From Klebsormidium nitens (lineage: Eukaryota; Plantae; Klebsormidiophyceae), in NCBI GenBank assembly GCA_000708835.1, contig DF236988.1, positions 62,001-126,000 of the forward strand: DNA of 64,000 nucleotides, given 5' to 3'. The translations under genes were made by a program, and so were the position numbers. This document shows positions 1-64,000 of this stretch, piece by piece. The first letter of the stretch is position 1; each line of letters opens with the position of its first letter. The notes under the pieces are model-generated. The model made no database searches and was not told the origin of the DNA. It saw only the letters and a program-made list of their open reading frames with translations.

Positions 1-194
1 GTTGCATGTCAGACTGGAAGATTCGAAGTGAAAGGGACAGCGAGAATTTGCAGAATGTGGACGGGGGCACTCAAAATCTTTCGCCATATGTGGGCCCACG
101 TAGGCTTACTAGAAACCCCCCGTCAAGAAAACATGCACCAGAACATTTTCCCGGCCCACCACTCCGTTCCGCTGTCGCCCGTTCCGCTACTCAC

Positions 195-3100
195 CCGTTC
201 CGCTGTCCGCCGCCTCCATGCAGCGCATTGTCCTGTTGAGCGACTGGCGAATCGCCGCGCACAGCTTTGGGCTGAGCGTCACCATCAGCTGCCGCAGGCG
301 CGGCGGATCGGCGCCGCCCTCGACGGTCGCGGCCGCGCCCGCGTCGGGCTTTGGAGGGTTTGGCACGGCGCTGGGGGCCGCGGCGAGGGCCGCCTTGAAG
401 CGCTGCTCTTTTTGAAGGAGGCGGGTAGTGATGACTGTCGTCTTGCCAGTGCCGGAGCGCCCGAGTATGAAGACGCTTTTCGGGTACCTGGAGCCGTAAA
501 ACATAATTCCGCGAAAATGCCGTTCATGAAGTCGCCCGTCTCTCAGGCGGGTAGAAACATGTTCTGTGGAGGTTTTCTTAATCCGATTAAGCGCGAAGAT
601 ATATGACCCCTGATCAGCATGGTTGCGAGCAGACTTCCAGACTATCGAGAAAGTGCCCAGATCCCTGGGTAGGAGCTGCCACCAGTATGGAAATAACGAA
701 GACGACTTTTTAAAGAACTCGTACTCCACTCGATTTTACTGGCACTCATAAAGGGTTCTCCAAGAATTCAAGCACGGAAGAAATTTTCCGCCCAGACTTA
801 AGTAGACACGGAGGCGGTTCTCAAGCTTGCAAGCAATCAGAAGTGCATACATGACAGCCCTGCTTGACATTGGCAATGCGCTGAGATCCGGACCGACTTG
901 CGACAGCCCACTTCGAGCCAGAGGGGCTACAATGGTAACCAGAAGCAATCAAACTACATTCCAATTAGGTACAGTAAAAGGGCAGATAATGGTTGAGTGG
1001 GCGCTCACTGCACGATGGCCGCCTCCTGCTCGCTGACCTCGAACGGCAGCTCCAGCTCGCTGCCGTCAGCTGCCGTCATCAGCACGTGGGCTGCCCCGGG
1101 CGACATCTCGTAGAACTTGAGGAGCAGCAGGCTCTCATCCACAGCCGCTTCCTCCAGCCCCGCGGCGGCCGCTTCGCCTGCAAAGTTTCAGGATTTCAGG
1201 CTTTGGGATTAGGATTCTTTGAAAGTTGGGCTGTTGTCTGATTTGGCGTCTACTGTCTTTTCACAGCCTGTTGCTATTCTCTGCCAGGAAACGAGCAACG
1301 CGTAAGGATTGGGACGGCAGGCAAAGATTGGGACGCCACGCCCAGAGAGTTCGGGCGTCACGGGCCTTCGGACGTCGAAAGTGTGTTGTCAGCCGCAATT
1401 GACTGCTTGGAGTGACTGACTGGCTATCGAGACAGTCGTGGAGAACGCCTCTGAAACGGCTCAAATTCCAAAAGCGGGTCGGACCTTGGTTTCGGAATTT
1501 GAAAACTTCTGAACACTCCCGTCCGAATCAGAGATTCAACCGAGCCCTTGCCAGCATGGCTCTCTAATTTTGCGAGGAAAGGATTTTGCGGACGTACTTC
1601 GTACTCATGTTAGAAACTTCGACAAGCGTACCGGCAGCTCGCACACCAGATTGTTCAATAAAAATGTTTGATACCTACTTCTTATTCACTGCCATATCCT
1701 GGGAGCCATGGACAGTGGGGAAGATCCATGACTCTGAACTGCTGAACACAAACCGCCAGCGGAGTCGTTTGAAAGACAAGCGGACCACAGAACGTTCAAA
1801 ACAAGATCATGGTGAATTTGAGGACAAAGAAATGATTTTCTTGACGACAGTGCGGAGGACGAATGAGATGAACGTAAAAGACGCACATCACCCCCGAAAT
1901 TCTTACCAGAATGCTCGAGGGCCTCCTCCGAGACTTCGACGGCCCGGTCCTTTTTGAACCACACGAACCGGTCGTCTCTATCCCAAGTGAGCGGCAGCAC
2001 GAGACCGTTCTTGTCCGGTGACCGTTTCGCCCGGCAGCGGTGCAAATAGCCGGGGGAGTAGGTTCGATAGCTGGATTCCAGGCGTCGGATGAAAGCCAGG
2101 CGCTGGCTGCTCAAGACCAGGTGCCACGCGCGAAGGACCTGGCGGTGAAAAGGAGAGGACTTTTGTGCGGATGTAAGTTTTTCTCATGAAGTCCTGATTC
2201 CCCGAGAAACGGAGCGATGCTTTTGGAAGAGATGATCGCCCTTTGAATTCAAACGGTGAGAAGCGAGAACGTGGTGTGGATAAGGAGGGTCTCATAACGG
2301 ACTATGTCTAGCGGCTGACCCCTCAAGAAACCCCGCGAAAGGAAGACTCGCTAATAAGGGACAGACCATACAGATCGCCGGTTGAAGCCGGCAACAACCG
2401 GGTATTCTCTACAAGTAGACTTTCTCAATCATCGAGATAATGTTCCAGCGAAATTGAATGCAAGCATGCATCTTTGGCGTGAGTGATGATGCGTAGAAAG
2501 CACCAGCAAGAGAACATCATGCCCGGTTCATCAAGGCCCCACCGCCACAAAGATGAAAGGAAATGTCAGTGCTCTCAGTTCAAACACAAATGTGCGCTTT
2601 TGAAAAGCGGAAACTATCTGCACTGATCCGAAGTGCCCAAATGAGTGCCTTTGAGAATGTCCCCCTCCCTCAAGCAAGAGCACGCCTTTGTCTCGAAAGT
2701 TCGAAGGTCTTGGCCGGAGCTTTGAATTAAGCTGCTCTGACACCCTGATCCCAACAGCAGTTTGCGGCGACATACCTGCGTGTGGACCTGCGTGTTGGTC
2801 GCCCGGTCGACGTCCACCGTCCAGATGAGGCTGTAGTTGTACACTGGCAGCAGGTGGATCAGGTCCCGGAAGTCTTCCCCGGCGTCCGCGTCTCCGGACG
2901 CGAACTTCGGACGCTTCCCCTGCGCGAGCGACTGCAGCTGGAAGAGGACCTTGAGCCGAGCCTCGCGCGACTTGATGCCCACCAGCGCGTCGCGCAGCTC
3001 CTTGGAGAAGACTATCTGCACGCGAACGGGCAAAGATTGAACGGGTCAGTGGTGATCTGCTGACGTCACGGCAACGCGGCCGATGACGTGTGGACCAGAC

Positions 3101-6100
3101 CACCGCGCCCGAGCGCATGTTGCAGCTTTGGGACGACGCCTATCCCAAATGCAACACTGCCAGCTAGAAGTGGCGGATGCAAAAAGCATTGCAGTGCCAA
3201 GCGTCTGCGGCTTTTCAGGATCTTTAAGGGCTTCCGTCATTCGGGTTCCAGGATTGTACACAACTTTTTGGGTCGCGTTGAAGAGAGATAACCTCAGAGA
3301 GAAGATGATATGAGCATAATAATTGGAGACAGAGATTGAAATACCAGAACTCTCCCTGCATAGAATCTCAAAGCGACCACAAGAAGTGCAGAACCTCAAT
3401 CCGTGTACGCAGAAACAAAAGGGACGCCCGGTTTGGGCGACCTCACCTTCCAGGGGAGACCTTCGAACATGCTCGAGTTCGACGTCAGGATGTTGTTCCA
3501 GTCCTCGTAAGCCGCTAACCTGTTCTTAACCACCTTCTGCATCGACTTGTGCGACCCTGCTTGGATCCTAGCCCCTCGCGTAACCGCGTCCTCAACCAGG
3601 CTCTTCCAAACGGGATCGCGCGCCTGCAGAGTCTGCGCGTCCCCGACGATCCAAAGCGCAAACTTGGCGCGGGTTAGCGCCACGTTTAACCGGCGCTCAT
3701 CCCCGAGAAACCCGATAACACCCGCCCGGTTAGCCCTAACTGCCGAGAAGATGATGACGTCCTTCTCCCGCCCCTGAAACCCGTCCACCGACCGGACCTC
3801 TACCGTCAAGCCGGGGCCCGACTGGCTGCCACGTGTCACCGCAGGAACGTGCCCCGCGAGCAGCTCCACCTGGCGCTTGTAGGGCGTGATGACGCCGACG
3901 TCAGCCGACACCCCGGCGGCCTCGCATGCTGACCTCAGCTTTCTGAGCAGATGTAGAACCAGGTCCGCTTCCATGCGGTTGCACTTACTCGCCCCCCCTG
4001 GGTCTTTCTCTTCCCTCCCTTCCGCCGCGTCGATGAACGCATACGGGCCCAGCAGCCTGCTGACGTAAGCTTGATTGTACCTGCCCTCCGTGACGTTGCG
4101 CCCGTCTTGAACCTGCTCCCCGTAGAAGGCCCCGAGCGGCCACCGGCTGATCTCCGGATGCATTCTGTACTGAGTGTTCAGCAGTACGCTGCGGTGCCCG
4201 TTTTCCTTCAATCGCTCGAAGAGACTCCGGTCGTATCGGTGCTCCTTCGCGAGGCGACTCGTCACAGTCGCGGGCAGCTGCAGGTGGTCGCCCACCAGCA
4301 CCAGCAGCTTGAGCCCCGGCCAACCGGTGAGAATGATTGCCGTTTCCGCTTCCACCAGTTGCGCCGCCTCGTCGATAAGCGCGAGATCAAATCTGCCCGC
4401 CGATCTCATTTCGCTCCGGCCCGCACACGAGACTGTGCAAAATACGAGCGCCGCGTTTTGCAGGCAAGAGGTCTCCAGCTGGGCAGCCGACGGGCCGATG
4501 TTAATCGGCACCCGAAGCGCGCTGGGCCGCATGGAAATCCCCAAAATCCTGTCCACCGCGGCGCTGACGCGTCGCGCGTCGCTTTCCAAGCTTTCATCCT
4601 TTGGACGCGGATTCGCAGTAAAGTAGAGCTCGAGCGCCTTCGACGCTTGAGGCAGCGCGCCGACGGCATTTCTCAGGGTTTGGAGGTTTTGGAGAAGCTC
4701 GCGCGCGCTGTCGCGGAAGGACGCCAGGCCGGGGGAAGCGCTCGGGAGGTCGTTGCACAGAGGCGCTGCGTTCTCCTCCAAGTCTTGATGTACCATCTGA
4801 AAGAAGAGACGGGGTAAAACAGGTGTACACTGGCCAGAACCCGGCCAAAAGATGAGCTGCGGCATCTAAGCAGCCATTGGAACGGATCTGATGAGGGATT
4901 CGTCGTTTCCAGACGCGTTCATCTTACCCGGTGAAGACAAGAGAACACCAAAAACTGAAAGAGAAACGCCCTTACACAGCTGCGCTGAGTATTTTACCAT
5001 CTGAACATCAAATGTATAGAGGGGAATCGCAATGTCGAGTTTTGCAGGTTCAAATCGAGGGCTTGCTTCAAGATTTCAAGCAGCTAGTGTCGCTCGACCG
5101 ATTCAAAACGTTTCAAGTTTGCTTGTGGACAGTCCGATCGGCTCGAGAGAAGCATGAAGGCAGACTGCGATCAATCATCAGGCTGGTCCAGGTGCCCTTT
5201 TAATTCTCATCTCCTTCCACGCACTTTAAATGAATTATCATAAGACAAACGGGATCACAAGGTTTCCGGCCAGCACCTGAAGTTGTTTGATGCAAAACCC
5301 CTGGAGGCTTATTGGTTGGTCGGCCTTCCGAGCACTTTCGCCGCCTTCCGTTGCCTGCCGGTACTGCTCGTCTGCCGATCGGAGGAACTCAGTCAGAGAA
5401 TGCACCCTAGCCACCCACCCAGCTACCGGAGACAGGGCCCCCGCCAATCGTTTGGCCCTTGCCGGAAGGTAAACCTCATTTAGTGGCCCGTCCGTCACGT
5501 CGAGACTGTCCTTGTTCCCGATCAGAGCGATATCCCCGGCGCCAAACCCCTTAAACCCTGTGGGCAGCGCGCGCGCTCCGTCGGCCCTCAGCTCGCGCAG
5601 CAGCCGGAGGACGACCTCCGAGACCGCCACGTTGGTGGGCGCGCTCACGAGCGCGCGCGCGCCCAGCCCTGCGAACGCGCGCAGCATGGCGACTACCGTG
5701 CTGGTCTTGCCGGTACCCGGGGGCCCTTGCACGAGATTTACCGACGCGAGTCCGGGCGCTTGCCAGGCCGAGACAACGTCCAGAACGGCGTCCCTCTGCG
5801 AGGGGTTCAACTTTGCTCCCTCGCAAAGATTGCGTAACGCGCTCTTGAGTTCGGCCAGACCTCGTTGCATCTGCCCCTCTCCGGTAGGCGACTCCGCCTT
5901 TCCAGCGCCCCGGTTTATTCCGCCTTCCGACCGCCCGGTAGTCGGCTGCTGGGCGCCCAGGACTTGTGACGTCAGCCCGAATCCGGCTCTCGGTGCAGAT
6001 CCGTCCACCCCACTATGCAGCGCCCTCCAGATCCGCAAGCTGGTCGCAAGCGGCGCGAGGCACGTGGCGTGCCAGCGGCCGTCCCGGTTGGCCGGATCGC

Positions 6101-8611
6101 AGAGCGCCTCAGATTCCCGACTGCCGTCCGGCAGGTAGACCGTGGCTTCTTGGTAGGCGCAGTCGCCCGGGCTGTCGTCACGATCGCCGCGCAGGACGCC
6201 CAGAGTGTATAGGACGCCTGGTGATGCGGATCGATGCTTTCAGTCTAAGGAGTCTGTACGATTCGTAATTCTGGGGTAACCTGTACTTGAGGAATAAGCT
6301 GAAAAAGGGGGATGTCCCGAGCGTCGGTAAGATGTGATGTTCTTTATTGCACCTCACGAGGATGTCATTTGAAATACACAAGCAAGGCTTTGGATGAAAC
6401 TCCCTCTGGATGCAGACGCTTCTGTTCTCGTGCCGCAGATGAGGTGGTCTCCCAAGAAGAGTGGTGCTCAATTCATGTTATTCTGGGCATTTTGATGAAC
6501 CATCAAGCGGACGAACCTTGAAAAAGGTCAAGGATTGTCCGAAGGTCGAAGCAAAGGAAGATCTTCGGCAAAGGAAGATTCACTTCATTGTTTTTAGATT
6601 GACCTGGTCAAACTCTACGACTTACTGGGCGATTGGCCGTTTGAACGTTCCAAGTTTTCGATTCTTTGCAGCGGCTTCGATTTTTGAGCTTATGCACAGA
6701 ATTCCCCTGAATAGTGTCACGAGAGCAACTGCGTAAGGAGTTTGGGGTTCCGCTCACCTTCTCTTTGCAGATCTTCCTGTCGTTCCGGCTTCAGGTTCGA
6801 AAGTAGTATCACGTCCGTGGGCTTGAACGCCTTCTCCCCCCCGGAAGTCTGTCCGACTCCCTCAAACTCGAATCTGACAGTTCTCAGCGGGGGTTGCAAA
6901 GAGCCTGGGCCGCGGCCATCGCCGACCCCCCGAAGTTGAATCCTTCGGCACACCTTTGCGTCCAGCTCAGAGAGGGCCTGCTGCAGCTGGCCACGTGTCT
7001 CCTCGATGAGGAGCCACGCGAATGCGGCAAAGTAGGCGGGCGGGGAGTCGAAAGCATTGGGGATGGTCCGAAGCTGTAAGCAAAGATAGACAGATAAACG
7101 ACCGGATCAGTCAGACTCGATTCAAAGAGGACAGCAAGCCGCACGGAGGAAGCGGGTTTAATGAACCGGCGCACAGTTACGCAATCTGAGGTTGTTCGCA
7201 ACCTTTTGTGCGAATGAAAAGACCCATTGTTTGCTCGGTACATTCAGGGCAGAGAATCTTGGCAGTCCCTCGTGGAAGATACGCCTTATGGCTGCGAACG
7301 TTCTTCGGAGGGAGGTTATTCTGTTATGCCCGCCGATCCCGCTAAAGATATAAATTTCTCGCAGAGGAGAACGTCGTCCTGAGAAGATCATTCGATCTGT
7401 ATTGTTGTCGGAGAGAAGCGGACCCATAAGGACTTAACACGGCAAACGCATCCGCCAGCACTCTTTAATGGCGTATGCGGTTCCTGTTTTCTGTTTCTCT
7501 TTCCCTTTCACTTTCTGCACCAACTCAGAGCCACAATCTCAGCGCTTTCTCAGGGAAGTATCTGGGCACAGACCAAGTCTAAACATGCATGGCACAGGCC
7601 ATGTCTCCCTCTTTCTGAGGTGCTCTCAAATCACTATAATACCAATCAGGGAACTTCCCGCGTCACTGGAAAGGATGTGACTTATGCAAAGACAAGCCAC
7701 CCAAGCGCTTCGTTAATGGCAACCCCTATATATAGGCTGATCAAAACGCACACAGCATGAGATTTGAACCCTGATCTTTTTCCCGACCAACAGTACCTGG
7801 TGTTCCAGCCACTAGTCCAGCACGGACGCCCTCAAACAACTCTCGCAAAACGGATTCCTTCATGGCCAACGCTCTTATACGTCCACGGTCTCACGGAGAC
7901 ATGGCCTAATGAAAAGTTCAACCCACCTTATCAGCGTGCAAACTCTCATCCAGGATGTCTTCCATCGACCACTTCAGCACGTGCCCCTCCAACGGTCCAT
8001 GGGGTAGCTCCACATTCCGCTTCTCTGCTGATCTCACTTCCACCGCCAACCCATCTCTATGGTCGTCCGCTTCTCGAACAGCTCCTTATGGTCATTCACG
8101 ACCTGCACCGAAATTGGGCGCCCCAGCTGCTTCAAAACCCACAGCCGCCGATTGTCCAGGCTCCACCACTTGTCCTCGTGGCGCACCACTCTGATGGGGG
8201 GCAGATCGGCCACCTTCATCACCCCCCCGCGAAGGAGCTCGAGGACTTCCGTCAGTGGCTGCCCTCTGCTCGCTCTGGCAGCATTGGCATAGGAACGAGC
8301 GGCCCCCCCAACACTGCTGCTAAACCTTTCTGCAGCGTTACGTGCCTCAGCGTTACGTGCCTCTCCAACTGTAGTTCTCTCTGTATCTGACGCAACTGGT
8401 GCGCTCTGCTGCGCGAGCCTGCTGGCGGTGGCTCCCTTGCTGAATACTGGCTCGATCGAGTTCTTTGTGAAGCGGATATCAGCAGGATCTAGCACTACAG
8501 TGCCTTCAGAAACGGGCAGAGGGTGAGTCAACAGGGGTCCCATTCTGGCGGTCCAAAACCTTGCCGCAGACTTTGCGCCACAGGTATGAGCGATTGCGCG
8601 ATCTCTGCCCC
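195..8611 (-). CDS. Multi-exon plant-type double helicase: DUF6469-like region + Upf1/Sen1-type SF1 helicase (AAA_11/AAA_12) + UvrD/TRANK1-like P-loop domain, probably with an N-terminal ParB-like domain. Runs off the left edge; 5' end uncertain.
   Basis: Exons on the minus strand with GT-AG junctions in matching phase: ~8611-7927, 7073-6758, 6217-5277, 4796-3447, 3015-2776, 2138-1907, 1177-1009, 487-195. Motifs: VLKWSMEDILDESLHADK|LRTIPNAFDS, VQGPPGTGKT, LIDEAAQL, LVGDHLQLP, LLNTQYRMHPEI, SVDGFQGREKD, NVALTRAK, LPWK|IVFS, ESLLLLKFY, ELPFEV, ILGRSGTGKTT, LRQLMVTLSPKLC. Two apparent 1-nt frameshifts (~8055 and ~1095-1098). Confidence 0.88.
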
Positions 8612-8618
8612 TGAACAA
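8034..8618 (-). CDS. ParB/Sulfiredoxin-fold domain of the polymorphic-toxin type; probable N-terminal module of the helicase gene
   Basis: LDPADIRFTKNSIEPVF ... LPPIRVVRHEDKWWSLDNRRLWVLK matches the IRF..SI..F / P.I.V / SLDNRRL signature of ParB-like domains as I recall it. Confidence 0.7.
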   Translation of the reverse strand: MFRGRDRAIAHTCGAKSAARFWTARMGPLLTHPLPVSEGTVVLDPADIRFTKNSIEPVFSKGATASRLAQQSAPVASDTERTTVGEARNAEARNAAERFSSSVGGAARSYANAARASRGQPLTEVLELLRGGVMKVADLPPIRVVRHEDKWWSLDNRRLWVLKQLGRPISVQVVNDHKELFEKRTTIEMGWRWK

Positions 8619-10938
8619 AAAGCTGACCCAGAGCGCCTGCTTACATGACTTTGCAGCTATGAGCTTGTAGCGAGATGACGACGGGCCGAATATTGCTGAT
8701 GGTCCGGTATGAAAGCAGCAGAATCCTTCCTTTCTGATCCGAAAGTGATGGCAGTCAGAGCATTTCGATCAGCCCATAATTGCTTCTTTCACGGAAGTTT
8801 CGAGTCCTTTCGAGGCTACCCTTTCGTGGAGAAGGTTCGGCTTGACCTTGCGATCCAGGCGCCCGCCTGTCAACGGCAAAGCTTGGTTAGGCTCTCTAAA
8901 CCGTTGATTGCAATCATGCACAAGGATCATACCTGCGAATAAGGTAGCAAGCTCCGAGAGTCGTGCTTGTGGTCCCCAACTTCAGAGCAGTCTTGAGCGC
9001 GTTCATAAACCAAACCTTTCAATTCCAGTACATTGTCAACCGAGCGTATCCAATACGCCCGAGTGTCCGCGCCGCGCAGCCGCCAATCGCGCGTGCCGCT
9101 CGCGCTCGCGGCCGGCTTAGCGGCCTGCCCACCGCAACACCAGCCCTGCGAAGAAAGCGACCCCGTAAAACCTTGAGGGTCGCACCTGCACGGCCGCAAA
9201 GCTGACGGAACTGCTCAATATGCATTTGATCACACTATTTTAATGAGATTAAACGTCAGAGAACAGCGTTACATTGACCATAGCTCCCAAGCTAGTCCTA
9301 AGGCATCATCATTATCCAAGGCAGAACTAGTAGCTGCCCGTACTGAACTCTCAGTGTTGAAGGTTGAATTCTAAGTAGTCGACGCGCCCCTCTATAGATA
9401 GCCTGGCCAATTGCTACGCTGCCTCGCACTGTTCTGAACACTTCAGGCGTTCAAAGCTTCGTTATCTAAAGCTTTCGTTTATCCCAAGGCGGTGTGGGCG
9501 CCGCCCAAGAAGTACTCTAAGGGATAGAAGGAAGTTTAGAGCAGCAACACAGAAACGAGCATATCATTTCGGCGCTTCGAAGAGACGTATATCCTTACCA
9601 TGTTCGAAGCTTAGACATGTGGTCGAACAACAAGATATCTAGAGTTTACATTACCAAGGAAAATGAGCTGCTTGTCGTTTCTCAAATCTTTTAGCAGGTG
9701 CCGGCGATCCTTGTTTCAGTGAGTCGTTTGAGAGAGCCGCAGATCAATAACACTCGAAGACCCCGCAAGGACTACGTTGGCCGTCTGAAACACTGTTTTT
9801 CCTCCTAGCTAGCTAGCTACGCCTGAAGGAAAACAAGGCTTCATTGCAAGTGAACTCAAGTGCTGCTTGTTCTCTCTTCGAGCGATCGCAGTCGGTTCGA
9901 AGCGCACGGTACGGGTCCCCAGTTGCACGCAACTGCAGCTGATATCTGTTTGACCCACATATATCTCGTCATCTTCTCTTGAAGCAGCATCGGGGAAAGA
10001 GTGCCTTTGGAAGCAGGAAGTGGTTCAATCATTCGGACGGACCGGCAGGCGAGTACCCGGACGTCCCTTAGGTATTGTGCAGGTCCCTAAGACAGAGCAC
10101 CTCAAGTGGTTTACTTAGAGAACGTACGGCCCCATTGGCGGCTACATGTATGATTGATGTCACACGAACAACTACACGTAGAGACTGCAGAAACTCAGCG
10201 CAACATGCACCCGACGAAAGAAGCCGTTGCCGTCAACGTAGACAGTTGAACAGCGGCAACAGTGTGGCAAACGATCACACCCGGTATCAAATTTTTTGAA
10301 ATGCAAGACATGGAGATGGAAGCAGTCTTGTTGAGCGTGTCATATAAGCTCATCCAGTGTACAAGCTCTATGCTTTTTGATCTGCAAGGGCTAAGAGTTG
10401 TGCACGTCATGATAAATGCATCTGATTGCAGCCAAATGCGTATGGAGGCTGTTCCTAACTCGTGTACTATTTGCTGGTTAGCATCCAGTTTGTGTCGATA
10501 CACGTCCCTTCATAAGCACTGCACATAGAAAAACATGACTCCCTAATGAAGGGGAGGGGACATTTGAGAATCAGTAACCGATCCGGAGCAGAGTAGGATG
10601 CTTGGGCTAGCCCCTAGACTCGAGTCTTGATTGCATCACCTTTTGTTCCAGCGTTTAACAAAAAGCTGAAAATAGTACGTCCATTAAAAATTGCCACGGT
10701 GCCAGTGACCCGCTTCGACGGAAGACCATAATCAGGTATAGTTCCAAGCAATGTATACACAGTATTTCAAAGACGCTGCCTCCTACGACCAAGATAGCCT
10801 GACCCACCACACGCTCGATCTTTCGGCTAGTATCTCCAGAATCTAATCTTTGTACGAGCCCATCGAACGACGAACCCGTATCCCCCCCCTCTTGAAATAA
10901 GACTGTGACTTACTGTAAGGTCAGAAACTTCTGTCTAT

Positions 10939-12090
10939 CTACTTGCTGACATCGCCTTCGCCCTTTTCCAGGTCCTCTTCGACAAGAGGAGCTCCCTCGC
11001 CCTTAGTAAGCTGACTCTTGATGAAGCCAACCAATATCACGAGCGCAGACACTAGAAGGATAGTCGACTCCCCAATACTCAAGGCGAGGTAGAGGCAAAA
11101 TGGGCTTGACGTCCACAAGTCTTGCCAAATTGGGTCACCAAAGGGGGTACGTGCTGCATACGGCTCCCCCAGTTGTTCGCAGCTGGTCTTAACTTGGCCC
11201 ACATAGAAATTCAGCTTGTCTGTTTGACACAGCTTCAGACTCGTGACGTTCTTTCCAGCACTGGCACTGGCACTGGCCATGAATTGGTTCAGACCCCGGT
11301 CCGGGTTGGGCAACCCAACCGGTCCCCAAAGAGTGCGCCTATTCTCCTGGACCGAGCACCTGATTGCTCGAGGCGTCGCATATGCCGCCAACAGACTACC
11401 CAAAATGAAGGCAATGAGGATTCCCTTCCTAGCCATGGATGCATAAGAATCCTCTTCCTGTCCAGTAGCAACGTGTGGACTCTTTCCTTCCACTTCTGAG
11501 AGGCATGCCTCTGCCTCATCTAATGCATCTTGGCTGTGACTTCTTGGACTAGAGGAACTCTTCACTCCAAGCTCTACTGACTGCCTTTGTGAGTCTCTAA
11601 CGTCAGATTCAGGATCAGGTCTTTCAGTGCATACAAGCAAGATGAATCCCAGCACGATGACTACAACAGAATTCCAGACGGTCAAGCTCACAAATGCACG
11701 TATGGCCGGCCACTTATTATCCCAGAGTGCCATGCTCTGGTGATGCGTGATGTAGATTCTGGGAGGGGGTGCCTCACAGATGGCATTGCTGGGGGTTTGC
11801 ACCTGGTAGAAGTCATAGCGTGGACCGTTTGCCGTGAACGACTGGCACTTGATCACCTGGAGAGGTGCTTGGGTTTGTTCAACGAGCACCGGGTTTGTCC
11901 AGTTTGCGCACTGAGTCGAAAGCAGAAACTCATTGACCAGGGACGGCTCGGGGAGGGACAGGAATTTCTCACTGGCTCCATAGACAGGTGGGTTGAAACT
12001 GAGGAGGAGGAGCCACATGCACAGCGTGGCTGCTAATGCAGATTGTCCGGTTCTTGCAGCCATCTTTGAGCGTTCTTTGCACGACGTCAA
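10939..12090 (-). CDS. Intronless orphan membrane protein (signal peptide, about 3 TM segments, Cys-containing loops)
   Basis: 383-aa uninterrupted ORF. Hydrophobic N-terminus (ALAATLCMWLLLLSF) and hydrophobic segments SVVVIVLGFILLVC, GILIAFILGSLLAAYA and TILLVSALVILVGFI. No family recognised. Confidence 0.65.
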   Translation of the reverse strand: MTSCKERSKMAARTGQSALAATLCMWLLLLSFNPPVYGASEKFLSLPEPSLVNEFLLSTQCANWTNPVLVEQTQAPLQVIKCQSFTANGPRYDFYQVQTPSNAICEAPPPRIYITHHQSMALWDNKWPAIRAFVSLTVWNSVVVIVLGFILLVCTERPDPESDVRDSQRQSVELGVKSSSSPRSHSQDALDEAEACLSEVEGKSPHVATGQEEDSYASMARKGILIAFILGSLLAAYATPRAIRCSVQENRRTLWGPVGLPNPDRGLNQFMASASASAGKNVTSLKLCQTDKLNFYVGQVKTSCEQLGEPYAARTPFGDPIWQDLWTSSPFCLYLALSIGESTILLVSALVILVGFIKSQLTKGEGAPLVEEDLEKGEGDVSK

Positions 12091-12593
12091 CCGGCGCCCC
12101 CCCGGCGCCAGAGTTGTGCACGATATTCTGAGGAAGACCCGGCGCTTCTCCGGCGCCTCTTGCCTCCTCGGCGGTCTTGTCTACCCACATTCAACCTCAG
12201 CTCTAAGCTTTGTTCTTCCTTGAACCCGGAGGACAGCAAAACAGCCTCTGTGACAGTGTTGACTCATCAGCGTGTTCAGTTACCTGCTAGACTGAGCTAC
12301 TGTACTGCGTCGCGCGCCGCGCGCCGGCGGCGGCCTTGGCCGGCTGTGCGGCAAGCGAGGGTTTGGGGTTTCCGAGCCACTGCCATGACCGTTCCTCGCG
12401 GCCGCCGAAACGGCCGATACGGAAAGGCTCGGAAAACTCGCTTTCCAGCATTGCTGTTGGCATGGCCGCATAGGCGGCAATTCAATTTGCAGCATCGTCG
12501 CTTGTGCAGGAAGAAAGTATCGTCTTTAAGTGCTGCTTTTTAGAAGGGTTTGAAACGCAGCGGTAGAGAGAGCAAGGGACTCCAAGCGGCAGG

Positions 12594-15500
12594 ATGTCGC
12601 TTTCCTCGCTCAGAGTCCTCGACAAGGATGTAACAAGTGAGCACCTCTTTCCCGCTTTGCTGACTCTTTTTTGGAATCCTTTGTGCCTTCTGTAGGCATA
12701 GCAGAATGAAACATTTTCAATTGCGCGATTGACTCTAGTATTCTACTGGTCACTTAAATAAGTAATGCTTCTCGCTTGAGGAGATACTTGCTGCATTTCT
12801 TGCAAACATGTTGTAGTGTGTTGCCATTCTCCCCGTGTGCTCGTCTCCAAGGCTTTTACGCAACCTGGTACATGATATCAACAATCCAGTCCGCGTCCGC
12901 TTCTTGTAGTAGGGCCTCCTTCTTATGAAGCCAGTTGCAGAACTCTTTTCACCCATCTTCCCTAACCCTGCACATGGCAAAGACTTGATGTAACAACCTC
13001 ACTTTGACCTTGGATAATCCCTCCTTTATATCCCCCACACTTCTCTCCATTCCCTTCCCACAACTCTCCAGAGAAGCACACTCAATCTACCTACGTTCTT
13101 AAATTTATCCTTTCCCCCCTGCATTTTCTTTGCAAATGCCCCTGGGGTCCAGCCTGTGAAGCTTATCACACTTCCCCTCCCGCACTTACTTTGCAGATGC
13201 TCCCGGCAGAGACTCAGCTTTCAGGCCTAATGTCAAGGCCCGGGTGCGGAGGGGCCAGACCGGCACGCCTGCCCCAGAAGCGGTCCCTGCGCCGCAGGCG
13301 CCCCCATTGGAGACAACGGCCAGGCCTGAGCCCCTTGATGCAGCGCAGCGACCCGCTCCCCCTTCGGGCCCCTTGTCGGGCCCTGCTAGAAGTGCGAGAC
13401 TGGTAAGCACACAAGGACAAGATGAGGGCGGTAGACGCAAATGAAGTGTTGCCCTGCTTGGTTATTGATGGCAAATGCAAGTCAATATCAATCTCCTCGA
13501 AATAAAAAGGTCTAATAGAAGCATTGCCCTGCTTGGTGACTGATGGCAGCCTGCAAGCCAACGCATCACTGTTCTGAAATAAAAGCGAAGGTTGAATCGT
13601 AGATACACAAAAGTTGGGCTCGCGTGAATATTGTCAATGTCGAAAGATTGACGGATACATCAACAGTGTCGAAAGAGCACAGTCCAAGACCTGCACTTGA
13701 TCAGCGAACTGAAGAAGAGAAGAATCTGGGTGAAGAGGAGCAATGCTAGCTTTTTGCTTGCTTTTTGAGAATCGGTACATTTCAAAGACCCAGGTGTATG
13801 GGGCTGCCAGCACCACCCTATCTTTTCTTCTTATTTCCATGTCCAACCACTTGTTTGTATCTTTGTGCAGCCTCCGATTGTTGAGGCGGAGAGGCCTCGG
13901 GGGCGTGAGCCTGCTGCTGCTCCCCTGGGCGCCCTTGCCCCCCCGGCAGATCCCATTGCTCCTGCGACACTCCCCCAAGCGGCTGCACCCCCAGCTGCCG
14001 ATGGCCCCACCCAGAGTGCCGGAGCAAAGAGGAGGATCCCCCACTCTACGACTGGGGGCCGGCGAAGGACTGGTAAGACAGTGTTTGTGGGGCAAAATCT
14101 TCAGAGTCTTAAAGTTCTAGATATACATTGTGTATGCAGGGCGAAATTTCTCAGGATTCAAGCACTCCAAGAGGCTTGGTAGAGAGTTGATCTTTCAAGA
14201 GTTAACCTTTCAACAAATGCCAAGTAGCCAATTCGTGTAACAAGGTGGTTGCCTGGTAAGCCACTGGCAGACACCTCCACAGAACGATGAAGTAGGAGGC
14301 TGTGTCCCACTTCGCTTAACATCTTGAGAATCCGGTTTGGCACTCTGCTGTATGTCAGTTCCCGTATCCGCACACAATGAGACCCTGGCAAAAAGGGTTG
14401 GGTGGCTCGAGCTGGTCCAGGTTTGGTGTCTACATATTGTTGATGCAGCTTGCAATCCTTTCGCTGAGATCAGGCCTCTCAGAATCGGAATGTCACACGG
14501 TCAAAAGATGATTGTGAGAAGGTTCTTAGTGAAAACAAGCGCTTTTTCCACGACTGTCCTTGATGGAAACGCACCCGGGGATTGAATGCCAGCCTCCTAC
14601 CACATTTGTAGGCGGTCTGGGATATTGCAGATTGTCCCCATCTGCAGCACCTCTTCCTTTCTTGCGCAGCCTTCCGTGGCGGGCCCGAGGTAGACGAGCA
14701 CTTCCTGGCAACGGGGGAGGTCAACACTGCCGGGATGACCCTTAAGGACATCCTCCGGATGGCAGACGCAAAGGAAAAGGAGGCAAGTCTCGGCTTGAGA
14801 CCGCACATCTCATGTGCCATCTTTCAATCCTGGCAAAGCTTCAGGGTCCGTCTGAGTGCTCCGCTGGTGAAGCCTTTGGCTTCGCTTTGTCTGCTCGCAC
14901 CTGGCTCCTCACAAGAGTGGCTCTCCTCGGGACTCCAGTTTTCTGCATCACGCTATTGGTCTACAAATCTTGCCTTGCACCTATAATTGACGATTCTAGC
15001 ACACACAAATCAGCTGAGCCGTTTAGCGGTTGCAGAAGCACGAGATTTTGCAATCCCTTGACCAGAAGCCCTATTTAGTTGACAACGAGATTGGGTCCAT
15101 CTGCTATCGGGTAGACCCTTCTATACCAATCATATCCTCAGTCTTTATCCTCCTCTGCTCGTCCCCTACAGAGAAACGTTGACGATGTACGGCGGCCCCC
15201 CCGGGATGAAGAGGCTGAGGAGCGGCAGGCACGGGAGCGCTCTCCTGACGAGTGAGCACCCTCCGATCTAGTTCGTGTCGCTGGAAGTTGGTCCCGACAG
15301 TCGCCAGCGGCAGTTTGCAGAAGCTTACTTGAGGTTGCCCTACAGCGCTCTGCGTGCGAGTGTCGCCGGCCGTGCGACCTACAAAATCCTGGTTAGAGGG
15401 TTTCTAATCCCTTATGTCCGCCGCTCATATCATATGCCTCTTTTTCCCTGGCCGAACGTCCGTACCCCCCAGAACCGCGTCCCCTTACCCCCGTGAATCA

Positions 15501-18082
15501 TATTACCGCCGTCCATCGACTGTCCAAGTCAACGTTTAAAGTGATGTCCGAAACTTTTCAATCCGTGCCGCACGTGCGCGCACCAGTCCCCAACATTTTA
15601 CCCCTCTACCATCGCAACTCGTCTCACTGACTCGTCCAACCGAGTCTGCTTACGGAACGAACGTTTGAAGTCACATTTAAGGTTGTATTTCCCAGGCCGG
15701 ACGTTCGCGCGCTGGCTCCCGAAAATCTCATGCCCTTCTCTCGTTACCAACCTCACCGAACCGTCCGACAGTACGTTTGAACGAAACGTCCGAACCGATG
15801 TCCGATCGTTTACCTTCTCAGGCCGGACGTACGCGCACTGGCCCCTTGGAATCGAGGTAGAGGGCCAGACCGTGCTCAACCCTCAGAGCCCGACAGCGTC
15901 CGCACTTGCGTCCAAGCCAGTCGTCCTAAACGTCCTCATGTTCGAACGAAGTGCTGAACTGACTCCTCCACCTCTGTCCTCCAGACCGGACATCCACGCG
16001 CTGGCCCCATAGATCCGCGTAGTCAACGGCCCGATCGTGGTATACTAGCAGAGCCTGACGGCGTCCGCGCAGGCGTAAAGCTTGTCTCCTTAATTGCTCG
16101 CATGTCCGAACGAAATGTCCGAACTGACCCCTTGACCTTCTGTGCCCGACCGGACGGCCGCGCACTGGCCCCCCAGAGTCGGGTAGTGGACGGCCAGATC
16201 GTGGTAGAACCCGGAAGCGTCCGCACAGGCGTCCAATCCCGTTGTCATAATTGTCCGCATGTCCGAACGGAATGTCCGAACTGACCCCTCAACCTTCTGT
16301 GCTCCAGGCCGGACGTCCTTTCGCTGTCCTCCCACATCTTCATCCCCTTTCATCGCTATGTATCTCATCGCCGTTCTACTCGATGGTTGAAGAAACGTCC
16401 TAATCAACGTCCGCACGTGTTCGTTCTCAGGCCGGACGTCCGCGCGCTTGCCCCCCAAATCCGAGTGGTTGACGGTCAGATTGTGGTCGACCAGCAGAGT
16501 CTGACAGCGTCCGCACAGGCGTCCAACCCGGTCGTGTCGCACAGCTACCGGCGCGTCGAGGAGAGCGGGTCGCGGCTCAACTCGAACACGTACTCGAACC
16601 GGAAGCCCACCAAGCGGTGGACGGACGCAGATACGGTCGTGTTTTATAAGGTGAGGGAAGTGTGATGTAAGAGTATGGGAGAGATGTGGGTTTGAAAGGT
16701 GGTAAGAAGAGGAGTTGAAGACTCGCAATAATGAGAGCGGGGCAGCGGGTTCTGGACGGTCGAGGGGTCCGGGGCCGACCGAGTACTGACAAGTGAAGCC
16801 ATGCGAATCTAGTGGATCGACGCTCCCCCGAGCTTGCATGACTTCCGGGCCGTATTGCGGACGTAAGGGATGCATCCCGGCGTCGCTTTTGCGCTTCTAC
16901 CACCCCACGCCGCCTCAAAGGTCCCACCGCAAGCGGCGAGAAACATTTCAGGAGTTTAGAATTGGGGGGTGTTCATTAGGCCCAGAGGGATGTCATTATA
17001 ACGTGCACTTTTTCCCCCGCAGGCGCTGCGGCAGTTCGGCACGGACTTCACGACGATCCAGAAGCTGTTCCCGAGCCGCAGCCGGCACCAGATCAAGAAC
17101 AAGTACCTCAACGAGGACCGCCACCACCCCAAGGCCATCGAGGCGGCGCTCAACCATAAGAGCAAAGGTGGGCCCGCCACAGATTGCGATTGCTAGTGTA
17201 CCGGATTCAGGTCCTGATTGTGAAATACAATGTAGTCGAACTACAGGAGCAAAGGTCGGCCATGCGCACATCGCAAACGCTCGTATGTGGGGATGAGGTC
17301 CTGTTTCCTAGGCGTCGAGAAGTCGACCCGGCACCGTTGTAATAGTACCTGTGAAAACCGCACCGTTAGGAGCGATTCTTTGATGGAACATTGAGAGCAC
17401 GGGCGACGAGTTGAAGTGAGGAAGAACAGTGTTCCTGAAAATTCAAAGAGCCTCGCATTTCCTCGGCCACTCCAATTAAGGTGCGTCGCCGTAATCAGCA
17501 TCTTGTACAAGGCTTCGAAGCAACGACCTCTGGACGGCTGCCAAGACAACCAGCCTTTGATGTGATTGACGACTTCGTTTCTCAGCAACTGACTTCACCT
17601 CGTTTCCTCCTCCAGATAGCAGCCATTACGAGGAGATGATCGCCCAGCTGCAAACGGCGGCCAACGCAGAAGCCGAAGAGAATCTGGAGAATGGAGCGCA
17701 ACCAGACGGTGCGCAGAACCGGGGGGCGAGCGGGTCTACCGGGACGGCGCAGACGACCGCTTCAGTGGCTGCAAATGCGTCCCAGGCAGCGGCCTCGGGT
17801 GTGGATGACGTGGCCGGAACATCAGGGCGGGATGATGACGTGGGAGAGCTGGATCACGTGGGCTTTCCGGCGGCGTTGGTGGTTCCGTCCGGTGGCTCCC
17901 AGCAGGGCGCGAGTCAGCAGAGCACGGCGCCCACAGCGGGCGGTTTGTCGCAAGAGTCGCAGGCCCGGGCCACTGGAGTGGAAGGGCCGGTCCGGGAAGC
18001 CGAAGCATCGGGTCCGCTCAACTACTTGCAGAGGTCGATGCAGCGGAGGCTCGAACGAGGCTACCGAGACTCAGCGTTATAA
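12594..18082 (+). CDS. BDP1: TFIIIB subunit B'' (Bdp1), SANT/Myb-like domain
   Basis: Phase-consistent exons 12594-12636, 13197-13402, 13871-14072, 14670-14782 (GC donor), 15172-15251, 16431-16650, 17023-17167, 17616-18082. Motifs MTLKDILRMA, APQIRVVDGQIVVDQQSL, RLNSNTY..RWTDADTVVFYK|ALRQFGTDFTTIQKLFPSRSRHQIKNKY. The first exon is tentative. Confidence 0.88.
15690..16320 (+). repeat. Degenerate tandem array (~125-165 bp period) of copies of the BDP1 acceptor and exon start at 16431
   Basis: Copies start near 15696, 15822, 15985, 16149 and 16308, each resembling cag|gccggacgt.cgcgc.ctggccccc. Three extend through gt.ga.gg.cagatcgtg..agcgtccgcacaggcgt. Confidence 0.85.
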
Positions 18083-19278
18083 TATTTCGGTTGGAAAGCT
18101 TTGCACAACTTTACGTAGCTTCAAAAAATAGTAGATGGTGTGCAGTACGCATACTTTAGAGTGCGACAAGCTATCTTTCTTACAATGAAAGCGTCAGAAG
18201 AAAGTCAGTGTTCTCTAAGCGGCCTGTAGGCGGTTTGTTTAGATGCATCCATTGCCCGAGGCCCATCTGCAATACAACTGCACCCATCCAGTGCATTATT
18301 GTGAATAATAATACATTGCTTAACTAGTGGCAACTTCAGCTGGAGCGTGATCTGAGTTTGTTTCTGCATGGTGCATATTATACTGAGTGCACCATGGTAC
18401 ACCCGCACATGGTACATAATGCGATGCCTGTGTCGAGCTACGGGGCCGCGTGAATTTGACACGCGCTGTAGACGCATTGAATGATGGCATGGCTCCGAAT
18501 ATCTTCGCGTCGTGTATAGGGTCACATGTGGTTACTTAGGTATCCGCGCCTCGAGTTCATATGCTCTGCAAACTCATAACCGAATTCAGGAGTCGATCTC
18601 CTGCGGCGCGCGATTTATTGCGCGTCAAATTATTAACTGGCGAATCTTGCAACTTGGAACAAGAGTTCGAGTCTGTACCATCCATCATCCATACGTTCGT
18701 TATAATATGACGGACGTAGCGTACCCTCGTGATGCTAACGATCTAGATACCTAAGCTAGCTTCAGATAATGGTAGAAAAGATCAGCAGATTGAGTCTTGC
18801 ATGGATTCGTCTGTTTCGAGTTTGAATCTCTGGGGCCGGCCACTTGCCATGTTGCACAGACATGGCCGTAAGGAGTAAGCAGTCTTCTTTTGAGGAACTA
18901 AGCTTATGAAAAACCAGCACGGCCATCTAGCTACCGCAATGGGTGCGACTTCCATATGGTGCCCGGACATTTGTCTACGCTGATTTGAGCTAGTGACTCA
19001 TCTAGACGGTTGCGCAACTGTCTAGCTTACTAGCTCTCAGTAGCTATGGCTCTAGGCTATGACAAACTCTTGCAGTGACCATGTTTTAGGGCCTTACAGT
19101 TTTACACAGTGCGTGCTCGGGTTTGCGTTTGGAAGAAGGACCGTGTGCCTTGTTCCAAAGCAGCTTTGACGTTTCTGTCTACAAGCGGTCCTCTCCTAAC
19201 CGTATCTACAGCTAGCAGCGCACCTTATGGCAGTGATGTCTAGACTAATGGACGAACTTCATTGACTGAAAGCAGCGC

Positions 19279-21807
19279 TTAGGGCTCGACCGAGCTTATC
19301 CGCTTCATGGACTTTCCGGCGCTTGTCTTAGGGTCCGCTACCAGCTCCAACACGTCCAGGCCTGCGACGCACTTCTTGAGGTACTTGGGGTACCTGCGGA
19401 TCGGACCAGTAACGATTTTGTCAGTGTTGCACAGGCGGGTCCAGCTCAGAGTGGTAACTTTGTTGAATGGATCGCAGCCAGCTGATAAAAGTTCCCGCCC
19501 ATTTGATCTGTCAGGCGTCCTGCTCCACTTACTGTGTCTCCACTTGCGGACTACAGCTACCTTCTTCGAGCTCCCACTTTCGACAAGGAAAATATCCGCC
19601 CTTCTGCCGGGTGTATGCTCTAGAGAATAGTTCACATGCCTCGTAACCAGGCTGTCACGAAGCGAGAAGAAAGTGCAAGAGGAATTCGCCAGCCCGACTA
19701 AGACCAGACGTCCTCTTACAGTAGCATTGAACCAATTCTCAACAAGCGCACACTCTGACAGGTGGCCCCTTTTACAACGCTTGCAGCGGTTCTACCTCGA
19801 CAGCTGGCAAGCGTACTCACACAGCTGGCAATCGCACTCTAACAGCTCGTTTATGCCGCGCACTGACAGCTGGCAGATCGCACTTTCACAACTGGCAACT
19901 TGCTTCGTGGCTAGTAAGCGGCCCCTCTTAAAGAGGCGTACTTCAACAGCCGCATTCAACCCTCTCTCTGGTCCATTGGCTCGCGCACGAAGCCCGTTCA
20001 ACTACTGGGGAGCTTTCAGTGTGAACAGAAGTCCCTTCTCACAGGACCCCTCAGCAAAATCCGCACGTATCCTGGTTACAGAGAAGCCGGACAGCTGGCA
20101 CTCACCAGAAGTGGTCAAGGATGAATCTGATGGGCGCCGGCATAGAAGCCCGGAACTCCTTTTCCACGTAGTCCTTGCCCGCCCACTTGTACATGGAATG
20201 CACGATCCAGGGGGCCATCTTGGCGTTCCCGCTCAGGCCTCCAGCCTTGATGATTTTGTCGATGATCTGCAGGACGGGTTCGGGTTCGATTCTAGAAGAG
20301 AGATGTCAAAGGGGAAGAGCGGAACGGGGTTCAAAGACTGTCAAAGCTTCCTGTGACGAGTGGTTTGGGTTTGAGCTGAGCTGGATTGTTGCTGAGCTGG
20401 TCTGCTCGACTGCTGCAAGTCAGAAGCCCTTGCAAGGCCAGAGAGAATCTGGCAGCATACATGAACGTGTTTTGCGCAATATTCTTGTTCTTTACGATCT
20501 GAAGTCGTTGACAGCTGTCAAACAAGGAAGCAAGGTTGCTGGGACAAGACTATGGGACAGCTGCACAGAGACACTTGTAGACTTCCTCTACGCCTAACAA
20601 ACAACTTTGAAAAGTAGTAGCGATGATCACCAAGAATCCAGTCTGCTTACCTGCTGGTGCTCCTCCTTTGTAAACTTCTCCCGAATCACTGGCGTGAAAA
20701 ACCGCTCCTCCTCCTCGAGATGCTCCCTCAGCTCCGCCGCCATGTGGGCGACCTTCTGCCTCAGCTCCTCTGCCAAATTTCGCCGCTCTGCCATCGATGG
20801 AGGGGATCCCCCCTTGGTGAGCGGCTGGAAGCGCAGCTCCATTCCCTTGATGTCATCCAGCATGTGAATAAGCCCCTCATGGTCGGCGGACATGCGCTCG
20901 GGGATGACGTCACAGCGGGCTTTGATCAAGGGGAAGAAGATGGTTTCCTCCACGTCGTGGTGGTGGTGTACCTGCGGGTTAGCAGAACCGGGTTAGGACG
21001 AAGCGAGAATGAGGGGGGTAGCAAGTGGTTATGTCAAGGTTAAAGCGGCTGATTGCAAGCCTGGTCTCTCAGTCCCATGACCTGCTGAACTAGGAAACAA
21101 GCTAACGTCTCAAAATAGTGTGAGCCCATTGGTCTGTGAGTCGACTGCCTGGCGGTTTCGGAGTTTCAGAGACAAGGCTTGTTGGAACCAGAGTCTGCGG
21201 CTTGAAGGGTGAGGGCTCAGACGATATATGAGCAAACATAGGAGCATCCTGGGCACACCATGTGCCTCAGCAGCCTAACGCACCAAACATAGACTGTTGT
21301 GCGGATGCTTTCACAAAGTCGGGAACACAGCAAGGGATGCGGGGACACTCAGTCCTCAGGGCTCAGCAAAACATTTGCTGGGCTGCTCTCATGGAGCTGC
21401 ACCAGCCCATCTGCTCAGCGCTGCTTCAACACTCTGGCTGAGAGCAGTTGTTTGTTTGATTCCAGCTGTCGCTTTTCCAGACCACAGTGAGCATCAAATT
21501 GTTCAGATGTCATTGGAGCGGGGCCTCACGTTGGGGTAGAACCACCGGTTGTACCACTTGAAGAACGCCGCGACCTTCCAGGGCTGCGTTCCGTCAAAGA
21601 AGGGCGCCTGCAGCAGGCGCTCCATGCGCGCCAGGTCATCGCGGATGGGCTCGTGGGGGGTCTGCAGGCAAATAATTGCGTGAAATGTTTTCAGATTGCC
21701 GTCCCAAGAATCTTGTTTGCTCAAGCTCAGTAAGAAAGGTGACTCAAACCTCCTCATGGGGAGCCACCGTAATCTTCAGCAATGCTGCTCAAAAGCAAGT
21801 CAGACAT
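19279..21807 (-). CDS. Hemerythrin-like (HHE cation-binding domain) protein; 5' exon uncertain
   Basis: Exons ~21662-21530, 20971-20651, 20266-20106, 19393-19279 join in phase: PHEPIRDDL..WFYPN|VHHHHDVEETIFFP..DHEGL..REHLEEEERFFTP. These are the His/Glu iron ligands of the hemerythrin fold. Confidence 0.85.
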
Positions 21808-23011
21808 GGTCAAGCTCGATAGAAACCTAAGAAACTAGGGGACGTTCATAGATAGGCCCCATGCAAAGGTCCCAGCAACGTGCCCGGAACCAGGTCAAAG
21901 ATACTCAATTATTGTCAAGCCCTTGCACAGTCAGAGCCTCTCTTGTTTCCACAATGTCCTGCTCATTGTCTGCCATTGACCATATCAGCCTTGGAAAGGA
22001 CCCCAGGAGGTTGTCCCCATAGTAGCAGCTCACAACTTCCGCCCCTTCACGCTACTCCGAGGTGTGCAAGACTCTTCTAGTAGTAGCACCATTTCAAACA
22101 AGGCTGCCAATTCACCAAATGGATGTGGGCAACTCACCAACATCGACGTGTCAGACCAATGGTTGACAACTGGTATCACCGTAGAGGTGGGGCCGACGAA
22201 TGCCGGCACATGCTTTGGTGGAGCCATTCGCTGACGTCAAGAATAGGGATTGGCTGCCTGACACGGCTCTCGATTGTGCTGGTCTAAGAGTCTGCTTCAC
22301 AGGGGATCTTGCCTTGACGTTGGCGCAGGGCAAATGGGGCGGTCGAGTTTGTGGCTGCAGAGTTCCGGCAGCTTGTAAGACTTGTTTCATGCGCAAGTGA
22401 AAGCAAGAAAGCAAACAAGGCAATTTTGTACGAATGGCGAGAAGCTGTGCTTGAGATGGGACTGTGAAGAGGACGCTTTATTTGCTGCTTCTGAGCAGCA
22501 GTTTCTGCAAACCTGTCGTCCTCGACCTACGGTAGCAGTGAGCACCATTCGACGACCATGTTGACATCACCCGCAATTCACGGGGGTGCGCCCACCACTT
22601 GATGATTGCATTGCATTTACTCGAAGTGCTTGAAGTGTGACAATAATATAACCGGGGAGTAGTTCGATATCTAAGCCAATGCCCGGTTGAAATATAGGTA
22701 GTCGTCGCCGTCGACGGTCTGCCCAGATCTTTGCATCAAACTTCTTCAGACGAAAGACTCAGCCGGTGGATAGCTCCGACCCCGAATGGGAAGCCCCGGG
22801 CCGAAAAGTCGCGTGACCTCTGCTGAGGGATCATCATAGGTCATAAATGTGGTCAATCACCGTTACCGCCCCTGCACTGATGCCAGGCGCTTCAATTGTC
22901 GTCTCGATTACGACCTACACCTCAAAGCTCCAGAGCTGCTCTTGCTTTAGGTACTATAGGCCTACCTATCGAAGATGTAATTGCACAAAGCAAGCATATT
23001 TTACCAGGGAA

Positions 23012-26000
23012 ATGGCCGCGGGAGCCGTCCAGGCGAGGAAAGTCCCCCTGGGGCAGGGCGGCCGCACTCAAATTTCTGATCACACTCAAACCTCCGATCT
23101 GTGGCCCAAACTGGGCAACACGGAAGGACAGTTTGACGACGCTCCCGAAGACGATGTGGCGCCGATGTCAACGGCGTCGAGAGAGCTGTACAGTGCGGAA
23201 TTGAATTTGGAGGGGGAGGAGGGCAACGTTGGAAAGAAGCAAGAGGAGGTAGAACTAGACGAGGAAGAAGAGGAGGAGGACGAGGATGAAGAGGAAGAGG
23301 AGGTGCTGGAAGCCCTGGATTGGGTGGACCTTAGAGAAGGTAAGAGGAGCCGGTGTGATGGTAATGGTAGAGAAAGGTGGTATGGTAAATGCTGATTAGG
23401 AGCTGGGTTTGAAGCAATTTTCTATTGAAAAAGTGGTGAATATGGTCTTTGAAAGGATGAAGATGTGACATCATGGGGCCAACCAATCAGTATGACCAGA
23501 CGGAAAGAGTGGTGCAAAGCATGAGTCGCTGGGCAACAGGGGAACAAGCCGCCTATGACTTTATTAGGGGCTGGTTGTAAGAATAGCGTCGATGGCGGTC
23601 GTTGAAAATTTACTCTTTCCAGCAAGTTAGGGTTAGGGTTAGTGCATTTTTGAGGGTGGCCGTATGATCAGCGGTTGAACGTCAGATACGCTCTATACGA
23701 TTGGCATTCTTATGTTGCTTGATTTGTGGTTTCGGCATTGCCTATTTGTTTTTTGTCGCCATACCACTCACACGTGTGCTGTCTTCTTGGCAGATTTGGA
23801 AAGTAGGCCCCTTCACCATCTCATATAGCAGCTCCTTTCTTCCCTCTTCAAAGTTGATACGACGTTCATGCATTAGCACCAAAACTTCAGTTTTTCTCCT
23901 GCAAGTGGTGTAAAGCAAAAAATCCTAGCCAATCCTGTTTTTCATGTCCACAATTCTATCCGCAGTTTCAAGTCGTGAGCTTCTTTTTGTCAGTTCTCAT
24001 GAGGATAGACTGGATTGATCTTTGGACCCGCTGAAACAAGCTTGAATTCTGCGCTGCAGATCTTGAGTCCCGTGGGAGCGCTCACGGACTTGGCAGCTTC
24101 TCTGGGGTGCACAGGCGGCCAAACGCATTCGGGGGGGTCCACAACACTGGCAATCGTACCCCCTCAGATGGAACCGGTAGCTTGCAGCCCCGGGGGGTGC
24201 GGCAGCAGCACAAGTTCATCGGAAGGATCAATCCAGGACAGCTGGTGGGTTTTTATTATTTGGTTATAATACGAGTTGTGCAGTTTGACTTTGTGAGAAG
24301 CTGAGGTAGCTAGCAAGCCCAACAGGTCCAAGGTACAGCTGTGTCAAACTATGAAGTGCCCAATGCTGAGGCGAGTCGTTGAGATGCGTCAGCCGCCATA
24401 ACATAACGTGGGCTGCTCGCATGGGGGCCGCTGATTTTTTGCTGCTTGAACGTCATGGGACAGGCGGCAGCTTACTGATGGTTTGTCAGACTGCAGCTTA
24501 CCTACTTCAGAGCATTAAGAAAGTGGTTTTGATGAATGGTCCTATGTTTTGATCTAGAAGAAGGATGGTGCGATTGCAGTTGATGATATCGACGGTCTGA
24601 CTCTGGACAGAAGTTGCCGATGTCTCACTCAACGAACGCTTGGATTCTGGACCCTTGAAGTCTCTGCTTCTGGAACCACAGGACATGGATGTCGCACCTT
24701 CTATGTCCAACTCGGTGGCCACCTCGATCAAGGAGAACGCGCGCAAGGAGGCGGCCGGGCGCATCCGGTCAACAGAGAAAGCTGACAGGGCGACTGTCGA
24801 GCAGGTGGGCGGACTTTTCCATTCACTGCTCTCCTTCTTAAGCGCTGGAATCATCTGCAGCTATTTGGAACAGAGCTCTTGGGCACATCTAAGACTGATT
24901 GGATTGACAGACGTTTCGGTTTTGCTGCTCTTAATGTGAAGAGTCGGACCGATTGCAAACGTCAAACACGGAGCCTTTGTGCACAGTTTGGTTGGCGATT
25001 TCCAAGAAACTTCACCCCCGTATTGGTTTGTCGTTCTCCTGGCAGGCGCTCGACCCCCGCACCCGGATGGTCCTTTTTAAGATGCTCAACCGGGGTGTGT
25101 TTCAAGAGATCAACGGCTGCATCTCCACTGGAAAAGAGGTGAGGAAAGGGACTAGGGTACAGTTTACTATGGAACTCGCTACAGCATGAGATTTTGCAGC
25201 AAAGTTGCACATGGACTCCTTTCTTCTATGCTCTTTCGAGACACTGAAAAGGAAAAGCTTCGGTGCAAGAGTGAGAAATAAAGACGTTCGCCTCAACAAC
25301 AGAAACCGTTGTGAGGTCAATCACATGGTTGCTGGACCGCGTTTTATGTCGAATAGTAATATTGCTGGCCAGGCTTTGCTGATCTCCTTTCTGTCCTCGT
25401 CTTTGAAGCCTTGGTTTGTGCGATACATTCAATTGGAGGCAGGCCTGAGCCGTGGATGCTTCTTGACTTGCCGGGGTTCAGGCAACATTTGAAGCTGCCA
25501 TCCCGGCATTTTGAGAGCGACGTCTCTTCCCCTCTTCTGAGGCTCTTCGCCTCCTTCTCGTTCAGCTATTGGTGACTGAAAGGGGCGCCCTCGTTGTGAG
25601 GTGCGAACGACGGAGATCTTTGAGCGGCACAGGTGTCCTACGTCGCTGATTTGTGCCTTACGCTCTGCAGGCGAATGTGTACCATGCAGCGACAGAGAGC
25701 GGGAGCGAGATCGCGATCAAGGTCTACAAGACGTCCATCCTCGTCTTCAAGTAAGCGCGCCGCCATCCTCAAAAGAGCTTTTCTTGTTCGGACGTTGCGT
25801 GCCTTTTTTAAAGGGCCTTGACAAATGCCGTACTCTTTACTAGAGTGCTTGACCGCGAGGAGTCGAAATTCGCTTCTCGAGTCTTCGCCGTGACTTTGTT
25901 CTTCCTGGTCACAATTCTCAAATAGTGACTGTGACTGGCAGTTCTTCACAACTGAGCTGTTGACGCCATGACCAACGGTTTTGTTTCCAGCAGAACCTTC

Positions 26001-29000
26001 AGCGGTGGGCACAATTGTCAGGTCACTGGTGAGCCGATGAAGTAGCAATCTCTATCTCTTTTTGAAACGGTACTCCGAGATCAGGCGATCGGTTTGTCTT
26101 ACTACATTGGCGGTGTTTATTTTGCAGGGACCGAGACCGGTATGTGCAGGGTGATTTTCGGTTCCGTCACGGCTATAGCAAGAGCAACCCGCGCAAGATG
26201 GTCAAGACCTGGGCCGAGAAGGAGATGCGAAACCTCATGAGGTGAGCAGCCGTCCCTCTGACTGTCTGTAGAGCTGCTGCGTTCGGCTTTGTGGGATACA
26301 ACAGTCTTCGAGTCGACTGATTAGCACACGTCTCTTCATTGTCCAGCGTCGGAGCACAACTCTTTCGCTGATGCCTTTGCACCGCACCATGAGCTCTTGG
26401 GATCGCGGTCCGTATTCAGTGGAGCTGGATGAGGCTCCAATGGTTCCAAACGCGTCCCCGCAGACCTCATTCTCTACGGGGAGTCGCTGGTATGCAAGCA
26501 CCCCAGTTTTCACCAAGTCTACGGGAGCATTTCTGTGGCGTTCTATCCCAAGTGGCATTTTGATTGCTTTTCTAAAGGTTACAGTAGTGACATACGTGTT
26601 TTACTGACATAGTGTCTGCTGTACTCCCCCCAGATTGAACAGCGCGGGCATTCGCTGCCCTCAGCCGCTCCTGCTGCGGCTCCACGTCTTAGTGATGACG
26701 TTCATTGGAACCAACAGCTGGGCCGCGCCGCGCCTCAAAGATGCGGCGCTCTCCGCCGAGAAGCTGGGGGCGCTCTATGTCGAGGTACGTACCTTCCGGG
26801 CTGGAGTGAAACGGTGACATCATGTTCTTAGGTAGCGAGGCTTGTAATGCTTGACGAAAGGGAGGGTCAGAATCCTGACATGGTCAGTGTTCAACAAGGA
26901 GATGCTGGGTGGTTGAAGAACCTTGCAAAGCGTTTCCATTTTCCAGCTCCGTGAACCGGATACAAACGTCACGCATTATAGTGCTCAAGGATAATTGAGA
27001 TGCTCTTCGACACGGTCCACTAGAAGCTGACGCAATCGCAAGAAGAATAGGAAAGAGCGAGATGACAAGAAAGTGCGCTGCTGCTGACAATCTTCTTGAC
27101 AACCGTTTCGTTCAGGCTACGTAGCTTCATCTTTCTGAAACGGGCAGTTTCGCTTCATAAAGGCGCGTTTGAGAACTTTCGCCTCTGCTTTTTTTCGCTA
27201 AGCGGCAGCCCCTCTTCGTTCACCGCGGTGCGCTTCAGAGTTTCCTTTTCACTCGTCTGTTCCACAATTGGTCGCCGGTCTGTCCGCCTGATTTTGATTG
27301 ATTCCACCCTCTCTGTGGCCTCGTTTTCTTTTCCGGCCACGCGCTCTCCCCTTCAATGTTATGGATCACTGGCTTTTCCGTCTGGTTTTGTTTGAGTCGC
27401 TCCCCCGCTATTTCGTCTCCCAACACCCAGCATTTTTGCGTTGTCTCCGCAGTGCCTGCTCGCGATGCGCACCATGTACACCAAGTGTCACCTGGTACAC
27501 GGCGACCTGAGCGAGTACAACATCCTGTACTTCGAGGTACGCATTCACACCGGGCGGAGGGGTCTGCCTGCGCCGCATGATGACGCAGTCTTGCAGTGCA
27601 TGATGACGCAATGACGGCCGATTTTTCTTTGTCCAAACAGTGCTTAAGAATCCGCTTTCTGGTGTGACTCAGGCGTGGATGTAAGTCTGTGCCAGCCTGC
27701 TAGGCGGAGATGTAAACAGGCGCTAGAGATAGGAAGACGGGGTGTGAACAGGCGCTCGTCTGTCTTCGCAGGGCCACTTGTACATCATCGACGTGTCGCA
27801 GTCGGTGGACCTGGACCACCCCCGCGCGCTCGACTTCTTGCGGGAGGATTGCCTGCACGTCACGGTGAGTTGCGCGGCAGTTTCTTTTTCGACACTTAAA
27901 GAGCGACCTGCTTCGACATCGTCACGCTAGACTGCTTGGGATATTTGGATCTGTCGAAGGTTGTCCTTGATTTCAAGGAAGCTCTGAATCCTATAGTTGT
28001 CAAATCAGGGATTGTTTGCGCTAGGAATATAGTGGGTATGTTACCAGCGGAGAGCTGTTGAGTGGTTACGGTGCGGAGCAGGTGCTGTTGAGGATTCGGG
28101 TCATAGTTGTCGGTTAAGGAGCTTCCTACCGTAAAGCCTTGTTGTCCTCAATCCGGATTTATCTGGTCCGCATCATACAAACCTTTCCGCAACTCTGAGA
28201 ACAACTGACCTTTCCTCTAAGGAATGAGGCCTTCCGCAGCTGAGTCGCCTCCCGCTGTGCCCCTCGCTATGGGCTCTTCCTCGGACATTCTGTCGTGACG
28301 TCAGCGAGCGGCCGCGTCTTTTAATACCCTTTCCGGGGCTTGCAGGACTTTTTCCGGCGGAGCGGGGTTGCCACGATGAGCGTGCGCGAGCTCTTTGACT
28401 TCGTGACAGACCCGACATTGCAGGACGACAAAGTCGATGACTATCTGGATGCGGTGAGTTTTGCAGCCAAATATGTTTGCAGCTGTAGGGCTGCAAAGGC
28501 CTGAAGTGCTGTGTGCTTTTATTGGGGTGACGGGCGTTGAATTGTTGTGGTTTTTGATTTTGGCTTTGAGGGTGTCAGATGTGGTATTATTCTTCGAGTA
28601 CTGCGCCTCCATGGTTTCACCGGTGGTGAAGAACCCGTACTATCTCCATTTTTGGAAAGCCCTGCCACAGTCTTTCAAGAGGCCACTCTGCGGTGTATTA
28701 GGTGCAAAAGGCTTGGGTAAAGCGAGCCGGCCTTGGTTATTACGAGCTTCGCGTTGTTCTCTTCGGCAGAGTCATCGTAGCCTCGTTCTCACAATGTTGG
28801 TGCTAATTGCTTGCTTCTAACGGTTGAATGATCAATGTGCTGACAGATGCAAGAGCGGATCAAGAACCGGCCGGCGGATCAGACCGGGGAGGAGCAGGTA
28901 GCGGAAGCAGTCTTTGTCCAGGTAAGACATCTGCAAGCGGCTTGGCGTTCCCTCTGCTCTAAATCTTTGATTCTGGTTGCATCGCCTCCGGAATAACAGT

Positions 29001-30024
29001 ACGTCACAGATTGCGGCTATCTGGCAGAGCCCAAAGGAAGACTTTTCTGTTCTGGTTGATTCCCTATTCTTTGTACACGTGAGCATCTGTCCATCGTCAC
29101 CAGGGTTTGCGGGTTGCGAGTTTGCAGCGAGTGACTAGGTGTCTTGTCAGCGGATTGCGTTAGCAGGCTCGTCTCTGTGTCTGACGTGCCCTTTTCCCCC
29201 CCAAGTTTTGCACCCCCTCGCAGCACGATACAGTCCGGCGACAATCGGTTTATCATGTTTGTCCCCCGTGATTGGTGCGGCTTGGGTCATATTCTACCTT
29301 TTCTGGCGTTTGTGGGCGAATCGCCGAAAACGGTGCTGCAACGAACTTGAGTTTTACCACCACCTTTTTAAGGAATCGCAACCGTTGTTGCCGACTGCCA
29401 TATCCCTGCCACGACCATTGCAGTCGACGAGTTTGCGTCTCTTTGAGCTGACCGCCCCGGTCGGCTTCTTCGCTGCAGTCCTTCATCCCAAAAAGGTTGG
29501 ACGAGGTCGCCAACTTTGAGCGGGACGCGGACCGAATAACGTCGGGAAAAGACACCGAGGGCATCTACTATCAGAACATTACCGGTATGAAGGATGACTT
29601 GTCGGGGGTACGGGAAACGCCCACATTGCTGACGAGCAAAGCGAGAGGGACAGAAGAAACGGCAGCCATACGGGATGGCAGCGGCCGGCAATCTGAGGCG
29701 GCAGCCGCTGCTGAGAGTAGAAGCGGAAATTCAGAGGGGGGAGAATCGGATAGGATGGACAAGGGGGGGGAGGAAAGGCACAGTGAGCAGGGGGGGGAGA
29801 GTGACTCGGATACGAGTGGAAGCAGTGAGTCGGAAAGTGACGGGGAGGGGAGCGACGGGTTAGAAAAGGAGGGGAAAGATAGGGACGCCGAAAGGGCGGC
29901 GCGGAAAGAGCATAAGCGGAAAGTGAAGGAGGAGAAGCGGGAGCAGCGGAAGGTAAAGGTGCCGAAGGCGCTCAAAAAGAAGAAGATGAAAAAGGCCAAG
30001 GAGAAGGGCAGGACCAAGAAGTAG
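23012..30024 (+). CDS. RIO1: RIO1 atypical Ser/Thr kinase (40S ribosome maturation), about 13 exons
   Basis: Exons encode [10 protein letters not shown]|[25 protein letters not shown]|[19 protein letters not shown]|[58 protein letters not shown] and a Lys-rich C-terminus ending at 30024. Confidence 0.96.
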
Positions 30025-31449
30025 CTTCAATTGCTGTCTCGCATGTCTTGAAGAAACGTTAGGCTTGGAAAGTGGTCGCGAAATTTATCAAGTGCGCCCG
30101 CACATCTTCGTGCTGAAGATCCCCTCAGTGCCCTCGTGTTTCAGTCGCATGCCAGCTGGCTGTTCACGTGTCCATCTCATAAGACGAAAACGTCAAATTA
30201 CGAACATGGGCTTAGCTAGGGTCATGGCCCGTGTGAAATGTACGGGCCGCGACCGCGCATGCATCGAGCCAAGGAGTTCGACTGCTTGCACTCGTCGAGA
30301 ATCACTCACTGGCGGAAGCGCACAGATCAGCGACCCCAAATCACTTCAAATCGTTCAAACATAAGGGGCCCGGTCGATTCAAAGAGCCTGTTGAGTGAGC
30401 GTTCTATAGTAGACGTGCAATAAGGGCAATGCCTGATACATACAGATTTTGAAGCATGTGTACGGCGTGTGCGTAATCATGAATTGAAGAATCCGCTCCT
30501 GTGGCTGGCCTCATTCGAGGCATGGACTGCATATTTCAGCAGGCATGCAGCATGGCTGTTCCCTTTTAAGTGCAATGATACTTCTGAAATTCCCATATAT
30601 CTCTGCATACGTACAGCGGCCGTACAGGCACAAAAGTGAACCGACTTTAAGGTCTTAACTGCCTTGACAATGCACGCGTATATATGCACGCAACTTTGAG
30701 CTACCTGAATTTTGTGCAGCATACGTGGTCTAGAAACGGTCGACAGCTTCGACAAAGCAAGCTGAACGTGGCGGCTGGGGCAGGCGCGAGCGGCCGCTCC
30801 CTGCATATATGATGTACTAGAGCGATCGCAAATCCTGTATGAGATGCGTTCAGCTTCGACGGTTGTGCGTGCAATCTGTTAGTACATGGTAAATACGAAG
30901 GGGACATGGTCTTCGTTCGAAGGAGATTGCCGATGAAAATCAAGAGCTGGCCCGAACTGCGTCACCAGAGGCAATCGGTAGCACAATTTGATGGCGGGAA
31001 TGGCAAAGTCGAGGACAGAGCCAAGGTTAGACGAGCGCTGTAAAATGGATGTTGCAAGGCTACTCGAGATCAGGAGTTGACCGTTCCATTGCGCCTCTCC
31101 ATACCCCAGTCTTCCGGCCGGCTTATCCTTGACGGCCCCCGACTATCTCTGGTATCTACTCACTACTTTGACAACCAGCCAACTCGAGTAAAAACGTTTG
31201 CTTTCTCCACCCTTCCTCGACAGTCTGAATTTACTTTCTCACAATTTCTCTCCAAAAGTACTGGACGCTGCTCCGGAGCTCTTACCAAAATCAGACCTCA
31301 ATGTCATCTCGACGCCCTTCGAACGAGCAAACCCATCGAGCCTCCGTCTACGAAAACCGAGTCCTGGATATCTTCCCAAGCGCCTACATCCCGCTCGCGA
31401 CAAGTAACCTAACACCTTCGGAGCCTCTTTCATCCGCAAAAACGAAAGT

Positions 31450-32022
31450 CTAGATTGCTGCCGCGGCCTTGGGAGCAGGGGCCGGGGTATACGCCTTGAT
31501 CGCCTTTCCCAGCAGATACTCCAGCTGCCTCTTGAGAGCTTTGCTGGGCAGCCCCAAAAACTTGGGCTCGAGCGCGGCCGCGTATTTGCCCACCGCCGAT
31601 AGCGTATCCTCCAGCACCCACACGATCGGCTGGTCGTACCCGTCGCCCACGAAGAGCGCCGTCTTCGCGGCGAGTTCCGCCGACACGTCCTTCTGCGCGC
31701 GCACGATCGCCTTCAAGTTGCCCTCGATCTCCGCTTGCTCTTCGTCGGTGAGGGGGTTCAGGCGGGGGGTGGGAATCGGCTCCAGGTCGATCGTGCCCAC
31801 GTTATACTTCTCGTGGACGTCCGCGAGAAGGCCGAACACGAGCGGCGCCTTCTCGGCGACGTTGGACTCGTCGATGGTTTTGAGGAAGTCGGCCGCGGCG
31901 GAGGTGGCGGTAACGATCGCCTGGGAGTCGGCCTTGAGCGTTTCGGCGAGGTCGGCCGCGTTGACGGCGGAGACCGCCAGGAGCGTCGCCAGGTAGAGGA
32001 ACGAGGTCAATTTGGGAGCCAT
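31450..32022 (-). CDS. Intronless secreted helical protein resembling fungal UVI-1/HsbA-type proteins
   Basis: 190-aa ORF with very GC-rich third codon positions and a signal peptide (MAPKLTSFLYLATLLAVSAVNA). Amphipathic helices, C-terminal LLGKAIKAY. A splice acceptor (tttctgcag|ccacaATG) lies just upstream. Family assignment is from recall. Confidence 0.8.
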   Translation of the reverse strand: MAPKLTSFLYLATLLAVSAVNAADLAETLKADSQAIVTATSAAADFLKTIDESNVAEKAPLVFGLLADVHEKYNVGTIDLEPIPTPRLNPLTDEEQAEIEGNLKAIVRAQKDVSAELAAKTALFVGDGYDQPIVWVLEDTLSAVGKYAAALEPKFLGLPSKALKRQLEYLLGKAIKAYTPAPAPKAAAAI

Positions 32023-34751
32023 TGTGGCTGCAGAAAGGTGGGAAATTGTCGGAACTTGGAGTGAGATGTGAATGGATGATCATTCATTCTTTTTGATTCG
32101 TTTGGTTCTGATTCTGTTTGAATCTATCTGATTCGTTCATTCTGTTCATTCGGCGACTGACTGGTAGAGATTGGGGGCTGCAAGGAAGAAGGCAAAAAGT
32201 CGGAGCAAAGGCGAGAGACGTCACGACTCTATTTATTTGTTAAGTTACAATCAAGTACAGCCCTTCGCAAACAAATGCTCGAGAGCGCACCGGTAAATCC
32301 GATGAAGAAGCAAGAAGAAGATGGTTTGAGCGCCAAAGCTCGTGATTGGAGGGTGTTTGTCACCATGGGATTGGGCTCCACTTTTACAACGAAAACCTAT
32401 GTTTTTGGCAATGTGACGCCCCAGCTCGCTTGCTAAAAGTGTCCTTCAATCCCTCCTGGTGGCCGCAATATGTTTCACTGCAGCAAGCTAGGTGGTTGCG
32501 TGCACCGCATCAAAACGCGTTTTGCATTCAGTCTGCTTTGACACGACTTCAGGTTGTAAGATACGGATTGAAGAATGGCATCTGCTCTTTCCTCACAAAA
32601 GCTGTTGATATGGAGCCAGAATTGAGGATGTCCGTCCTTCCACAAGCTGTTGACACGACGTAGTAGTGAGCATGTGAAAAGAACTTGAAGACTGGAGTGC
32701 TTGTTAATAAATCGCTCTTGTGTTTGCCTGGCAACACCCTTGCTTGGGAAATGTAGGTCTGATGGACCACCACGCTAAGTATCGTTCTAAAAATCCGAGC
32801 ACAAATACCCTATTATCAAAAATCACAGAAATGCAGTGACAATGACATATCATCAAAGTTCATTCATTGCTCACAATCCACTATCAATGATAGAGTTCAC
32901 CTGATTCAAATCTGCTTCAAACCTTTGAACTTTCCTTCTCAGCTTTCATCAGGAAACAAATGGCATTCGATACAAGAATATTCAAAGTACGGGCTTTTCT
33001 CTTGAAGGAAAGTGGACAGCTTTTCCAGGCCAAACCCTGCAGCAAAAGGTTGCATTCTGTTGCTATGACGGAGATTGCAAGCTTAGACCTTTATCTGTTA
33101 CGGATGGTAGTGCTGAATGACAGGCTTAGAGTTGCTGTGATTTACCAGACTCAATTCTAGTTCCCTTAACTTCTTGAAGATCAAGGTTAGTCTGATTCAA
33201 ATTTAAGCACACACGTCGTTTCAACTCTTTGAAGGCAGGAATCCGTGGAGAGAGCAACTTAGATGCATTCCCAATGAAGAGCCTCCAAAACCCAATGATA
33301 AACAAACCTAATGATAAACAATGATCTTGGCAACAATTACGTCTTTGATTGTGTGTCCATTTGTGGGCATTGTTTACAACTCTGATGGTGTCCAGGTTCG
33401 AGAGAGAAGCAATCTGATCAGAGGCTGCATTATATGTTCATAGTGTCGAGGAGATCGCACTGATGTACTAGGTTCCTGATGACACCATTGAATCAAAAGC
33501 ATGTCACAACAAGCTGACCCTGTTCACAACATTAGCGTTGCTGAACATGACACATAAGTACACAGAAGAGAAGGACAGGAGAGACAGGAAGCAGGATAGA
33601 AGAAGCCAGAGATCTGCAGACAACGAAGAAACATGGAAAAAAAGAAACGTGCATGCAGAATTGGCGGATGGAAGGAAGTTCTCACTCTCTACTCTTGGAG
33701 CAAGTCGCAGCCTCTGCAAGCGAATGCTCACACTTACGCCTCCGCTCGGCTCTTCACGTTGCCGCTGGTTCAGCTCTCGACGTCTCTTGCGCAACTGGGT
33801 CCTCGCAAAGGCTTGAAGAATGTTTCTGTTGAGAGAAGCAACGAAGGACTTTCAAGCTACAAGCCCCTGATAAGAGAGTGCACTTTTGTGGGTCTGTAGG
33901 TTCTAGACTGGAGATTCCCTTGTTGCGCCCTTCGGAGTCTACTAGGTAGGTACTTACAGAGGTGCAGTTGGACGGCCGGAAATCAGACTGGGCATCAAGA
34001 CGCTGAAGCCTGAAGATAAGGTAGGGAGTCCTACTGCCGGTAGGTACAATTCATAGGGTGCCAAAGTGCACTGGAATTGACGTGTCAGGTACCTGCATGC
34101 CTAATTACGGTATCTAGTACCTATCTACCGTATCTGTGGCCGACTCTGGAGTACCAAGTACCTACCTGCATACCTACCTAGATCCTGTGGACCTGTGGAC
34201 TCCAAGTTGAGGCTTGAATTTTGAAGTACCGGTACTAGTAAAATCCAGAATTGGGTACCAGACCTTGCAGCTAGAAGGAAACGGTCGTGTTTTAGTGGCC
34301 GCGAAAGTCGATACCAGTACGCTAGCCCGCTGCAGTAGGCTGGCAGCTCAGGATGGACTCAGTAGGTAACGGCAACCGGGCGGTCCTGCCGTCCTAGGCG
34401 GCGACCGGTTTGTACTTCCGAGATCGAACGATCCCGCATGTCGTCAAAATAATCATTATCCCGATCGTTTCGGATACCGAATTCCGGAATCCGGCGGCAA
34501 GATCCGGCCTGGCGCCGGATGTCCGCTCTCCGCAGGACTTTTCACGTCCGCGGCCGCGGCCCGCAGCTATATTAGACGCGTCTTCGCGGGCGGCCGCGTC
34601 GAAATCCTGGCAGAAGCGTTCCGCTTCCGGTGAGTACTCTTCCGCGACGAGCTTAACTAATCGATCATCGACGGAAGGCACCCCAAGAACTTCAGAACTT
34701 TGTGCTGTCCCATGCTCTCCCCTGTCCTCTTTCTCTGGACAGCCTGCAGCC

Positions 34752-37321
34752 ATGGTGCTCAAGTGAGTGACGGGCGCGCCCTTGTTTTGTTAGCATACCG
34801 TGGGGCTTTGCTGGGTGCTGAATGCCTGTGGTTTCGGGAGTTTGTCTGCGAAACAACGTTTGATTCCGGAAACATGTGCGGCAGCGCCTTACAAGTTGGT
34901 TGTGTTGCAGGACGGAGGTCTGCCGCTTCAGCGGTGCGAAGATCTACCCGGGCAGGGGGATTCGGTTCATCCGGTCCGATTCCCAGGTGAGCAGCTGCAA
35001 ACGACCAGGGGTCAGAGCGCTAATTGGGTTTGACCGAGAGGGCTGGACTCTGGTAACAGTTGCGGTGTGCATAGTTGCTGAGATGATTGGTTGGAAGGGA
35101 CGGATAGGGGGCTTGGAGAACAGGGGAGGTAGCAGCGAGAAGACGGGCCGAGGGGCATGTTTACGCACACGAGTTGCATTGCGATCCTACTCTTTGGGAC
35201 ACACTCAAGGCTGTTGCGGCAAGTCCGCATGCTTAAGAAGGGCCCTCCTTCTCCGCTGGTCTTGCCCAATCAGTTACACAGGGGCTAGAATCCGTGCTTG
35301 CCACGGTAATGGTAATCAGCAGCAGTTGTTGAAAAGTTCCGCTCTGCGCTACCAATCAGGGATCCAAGCGAAACCTTAATGGTTACCGCTCAAGCATAGG
35401 TCGTAGTTGGCCACATGTCTTATGGGCCTGCTAGCAACTGACGTCAAGTCAGCTACCGAGCAAAGATGAAGAAATACAAAAATCTGAGCTCAGAGAACCC
35501 CCGCAGTCTGGTTTACAGTGCACCTACCCCTCTACAGCGTCGCTTCATTAGGGCGTTTGTGAGAGCAGTGGCACCAAGTTATGAGGGATTGACATAAGCC
35601 GGTTAATTTCTAGGTTTTTCTGGAAGTCTATGGGAGCAGAGGACGGGGCCGGGCAAAGGGTGAAGAGCACGGCAGACAAGTCTGTTGAGAAAGGGGGTGA
35701 TGGCTCAGTGTAGTGGAAGAAGCTCTGCCTGGAATAATGAAACACGAGCAGAAGCACGCATCAACTTGGCAGAAGTGCAGAAGGGCAGGGCCAGCTACAC
35801 GCCAGCGTTCACAGTCAGAGAATGCACCAAAACACAATTCCCAATCCGAGCGAGCTTGTGCCCCAGCGTGGACTGCAATCAGAGGCCCTTATGCGGGCGG
35901 TTGGACTTACGTGGATTGTCTTGGGAATGTAACAGCCTGTTCCGTGCACCCTTGCAGGTCTTTCTGTTCAGGGACTCCAAGTGCAAGAGGCTGTTTCACA
36001 ACCGCTTGAAGCCCTCCAAGCTGTACTGGACGGCCCTCTACAGGAAGCAGCACAAGAAGGTGCGTCGCAGCAGACTTTTGACGAATAGTTGCTTCTTCGG
36101 TCCTTTCTGGGTCTGCTTCTTTTCAAGTTCGGGGGCGGATACATTTTATCTACACTGATTGCTATTCAATGTCATCGCGCTAGGCAGCAGGTGCCCAATT
36201 TTCTGTAACCAAGACCCCTAGAGACAGAAATCATGACACTTCTGCGCTGGTGCACATGCTGGCTTGGCAAGTCTGCAGTCAGGATGAGTGCGGCACCATG
36301 CTTGGCAACAAGCTGTGCGTCCTGGTCTGACACGCATTAGGCGTCATCCCAACAGAGAATGGGAGTGGTTTGGAGGAATCACGTGACTAGGATTAACGTG
36401 CCAACTTTCTCTGGGGATTGACCCCTGCTTTGCCCCTTTGTCTTCCAGGATATTCATGACCAGGCCCAGCGTAAGAAGAAGCGCTCCAACGCCAAGCCCT
36501 TCAGCAGGTCCATCGTCGGAGCCTCCCTTGAGGTGATCCAGAAGAGGCGGGCGGAGAAGCCCGAGACTCGCGCTGCAAACAGAGATACCGCTCTCCGGTG
36601 AGTATTGCTCTTTTGCTGGCTGGATGTGCTGGCCAGTTTTGCCCGACTGGTCAAACTTTGCATTTGTGTTGGCTGGTCTTAAAAGGGTGATTGCATGCTT
36701 TACATGGGTAATGTCTAGCAACGCAGCTCATGTAGCACTGGGCAGATGATTTCTGAACAGGATATGCGGCATGCCGGGTCGCTTGACATTGTGCGCTGCA
36801 TATTCTGTCGCGATGACCCTTACGCTTGTCAATCTGTTGGCTGACTAAGTGAACAGGGGCTGCAATATGCTGGAACACAGTGTCCTTGACGGTCACATTG
36901 ATTGTATCATACTATCTAAACTCGGCTGAATCATGGCCCTTCAGTCATTGCGGTCCCGGGACTCACTCTGTGATCCTCATGCGTCTCTTACCTGGTTTCG
37001 GCTTTACTGAGACCTATGAGTGCGTTTTTTGTTGGGGGGGCAACGTTCACGAGCAACTTTGTATCAGGATCAGTATCAGAAAGTGGAAGAGTCATGTAAG
37101 GTTATGTTTGTTTCGTGTTTCCGTCCATGATACAGACTCGTCAGTATCTGAGCTCTTTGTATGCATGCAGGGAGATCAAGGAGCGCATCAAGAAGCAGAA
37201 GGACGAGAAGAAGGCCAAGAAGGTGGAGGTTCAGAAGTCGCAACAAAAGGGGGCCACGAAGGCACCCAAGGCAGCGGGCGGCAAGGGACCCAAGCTTGGC
37301 GGAGGGGGTGGCAAGAGATAA
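34752..37321 (+). CDS. RPL24: 60S ribosomal protein L24 (eL24)
   Basis: Exons 34752-34762, 34911-34986, 35958-36059, 36449-36597, 37171-37321: [63 protein letters not shown]...KLGGGGGKR. Confidence 0.98.
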
Positions 37322-38324
37322 GCACCGGAAATATGGAAACCAAGTAAATGGCCTTGGCGGATCCGGGCGAACACTTCGTAGGTCTGTGGAGTGGCTCTTT
37401 TGGTTGCCACTTCCTAAGACCCATCCCCACACTGTGAAAGCTTGCGGTGCTTTGTCCACACATGTCTGCAGGACTCAGTTGGAGGTTGCGTTGCATCATG
37501 TGATATGCCATCGGAGTTGCAAAATGCATGTGGGGATCTGGTCATGACAATGCTGTCCAAGTATCAGCTTAAGTCCAATGTTGAATGGCAATGAACACGA
37601 TGTATTTGTATCAATGCGGGTTTGTGACGTAGCAGGCCTTGAAACTACACTTGATTTCAATCTGCAATTGGCGGCAGGCGCAAGCAGACAAGTTGCGATC
37701 AGTAGACTGCTGTCAGAAAGCTTGTTACATGAGCGCAGTGTGCTTTTGCAAGCTGGTGATTGCGGGGAAAGTTGAGTCTCACAACATGCCTTCAAGTAAG
37801 CAATGTTTTGAATGGTACCAGGCAGGATTGGTGGGACATTTGTTGTGCGGATGGATTTGGGAGATTGAACGAGGAAAGCATGCGAGACTTCCGCAAGCTT
37901 CGCGATAATAGGTGCATTCATTCTTATGAGAATTTAATCGAACGCCAAATCGCAGAGGCCATGTGGAAACCATTCCTTCCTTATGAGCGCGGTCAGAGCT
38001 GATAGCTCTGTAGTACGCGCGGCAGCCGCTTTTCAGAGTTTGCCTCCCCACATTCAATGTGTCTGAAGAAACAACATACCGCACAAGCACATTGGCCAAC
38101 CCTCAGGAATTCAGCGCTAGGCGTGCAATAACAATATAAAAATACTGTAGCATATATTAATCATAAAAGAACAAGCGTTGGCCAAGCCAACTCAAAGATA
38201 ACATACCTAGGTAACCTAGGATTATTGATAATTCGTGCCGTACCAGGATGGTGCCTGCATGATGTTCTCTTTTAAACGCCTAGCTTCGGTACGTCAGATG
38301 AGGCCGTCCATTGCGTGTGAAACA

Positions 38325-38475
38325 AGATCGGACGGACACAACCGCGCGAAACACCCAGGCGAATGACGGTGAATCGTCAATCTGACGGTCCAAAACAGGG
38401 CGCGCCAAAACCCTATGAAACTTGAAAAGGTACATCAACCTCAGCTGCTCTGTTCAATAGAGATCGGACCGGGAA
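38325..38475 (+). promoter_or_regulatory. Putative CAP-H promoter with E2F-like, MSA-like and telo-box motifs
   Basis: GCGCGAAA (38344-38351) and GCGCCAAA (38402-38409) are reverse complements of TTTSGCGC. Also AGATCGGACGG (38325), AATCTGACGGTCCA (38379) and AAACCCTA (38408). About 300-400 bp upstream of the CAP-H ATG. Confidence 0.45.
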
Positions 38476-38731
38476 GAAAGAAGCTTTTCAGGCGCGCTCA
38501 AGAGTTTCTGCTTGCAAGCAGCAAGAGTCTACTACTACCTCGGCTAGAGTTCCCATAACGATATCTGCTCCCTGTGAACGTTCGTCCCTGTGCAAAAGGC
38601 TTTTCAAGAGTCGCATGATTAGGAGCAAAGGCACTGCTTGTTAGCAAGCGGCACACAATGCACAGCGTTCAAAGGTTATTGTCTCAACAATCTAAAACTG
38701 ACGCTGTTCGCATCATCCGATTTTGATATCA

Positions 38732-41700
38732 ATGGCGTCAAGCTTACAAAAGGAGAACATACCTCCCCCCGGGCGCCCCAGAAGTGCATCTCACAGACCA
38801 GGAGCCAGAAAATCTACAGACCAAAGGACAACTGTGACAATGCAAGGCTTGAGAGTGAGGGGCGATGCAGATGGGGCTGCCCAGCCAAGTCCATCGAGTA
38901 GCCTAGGCACAGGATCCAGGGTGTTGCAGGAAAGCGATGAGACACTTGAGGCTGCTGAAGTTAGAGTTGCTCAGGATGATGCACACTCAGGGGCGGGGCT
39001 GGCCCCATCTAGAAAAAGTAATCCACCATCTCAAGACGGAGTACCGGTTCTCCAGAGCAGGAGTGTGGAAAGGCAGGCGAGGGAGGAGCTGGCTCCGGAG
39101 CTGCTGAACCAGATGCTTGCCAACTGTCTGAAGCTCGCTTCTGAGAACGTAAGGAACTGCAAAATGAAGTCTCCTGTTTGATAAATGCTGCCTCCACCGC
39201 GTACAGCAATCGAGTTGGATGGTCCGAACAAGTAGTCATTATGCGTGTGACGTACTTGATGGATTTACCTGATGCATGTCTCTTTCGCTTTGCATGGTGA
39301 CGAAATGAAGGTAAAAGTGCAGAGCATCATTTGCATTAGGGTTCCATCTATAGGTTGTGCTGGCCTCCTGAATGTAGCCCACTTACAGAGCTGTGTGGCC
39401 TAGACTGGGTCCTTTTTGGAATCTCTCCAAAGACTTGTAACCTGGGTCTGTTGCAGAAAATCACGCAAAAGAACACCTGGGAGCTGAAGCTCATTGACCA
39501 TGCAAGCGACCTCGTCCTGGCCGACCATGACGATGGGAGTCAGACAAACTTTCAGAAGGTAATACGGAATCCCCTCCGGCTGTAACTTGCAGCTGAGTTT
39601 CATGACAAAGTCTGATGCTTGCACTGCTTTGGTATCTTCTGAGCGTGCTGCCCTGGTAAAGACAAAGAATGAGGGCTTACACAGAAGCTGGACCTCCCTT
39701 GTCACAACTCCAATGCAGAGAGCGGCAAGTATATTCGCCATCTGTGGAATTTGATGCGGAACTTTCACTGAAAAGACTGTGGGAACTCCTGTAGGCGAGC
39801 TGCGTCCTGGAAACCGGTATGAAAATTTATGCCACGCGAGTTGATGCGACACACTCTGAAACGTACAAAGTCCTGGGAGGGCTCAATAGGACCACTGCAG
39901 AGCAAGCAGACACAGGTAAGTGCTGTAGGTAAAACCCCATGCCAAAGCTGAAAATTGAGTGTGATCTGACAAGAATCACCGATCTTCGCTAGTGTGGTGA
40001 GGCGCTGTCCGCTGTTTTTCACCTGAAACGCCTTCCTTTGTTGACTAATTTTTTTTACGAGCAGTCACTGGTTGGCTTTATAAGAGACAAATGTGTTTTG
40101 AGCATGTTCTTCTTTGTCTGGTACATTACAAAAAATAAGTTTTGATTGTTTCGAATTGGGGAAATAAAAGCAGCTTCCCATAGTCTCTGCTGATTAAACT
40201 GAACAAGACAATGCAGATGCCGAGGGGGGAGATGCGGATGGAGGGGAGGATGAGGAGAGGCAGGGAGAGGCAAGGAAAGAAAGGAAGGTAAGATTTGGAG
40301 CAGCCCCTACTACTTGGAACACCCCTTTAAGGTTGGCGATGACAATCTAGGGGGGGCGGTTAAGCGGGGTTTTGAAGCTTTGCTGGCAATCTCTTCGTGT
40401 ACACCGTCAATTCACACAGGAAGCCTGCTTTTGATAACAGCTATGAGCTTTGACCAGATGTTAGAGGGACGTGTTTTCTGGGGCATTTGCCATTTGCCGG
40501 CCAGCCATCTGTCTAAGAAACTTAACAAGCCCTCACTTCTCTTTGAAAGGTTGTCTTGTCTGCTTGCATCATGCAGGGCCATTCAGCGACACTTGAGCCG
40601 ACACTGGAGGCGCTTAACCTCAAAAAGTTTGACAGTGAGTTCCAGAGACACTCAAGCAGAGCCTAGCTTAGGCGTTTTGCAAGTCAACTGCATTCCTTTT
40701 CTCGTCCAATCGATCGTCCCTGCAGCTACTCAGATAGCAGCGTCGTGCTTACCAGGTTGAGTCACATTCTTACTAGGGGAAGCTATCCTTGTTTGTCCTT
40801 AGCAATGTTCGATCTAAGTTCAGTCCGCTGTATTTTGAAGATCGATCGGGACTGCTTCCTTTTCCTGATGTTCAGCTTTTTGACCGCAGCGGCCTTCGCG
40901 GTCGACCCCCTGTTCCACCAGACCTCCGCCCAATTCGACGAGGGGGGTGCCAAGGGCCTCCTCCTAAACAACCTCTCCGTTTTCCGCGGTTGCGAGATTG
41001 TCTTCGATTCAGGGGACATCCCCGATCGGGGTAGCGCCAAACCCGGCCCTAACCCCGGGTCAGATAAGTGGGCCAATCTGACCTTCCTCCAGGATAGGAT
41101 CCAAGCCATGTGCCGGGGGGTGCAAAGAGCCCTGCACATCTCCCCCACGCTGCAAGAGATTGTCAAGCTGCTAAACGACCCGTACCGGGCGGCCGCCGAG
41201 GCCAAAACCGCTGACGAGTCCTCTGTGGGGGGTCCGAGCGGAGAGGCATTTTCAACCCCTGGAAAAGGAGAGGCGGCGCAGCCGCCCCTGGATTTCGGCT
41301 GGGGGGGTGGGGCCGACTTTGCTGCCAATATGGACGATGACTTTGGGTCTATGGGGGGGGGGACGATTGGGGGGGTCCTGATGACGATGATGAGGGGCAG
41401 GTGGAGCAGGGGAGGGAGGGGGGGGATTACGAACCGGGGGTCAGTTTTGCTAGTGACGTGGAGGAGGATGTCGTGCGGTGGCTGGAAGGTGGGGCGGAAG
41501 GGAGGGGTAAATCATGGGCGGGAGCGGACCACTGGCGAGCCAGGGGCAGGCCGAAAGGTGAGGGGAAACAGTGCGCAGGTAGTACCTGCGTTTTCAGTAA
41601 ACTGGACTGCAATGTCGATGTGCAGGTGTCAGTCGCGACTGGCCTGAAAGCCTCTGCACGACGGATGAAGTGAGCATCTTTAACTGCTTCAGTCGATCTT

Positions 41701-44700
41701 GAAAGCGCCACCTATCTCAGACGAGTGGTTGATGGCCTGTTTGTGGAATAAGTTTCCAATCACTGACGCTCTGCTTTGCTTCTACTTGGATGCCCACCTT
41801 GCAGGTGATCTCCCCCTTGCTTATCTTTAATACAAGGGCCCAAGACACACAGATCGTCCTGCTTTTACCTCGTCCTTCCGAAAGCTCTCGTCAACCTTTC
41901 TTTGTCTCTCTTCTTCCTGGGACCGCTCATGAGGCCCCACAGGGATGGGCCACATAAGATGGATCTCAACACCACACTGAATCTGCGCCCAATCGTCTCG
42001 TCCCGCAGATGCAGACACTCGGACTAGCGCAACTTTACGTAGTCGTGCTGCCCTCACCAAACCTTTCCCTCGCAAAGGGCTCTGAATGACGTTTCAACCG
42101 ACTCTTCTCCCGCAGACACAGAAGACCATGGTGCCGCCGACGCCCCCCCAAAGCCGAAACGCCCGCGCAACGCGCCGTTCCTGCTCGACTTCGAGAACCT
42201 GCCGGACCTCTCGGACCCGCAGTACGCGCCCGCGGACGACGAGCGCGAGATCTGCCTGGCGCCGTCCGCGCTCACGACCGACGCCAAAACGCTCCTCCCC
42301 GAGGACCTGCACTACCAGCCCATGTGGCTGGCGCGCCTCTTTCTGCGGCCCAACGTTGTGGTGAGGAGCAACAATCTCGGGTCCTAAGTCACAGTCGTTC
42401 GCGTTCATTTTTGGACGTGCTCTTTCTCCTTTCCAGCGTCCTCCGGCTTCGATTTTGCTCTGGGTTTTGGCGTCGCTTCTCCGCGATGTTCTTGATGTGC
42501 TCTGCTTCGTTGGTTGTAGCCTTGTAGCTCATATCTGGAGTAACGCCCGCACCACTTTTCTGTTCTCTTCTTAGCCGTTCGGTGAAAATTCTGGTGTGTC
42601 TTTTTGGATCTTTTCAGCGATTCCCCGTGCTATCGTCATCGTGAGCTGCAGCACTCCCTTCGTCGTTCGCCGTTTGTAAGGTTGCTTCTCCTGCGGCATT
42701 CCCGGCGTGCTTTTGTTTCCTCTTCCATAACCGGGCGGCTCACTTTGATCATGAGGGATCTGGTGGCTTAATATCTTGGTGAGCGACAGCAACTCCTTGC
42801 CTGCCAAAGCTTCCCTTGCTCGGGCTTGGGACATGATGCTTTCGTTATGATCAATCCTGCGTTGACTCCAATCTGCTTGACACTGCTGATGACGTCTCGT
42901 TTTGTTCGTGCAGTGTATACCCCGGAAAGTCCGAGTACCTGCCGGTAAGGCCACTCCTGCCCTCTTGAAAGACCGTCGTATGGGCTCTGGTCCATCAGGT
43001 TATGCGGAACGTCGAGCGGCTGACCGCGGATCAAAGCTGTCTAGAGATTCGCAGAGCGGCTTTGTGGATAGTGACGCCCTGTTTTCATTCGCAGTCTAAC
43101 CACAGAACAGCGCACTGGAGTCCGCCTTCTTCTTCCGTCTTCCACAAGCATCTCTAAGACATCTCGGTATGGAGTGCCGATTTGATTGCGACCAGCACAG
43201 CAACTTTCGTGACGAATCCAGAATCCCAACAGCGACGTCGTGGAGGGAATCCCGGGAACGGACGTCTTCCCTGCCAGTGTTCACTAACATTGGCACCTAG
43301 GGGACGGGTAGGGTTGGTTCAGTAGTTAGGATAGGGTGGGGTGCGGGGCGCGTTTTGAGGTTGGGTTTTCTAGTTCGTGTGCCCTCTTTGTGCACACTCT
43401 GTTTAGTAAATACTTCCGTTACCATTACGTGCAGGGACACGTGGAGGCTCCGAGGCCGGCCCTGCGTTTGCCACGCAGATGGACTTTGGGGACGCAGGCG
43501 ACTTTTGGGGCGACGACGACGACGATAATGGGGCGGGTGGGTCGCCATTCGTGGGCGGCGCAGACTGGAACGCGCCGGACGGTCCGGAAGACGAAGCGGA
43601 CGGCCTAGTGGAGCAGCCGCGGCAAGTGGAGAAAGTGGACGTCAACTATGCGAGGTGAGACTGTGCTTCGATGAAAGCTTCGTCAGAGCTTGCCTAGGTG
43701 ACTTGCCCGGAGGAACGGTTTGGGCTCGGGACAATCGTCCTTCAATTGTGGAACATGTACTGCTTGATGCACAGTGACGGAATCCCTAGACCTTGTGATG
43801 TCGACCTTGTTGAATGGAAACGAGCAAGAAGCGCCTTCAGCTTTTGAGATCGTATGACAACGTCTTCGATGAACAGGCTGGCACTTCGACGGAGCTCAGA
43901 GAGACACGAAATTTTTGTACGCTTCGACCACGTTCAGGACCTGACAGGCCTCCGTTTCGTTGTTGCAGGACGTCCAAACAGGTCGATGTCAAGATCCTGA
44001 AAGAGACGCTCTGGACCGGCCTGCAGTGCGCGCCGGGGCAGGAGGAAGAGGTGAGCGCTCAAAGGGAGCTTCTTCCAGCAGAATGGAATCCAAGAGACTG
44101 AGTAACCTTGGGACCGGGAGGTGGAGCTGTTGAAATCGACGACGTGGCGAGGCTCAGTACGAAACTCTTGGTTACGGCGTGACATGACCACAGGCTTGTC
44201 GACTCTTAGATATCAAACCTCGCCATGTCCTCTTTCGAAAGTGTCTCCGTTTTCCGTGCTAAGATTGTCCAATCTTTTCGGCTCCGCTCTTTCAATCTTC
44301 AAGGCGCCGGATTTTGCGGTCGGCAATGAAGACTCCTTCAGTTGGACCCTTAGTTTCCCAACTCCTTGATTCCAAGCTGGCCACCTCCTGCATTTATCTA
44401 CTTGTCTGCTTGTACGAACCTGATGTTCCGCGAACCGTAACGAGACTTTTGCGATATGGAATCTCTGCCAGAAAACGCGTCCAAGCAAGCTTGCTTCCAT
44501 CCAAGTCACACTGTTCCCGCACTTTGTACGCGGAGTTGTTCAGGTCGTTCTCAGCCCCCCCTTACTAACTGACCCATCTACGTTACCCGGTCCCCGCTGC
44601 TCAAACCCTCTTCTCTTCTCCGTCGCAGGACGCCTCCGAGGGCAGCCGCAAGGACGGGGTCTCGTTCCGCGGCCTGCTGGAGCACATTCCGGCGGACTGC

Positions 44701-44838
44701 GCCGCAGCGGAGCTGCCCGACATCTCGGTGCACCTGTGCTTCATCTGCGTGCTCCACCTGGCGAACGAGCACGGCCTCGCCATAGCTGGAACGGAAACCA
44801 TGGACGAACTCGTCATAGACAAAGTCCCCTTCGCTTAG
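38732..44838 (+). CDS. CAPH: Condensin I kleisin subunit CAP-H (Barren/Cnd2)
   Basis: NCLKLASEN|KITQKNTWELKLID..TNFQK|ASCVLETGMKIYATRVDATHSETYKVLGGL, AFAVDPLFHQTSAQFDEGGAKGLLLNNL, WAGADHW, PEDLHY, VEKVDVNYAR|TSKQVDVKILKETLW, DISVHLCFICVLHLANEHGL. One apparent frameshift in a G10 run at 41353-41362. Confidence 0.95.
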
Positions 44839-46169
44839 CAGGCCGGTCAGGGAAAGGTCCCAGCTTGACAAAATCCATGTCGCCCAGGCAGGGCGATATG
44901 GGATGACTGTACTTCGATCCTTGCATTTTGTTTGGGGGTGTTCCTGAGGGCGAGCTTGCGACAGCTGTTTTCCTTGTTGCTAGGTCGGCGTTGTGGGGGG
45001 AAGGGACCATCGGACACGTGCCTCTGCTGGAGACAGTGGATCTTCAAAAACCCTCGCTTGAGGATTGTTCTGAGAACAACAAGAGGTGTTCGCTTTCGAA
45101 CAGCTCCCTATGCGTAGCATAGGCGCGTGTCTGCGGATAAAACGTTCTTATCACATCGCTTAGGCAGTGTCACTCCGGACCTTTGCAGTGTGTTGACAGA
45201 TCGTAGCCTACCGTGATCAATGATGCACTTACTGCCCTATTTGCTTGAGAATATTAAAGGCGGAGACGGTGCCGACTTACCTTGCGGCCCTTCAGATACT
45301 GATGTACTATTTTGACTGTTGGCTCTAAAAAAGGTCCGGTATGAACGGCGTTGCTTACTTTGTCGCCCTATTAATGAGTTCTTGACTGATGTGTACCTCG
45401 GCTTCGTTGCACCTGCTTGATGATGAGAAGCGGCAACGAACTGGCTCCTTTTCATCTACAGTGCGCCGTTGGAACATGTCGAAGGACCAATAAAGCCACC
45501 GTGAACAATATCCTTGATGCATGCAATCGAGGCCGTGAGAAGCGTATGATCCATGGCATTCCAGCGTTTGAAAGCGTTAAGCTGTCAGATGGCATTAACA
45601 TGATGCATCTGGCTGCACGTACGGGGGCCGAAATCATCAGTGCCATTCGTTTGCAAATGGCAATGCGCGGCGTGGCGGCCATGGTGAAACTTTTGCGCGT
45701 CCGGGCGAACGAGACTGCAACTTGACTATTTGCTAATGTACATGATGATCATGTAGAAAACCATGTACGATGCAGCTAAGATTCGGAGAATTACTTTGAA
45801 CGTCCTGCCATCACGTACGCGTGCGCGCGGTGTAGCATGCATCCTCATGCAGTTAAAACTATACGTACGTGTACTTGCAGTACAGGGATACGACGACTGA
45901 AATGCTCAAAGTCCTTGATGAGACTCCGATGAAGTCTTTCCTCATGACGACTCAAAGTTCAGACGTACGTAGCGCAGGTCCTTAAAACCATTCGATATAA
46001 GCAAAGTGTGCCATAGTAGCTTGATTTAGTGCACCCCCAGGAGTCGATCTGACTGCCGGATATCATTCTTTGGTCAGAGCGTCTCGGAAAACTCCTTCCC
46101 GGCTCTGATGGACATTGCCGCCTCCTTATGCCATTCCATTCGGTCAACAGATTCGGATCTAATTTAGGT

Positions 46170-49100
46170 CTACGGCCCACCACCTATGCTCGTGCTAACG
46201 ACTCCTGGCGGCACAGACCCGCCGGTGCCTGTCGGACCCGTTCCCATTCCTGCACCACCGCTGCTCGAACCGGCAGCGAATGATTGCCTATTGCAGACCC
46301 CGCCTGTCAAGAAGGCCACAGGATGTCATTGTTTACGACAGTTCTTCTTTGCTCCTGGTGTCTTATCCGATCCACAAGATCGTCATATGGTGCGACTACA
46401 TACTCACGGAATCAAACTGTTCGGGTTTGACTTGCCATGATAGTCTCTTTGGTACAGTTTATTCATAGTAAGGAACGAAGGACGGACAGCACAGGTGTGA
46501 CGCAAGTGAGGACTTTGATAGTCAGCAGACACTCGAGCTCAAAAGTGGGCGTCGACACGTCGACTTTTTTGGAAAAAACCCCTTCTATCGAGTAGGCTCC
46601 CTCGTCGTACCAGAATGTGACCAGAGCATAGCTGCACCTTTGATCAGACGGCTTCTTTGCGGCTTTCAATCAGGCCGACTGACCCCTTGCCCTTCTTATC
46701 AGTCCGACACGAGCTTTCCGCAAATTACACAGGTCATGGCAAACAACCAACTTTTGACGCGCAGCTGCATTGAGAAGCATCCCTTCAATCAACGCACCTC
46801 TTCAGAAGGACTCACTTCAAAAGCTGAGCGATCAGATCTAGGTTTAGATTCCGGTGAACGCCCACAAAGCGTCAGCACTTCGTCAAGAATAGATGCACCC
46901 CTTCACTAGAAGGACTCACTTTAAAAGCTGAGCGATCAGATCCAGGTTTCGAATCCGGTGATTGCCCACAACCGTCAGCACTTCGCCAAGAAGGTAGAGG
47001 GAACGAGACGACGGCAAGATGTTCACGCATTCGCTGACGTCACAGACTCGAAAAGGAGCGCACCTTGGGGGAGAGCCGCGACCGGGATACTCGTCACCTG
47101 GCCCCCGTCTCTGATGCAGGTCCACCCCCCCGTGGCGTTACTGGTGCAGAGCAGACCCCCCGGCCCGGTGAAAGACAGCTGCCCGGGTGGGCCTGTACCG
47201 ACCACTGTTGTGGTGGTTCCGCCGGGCGTGAGGGTGGTCGGGGAACAGATACCTGGGGAATTAGACTGTCTGGTTTGGAGTTGGGTTGTGTGAAAAGGCG
47301 AAGGAATAAGCACCGGATCTTCTATGGAGTGACGGGGATTCGTGGCGGACTGAGAAAAAGTGGACGAAATTGTCATGGGAGCGCGAAACTGAAAGGTTAG
47401 ACGAGTTTCTACCCACATGAATCGTCCTGACGGATGAACAAAGATCGGGTGGGGAGGTAGGCTGGCACGCTCATTCGAAGTCGGGGCTCCCTGTGAGCAG
47501 GTCAGAATGGTCCGCAATGGGAGCAGCGTGGGCTTTCCTTATGGGTGTCCAGACGCGGGGATCAATCTTCGCTCCTGCTGTGCGCACGTAGTAAGGCAAT
47601 CAAATGAAATCGAGATCGAACAGAAGCCGACCGGTTCACAGCATAGATTGGAAGAATGGAAGCCCTTTGAGAAGCGGCCGCTGACTCGATTGGGGGTGAT
47701 GAGACGCCATTCAGTCGCACCCTTCTGTGGGGGCAAGGGTTTTAAAGTGTTCACGTGGGGAGCCTACAGACGCGTCATTGATTTGCGCCCTCATCACGTA
47801 TTTTTAAGCGGTAAAATCTGGATTAGAAGGCTGATGATTGCTAAGACTCCCCAACCGTTCAACGCTGAACAATCTAATTAATGACATACTAGCGTGCTTC
47901 GAACGGTCTTCAAAAGCTTTGCGGTAAAGCAGGGACACGGTGGACTGCCACGGACTGGAATGCTGGACCCGTTCAATGGCAGGGATCACGCGGCAGCCAA
48001 ACGGCCTTGAGAATATAACACAACGGAGGAGCACCAAGCTGGTCGGATGGATGTCAACGGAAAGTCGCACGCGAAGTTTGATCTCATCGATGTTTCAACA
48101 CAAATAAGAGTGAAGGCAATCCTTATGTACCGTAAGGAGGGCGACAAGACTCTGAGAGGGCTGATTTTGACAGTTCCCAGGGGACGGGATAAGAAAGACG
48201 GACACTTTCACGGCCTTTGGTGTTCTGGACCGTGATACATCCAACCCGAAATGGGATTCATTCGGGCTTCTTGACGCTCACCCGGTCGGTCTCGAGCGGT
48301 GAGGCACGTGCTGTGCGGCGACATTCGTCACACCGAAGACCCCTCATCCCTAAACAACGACCAGAATCTGAACACTCTGTTAAAATCAAATCCGCTTTTG
48401 ATGCCCACCTAGCGGGAGCGAAGCTACCGGTACTGTCATCACCGGGCTGCCGCCCTGCGTGCACGTCCAGACTCCGGCCGGGGCGGTCGTGGCACAGGAC
48501 AGGCCGTCCGGTGTCGTGAACGACAGCTGAGTGAAGCCGTTCACGGTGGATGACGTCACGGTGACGCCGCCCGCGGACGAGGCGACGCTGCTGCTGCTGC
48601 TGCTTACGCGGCTGTGCAGGGTTTGCGACGAGCCGAAGGCCGCGGCCGCGCCGCGCACCTGCATGGGATGCATTTCAGAATGATTCAAAATTTTGGTAAG
48701 TATCAAGGCTCTTGCTTGCGACGAATTGCAACCAGGAAGTAGCGGTCGAAGGTTTTTCCCTACCTACAAGAAGGGGCTCAAGGCTTCCTGGCTTTGAGGT
48801 GCGTCAAGGTTTCCTTCGACACTGTTGATCTCTTTGGATGCGTGTTTCGTCATTGCGATCTTCAGATCAGAGCTCCAGACTAGAACAATTTGCCCGACAC
48901 TCAAGAACAGAGGAGATGAAGCGGAATGGAAAAGAGGATATGTTTGCAGCCCTCGTGCAGCAGAGTCCTGGGTAAAGGAATTTTAAAAGAAGCTCTCAAG
49001 AACGTATCAAAGTTGAACCACATTCGGTTCCCTATCTCCACGTTGAGGTACTGCAAGAAGGATGAATCAGACGTTGCAGCCACTGTCGCTTCTAAGAGAA

Positions 49101-49598
49101 CGGTGGATTAGCTTCCATATCTTTGAAAAAAATTTCGGTGGATCTGTTTGTTTCGAAGGCTGGGGAGATGTTGCATTCAAAGCTACCTGAAGCAGATTCC
49201 AACATGCTGCGAGAGTGACAGTTCGCAGCCTTCATTCTTCAGAGCAGGTATTCGCAGCCTTTCTGGCAAATTCTGTTCTCCACCTCAAGAGCCTTATATT
49301 GCTCGAAACGGGCAGGCTTCATTATCCAGAAGCCATAGCATCTTTGTTTCTTGTGCATTGTCATCAGATAGCAGGGTCTGCTGAAAGAAACAGTCTTGCA
49401 ACAGCAACTCTCGTGGTGCACCGCTTTGACGGTCACCTTCGAGGAGTCAACGGAAGACTTCTCGAGAGAAACAAAATTCGGAGTCCCCGAAGCTGCAGCC
49501 TCACTGGACAAAACAGTGGAGCTTGTTACCTGCAAGTGGATGGTCGTCACTGTCATGAGCACAAACGCCAGCCCAGCGAGCGGCTTGAACGCCATCAT
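46170..49598 (-). CDS. Small secreted Gly/Ser/Thr-rich protein with two C-x7-G-x-W-T-C repeats, four exons
   Basis: Exons 49598-49530 (signal peptide MMAFKPLAGLAFVLMTVTTIHLQ), 48658-48409, 47252-47064 and 46303-46170. All junctions are GT-AG and in phase. Repeats: QLSFTTPDGLSCATTAPAGVWTCTQGGSPVMTVPVASLPLG and QLSFTGPGGLLCTSNATGGWTCIRDGGQVTSIPVAALPQG. Confidence 0.8.
46805..46992. repeat. Tandem duplication of about 104 bp in an intron
   Basis: agaaggactcactt(c/t)aaaagctgagcgatcagatc(t/c)aggttt..ccggtga..gcccacaa..cgtcagcacttcg.caagaa occurs at ~46805 and ~46909. Confidence 0.9.
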
Positions 49599-51753
49599 CG
49601 TCGCACCGAGCCTGGTCAGGTCCTGAAATTGGACAGCTTTTTCTGCTTAAGTCACAATCCACTCCGTCCTAAGCGTTTGCTCTAGCACCGAGCTTCGTTG
49701 CAGATTGCAGACTTCATCTACTCAAGCAAAGGAGCTCCAAAGGAGTCAACTTTTCTGTTCTTTCTTTCAAACGCTTCTTCCTGCATCGAAACAAGGCCTC
49801 CTACTAAGTCTTACGGCTTCTGGAGCACCCGTGTCGCATGGGCGCCATGCGTTGGGGTTGTCGATGGAACGAGCGGTCCTGCCAAGTCAAACCTGCGCAG
49901 TGGGCCACTGAAGCGGCTTCTGCTGTGAATGCTGAAGACCGCAGTCGAAGAGCGGGCTAATCTACTGTATTTTCCGTCATGCAGCCCTCATGCAGCGTCC
50001 GTCGATTAAGAGTTTCCTTCACTGCTCCGGCGCGGCTGTAGATAGAATGGACTTAGCGTTGACCCAAGTTGACCATTGACATGCAGACCCTTATTGAACG
50101 CGAAATCGAGGTGGAACAGACTCTCCACCTCTCGATGCCGCATCTCTCGTTTGATTCTGTGGTTATCCACTTCCTGTTTACTGTAAGAAGAGGAGGAAGT
50201 CGACCTACGGGTTCGATGCATGCAAGTTCGATCAGTGAGGTTTCTAGGCAAAACTCAGTGTGTGGTCAGCATGGCGCTGCATGGACCCCGCAACTTCAAG
50301 TTCGGAAATGCCGATGGAAAGCTCGCCAACATGCAGTGGCGTGCATACTCCGGGAACGTAGAGACATAGACCAGGGCCCAATTCGTAAGGCCCACACCTT
50401 GTCCATACATGATTCTATATTGTCTTCGCCTTGTGCTGCGGTCCACTCTGCAGGCGGCATGATTGACCATGCATCATTCAGTAGATTCAAATGTTAAAAA
50501 ACACTTAAATGCATCCACCAGCTCAAAGCCGGCCCGGGGTTTGAAGCTCTTTGTTTTACAGACCATTCAGAGGTTTATCCCGAAGACTCCATACGTAACC
50601 CTGATGTCTGCATGATCGAGTCCGTGTATGTGGGCTCATTGAGTGAGCTATAGCCATATGCAGCCGCAACCACACACACGTTGAGTTGACCACGGCAGAA
50701 TGCAATCATTCATTCATTGACGCACTTCAGAGCCACCCGACCTCGTATGAATCTAGATCTGGCCCATCTGCCAAACCTCAGTCTATCTTCGTACATAGAA
50801 CTTTGTCAAGGAAATTACTATTGCAGCTTGCGCCTAATGATCCATGTCTTGTGCACCCTAGACCCTTCAAATATAATGGCCAAAACATGTACTTTTCATG
50901 GTTACATACTGAGTCCTATGCCTGCTTCCCTCATTGAGTCCTATCGTCCAATCTAATCCTAGACTTACTACTTGACAACCGTGACCATCATGGCTGTATT
51001 TCACGATTATCAAACCGTTCGAATCACTTTCTTGTACAACCTGCAGGTTTCTGGGGTAATCTCGTTTCTGGACTCGCTGCAACTAAAACGGTCACTATGT
51101 AGCGCAGTCTGTGTTATGTTTCCTGCTTCGACCGTACCACAGCTTTGGAAAGGAAGGCGTTTCAAGGTCTTCTTCGTATAGACATTATCTAAACAAATCT
51201 GGGCTGTTGGGTTACAGAATCCAATGATTGCGATTCAGAAACTCGAGCTCAGCCCCCTAACATGCTCACGAGCGCAATGATTTCGAAGGAGAACGACCTA
51301 TGACGAGTAGATGTAACAGTTGCCACTTCATGCTCCCATTCACGAAAAGAGTCTGCTCTAGATGAACGAAAGAGCCATGTAGTTGCCCACTTTACGCGTT
51401 GCTGCAAAGGCTGCTAGAGTCCTAGGTCGGCCATATGTACAGAAGATCTCGAACAGTTGGTCTTGCACCTTCACTGCAAAGATATAGCAAATCAGATGAA
51501 GCTGCATGGCGGATGTACTGGTACAATAGACGACGCCACTCTTTGCGGATTCTGAGAAAAGACACATGACATCGAATTCTTTCAAATCCGAACCCGAGAA
51601 GGACAGATAAGGACAGACTCCTGCAAGCGACCATGGTATACTCAATTGCTATGGCGAAATTGCAATACCTGACAAACTTGTTGAAGGGCAAATGCACACT
51701 TTTAATGGCAGGTAATGGCGAGAAAGCTCTCAGCCATGCTCACCTTATCAGGC

Positions 51754-53271
51754 TCACTTTCCGGGAACTTTCTTCGGCTTAACGGTCTTGCAAACGATCT
51801 TGTGTGTTGGCCAATGCTTCTTCTGGCAGTCCTCGCAGCAAAAGAGGCTCTTACGTAAGCGGTAATCTAAGCAACAAAGCACTGTTCCACAATCACATCT
51901 TGATATGACATGTTGACAGTGTTGCGCATCGTACTTCACCTCCAAGCTTTTGATACGGGTTGCCGAAGGACTCCTCCAAATGATCATTTGCAGCAATGAC
52001 CACGATATGGTGCGTTGGCCCCGCCTTTGATATTGACTCACCTGCAGTAAGCAGCTTGCAGACACTTGCTACATCTCCGCAACTTCTTTTCACTCGTTTC
52101 CGTTGCGGAGCACCCCCCCAATGAACACTTTCTAGCAGGCGCGCGAAAGTGCTCCACATTGACGCCAGCCTCTTTAAAGCAATCTGCCTGCGCACCAGTG
52201 TCTCCCTTTTTGGGGAGCGTGTATATGCCGTGGTTCACACCCAACTTTGGCATGCCCCTCAACTGTCCTATTCTTCGTGATCCACTGCCTTGAAGAAGGG
52301 CAGCACAGGCCTCTCTCTTGGTGTCGTCCGCCTCAATCGTTTTAGCTAGCGAGTCTGCCAGCTAGCGAGTCTGCCGCAGCGGCAAGGTACGTATCCGGTA
52401 CAGACGAAGTAATCAAGATGGCGTCCTCAAGCACCTTGGGGGTAGCCGCTAATTTCAATCTCAACTCTCCATTCTGCTTCCCAAGGGAGGCTAGAACATG
52501 GCAGCTTGTGAGAAGGTAATCCGGCTTGGTAGACTCATGCAGCACCAACGCTGCGAAGGGGATCACGCAGGCTAGCTCCCCTACATCACATCTAAGAGCG
52601 GTGGTGCTTCCACTGCCCAAGCAGTTCTTGAGCAGGATCAAAATGGACCGAACGTCCTTCTCCGTGTCGGTCTCCCTCAGAAGTTTCATCTCCCAAAGCT
52701 TCATCATACGCGGAATCACTTTCCCCCCTGCCACAATCTGGTCCCTAATATCGGCAGTGCCCAGAGCATCAAAAGATGTCAAGCAGGTTAGCGCTTTGCA
52801 GGCTGCCATTTGCACCTCCAAAAACTTCTTCGCTCTCTTCTCGCTAGTCTTTGAGAAGGCCTTCTCCTCCAGAACCTTCACCACATCCGGGAACTGCCGC
52901 AAGACAGCCTTCACCGTCCTTGGATCCCTCGCCGTGTAGACCAAGATGCCCACAAGCCAGTAGAAGTCACTGAAGACAGGCAGCGTGGTTCTGAACAGCT
53001 CTGGCTCCTGCAGGTTGCGAAGCTTGTCCCGTACTGCCACAAGGAGCCCCCTTTCTAGACAGTACAGACTCATGTTGACCAGGCCTGGTGTCTTCAGCGT
53101 TCGCAGGGCGACGTCCTGGGCACCTACATAATCGAAGAGGGCCATCATGCTGACCTTTGGGTCAGGAGATGCAACGTTGGTGCAGATTCTGTCAAGATGT
53201 GCTCTGTCTTTGGCATTGTCCAGGTCCATTCGCACGGCCCCCATCATGGCCTCCATTCTGCCCCAAGTCAC
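51754..53271 (-). pseudogene. Disrupted gene: helical (ARM-like) N-terminal region plus C-terminal MYND zinc finger
   Basis: MYND motif CSLGGCSATETSEKKLRRCSKCLQAAYCS|EDCQKKHWPTHKIVC. A 16-bp tandem duplication (agctagcgagtctgcc x2, 52344-52375) shifts the frame and creates the stop at 52342. The last-exon acceptor reads TG instead of AG (~51837-51838). Confidence 0.75.
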
Positions 53272-53962
53272 TGGCTGGAATTAAAATCAAGAAGACATGC
53301 GCGGTTGCTTCTCATCAGACCGCAACAACTTGGACTGAGGCCGTGAGGCTGAGGGACTTGCCAAGCGTCGCCATTAGTCCCTCTCCCCCCCCTCTCCCCA
53401 TAGAACTTTCTCTGTGTCTGAAATGCGGGCAGCAAACGGGCTTACAAAATCCCTTCGTGATTGTTCCTGTGCAGTACCAGTAGGTGTTCAAAATATTCTC
53501 AATACTTGTTTTATATATTACCTATTTGCTGTCATCATCTGTCGTTGTATCATCGTACAGCTCCAATGTCCGCCGGTTGCAACTCATGCCCCGGGTCTTA
53601 GAATTCACGAATCATCGGCCTATTAAGCCTTCACCGGTGATATCAGCCGATCATACGTATAAGTAAGCGGTTCTGTAGATAAGAGCTGTAGAATACGATA
53701 CCGGTACTCAGAAAAAACTTCGGTGAATGCCCATTTTCACGGTGCCATGCAGCAGTTTCACTTCTGTTGAAAAGTCGAGTCTTGACTCCAGAGAGACTTC
53801 CGGCCTCGAGAACTGGGAAGAAGGGCGGCTGTCTGGCAGTGGTGGCACCACCATTGGCATAGGGCCCGGGGGCAGGGAGGTTTATTGACACTCTTCCACT
53901 CGTGTGCAGTCTCTTGCATCCAACCTCTTCATACTGCCCACTTTCTGCATGTTGCAGCAGCA

Positions 53963-56900
53963 ATGACGTCGTCAAGCGGAGGAGCGAGCGCGGACCCGAA
54001 GACGGCCCCCTTCCCTGTCGAAGATATTGTGCAGCACCCGCTCCCGGGCTACATAGCACCTGTCTCCGTGTCTTTCAGTCCAGACGACAAGCTCATCTCC
54101 TTTCTCTACAGCCCCACCGGCACGCTTAGCCGGAAACTGTTTGCTTATGACCCTCAAACCCGGCAACAGAAGGTGCTTGTTTCGCCACCAGGGACGGGGG
54201 TTGACGAGGGGAATATATCGACGGAAGAGAAGCTAAGAAGAGAACGGTTGCGCGAGCGGGGTTTGGGTATTACACGGTATGAATGGGCGAAGGGCGGGGC
54301 GGTGCCAAGAATACTGGTGCCCTTGCCTGGGGGGGTGAGTGGTGGAGGTCAAAGGTTTATCATCTGAGACTGTCCTGTTTTCAAAGTGGGGTTTGTTAGA
54401 TTCGGTTTTGCTGCAAAAACGGAGGATTCATCGCCTTTGCTTGTCTTGGTAGGCGTGTCTTTTTTTTTGCCATCTTTGAATATTGCATAAGCAAACGATG
54501 TTGTACCTGATGATAGAAGGGGTGGTGAAAGGCTCTGCTTGCTTAAGGACCTTAACTTGGAAGGTTGTCCGCAATGAGTATAGGGTTACTCGGGTTTTGT
54601 TGAACATCCGACTTCAGAAATTGCACCTTGATGTTCTTCACTTTAAAGCAGGGGCCACCTTTGCACAGCATTTTGTAGCGAAGCGATCGTCTTTGTTTCT
54701 GTGTGGTTGTCCTAGCCATCGTAGAGGAGGGTCATGGTTTACCCAGGATTCATAATTGTAACATTTGATAGACATGTGCCAGCTCACTCAGGACTTTTGG
54801 TAGACTTCTTTGTTCAGAATGTCTCTGCAAAAGGCTCTAGGTGCAACAAGTTCTCGGTTCAGCATATTTTGCTCTAATTGCACCAATGGAAAAGAAGGCA
54901 ATGATGCACAGATCTTTATGTTGGCAGTTTCTACTTTTGTACTTCGACGTTGGTCAAATCAAGCCAGTCCAAAAGCTTCTTCACCCTGTCGAAATTTTTG
55001 ACACTTTCAGGTCGCAAACTTTTTGACTTGACCAACTGGGCCACGGTATGAAGTGGCTTCGTTTGCCTTTGTTTTGGGGAGGAAAGGTCGAGATGATTAG
55101 GTGTTACGTCTCAGGTCTACGTCCAAGACGGTCCTGGGGCGGAGCCTCGATTACGGGTCCCCAGCGCACCAGGGGCTCCCATTCTGGACCCCCAGCTGTC
55201 GCCGGACGGCACCATGTTGGCGTACGTACAGTCCGACGAGCTCTTTGTGACGCCGGCCACGTCGGGGGAGGCACAGCAGCTGACGTTCGGAGCCGGGGGG
55301 CAAGGAAAGGTGAGCTCTTGATTGGTCGACTGTCTTTTGAGGTTTGTCAGAGTGACCAGGTCAGCAAATCCAGCTTCTGAAAAGTATTTCTTTGATGATG
55401 GTGGAGCTTGTAGTGGTGTGCCCAAATGATCGTAGAAAAGACGCTGACCAGTAAAGCATACTTATGTGATGGATTAATGTGACGTCAGTAATAGCGGAAA
55501 AACGGTCTTCGATGAGCTCTTAGCCATGTTTTGGGGCTTCAAGTGCGTTGGCAGGGTTAGCAATTCAAGCGGGGACCAGTGGACTTGCTTGACCTCCGTA
55601 CTTATGTCTTATCTGTAGACCATCTCAAATCCTGTATGCGTAAGAGGGCATGAAGTTTAATGAAGGACAGCTTCTTTTCATGCCTGGGTTTTCTCTGTCG
55701 CCTATAACCTAAGAGGATATCGTTCAGATAAGATGCCCGGGAAAGACCGTGACGCACTTTGTCGTGCTGCGTCCTTGGTATGGGGGAATCGTTTTGACAA
55801 AGACATGCAAAGCAATAAGCGTCAAAGCCCCAGACGCTGTTGTAGTAGAGTTTAGCACCTAGGAGGAGGGTAGCGTCAAGAGACTTGGCTCAATATGCTC
55901 GTGTGATCGCAATCCAAGTAAATCTGGTTCGCCGCATTGCTGGGAGCAAGTCAGCGCGTCCTAGCAGAGTGCAGCACTCAGGGGAAGGTGAGTCTTGTCA
56001 AAGACCCCCCTGGATTTCGCTCTTGTGACTGCATTCCAAGCACTCGGAACAGCTGATCCGACTCCTCTTCGTGTCTTCTCCAGACGCACGGTCTAGCAGA
56101 GTACATCGCTCAAGAGGAGATGGAGCGCCGTACGGGCTTCTGGTGGTCGCCTGACAGCAGCATGATTGCTTTTACCGAGGTCGACTCTTCGGACGTGCCC
56201 GAATTCCGAATCATGCACCAGGGGAAGGCTGCGGTTGGGCCGGAGGCGGAGGAAAACCACGCATACCCGTTTGCTGGTGAGTAGGGCTTGAATTTAATGG
56301 CTTTTTTAAAGCTACGAGTCTCGATAAAGAATATACGTTAAAGATTTCACTTCCAAAGTATTTGACATACCGGCACCCCTTTTTGATCAGACGGCGTTGA
56401 CATGCTAGCTTCAACGCAGTAGTCAGTTGCAAGAGACGCAGAAGTACCAGCCTATTTTTGATTTGACAATGAGCTTGCGGTGGTAGTGATGTCGAGAACA
56501 CCGGTCAGCAGTGGAGTTGTTTCCTGGTTCATATCCCAGGCTGGTTGAGATTCAATAGCCCTTTTCGCTTCTCAGTGGACCATTCGCTTGGTGATACCGA
56601 CGGTCAGTCTGTTTTCCCTCACGTTTGTGCCTTCGTGACGATGCTCCATACGTATTAACATACCGGCACGCCTTTCCCTCACCCTGCCATTGCGGCGCAG
56701 GGCACAACAACGTGCGCGTGCGGCTGGGGGTGATCCCCGCGGCAGGGGGTGACGTCACCTGGATGGACTTGCACTGTGGGCAGGGGGGCCCGAAGCACGC
56801 GGACGAGGAGTACTTCGGACGGTGTACGTGGCTGCCGGACAAGAGCCTGGCGGTGCAGGTCGAGAACCGGCGGCAGACCAAGCTGCAACTGCTCAAGTTT

Positions 56901-59146
56901 GATCCAGCCACCGGTGAGGAGGACTCGTTTCTTTGGATAGAGCAGTTGTGGGCGCCAGCCCAAGGTGCGAATGCAAGGGCAGGATTCCAGCTTAGAAAGG
57001 AGCATTAACCCCACTCAGGGCATCCGATGGGGCAACTTTGAAAGGGGAACTTTTGTGCTTCATTTTGCGGCTCCTCCTTGCTGACGTCAGGAGCTGCCTG
57101 TCCGCAGAAGGTCGCGGTCTCGTTAAGGGGGTCCGTCTTTTCTAGAGACGGTTGGACACCCCCTGTTGAGGACTGTACTCCACCGGTTTGCGGTACTGTC
57201 TACTTGACAGTGGTTCTGGTCTCTCGGCTTGTTTTGTTTCCTGTCGCATCCACTTCGCTCGTCTAAAACGAGGACACAAACATTGGGCGTAAAGCGCCAA
57301 TGCATGCACCCCAGCTCCGTGTTTCATTCCCCATCCCTCTACCCCCAGGCAAACAGGAGCTGCTGCTGACGGAAGAGAACGGCACGTGGATCAACCTGAA
57401 CGACTGCTTCACCACCCTGCACAAGGGCGCCGGCCAGCTGCGGGGGGGCTTCCTCTGGGCCAGCGAGCGAACCGGCTTCCGCCACCTGTACCTATACGAC
57501 GCGAAAGGCGGGCTCATTTCGCAACTTACCGGGGGGGACTGGCTCGTCGAAGCGGTGGCCGGGGTAGACGAAACCAAGGGCCTGGTTTACTTCACCGGGA
57601 CCCTCGACTCCCCCCTCGAAACGCATCTGTACGTGGTGAAGCTCGGCGCCGACTCCGCCCCCGGGGGATCCCCCCGGGCGCCCCGGCGGCTCACGCAGGG
57701 GCGGGGCCGGCACGCCGTCGTCCTAGACCACCAGTTGCAGCGCTTCGTCGACTTGCACGATTCGCTCGAGACGCCCCCCCGAGTGGCGCTGTGTTCCCTG
57801 CAAGACGGCCGGTTGATACAGCCCATATTCGAGCAGCCGGAACCGATCGAGCGCGTGCGGAAACTGAACCTGATCCCCCCGGAGATTGTGCAAATCCCGG
57901 GGGCCGACGGGACGCCGCTCTATGGCGCGGTCTACCGCCCGGATCCCCGGTTGCACGGCCCGCCCCCTTACCGGACGGTCGCGAGCGTGTACGGGGGCCC
58001 GCACGTCCAGATTGTGAGCGACAGCTGGATGACGACCGTCGACATGCGCGCGCAGTACCTGCGGAGCCGGGGGATCCTGGTTTGGAAGGTAAGAGATTGT
58101 AACGAATGTTGTGGGATTTCTGGGGAGTTGCTTGAATTTCTTTGAGGGTTCCAGTTGTGGCAGAGGAGACCTCAAGAGCGCCGAGATAATCAACGTGAGC
58201 TTTGGCAAAACATGGGGCTTCCAACGAAAATCCAATTTTCGTCAGTACTTCTGTTGGGAAGGAGGGGACATCAGATCTAACGCTACGGAAACCAAGGTTC
58301 CGAGAACAGAGAGTGGCTGGGCGTGCTTCAGGAACGGGTCTCGAAAACTTGTATAAGATCAGGGCCCACTTCTTATGCAGATGCGAAAGATGGGGAGAGG
58401 CCTGGGAGTTGCGCAATTGACTAGCTCTCCTGGTGCCCCTCGTCTGTCTGTTCTTGCTTGAGCGTGACCCTGACTCTTTCGAAAGTCGATTCGAGCGCTG
58501 TTTTACTACGGTCCTGGACGTTACCTAAGTGTGAACCGGGCCGCATGTTTATTCAAAGCCATTATTCAGCGATCAATATCGACCTTTTTCGCAGTTGGAC
58601 AACCGGGGTAGTTCTCGGCGGGGCCTCGCCTTCGAGGGCGCGATCAAGCACCGGATGGGGTCCATCGACGTAGACGACCAGGTGGCGGGCGTTCATTGGC
58701 TCGTCTCGCAAGGCCTGGCCGACTCAGAACGGGTCGGCATTTACGGGTGGAGTTACGGGGGGTACATGGCGGCGATGTCGCTCGCAAAGCACCCCGAGGT
58801 GTTCAAAGCGGCGGTGGCCGGTGCGCCGGTCACCGCTTGGGACGGGTACGATACGCATTACACGGAACGGTATATGGGCCATCCGTCCGAATATAAGGAC
58901 GCGTACGAAGCGAGCTCGGTGATGAGCCACGTCGAATCGATGAGGGGGAGGTTGATGCTCGTGCATGGCATGATAGATGAGAACGTGCACTTCCGGCATA
59001 CGGCGCGCTTGATCAACGCGCTGAACGCCGCCGCGAAAGACTACGAGCTGCTCGTGTTCCCGGACGAGCGACACATGCCTCGGGGGCTTAAGGATAGGAT
59101 ACACATGGAAGAGAGGATATTTAACTTCCTGCAACGAAACCTGTAA
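53963..59146 (+). CDS. DPP4: Dipeptidyl peptidase IV family protein (S9B; DPPIV_N beta-propeller + Peptidase_S9)
   Basis: Exons near 53963-54334, 55095-55308, 56085-56277, 56699-56915, 57348-58088, 58593-59146. Motifs [46 protein letters not shown], catalytic [16 protein letters not shown] and FPDERHMPR. Confidence 0.95.
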
Positions 59147-60663
59147 ACAGTAGACACGCAACGCCAATAAGGATGGTCACACGCTCAGAGCTAGAGGGCC
59201 CTCTAGTCAGGCGGCTAGGCTTGGCACTCAGTTACCATCTGAAACAGAGTCGTCAGCTGGGATTACAATACCCATCATTGTATTCTGCTGCTTATCCCTT
59301 TTGTAGAGCCTTTTGGGGCCGACTGCATGCGCAGCGGTTGCAGGCACATTCGAACTCTATATGACGTCTAATCTGTTCGAAGTGTGCAAGGATGGACTTC
59401 GTGTAAGTCTTGGCACTAGAGCCGCCAAATGCATTTGTCATGATTGGACGGTGGTACAAAAAGGTTTCTGAAAAACTTATGCTCTGGGCGGCCGCCGACA
59501 TATGCAGCATACTGAAACGCTATCATGGATCGAATTTGGCCAATCATTAGCAACTGCATGTGGGCGCATGCTTTTGCGGCCGACATTACCGGCGACTAGA
59601 TCATGACCCGGCGCTGTGGTTATTTGTTATGTGGCACATGCATGCCAAATTTGTAGAGAGCTTAAGTAAAGAGCTGCCGTTGTACGCTGACGCAAGGCCG
59701 CGGCTGCATATGGGCCACTAGCTTAGCTTGAGTAGTGAAGTACTTTCGTTTGTTTCCCCCATGTAAGTAAGGAGCGTAGACACAAAGACGAGACACTGGT
59801 TTGGCCGTTGATCTACTAATTGCCCGATAGCTCAACGTGGCGATCAGGGCTTTAATATACACCGTAAGTTATACCGTCTACGGGTCCAGCTTGAAAAGTG
59901 TAGCTATGCATGCAATCCATGCTTACATGAAGCCTGAGTGATGGTCACGTACGTATTGTACGCGTGTAATCACGCTTGGACCGCGCCAGATCGAAAAGCC
60001 TGGCATGACCTCCCACGCGATTCAGGAGCGGCTGACTCTGCGCGGGCCCTCAGAGCAGCCACGGTTTGAGCTGGAAGAACTAATGGTCACTAAATTAATC
60101 CGTTTAGTAGTACCGTTTGTCCAATCAAAGAACGACGCTTCTATTTCTCACTCATCAGGCTCATCTTTACGAATATCGGTAATGTACAGGTAGGCAATGC
60201 AAGTTGGCTTTTGCACTGGATATCTGACGGCTCTCGTCTGAGCTACGCACTGCCATTGGACTGGGAACCAAGACAGGCTGTTGAATGCAGAGTTGAAAAC
60301 CGAGTTAGAACATCTGGAACATGGGCTATAGGTGGAAAACGAACAATTCCAACCGTGGGTACCGTAATTATGTCCAAATCGACCGTACAATAATTTGCTA
60401 ACATTGGGCACACTGAGGCAGGGTTTCAAAATGTCCAATTGCATGAATGCAATCCACCTAATTTGACCACATTGACGCTGCGTGACTAGCGGTACTTGAC
60501 GCCGCGCTGTGGCATGCCAGCCGTTCAGCCGGAGTCCGACGCCGAGTATTAAAATCATGACATTGCGCGCGCACCCACAAATCGACGGCGCAGGGCTTCT
60601 AAAACGTCCTTCAGATCCGTCGGATCACTGACAACCAGTACGCTAGCCTCGCCGGCGGCTTGC

Positions 60664-63500
60664 ATGGCCCGGTTGAATAGGTACCAGCCCGATCCGACTC
60701 CAGTACTTGGCATAAGGCCAAGCTTGAAGAAATTTATTCGTGGGGCCGGTCTGCAGACATACGGTAATTGTAACAGGTTCGGATGCTCAAGTCGACTTGC
60801 CGATTCTTGTACTGGTGTACTAGTGAAAAGGACGTGTGTACACTTGTGCCTGCCGTTTTCGGTACTAGGTAGTAAAGCCTGTCACATTCTGAGACTGACT
60901 TTTGCACTGGCTTGATTGTCGCTTGACTGTATGCCTGATCAAATGACTTGCTCAGTGCTTGTCGGCCCGGCGCCTTCAGCAGATTCTTTCTTGGATCATT
61001 CTTGCGTTGACTGCCTCGACTCCGGAGTGGAGTTAGTTTGGTTGGGCTGAGACAAGTCGGAAGCAAAGAGGCAGCAATCTGGGCTTGACCTTGGCTGCCT
61101 CTTGGTTGGTCCGCTCGTCTCAAGCTGTATAGCAATGCAATTTGGAAGTTTATGGAGTGAAACAGGCGCTCGTCTTGATCAACAATACTAAAGCCGTAAT
61201 GCTTCAGAGAAGTCGAAAGGTGGGCCTACTGGGCAGGACCAAAGGGGGCTAGGTTCACCAGCGGTAGCATTCAGTATTGTTGCAGGTGACGTGAGAAAGT
61301 GCCGGCATTCGTCAGCATTGTGCATGCACAGAACTGAGACGCTTAGTCTAGTACCAGAGGCTCGATACGTCTTTGGCAGCCTTCTCAAAAGTTGAAGAAA
61401 GTCGCCAGCATTTTGCGGTAAAAGACTGGGATTCCCCGGAGTCTACCAGAGGGCCAATTATACGTCTCCGGTAACGTTCTCCTGAGGCTGTTGCTCTCGA
61501 CAAAACATTTCGGGGCCGTTGAAAAAAGGGCACCAAGAAAATGTTGGACATCAGTGGGGAGCCCCGGCTAGGGGTGACCCGCAAGACCCAGGAATGGAAC
61601 GCGATGCTGATCCGCCCCGAGATTGGGAAGGTAAGGACGTTTCGCCAAGGTCCTTGCTGTGCGTTCTTTGCCAATGCAACATGCATTGACATGTCTTACT
61701 TTGGCCGCTGAGAGGCACTATTACCGGCCAGCAGAGTAGTCATAGCATAGAACCACAACAGGTTTTCGGTTCTTCAATAGTACTCCAAGTCAGACGAGCG
61801 ATGCTTGCGAGGAGGTTTGCAGAACTTCAGTCCTAGCCAAGCTGAGGACGGAGGGGCTTCCAATTCGTCCGCTGCGCTTGATAAGATGTTCTTTGCTGCG
61901 GGCACCTATGGAACTGGGGTGTTGGCTGTTTCTTAAGTTTGTAGGCTGTCAGACTAGCCGAAAACGTCATTTTTATGAAATATAAGAAGGGGTCGTTGGC
62001 AGCGACAAACTTGATTGCTCCTCAAAAATATTACCAACTTTTTAGCCAGGAGTGTTTCAGGGGGCAAGCGGGTACAAAAAATTCCCCTTACACTCTTCTG
62101 GGCTCCACCATAGCTGACTTAGGAAAGAAGATTCCGTGCTGCCAAAGGCAAATACTCGCCGTTTTTGTGGGAGCTCGAGATGGCCTGTCACAGCTTTCAG
62201 AAGAGCCCTCTTGACATCGAACCGCTGTATCAAGAGAGCGGAATGTCTATGCCCGTTGATACAGTAATTGCTTTCGAAAAGCTTCTCCACAGAATCTTTT
62301 TGTTCTTAGCCTCGAGCTACGGTTGCTTGCTTGAACGCCACAACATCTGGGGCTTTGTTTGAGCCACCGCCAGCCCACAAAATGGGCATAAATGGGCGCT
62401 TTTGGACTACAATGATTCTGGGAGAAATTTGAAGCGCCGAGCAGCCAGTGTCCTACTTGGTTCCGGAGGTGGAGGAGAACTTTAAAATCATGAGACAGTT
62501 GGCTGCGATGCACATCAGACGCTCTGGAACGAACCCGCTGCGATTATCATGATTGGTTGATAACAAGCACCTGTTGGTCAAGAAATATGGCAACTCTGCA
62601 ACCAGTGGAATGAGAAGGAATACAACGCAACGCCACGTGTCGACTGTTTACAGGTTCGGAAGCCTACTCGGAAGCTGCCCGGGCAGGAGCACGCGTACGG
62701 GATCAACATGGTACAAGACCCGGAGAACGCAAAAGAAGGTTCGTGTGTGTACTTACACAACCTATGCTGCAACTGAACCTTCCTGGATTGGAGGAACCCG
62801 TTACTCAAATTGCGAACGAGTATTTTTGAAACAGATAAAGACGAATTTTCAGCTCGTTTCAAGGCGGCGCTTTGGGTGAAACCTAGAGACACGACGCGAA
62901 TCTGAACGAAATATCCAGATTTGAGAGAGAAACAGGAAAGTACAAGCGCCCTGCTCCTGTCAAGAATCAACTTCGCGTTCATATCAATATGAACCCGTTT
63001 TCGAGTAAAGTGGCGCAGTCTTTTGTACTTCGACAAAGGAAAAGCTGGTGTTTCCTGCATCACGCATAAGCCCACTTCAGTCGCAAGATGCGGCTGCGCG
63101 TCAGCTCCTCAGACATGCCGTCATATTCCCAGCACCTTCTCGTTAAGCACGACCCAATATCAGGCATCGCCCCTTTTATGATAAGCCGTCCCAACAAAGA
63201 ACACGGAAAACTGAGTGAGTTCAAGCCATAAGCTGAAGGCAACGAGAACAGGACATATCAAAACGACCGCTTCTAGTCTGCACGGAAGCTTGTATCTAGG
63301 TATGCTGATTACCAGCCCACAAGGTAGTATTACTTGTCTGCGTCCCTGATCATGTTGATGGCGCTTTCTCGGGCGTCTCATCGAGCATCTTGGTGTCCGT
63401 GCAGTCACGATGGTTTGGAAGGAGCACGAGCCCAATCCTGACAACAAGCCGGGCCCCGATTTCATGGCCATGAACCTGGCATCTATCAAGAGGTGAGTCA
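60664..63500 (+). pseudogene. Possible decayed multi-exon gene of unknown family
   Basis: Protein-like segments end at donor-like sites: MARLNRY..LQTY|gtaatt (~60773), ..QEWNAMLIRPEIGK|gtaagg (~61630), GSEAYSEAAGQEHAYGINMVQDPENAKE|gttcgt (62654-62738), RFLGRLIEHLGVRAVTMVWKEH..LASIKR|gtgagt (~63492). They are interrupted by stops and shifts. Confidence 0.25.
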
Positions 63501-64000
63501 TTGAAGTCAAGAATCGCTATCGGCAACGGTTTTCGTCAGGGTTCTCGGAGCCTGATTGTCTTTGAGCGAAGCAGGGAATCCCAGCTCTCCCTTTTTGATT
63601 TCATCCAGAAGGATAGGTTGTAGTGTTCTGGGGAGAAACTAGTCGGACCGCTGCAAAAATAACACATCAGTGACTCTGAACTCCATGTACTGACTCTGAA
63701 GTCCACATGATATGAAAACAAACTGTCCCAGATAGCTGCGAGAGTCGGGACTGATGAAGTGCTTACCGTAAGCCGAACCCGCTCCATCCTTCGAGTAGAC
63801 GGCGTAATGAGCTCTTTGTTTTTATTTCAATCCTCCAAACGCACCGTACCGACTAGAATCTCCAGAGAGACAATTTCTACCTCATGAAGGCACCTTTCTC
63901 TTTATTCGGGGTACGAAGTGAGTAGCAAATGCTACGTTATCCGAGTCACTCTTGAACGAAGTGCCTACTGCCCCGCTACAGTGAGTGCACGACGGCGTCG

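Follow-up and report, generated by a model that had tools for sequence, protein, structure and literature searches.

Introduction

The closest described counterparts of the domain analysed here are the Tox-ParBL1 domains, for which a ParB fold was predicted and whose motifs comprise a conserved N-terminal serine or threonine and a [NT][RT][RT] motif, mostly containing RR (Zhang, de Souza, Anantharaman, Iyer, Aravind 2012, Biol Direct 7:18; PMC3482391). Their type member is Neisseria gonorrhoeae NGK_2271; besides bacterial polymorphic toxins, the same study lists Tox-ParBL1 for viridiplantae, chlorophytes, metazoa and other eukaryotes. The text consulted does not mention a fusion to a helicase. 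ToxB, a ParB-fold ATPase toxin of CdiA without DNA-binding modules, offers a second point of comparison; its toxicity needs the arginine of the GxxR motif together with ATP binding and hydrolysis (bioRxiv 10.64898/2026.05.05.722872).

A description of a toxin-type ParB/Srx head on a double SF1 helicase was not found in the literature searched, which likewise returned nothing on DUF6469, nothing relevant on the combination of TRANK1 and ParB, and only the 2012 paper as relevant to ParBL1. Here we describe such a gene on the minus strand of scaffold DF236988.1 of Klebsormidium nitens NIES-2285 (GCA_000708835.1), within an analysed stretch of 64,000 nucleotides (hereafter the window). A preliminary description had proposed that the ParB-like domain is fused to the N-terminus of the helicase and that a 1-nt frameshift hides the fusion.

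Results and Discussion

Organization of the locus and its two reading frames

The features of the gene are collected in Table 1. The ParB-like ORF ends KRTTIEMGWRWK followed by a stop (a longer reading of the ORF end is KELFEKRTTIEMGWRWK), and the sequence that lies out of frame amounts to its last five to eight residues (..IEMGWRWK). From 8055 onward the −1 frame reads DGLAVEVRSAEKRNVELPHGPLEGHVLKWSMEDILDESLHADK (DGLAVEVR...HADK) and ends AAG/GTGGGT, with 7927 as the last exon base; the acceptor ...cttacag/CTT at 7073 then opens LRTIPNAFDSPPAYF... in phase with it. Two stops, TGA 8094-8092 and TAA 8088-8086, close the −1 frame just upstream, and its sole methionine in exon 1 lies at 7965 (MEDIL). 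All of these elements (the ORF end, the −1 frame, the donor and its phase with 7073, the upstream stops and the late methionine) had been listed in the preliminary description, and each is present in the sequence. The helicase gene extends beyond the start of the window, and a tblastn search of the remainder of the 64-kb window identified no paralogue of the ParB-like ORF.

Table 1. Features of the K. nitens ParB-like–helicase locus (window coordinates; all on the minus strand)
Feature	Position	Strand	Description	Basis
ParB-like ORF	8037..8543	−	169 codons from first ATG (8543), then TGA 8036-8034	Open frame from 8618
Predicted Tox-ParBL1-type ParB/Srx-fold domain	8055..8504	−		Structure matches and family motifs
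DNRR motif	8145..8156	−	Putative counterpart of the ParB GxxR phosphate-binding (P / Box II) motif	R133 invariant in family
Break zone	8050..8060	−	1 nt short of colinear reading	Lies between conserved TT and conserved G
−1-frame rest of exon 1	7927..8055	−	Last ParB strand DGLAVEVR and conserved linker ..GHVLKWSMEDILDESLHADK	Runs up to donor AAG/GT
ATG of MEDIL	7963..7965	−	Start of annotated 3067-aa helicase model	L003 position 6054 = window 7965
Intron 1	7074..7926	−	853 nt, GT..AG	Junction 7927/7073 in run X1 contig
Exon 2	6753..7073	−	Start of DUF6469 region, LRTIPNAFDSPPAYFAAFAWLLIEETRGQL...	
Upf1/Sen1-like SF1B helicase exons (AAA_11, AAA_12)	3444..6218	−		Pfam; tblastn colinearity with Selaginella and Ceratodon proteins
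Middle region and start of second, UvrD-like SF1A helicase	1..3018	−		tblastn colinearity
Exons within 1..3018	about 3018-2785, 2147-1923, 1142-1008, 489-142	−		

The ParB-like domain

The domain opens with a strand motif at the N-terminus (DPADIRFTKNSI), which is followed by a low-complexity insert that is disordered and by a core reading LLRGG..LPPIRV..WWSLDNRRLWVLK..KELFEKRTT. A phmmer search returned 274 relatives of the ORF at E<=1e-3, and those looked up by name were eukaryotic, with the exception of one long protein labelled BamB. Pfam assigned no family (ParBc, PF02195, included) to the ORF, to the −1-frame piece or to 33 relatives, and a profile search of PDB sequences returned nothing beyond chance matches, to solute-binding proteins; we attribute both failures to a family too divergent for such models.

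Structural comparison was more informative. The core of an AF2 model of the ORF was predicted with pLDDT above 90, and a VIA-align search against 48,161 chains placed Arabidopsis sulfiredoxin (6ky4) first (Z 8.8, rmsd 2.6, 85 of 89 residues aligned), with nine of the next ten chains also being ParB/Srx proteins and no other fold among the ten best. The approximately 40 best Foldseek matches were all ParB, Noc, Srx, PadC, SerK, SbnI or KorB, with weak E-values (at least 0.02), and the model of an intact homologue likewise matched ParB/Srx proteins. By two structure-comparison methods, then, the domain shares the fold of the Srx/ParB-CTPase proteins (Srx, ParB, Noc, KorB, SerK, SbnI, PadC and Osa), although their similarity escapes Pfam and PDB profile searches at the sequence level. 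It differs from ParB in lacking an HTH and a dimerisation domain, and from Srx in lacking the catalytic cysteine motif.

The motifs of the family occur here too. T26 and S29 (in DIRFTKNSI) and N131-R132-R133 match the published definition of Tox-ParBL1, the former pair falling within FT..S and the latter trio within DNRR. In an alignment of 80 sequences the R of DNRR is invariant and the N-R positions are 97–99% conserved. From its position in the modelled fold and from the description of Tox-ParBL1 (PMC3482391), DNRR is predicted to be equivalent to GxxR (GERR / GCHR), its invariant R corresponding to the GxxR arginine. The domain ending TT.xDG..I/V.VR given in the preliminary description (TT..DG..V.VR) proves to be real: the same alignment has the G in 95% of sequences and, six residues further on, the R in 67%. 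We conclude from the modelled fold and the published motif definition that the ORF encodes a ParB/Srx-fold domain of the Tox-ParBL1 type, in line with the toxin-type ParB/Srx assignment of the preliminary description.

Its setting departs from those of the known toxins. Tox-ParBL1 forms the C-terminal tip of secreted toxins, whereas the K. nitens domain heads a giant intracellular helicase. The likeness to ToxB is drawn at the level of the fold, both being ParB-fold domains without DNA-binding modules; ToxB carries a GNHR motif and is delivered between bacteria with an immunity protein, whereas no immunity partner was seen at the K. nitens locus.

Intact fusions elsewhere in the green lineage

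The part of the gene downstream of the break is annotated as an open 3067-aa product with matches to UvrD-helicase. At the Pfam level the helicase pair corresponds to AAA_11/AAA_12 and UvrD, and a language-model look-up gave generic UvrD/REP clusters. The gene belongs with plant and algal DUF6469-AAA_11/AAA_12 helicases that are joined to a UvrD-like SF1A helicase, and tblastn shows it to be colinear with the Selaginella and Ceratodon proteins throughout the part that the window contains.

Five other green-lineage species or contigs have the ParB-like head in frame. Proteins annotated in a single frame with ParB-like, DUF6469, AAA_11, AAA_12 and UvrD regions were found in Selaginella (SELMODRAFT_438696), Ceratodon (M758_8G126400), Closterium sp. 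NIES-64 and Calypogeia fissa, and a related metagenomic alga contains the same ParB-to-linker reading, again in one frame. At the nucleotide level, the ParB part and the linker share one frame in three homologous loci (L001, L002 and L004) and occupy two frames in K. nitens. The K. nitens −1-frame piece matched L002 (tblastn E 7e-10) in the frame of that locus's own ParB part, and the donor of intron 1 is at a shared place there, following NK (DK in K. nitens). When the two K. nitens frames were joined with XX at the break, the product aligned colinearly with the intact homologues.

Because intact versions occur in Closterium, Calypogeia, Ceratodon, Selaginella and the metagenomic alga, the fusion is ancestral, conserved and present in land plants. 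The architecture of a ParB/Srx domain with a double SF1 helicase spans Zygnematophyceae, liverworts, mosses and lycophytes, and the K. nitens gene, as judged from sequence comparison, is that alga's copy. The preliminary description had presented the architecture as not known from land-plant homologues; its annotation in Selaginella, Ceratodon and Calypogeia contradicts that view, and part of the claimed novelty is therefore lost.

The comparison also bears on existing annotation. KFL_000390110 is chimeric, joining a membrane-protein gene to the ParB-like exon, and this model and the helicase model starting at MEDIL are both artefacts of the frame break.

The frame break is present in a spliced transcript

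A 225-nt de novo contig from an independent run (X1) joins 8110-7927 to 7073-7033, skipping 853 nt with GT..AG boundaries, and matches the genome without mismatches or gaps, including across 8040-8070. As the contig is spliced, it derives from RNA; the 7927/7073 splice anticipated in the preliminary description is thus real, and the ParB-like ORF and the helicase lie on one mRNA. This evidence consists of one contig of depth 2.4 from one 2024 run, possibly of the same laboratory strain; runs X2-X4 contained no contig on the locus. The only further matching pieces, at 3760-3905 (90–95% alike), were assigned to other helicase genes. An intron bridging the two frames is ruled out, since the X1 contig runs without interruption through 8110-7927 and stops at 8094-8086 close the −1 frame.

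In favour of a genome sequence that is one base short, with the fusion intact in vivo, are the age of the assembly (2014), homologues that are all in frame and frames that look untouched on both sides. The X1 contig, which reads 8110-7927 from an independent run with no gaps, largely refutes this explanation, and inspection of the break zone showed no long homopolymer. We therefore conclude that the break is not an assembly error, and we regard a sequence error as highly improbable; the view, implicit in the preliminary description, that a sequencing slip conceals an intact fusion is not supported. The contig may still reflect a strain-specific or culture-acquired mutation. An exact-anchor search of JGI metagenome contigs for natural variants over the break returned no matches.

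Consequences of the break

We consider the K. nitens gene to be a conserved ancestral fusion that carries a genuine 1-nt break in NIES-2285, probably a young loss-of-function allele or one that has recently been split. The ancestral product would be one giant protein, comprising a Tox-ParBL1-type head predicted to bind nucleotides, a conserved linker, DUF6469 with an Upf1/Sen1-like helicase, and a UvrD-like helicase. The break falls after the last helix of the ParB-like domain and before its last strand, at a locus that is still transcribed and correctly spliced. Translation from the ATG at 8543 would halt at 8036-8034, yielding a 169-residue ParB-like protein without the last conserved strand; in the ORF frame the C-terminal G....R strand is replaced by IEMGWRWK and a stop, and it survives only in the −1 frame (DGLAVEVR). 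The helicase part could then be produced only through inefficient re-initiation at an internal methionine or from another start. Because the stop lies 107 nt upstream of the exon junction, the mRNA would likely be a target of nonsense-mediated decay. The proposed N-terminal fusion thus holds for the evolutionary history of the gene, in that it stands in a single frame in five green-lineage species or contigs, but since the break is real a single polypeptide is probably not made in NIES-2285, whose head is out of frame where those of the Closterium, Calypogeia, Ceratodon and Selaginella orthologues are in frame. The conserved residues that remain intact on both sides, and more than 3000 open codons downstream, fit a very recent lesion, and also fit a gene in use that is either split or recoded.

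In the first of those two forms, one locus would give two products, a short stand-alone ParB-like protein and a helicase initiated at Met 7965 or from an internal promoter, acting separately or in trans. Stand-alone ParBL1-type proteins of 100–150 residues are common in the family, the helicase ORF is entirely open and the ParB motifs are intact. The X1 contig begins at 8110, and the ParB ORF may contain a promoter. The ORF nevertheless lacks the last conserved strand (G....R), which in the model of an intact homologue is confidently folded (pLDDT 92–94 for the segment beyond the break), and Met 7965 aligns in the homologues with a residue inside the protein (L, V or I) instead of an initiator. 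A single transcript contig holds both parts, several AUGs precede 7965, and the now non-coding sequence 8055-7966 still reads as conserved protein. Two working products consequently strike us as unlikely.

In the second form, some ribosomes would shift −1 within 8060-8050 and generate the full, potentially harmful fusion at a low level. A shift at any point between the conserved TT and the conserved G would give a product colinear with the homologues, and coding potential is kept on both sides of the break. The break region contains no canonical slippery heptamer (X XXY YYZ), however, and the downstream RNA is predicted to fold no better than shuffled sequences (z −0.18), arguing against a stable stimulatory structure. 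The junction is in one frame in every relative examined, so that recoding would have to be a lineage-specific invention; we give it very little credence. A recent loss or split of the ancestral fusion remains our preferred reading.

Significance

In the intact protein, the two SF1 motors would load on or track nucleic acid, and the ParB-like domain would bind and hydrolyse NTP through DNRR, thereby serving as an effector or as an NTP-gated switch; a role as an immune sensor-effector, or an antiviral one as put forward in the preliminary description, may be envisaged. We suggest tentatively, as a possibility that we rate below an even chance, that the intact protein acts in nucleic-acid surveillance or as an immune sensor-effector of a kind not yet described, with a Tox-ParBL1 NTPase head mounted on Upf1-like and UvrD-like motors. 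Such a protein would be conserved across streptophyte algae, bryophytes and lycophytes and was not seen in seed plants; the laboratory strain of K. nitens would have lost it only just now, or would retain a trickle of it by recoding.

For a reference streptophyte genome, the analysis puts right the models of two genes (KFL_000390110 and the neighbouring 3067-aa helicase), and it defines a conserved domain architecture in which a toxin-type ParB/Srx domain heads a double SF1 helicase. In K. nitens the gene is naturally broken, which makes this allele useful for comparison and the wrong material for functional work. Recent work has shown the ParB fold operating as a switch that uses CTP, ATP or GTP, and also as a toxin with ATPase activity; its eukaryotic form coupled to helicases is therefore a concrete and testable candidate for an NTP-gated machine that surveys nucleic acids.

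Reading frames and transcript at the locus

Over 7,985 nt the window matches scaffold DF236988.1 of assembly GCA_000708835.1 at 100% identity. On re-reading the sequence, the ORF end, the -1 frame, the splice donor and the in-phase acceptor reported in the preliminary description were all found to be correct (see table). Relative to a colinear reading, the window lacks 1 nt between the conserved TT and G. The pieces on either side of the break were searched apart or joined with X alone, never with an actual base or residue inserted. Standard translation from the first ATG to the TGA gives a 169-residue product without the final conserved strand (G....R), whose counterpart in an intact homologue is modelled with confidence (pLDDT 92-94).

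Features of the ParB-like/helicase locus (window coordinates)
Feature	Position	Strand	Description
ParB-like ORF	8618..8037, first ATG 8543	minus	ends ...NDHKELFEKRTTIEMGWRWK, then TGA at 8036-8034
Residue 27 of the ORF	8463-8465	minus	Lys (FTKNSI)
Low-complexity insert	8255-8440	minus	..AEARNAEARNAAERFSSSVGGAARSY..
DNRR motif	8156-8145	minus	NRR motif of the ORF
Stops just upstream in -1 frame	8094-8092, 8088-8086	minus	TGA, TAA
Break zone	within 8060-8050	minus	one-nt frame change
-1 frame	from 8055	minus	reads DGLAVEVRSAEKRNVELPHGPLEGHVLKWSMEDILDESLHADK; exon ends at AAG/GTGGGT (7927)
Start of annotated helicase model	ATG 7965	minus	MEDIL; 3067 aa
Helicase-side exon	opens 7073	minus	after ...cttacag; -1-frame phase continues as LRTIPNAFDSPPAYFAAFAWLLIEETRGQL...
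KFL_000390110 (GAQ79822.1)	8930-12090	minus	current K. nitens protein model, 555 aa
Membrane-protein ORF	10939-12090		383 codons

A de novo Logan contig (225 nt, minus strand) from X1, an independent 2024 sequencing run with the same species label, begins at 8110 and spans 8110-7927 and then 7073-7033 with 0 mismatches and 0 gaps (depth 2.4, single run, possibly the same strain as the genome). The 853 nt that it skips end in GT..AG on the gene's strand, so that the 7927/7073 splice, which the preliminary description had proposed for checking in RNA, is real. The same contig places the 3' end of the ParB-like ORF, together with its stop codon, on one RNA with the first helicase exon. The break had been read as a missing base; this genome-independent, RNA-derived assembly has the genomic sequence across 8040-8070, with no indel, which rules out an assembly artefact. 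The frame break in K. nitens is real.

Programmed frameshifting at the break would offer a route to the full fusion, but no slippery heptamer was seen in the sequence at that point, and the RNA fold of the 100 nt downstream is no better than that of shuffled sequence (z -0.18), which makes such a mechanism unlikely. K. nitens carries this gene as a broken allele. As a general rule, a stop codon well upstream of an exon junction marks an mRNA for nonsense-mediated decay; since the stop here lies 107 nt upstream of the junction, the mRNA of the broken gene should be such a target.

At window positions 3760-3905, all four runs have contigs (depth 23-91) whose resemblance to the locus is confined to two helicase-motif stretches of 26-28 nt (90-95% identity), with unlike sequence beyond; expression of other SF1 helicase genes of the family is thus far stronger than that of this locus.

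The methionine that opens the annotated helicase model aligns with an internal L, V or I in homologues, which indicates that the annotated start results from the break. KFL_000390110 joins the ParB-like exon to the upstream membrane-protein ORF through a short, dubious bridging exon near 9142-9014; the membrane-protein ORF ends at a stop codon of its own, three codons past the supposed donor. This model is most likely a chimera of two genes.

Conservation of the fusion

The fusion of a ParB-like head to a double helicase is ancestral and conserved. The architecture proposed from the window is present in frame in full-length annotated proteins of Selaginella moellendorffii (SELMODRAFT_438696, 2806 aa), Ceratodon purpureus (M758_8G126400, 2920 aa), Closterium sp. 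NIES-64 (CAI5990433.1, 4009 aa) and Calypogeia fissa (CAM6124396.1, 2620 aa), all of which comprise a ParB-like head, a linker (..VLKWS...N...NKV), DUF6469, AAA_11, AAA_12 and UvrD. Read with XX at the break, the window aligns colinearly with these fusion proteins from the head into DUF6469, and its whole visible gene is colinear with plant proteins by tblastn. The ParB part and linker share one frame in the three homologous loci compared (L001, L002 and L004) and occupy two frames in the window only.

The closest relative among the matches listed (P0002; 51% identity, on a 63-kb JGI metagenome contig) reads ...KELFQKMTTRADGLVVAF...RSAEKLKGHVLKWSLENICQERLHANK/GT in one frame, with the next exon and then AAA_11/AAA_12 exons downstream of its head. 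About 19 of 150 representatives among the matches listed reach into the linker, and head and linker also occur together in an Enallax (chlorophyte) transcript fragment.

The novelty first claimed for the fusion therefore stands only in part: our literature search found no paper on it, and the proteins are present, unannotated as such, in proteomes publicly available for at least four further streptophytes. The toxin-associated ParB-fold family Tox-ParBL1 was published in 2012 and recorded then from viridiplantae and chlorophytes (Zhang et al. 2012, PMC3482391).

In Calypogeia fissa, the orthologue at L004 (CBCUJL010000047.1, 8001-18328) has been annotated as a row of three genes (628 + 583 + at least 1921 aa), and a second locus encodes the single 2620-aa protein. 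Either over-splitting by the annotation or another broken copy may explain the three-gene version.

Identity of the ParB-like domain

A phmmer search, run exhaustively over 1.84 billion representatives, found 274 relatives of the ORF at E<=1e-3. Their alignment defines a common core of ~115 residues with three motifs: P..IRFTQ.SI...F, L..L..G.....DIPPIRV...G.WYSLDNRRLWVFK and K.TT...G.S...R. Pfam detected no family in the ORF, nor in any of 33 relatives, and the family profile found no solved structure among solved-structure sequences.

The ParB/Srx assignment of the preliminary description, which these sequence comparisons did not recover, is supported by structure. In an AlphaFold2 model of the ORF built with the family alignment, the core has pLDDT >90. 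The best ~40 Foldseek rows against the PDB are only ParB, Noc, sulfiredoxin, PadC, SerK, SbnI and KorB, at weak E-values (0.02 and up). VIA-align (48,161 representative chains) places Arabidopsis sulfiredoxin at the top (Z 8.8, rmsd 2.6 A, 85/89 residues), followed by SerK, SbnI, Atu1540, human Srx, PadC, KorB, archaeal ParB-N, Osa and Spo0J. The model of an intact homologue gives matching results; together, the predicted structures support a ParB/Srx-fold domain.

Tox-ParBL1 is defined by a conserved N-terminal S/T together with an N-R-R motif in which an Arg is invariant, and the ORF matches on both counts (PMC3482391). Nearly all conserved residues are kept, the exceptions being Q27K (in the FTQ motif) and F137L. 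The Gln of FTQ.SI is present in 90% of 78 relatives, and Q27K may reflect variation among lineages or the onset of relaxed constraint. A ~60-residue Ala/Arg/Ser-rich insert, predicted to be disordered (pLDDT 50-58), separates the N-terminal strand from the domain core; P0002 has a similar insert and plant orthologues have shorter ones.

Other carriers of a ParBL1-type domain include P0006, P0007 and P0009 (Dimorphilus gyrociliatus), P0035 (Yihiella) and P0014. In small proteins among these it is repeated in tandem; elsewhere it lies at the protein C-terminus (annelid, dinoflagellate and eukaryotic contigs). An Egalitarian-type winged helix accompanies it in one 827-aa protein.

Possible function of the intact protein

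By analogy with the GxxR of ParB-fold proteins, the DNRR pocket would bind an NTP. A nucleic acid would be engaged by both SF1 motors of the intact protein, with the polarities expected of their families, 5'-3' (Upf1/Sen1-like) and 3'-5' (UvrD-like), and the ParB-like head would be an effector or an NTP-gated switch. The nearest experimental example of a ParB fold as effector is ToxB of CdiA, an ATPase that depends on the GxxR arginine for its toxicity (bioRxiv 10.64898/2026.05.05.722872). Candidate roles for the intact protein may include immunity, transposon control and RNA quality control; given that it is present in one or few copies and has long been conserved, a conserved surveillance role is as arguable as a fast-evolving conflict system.
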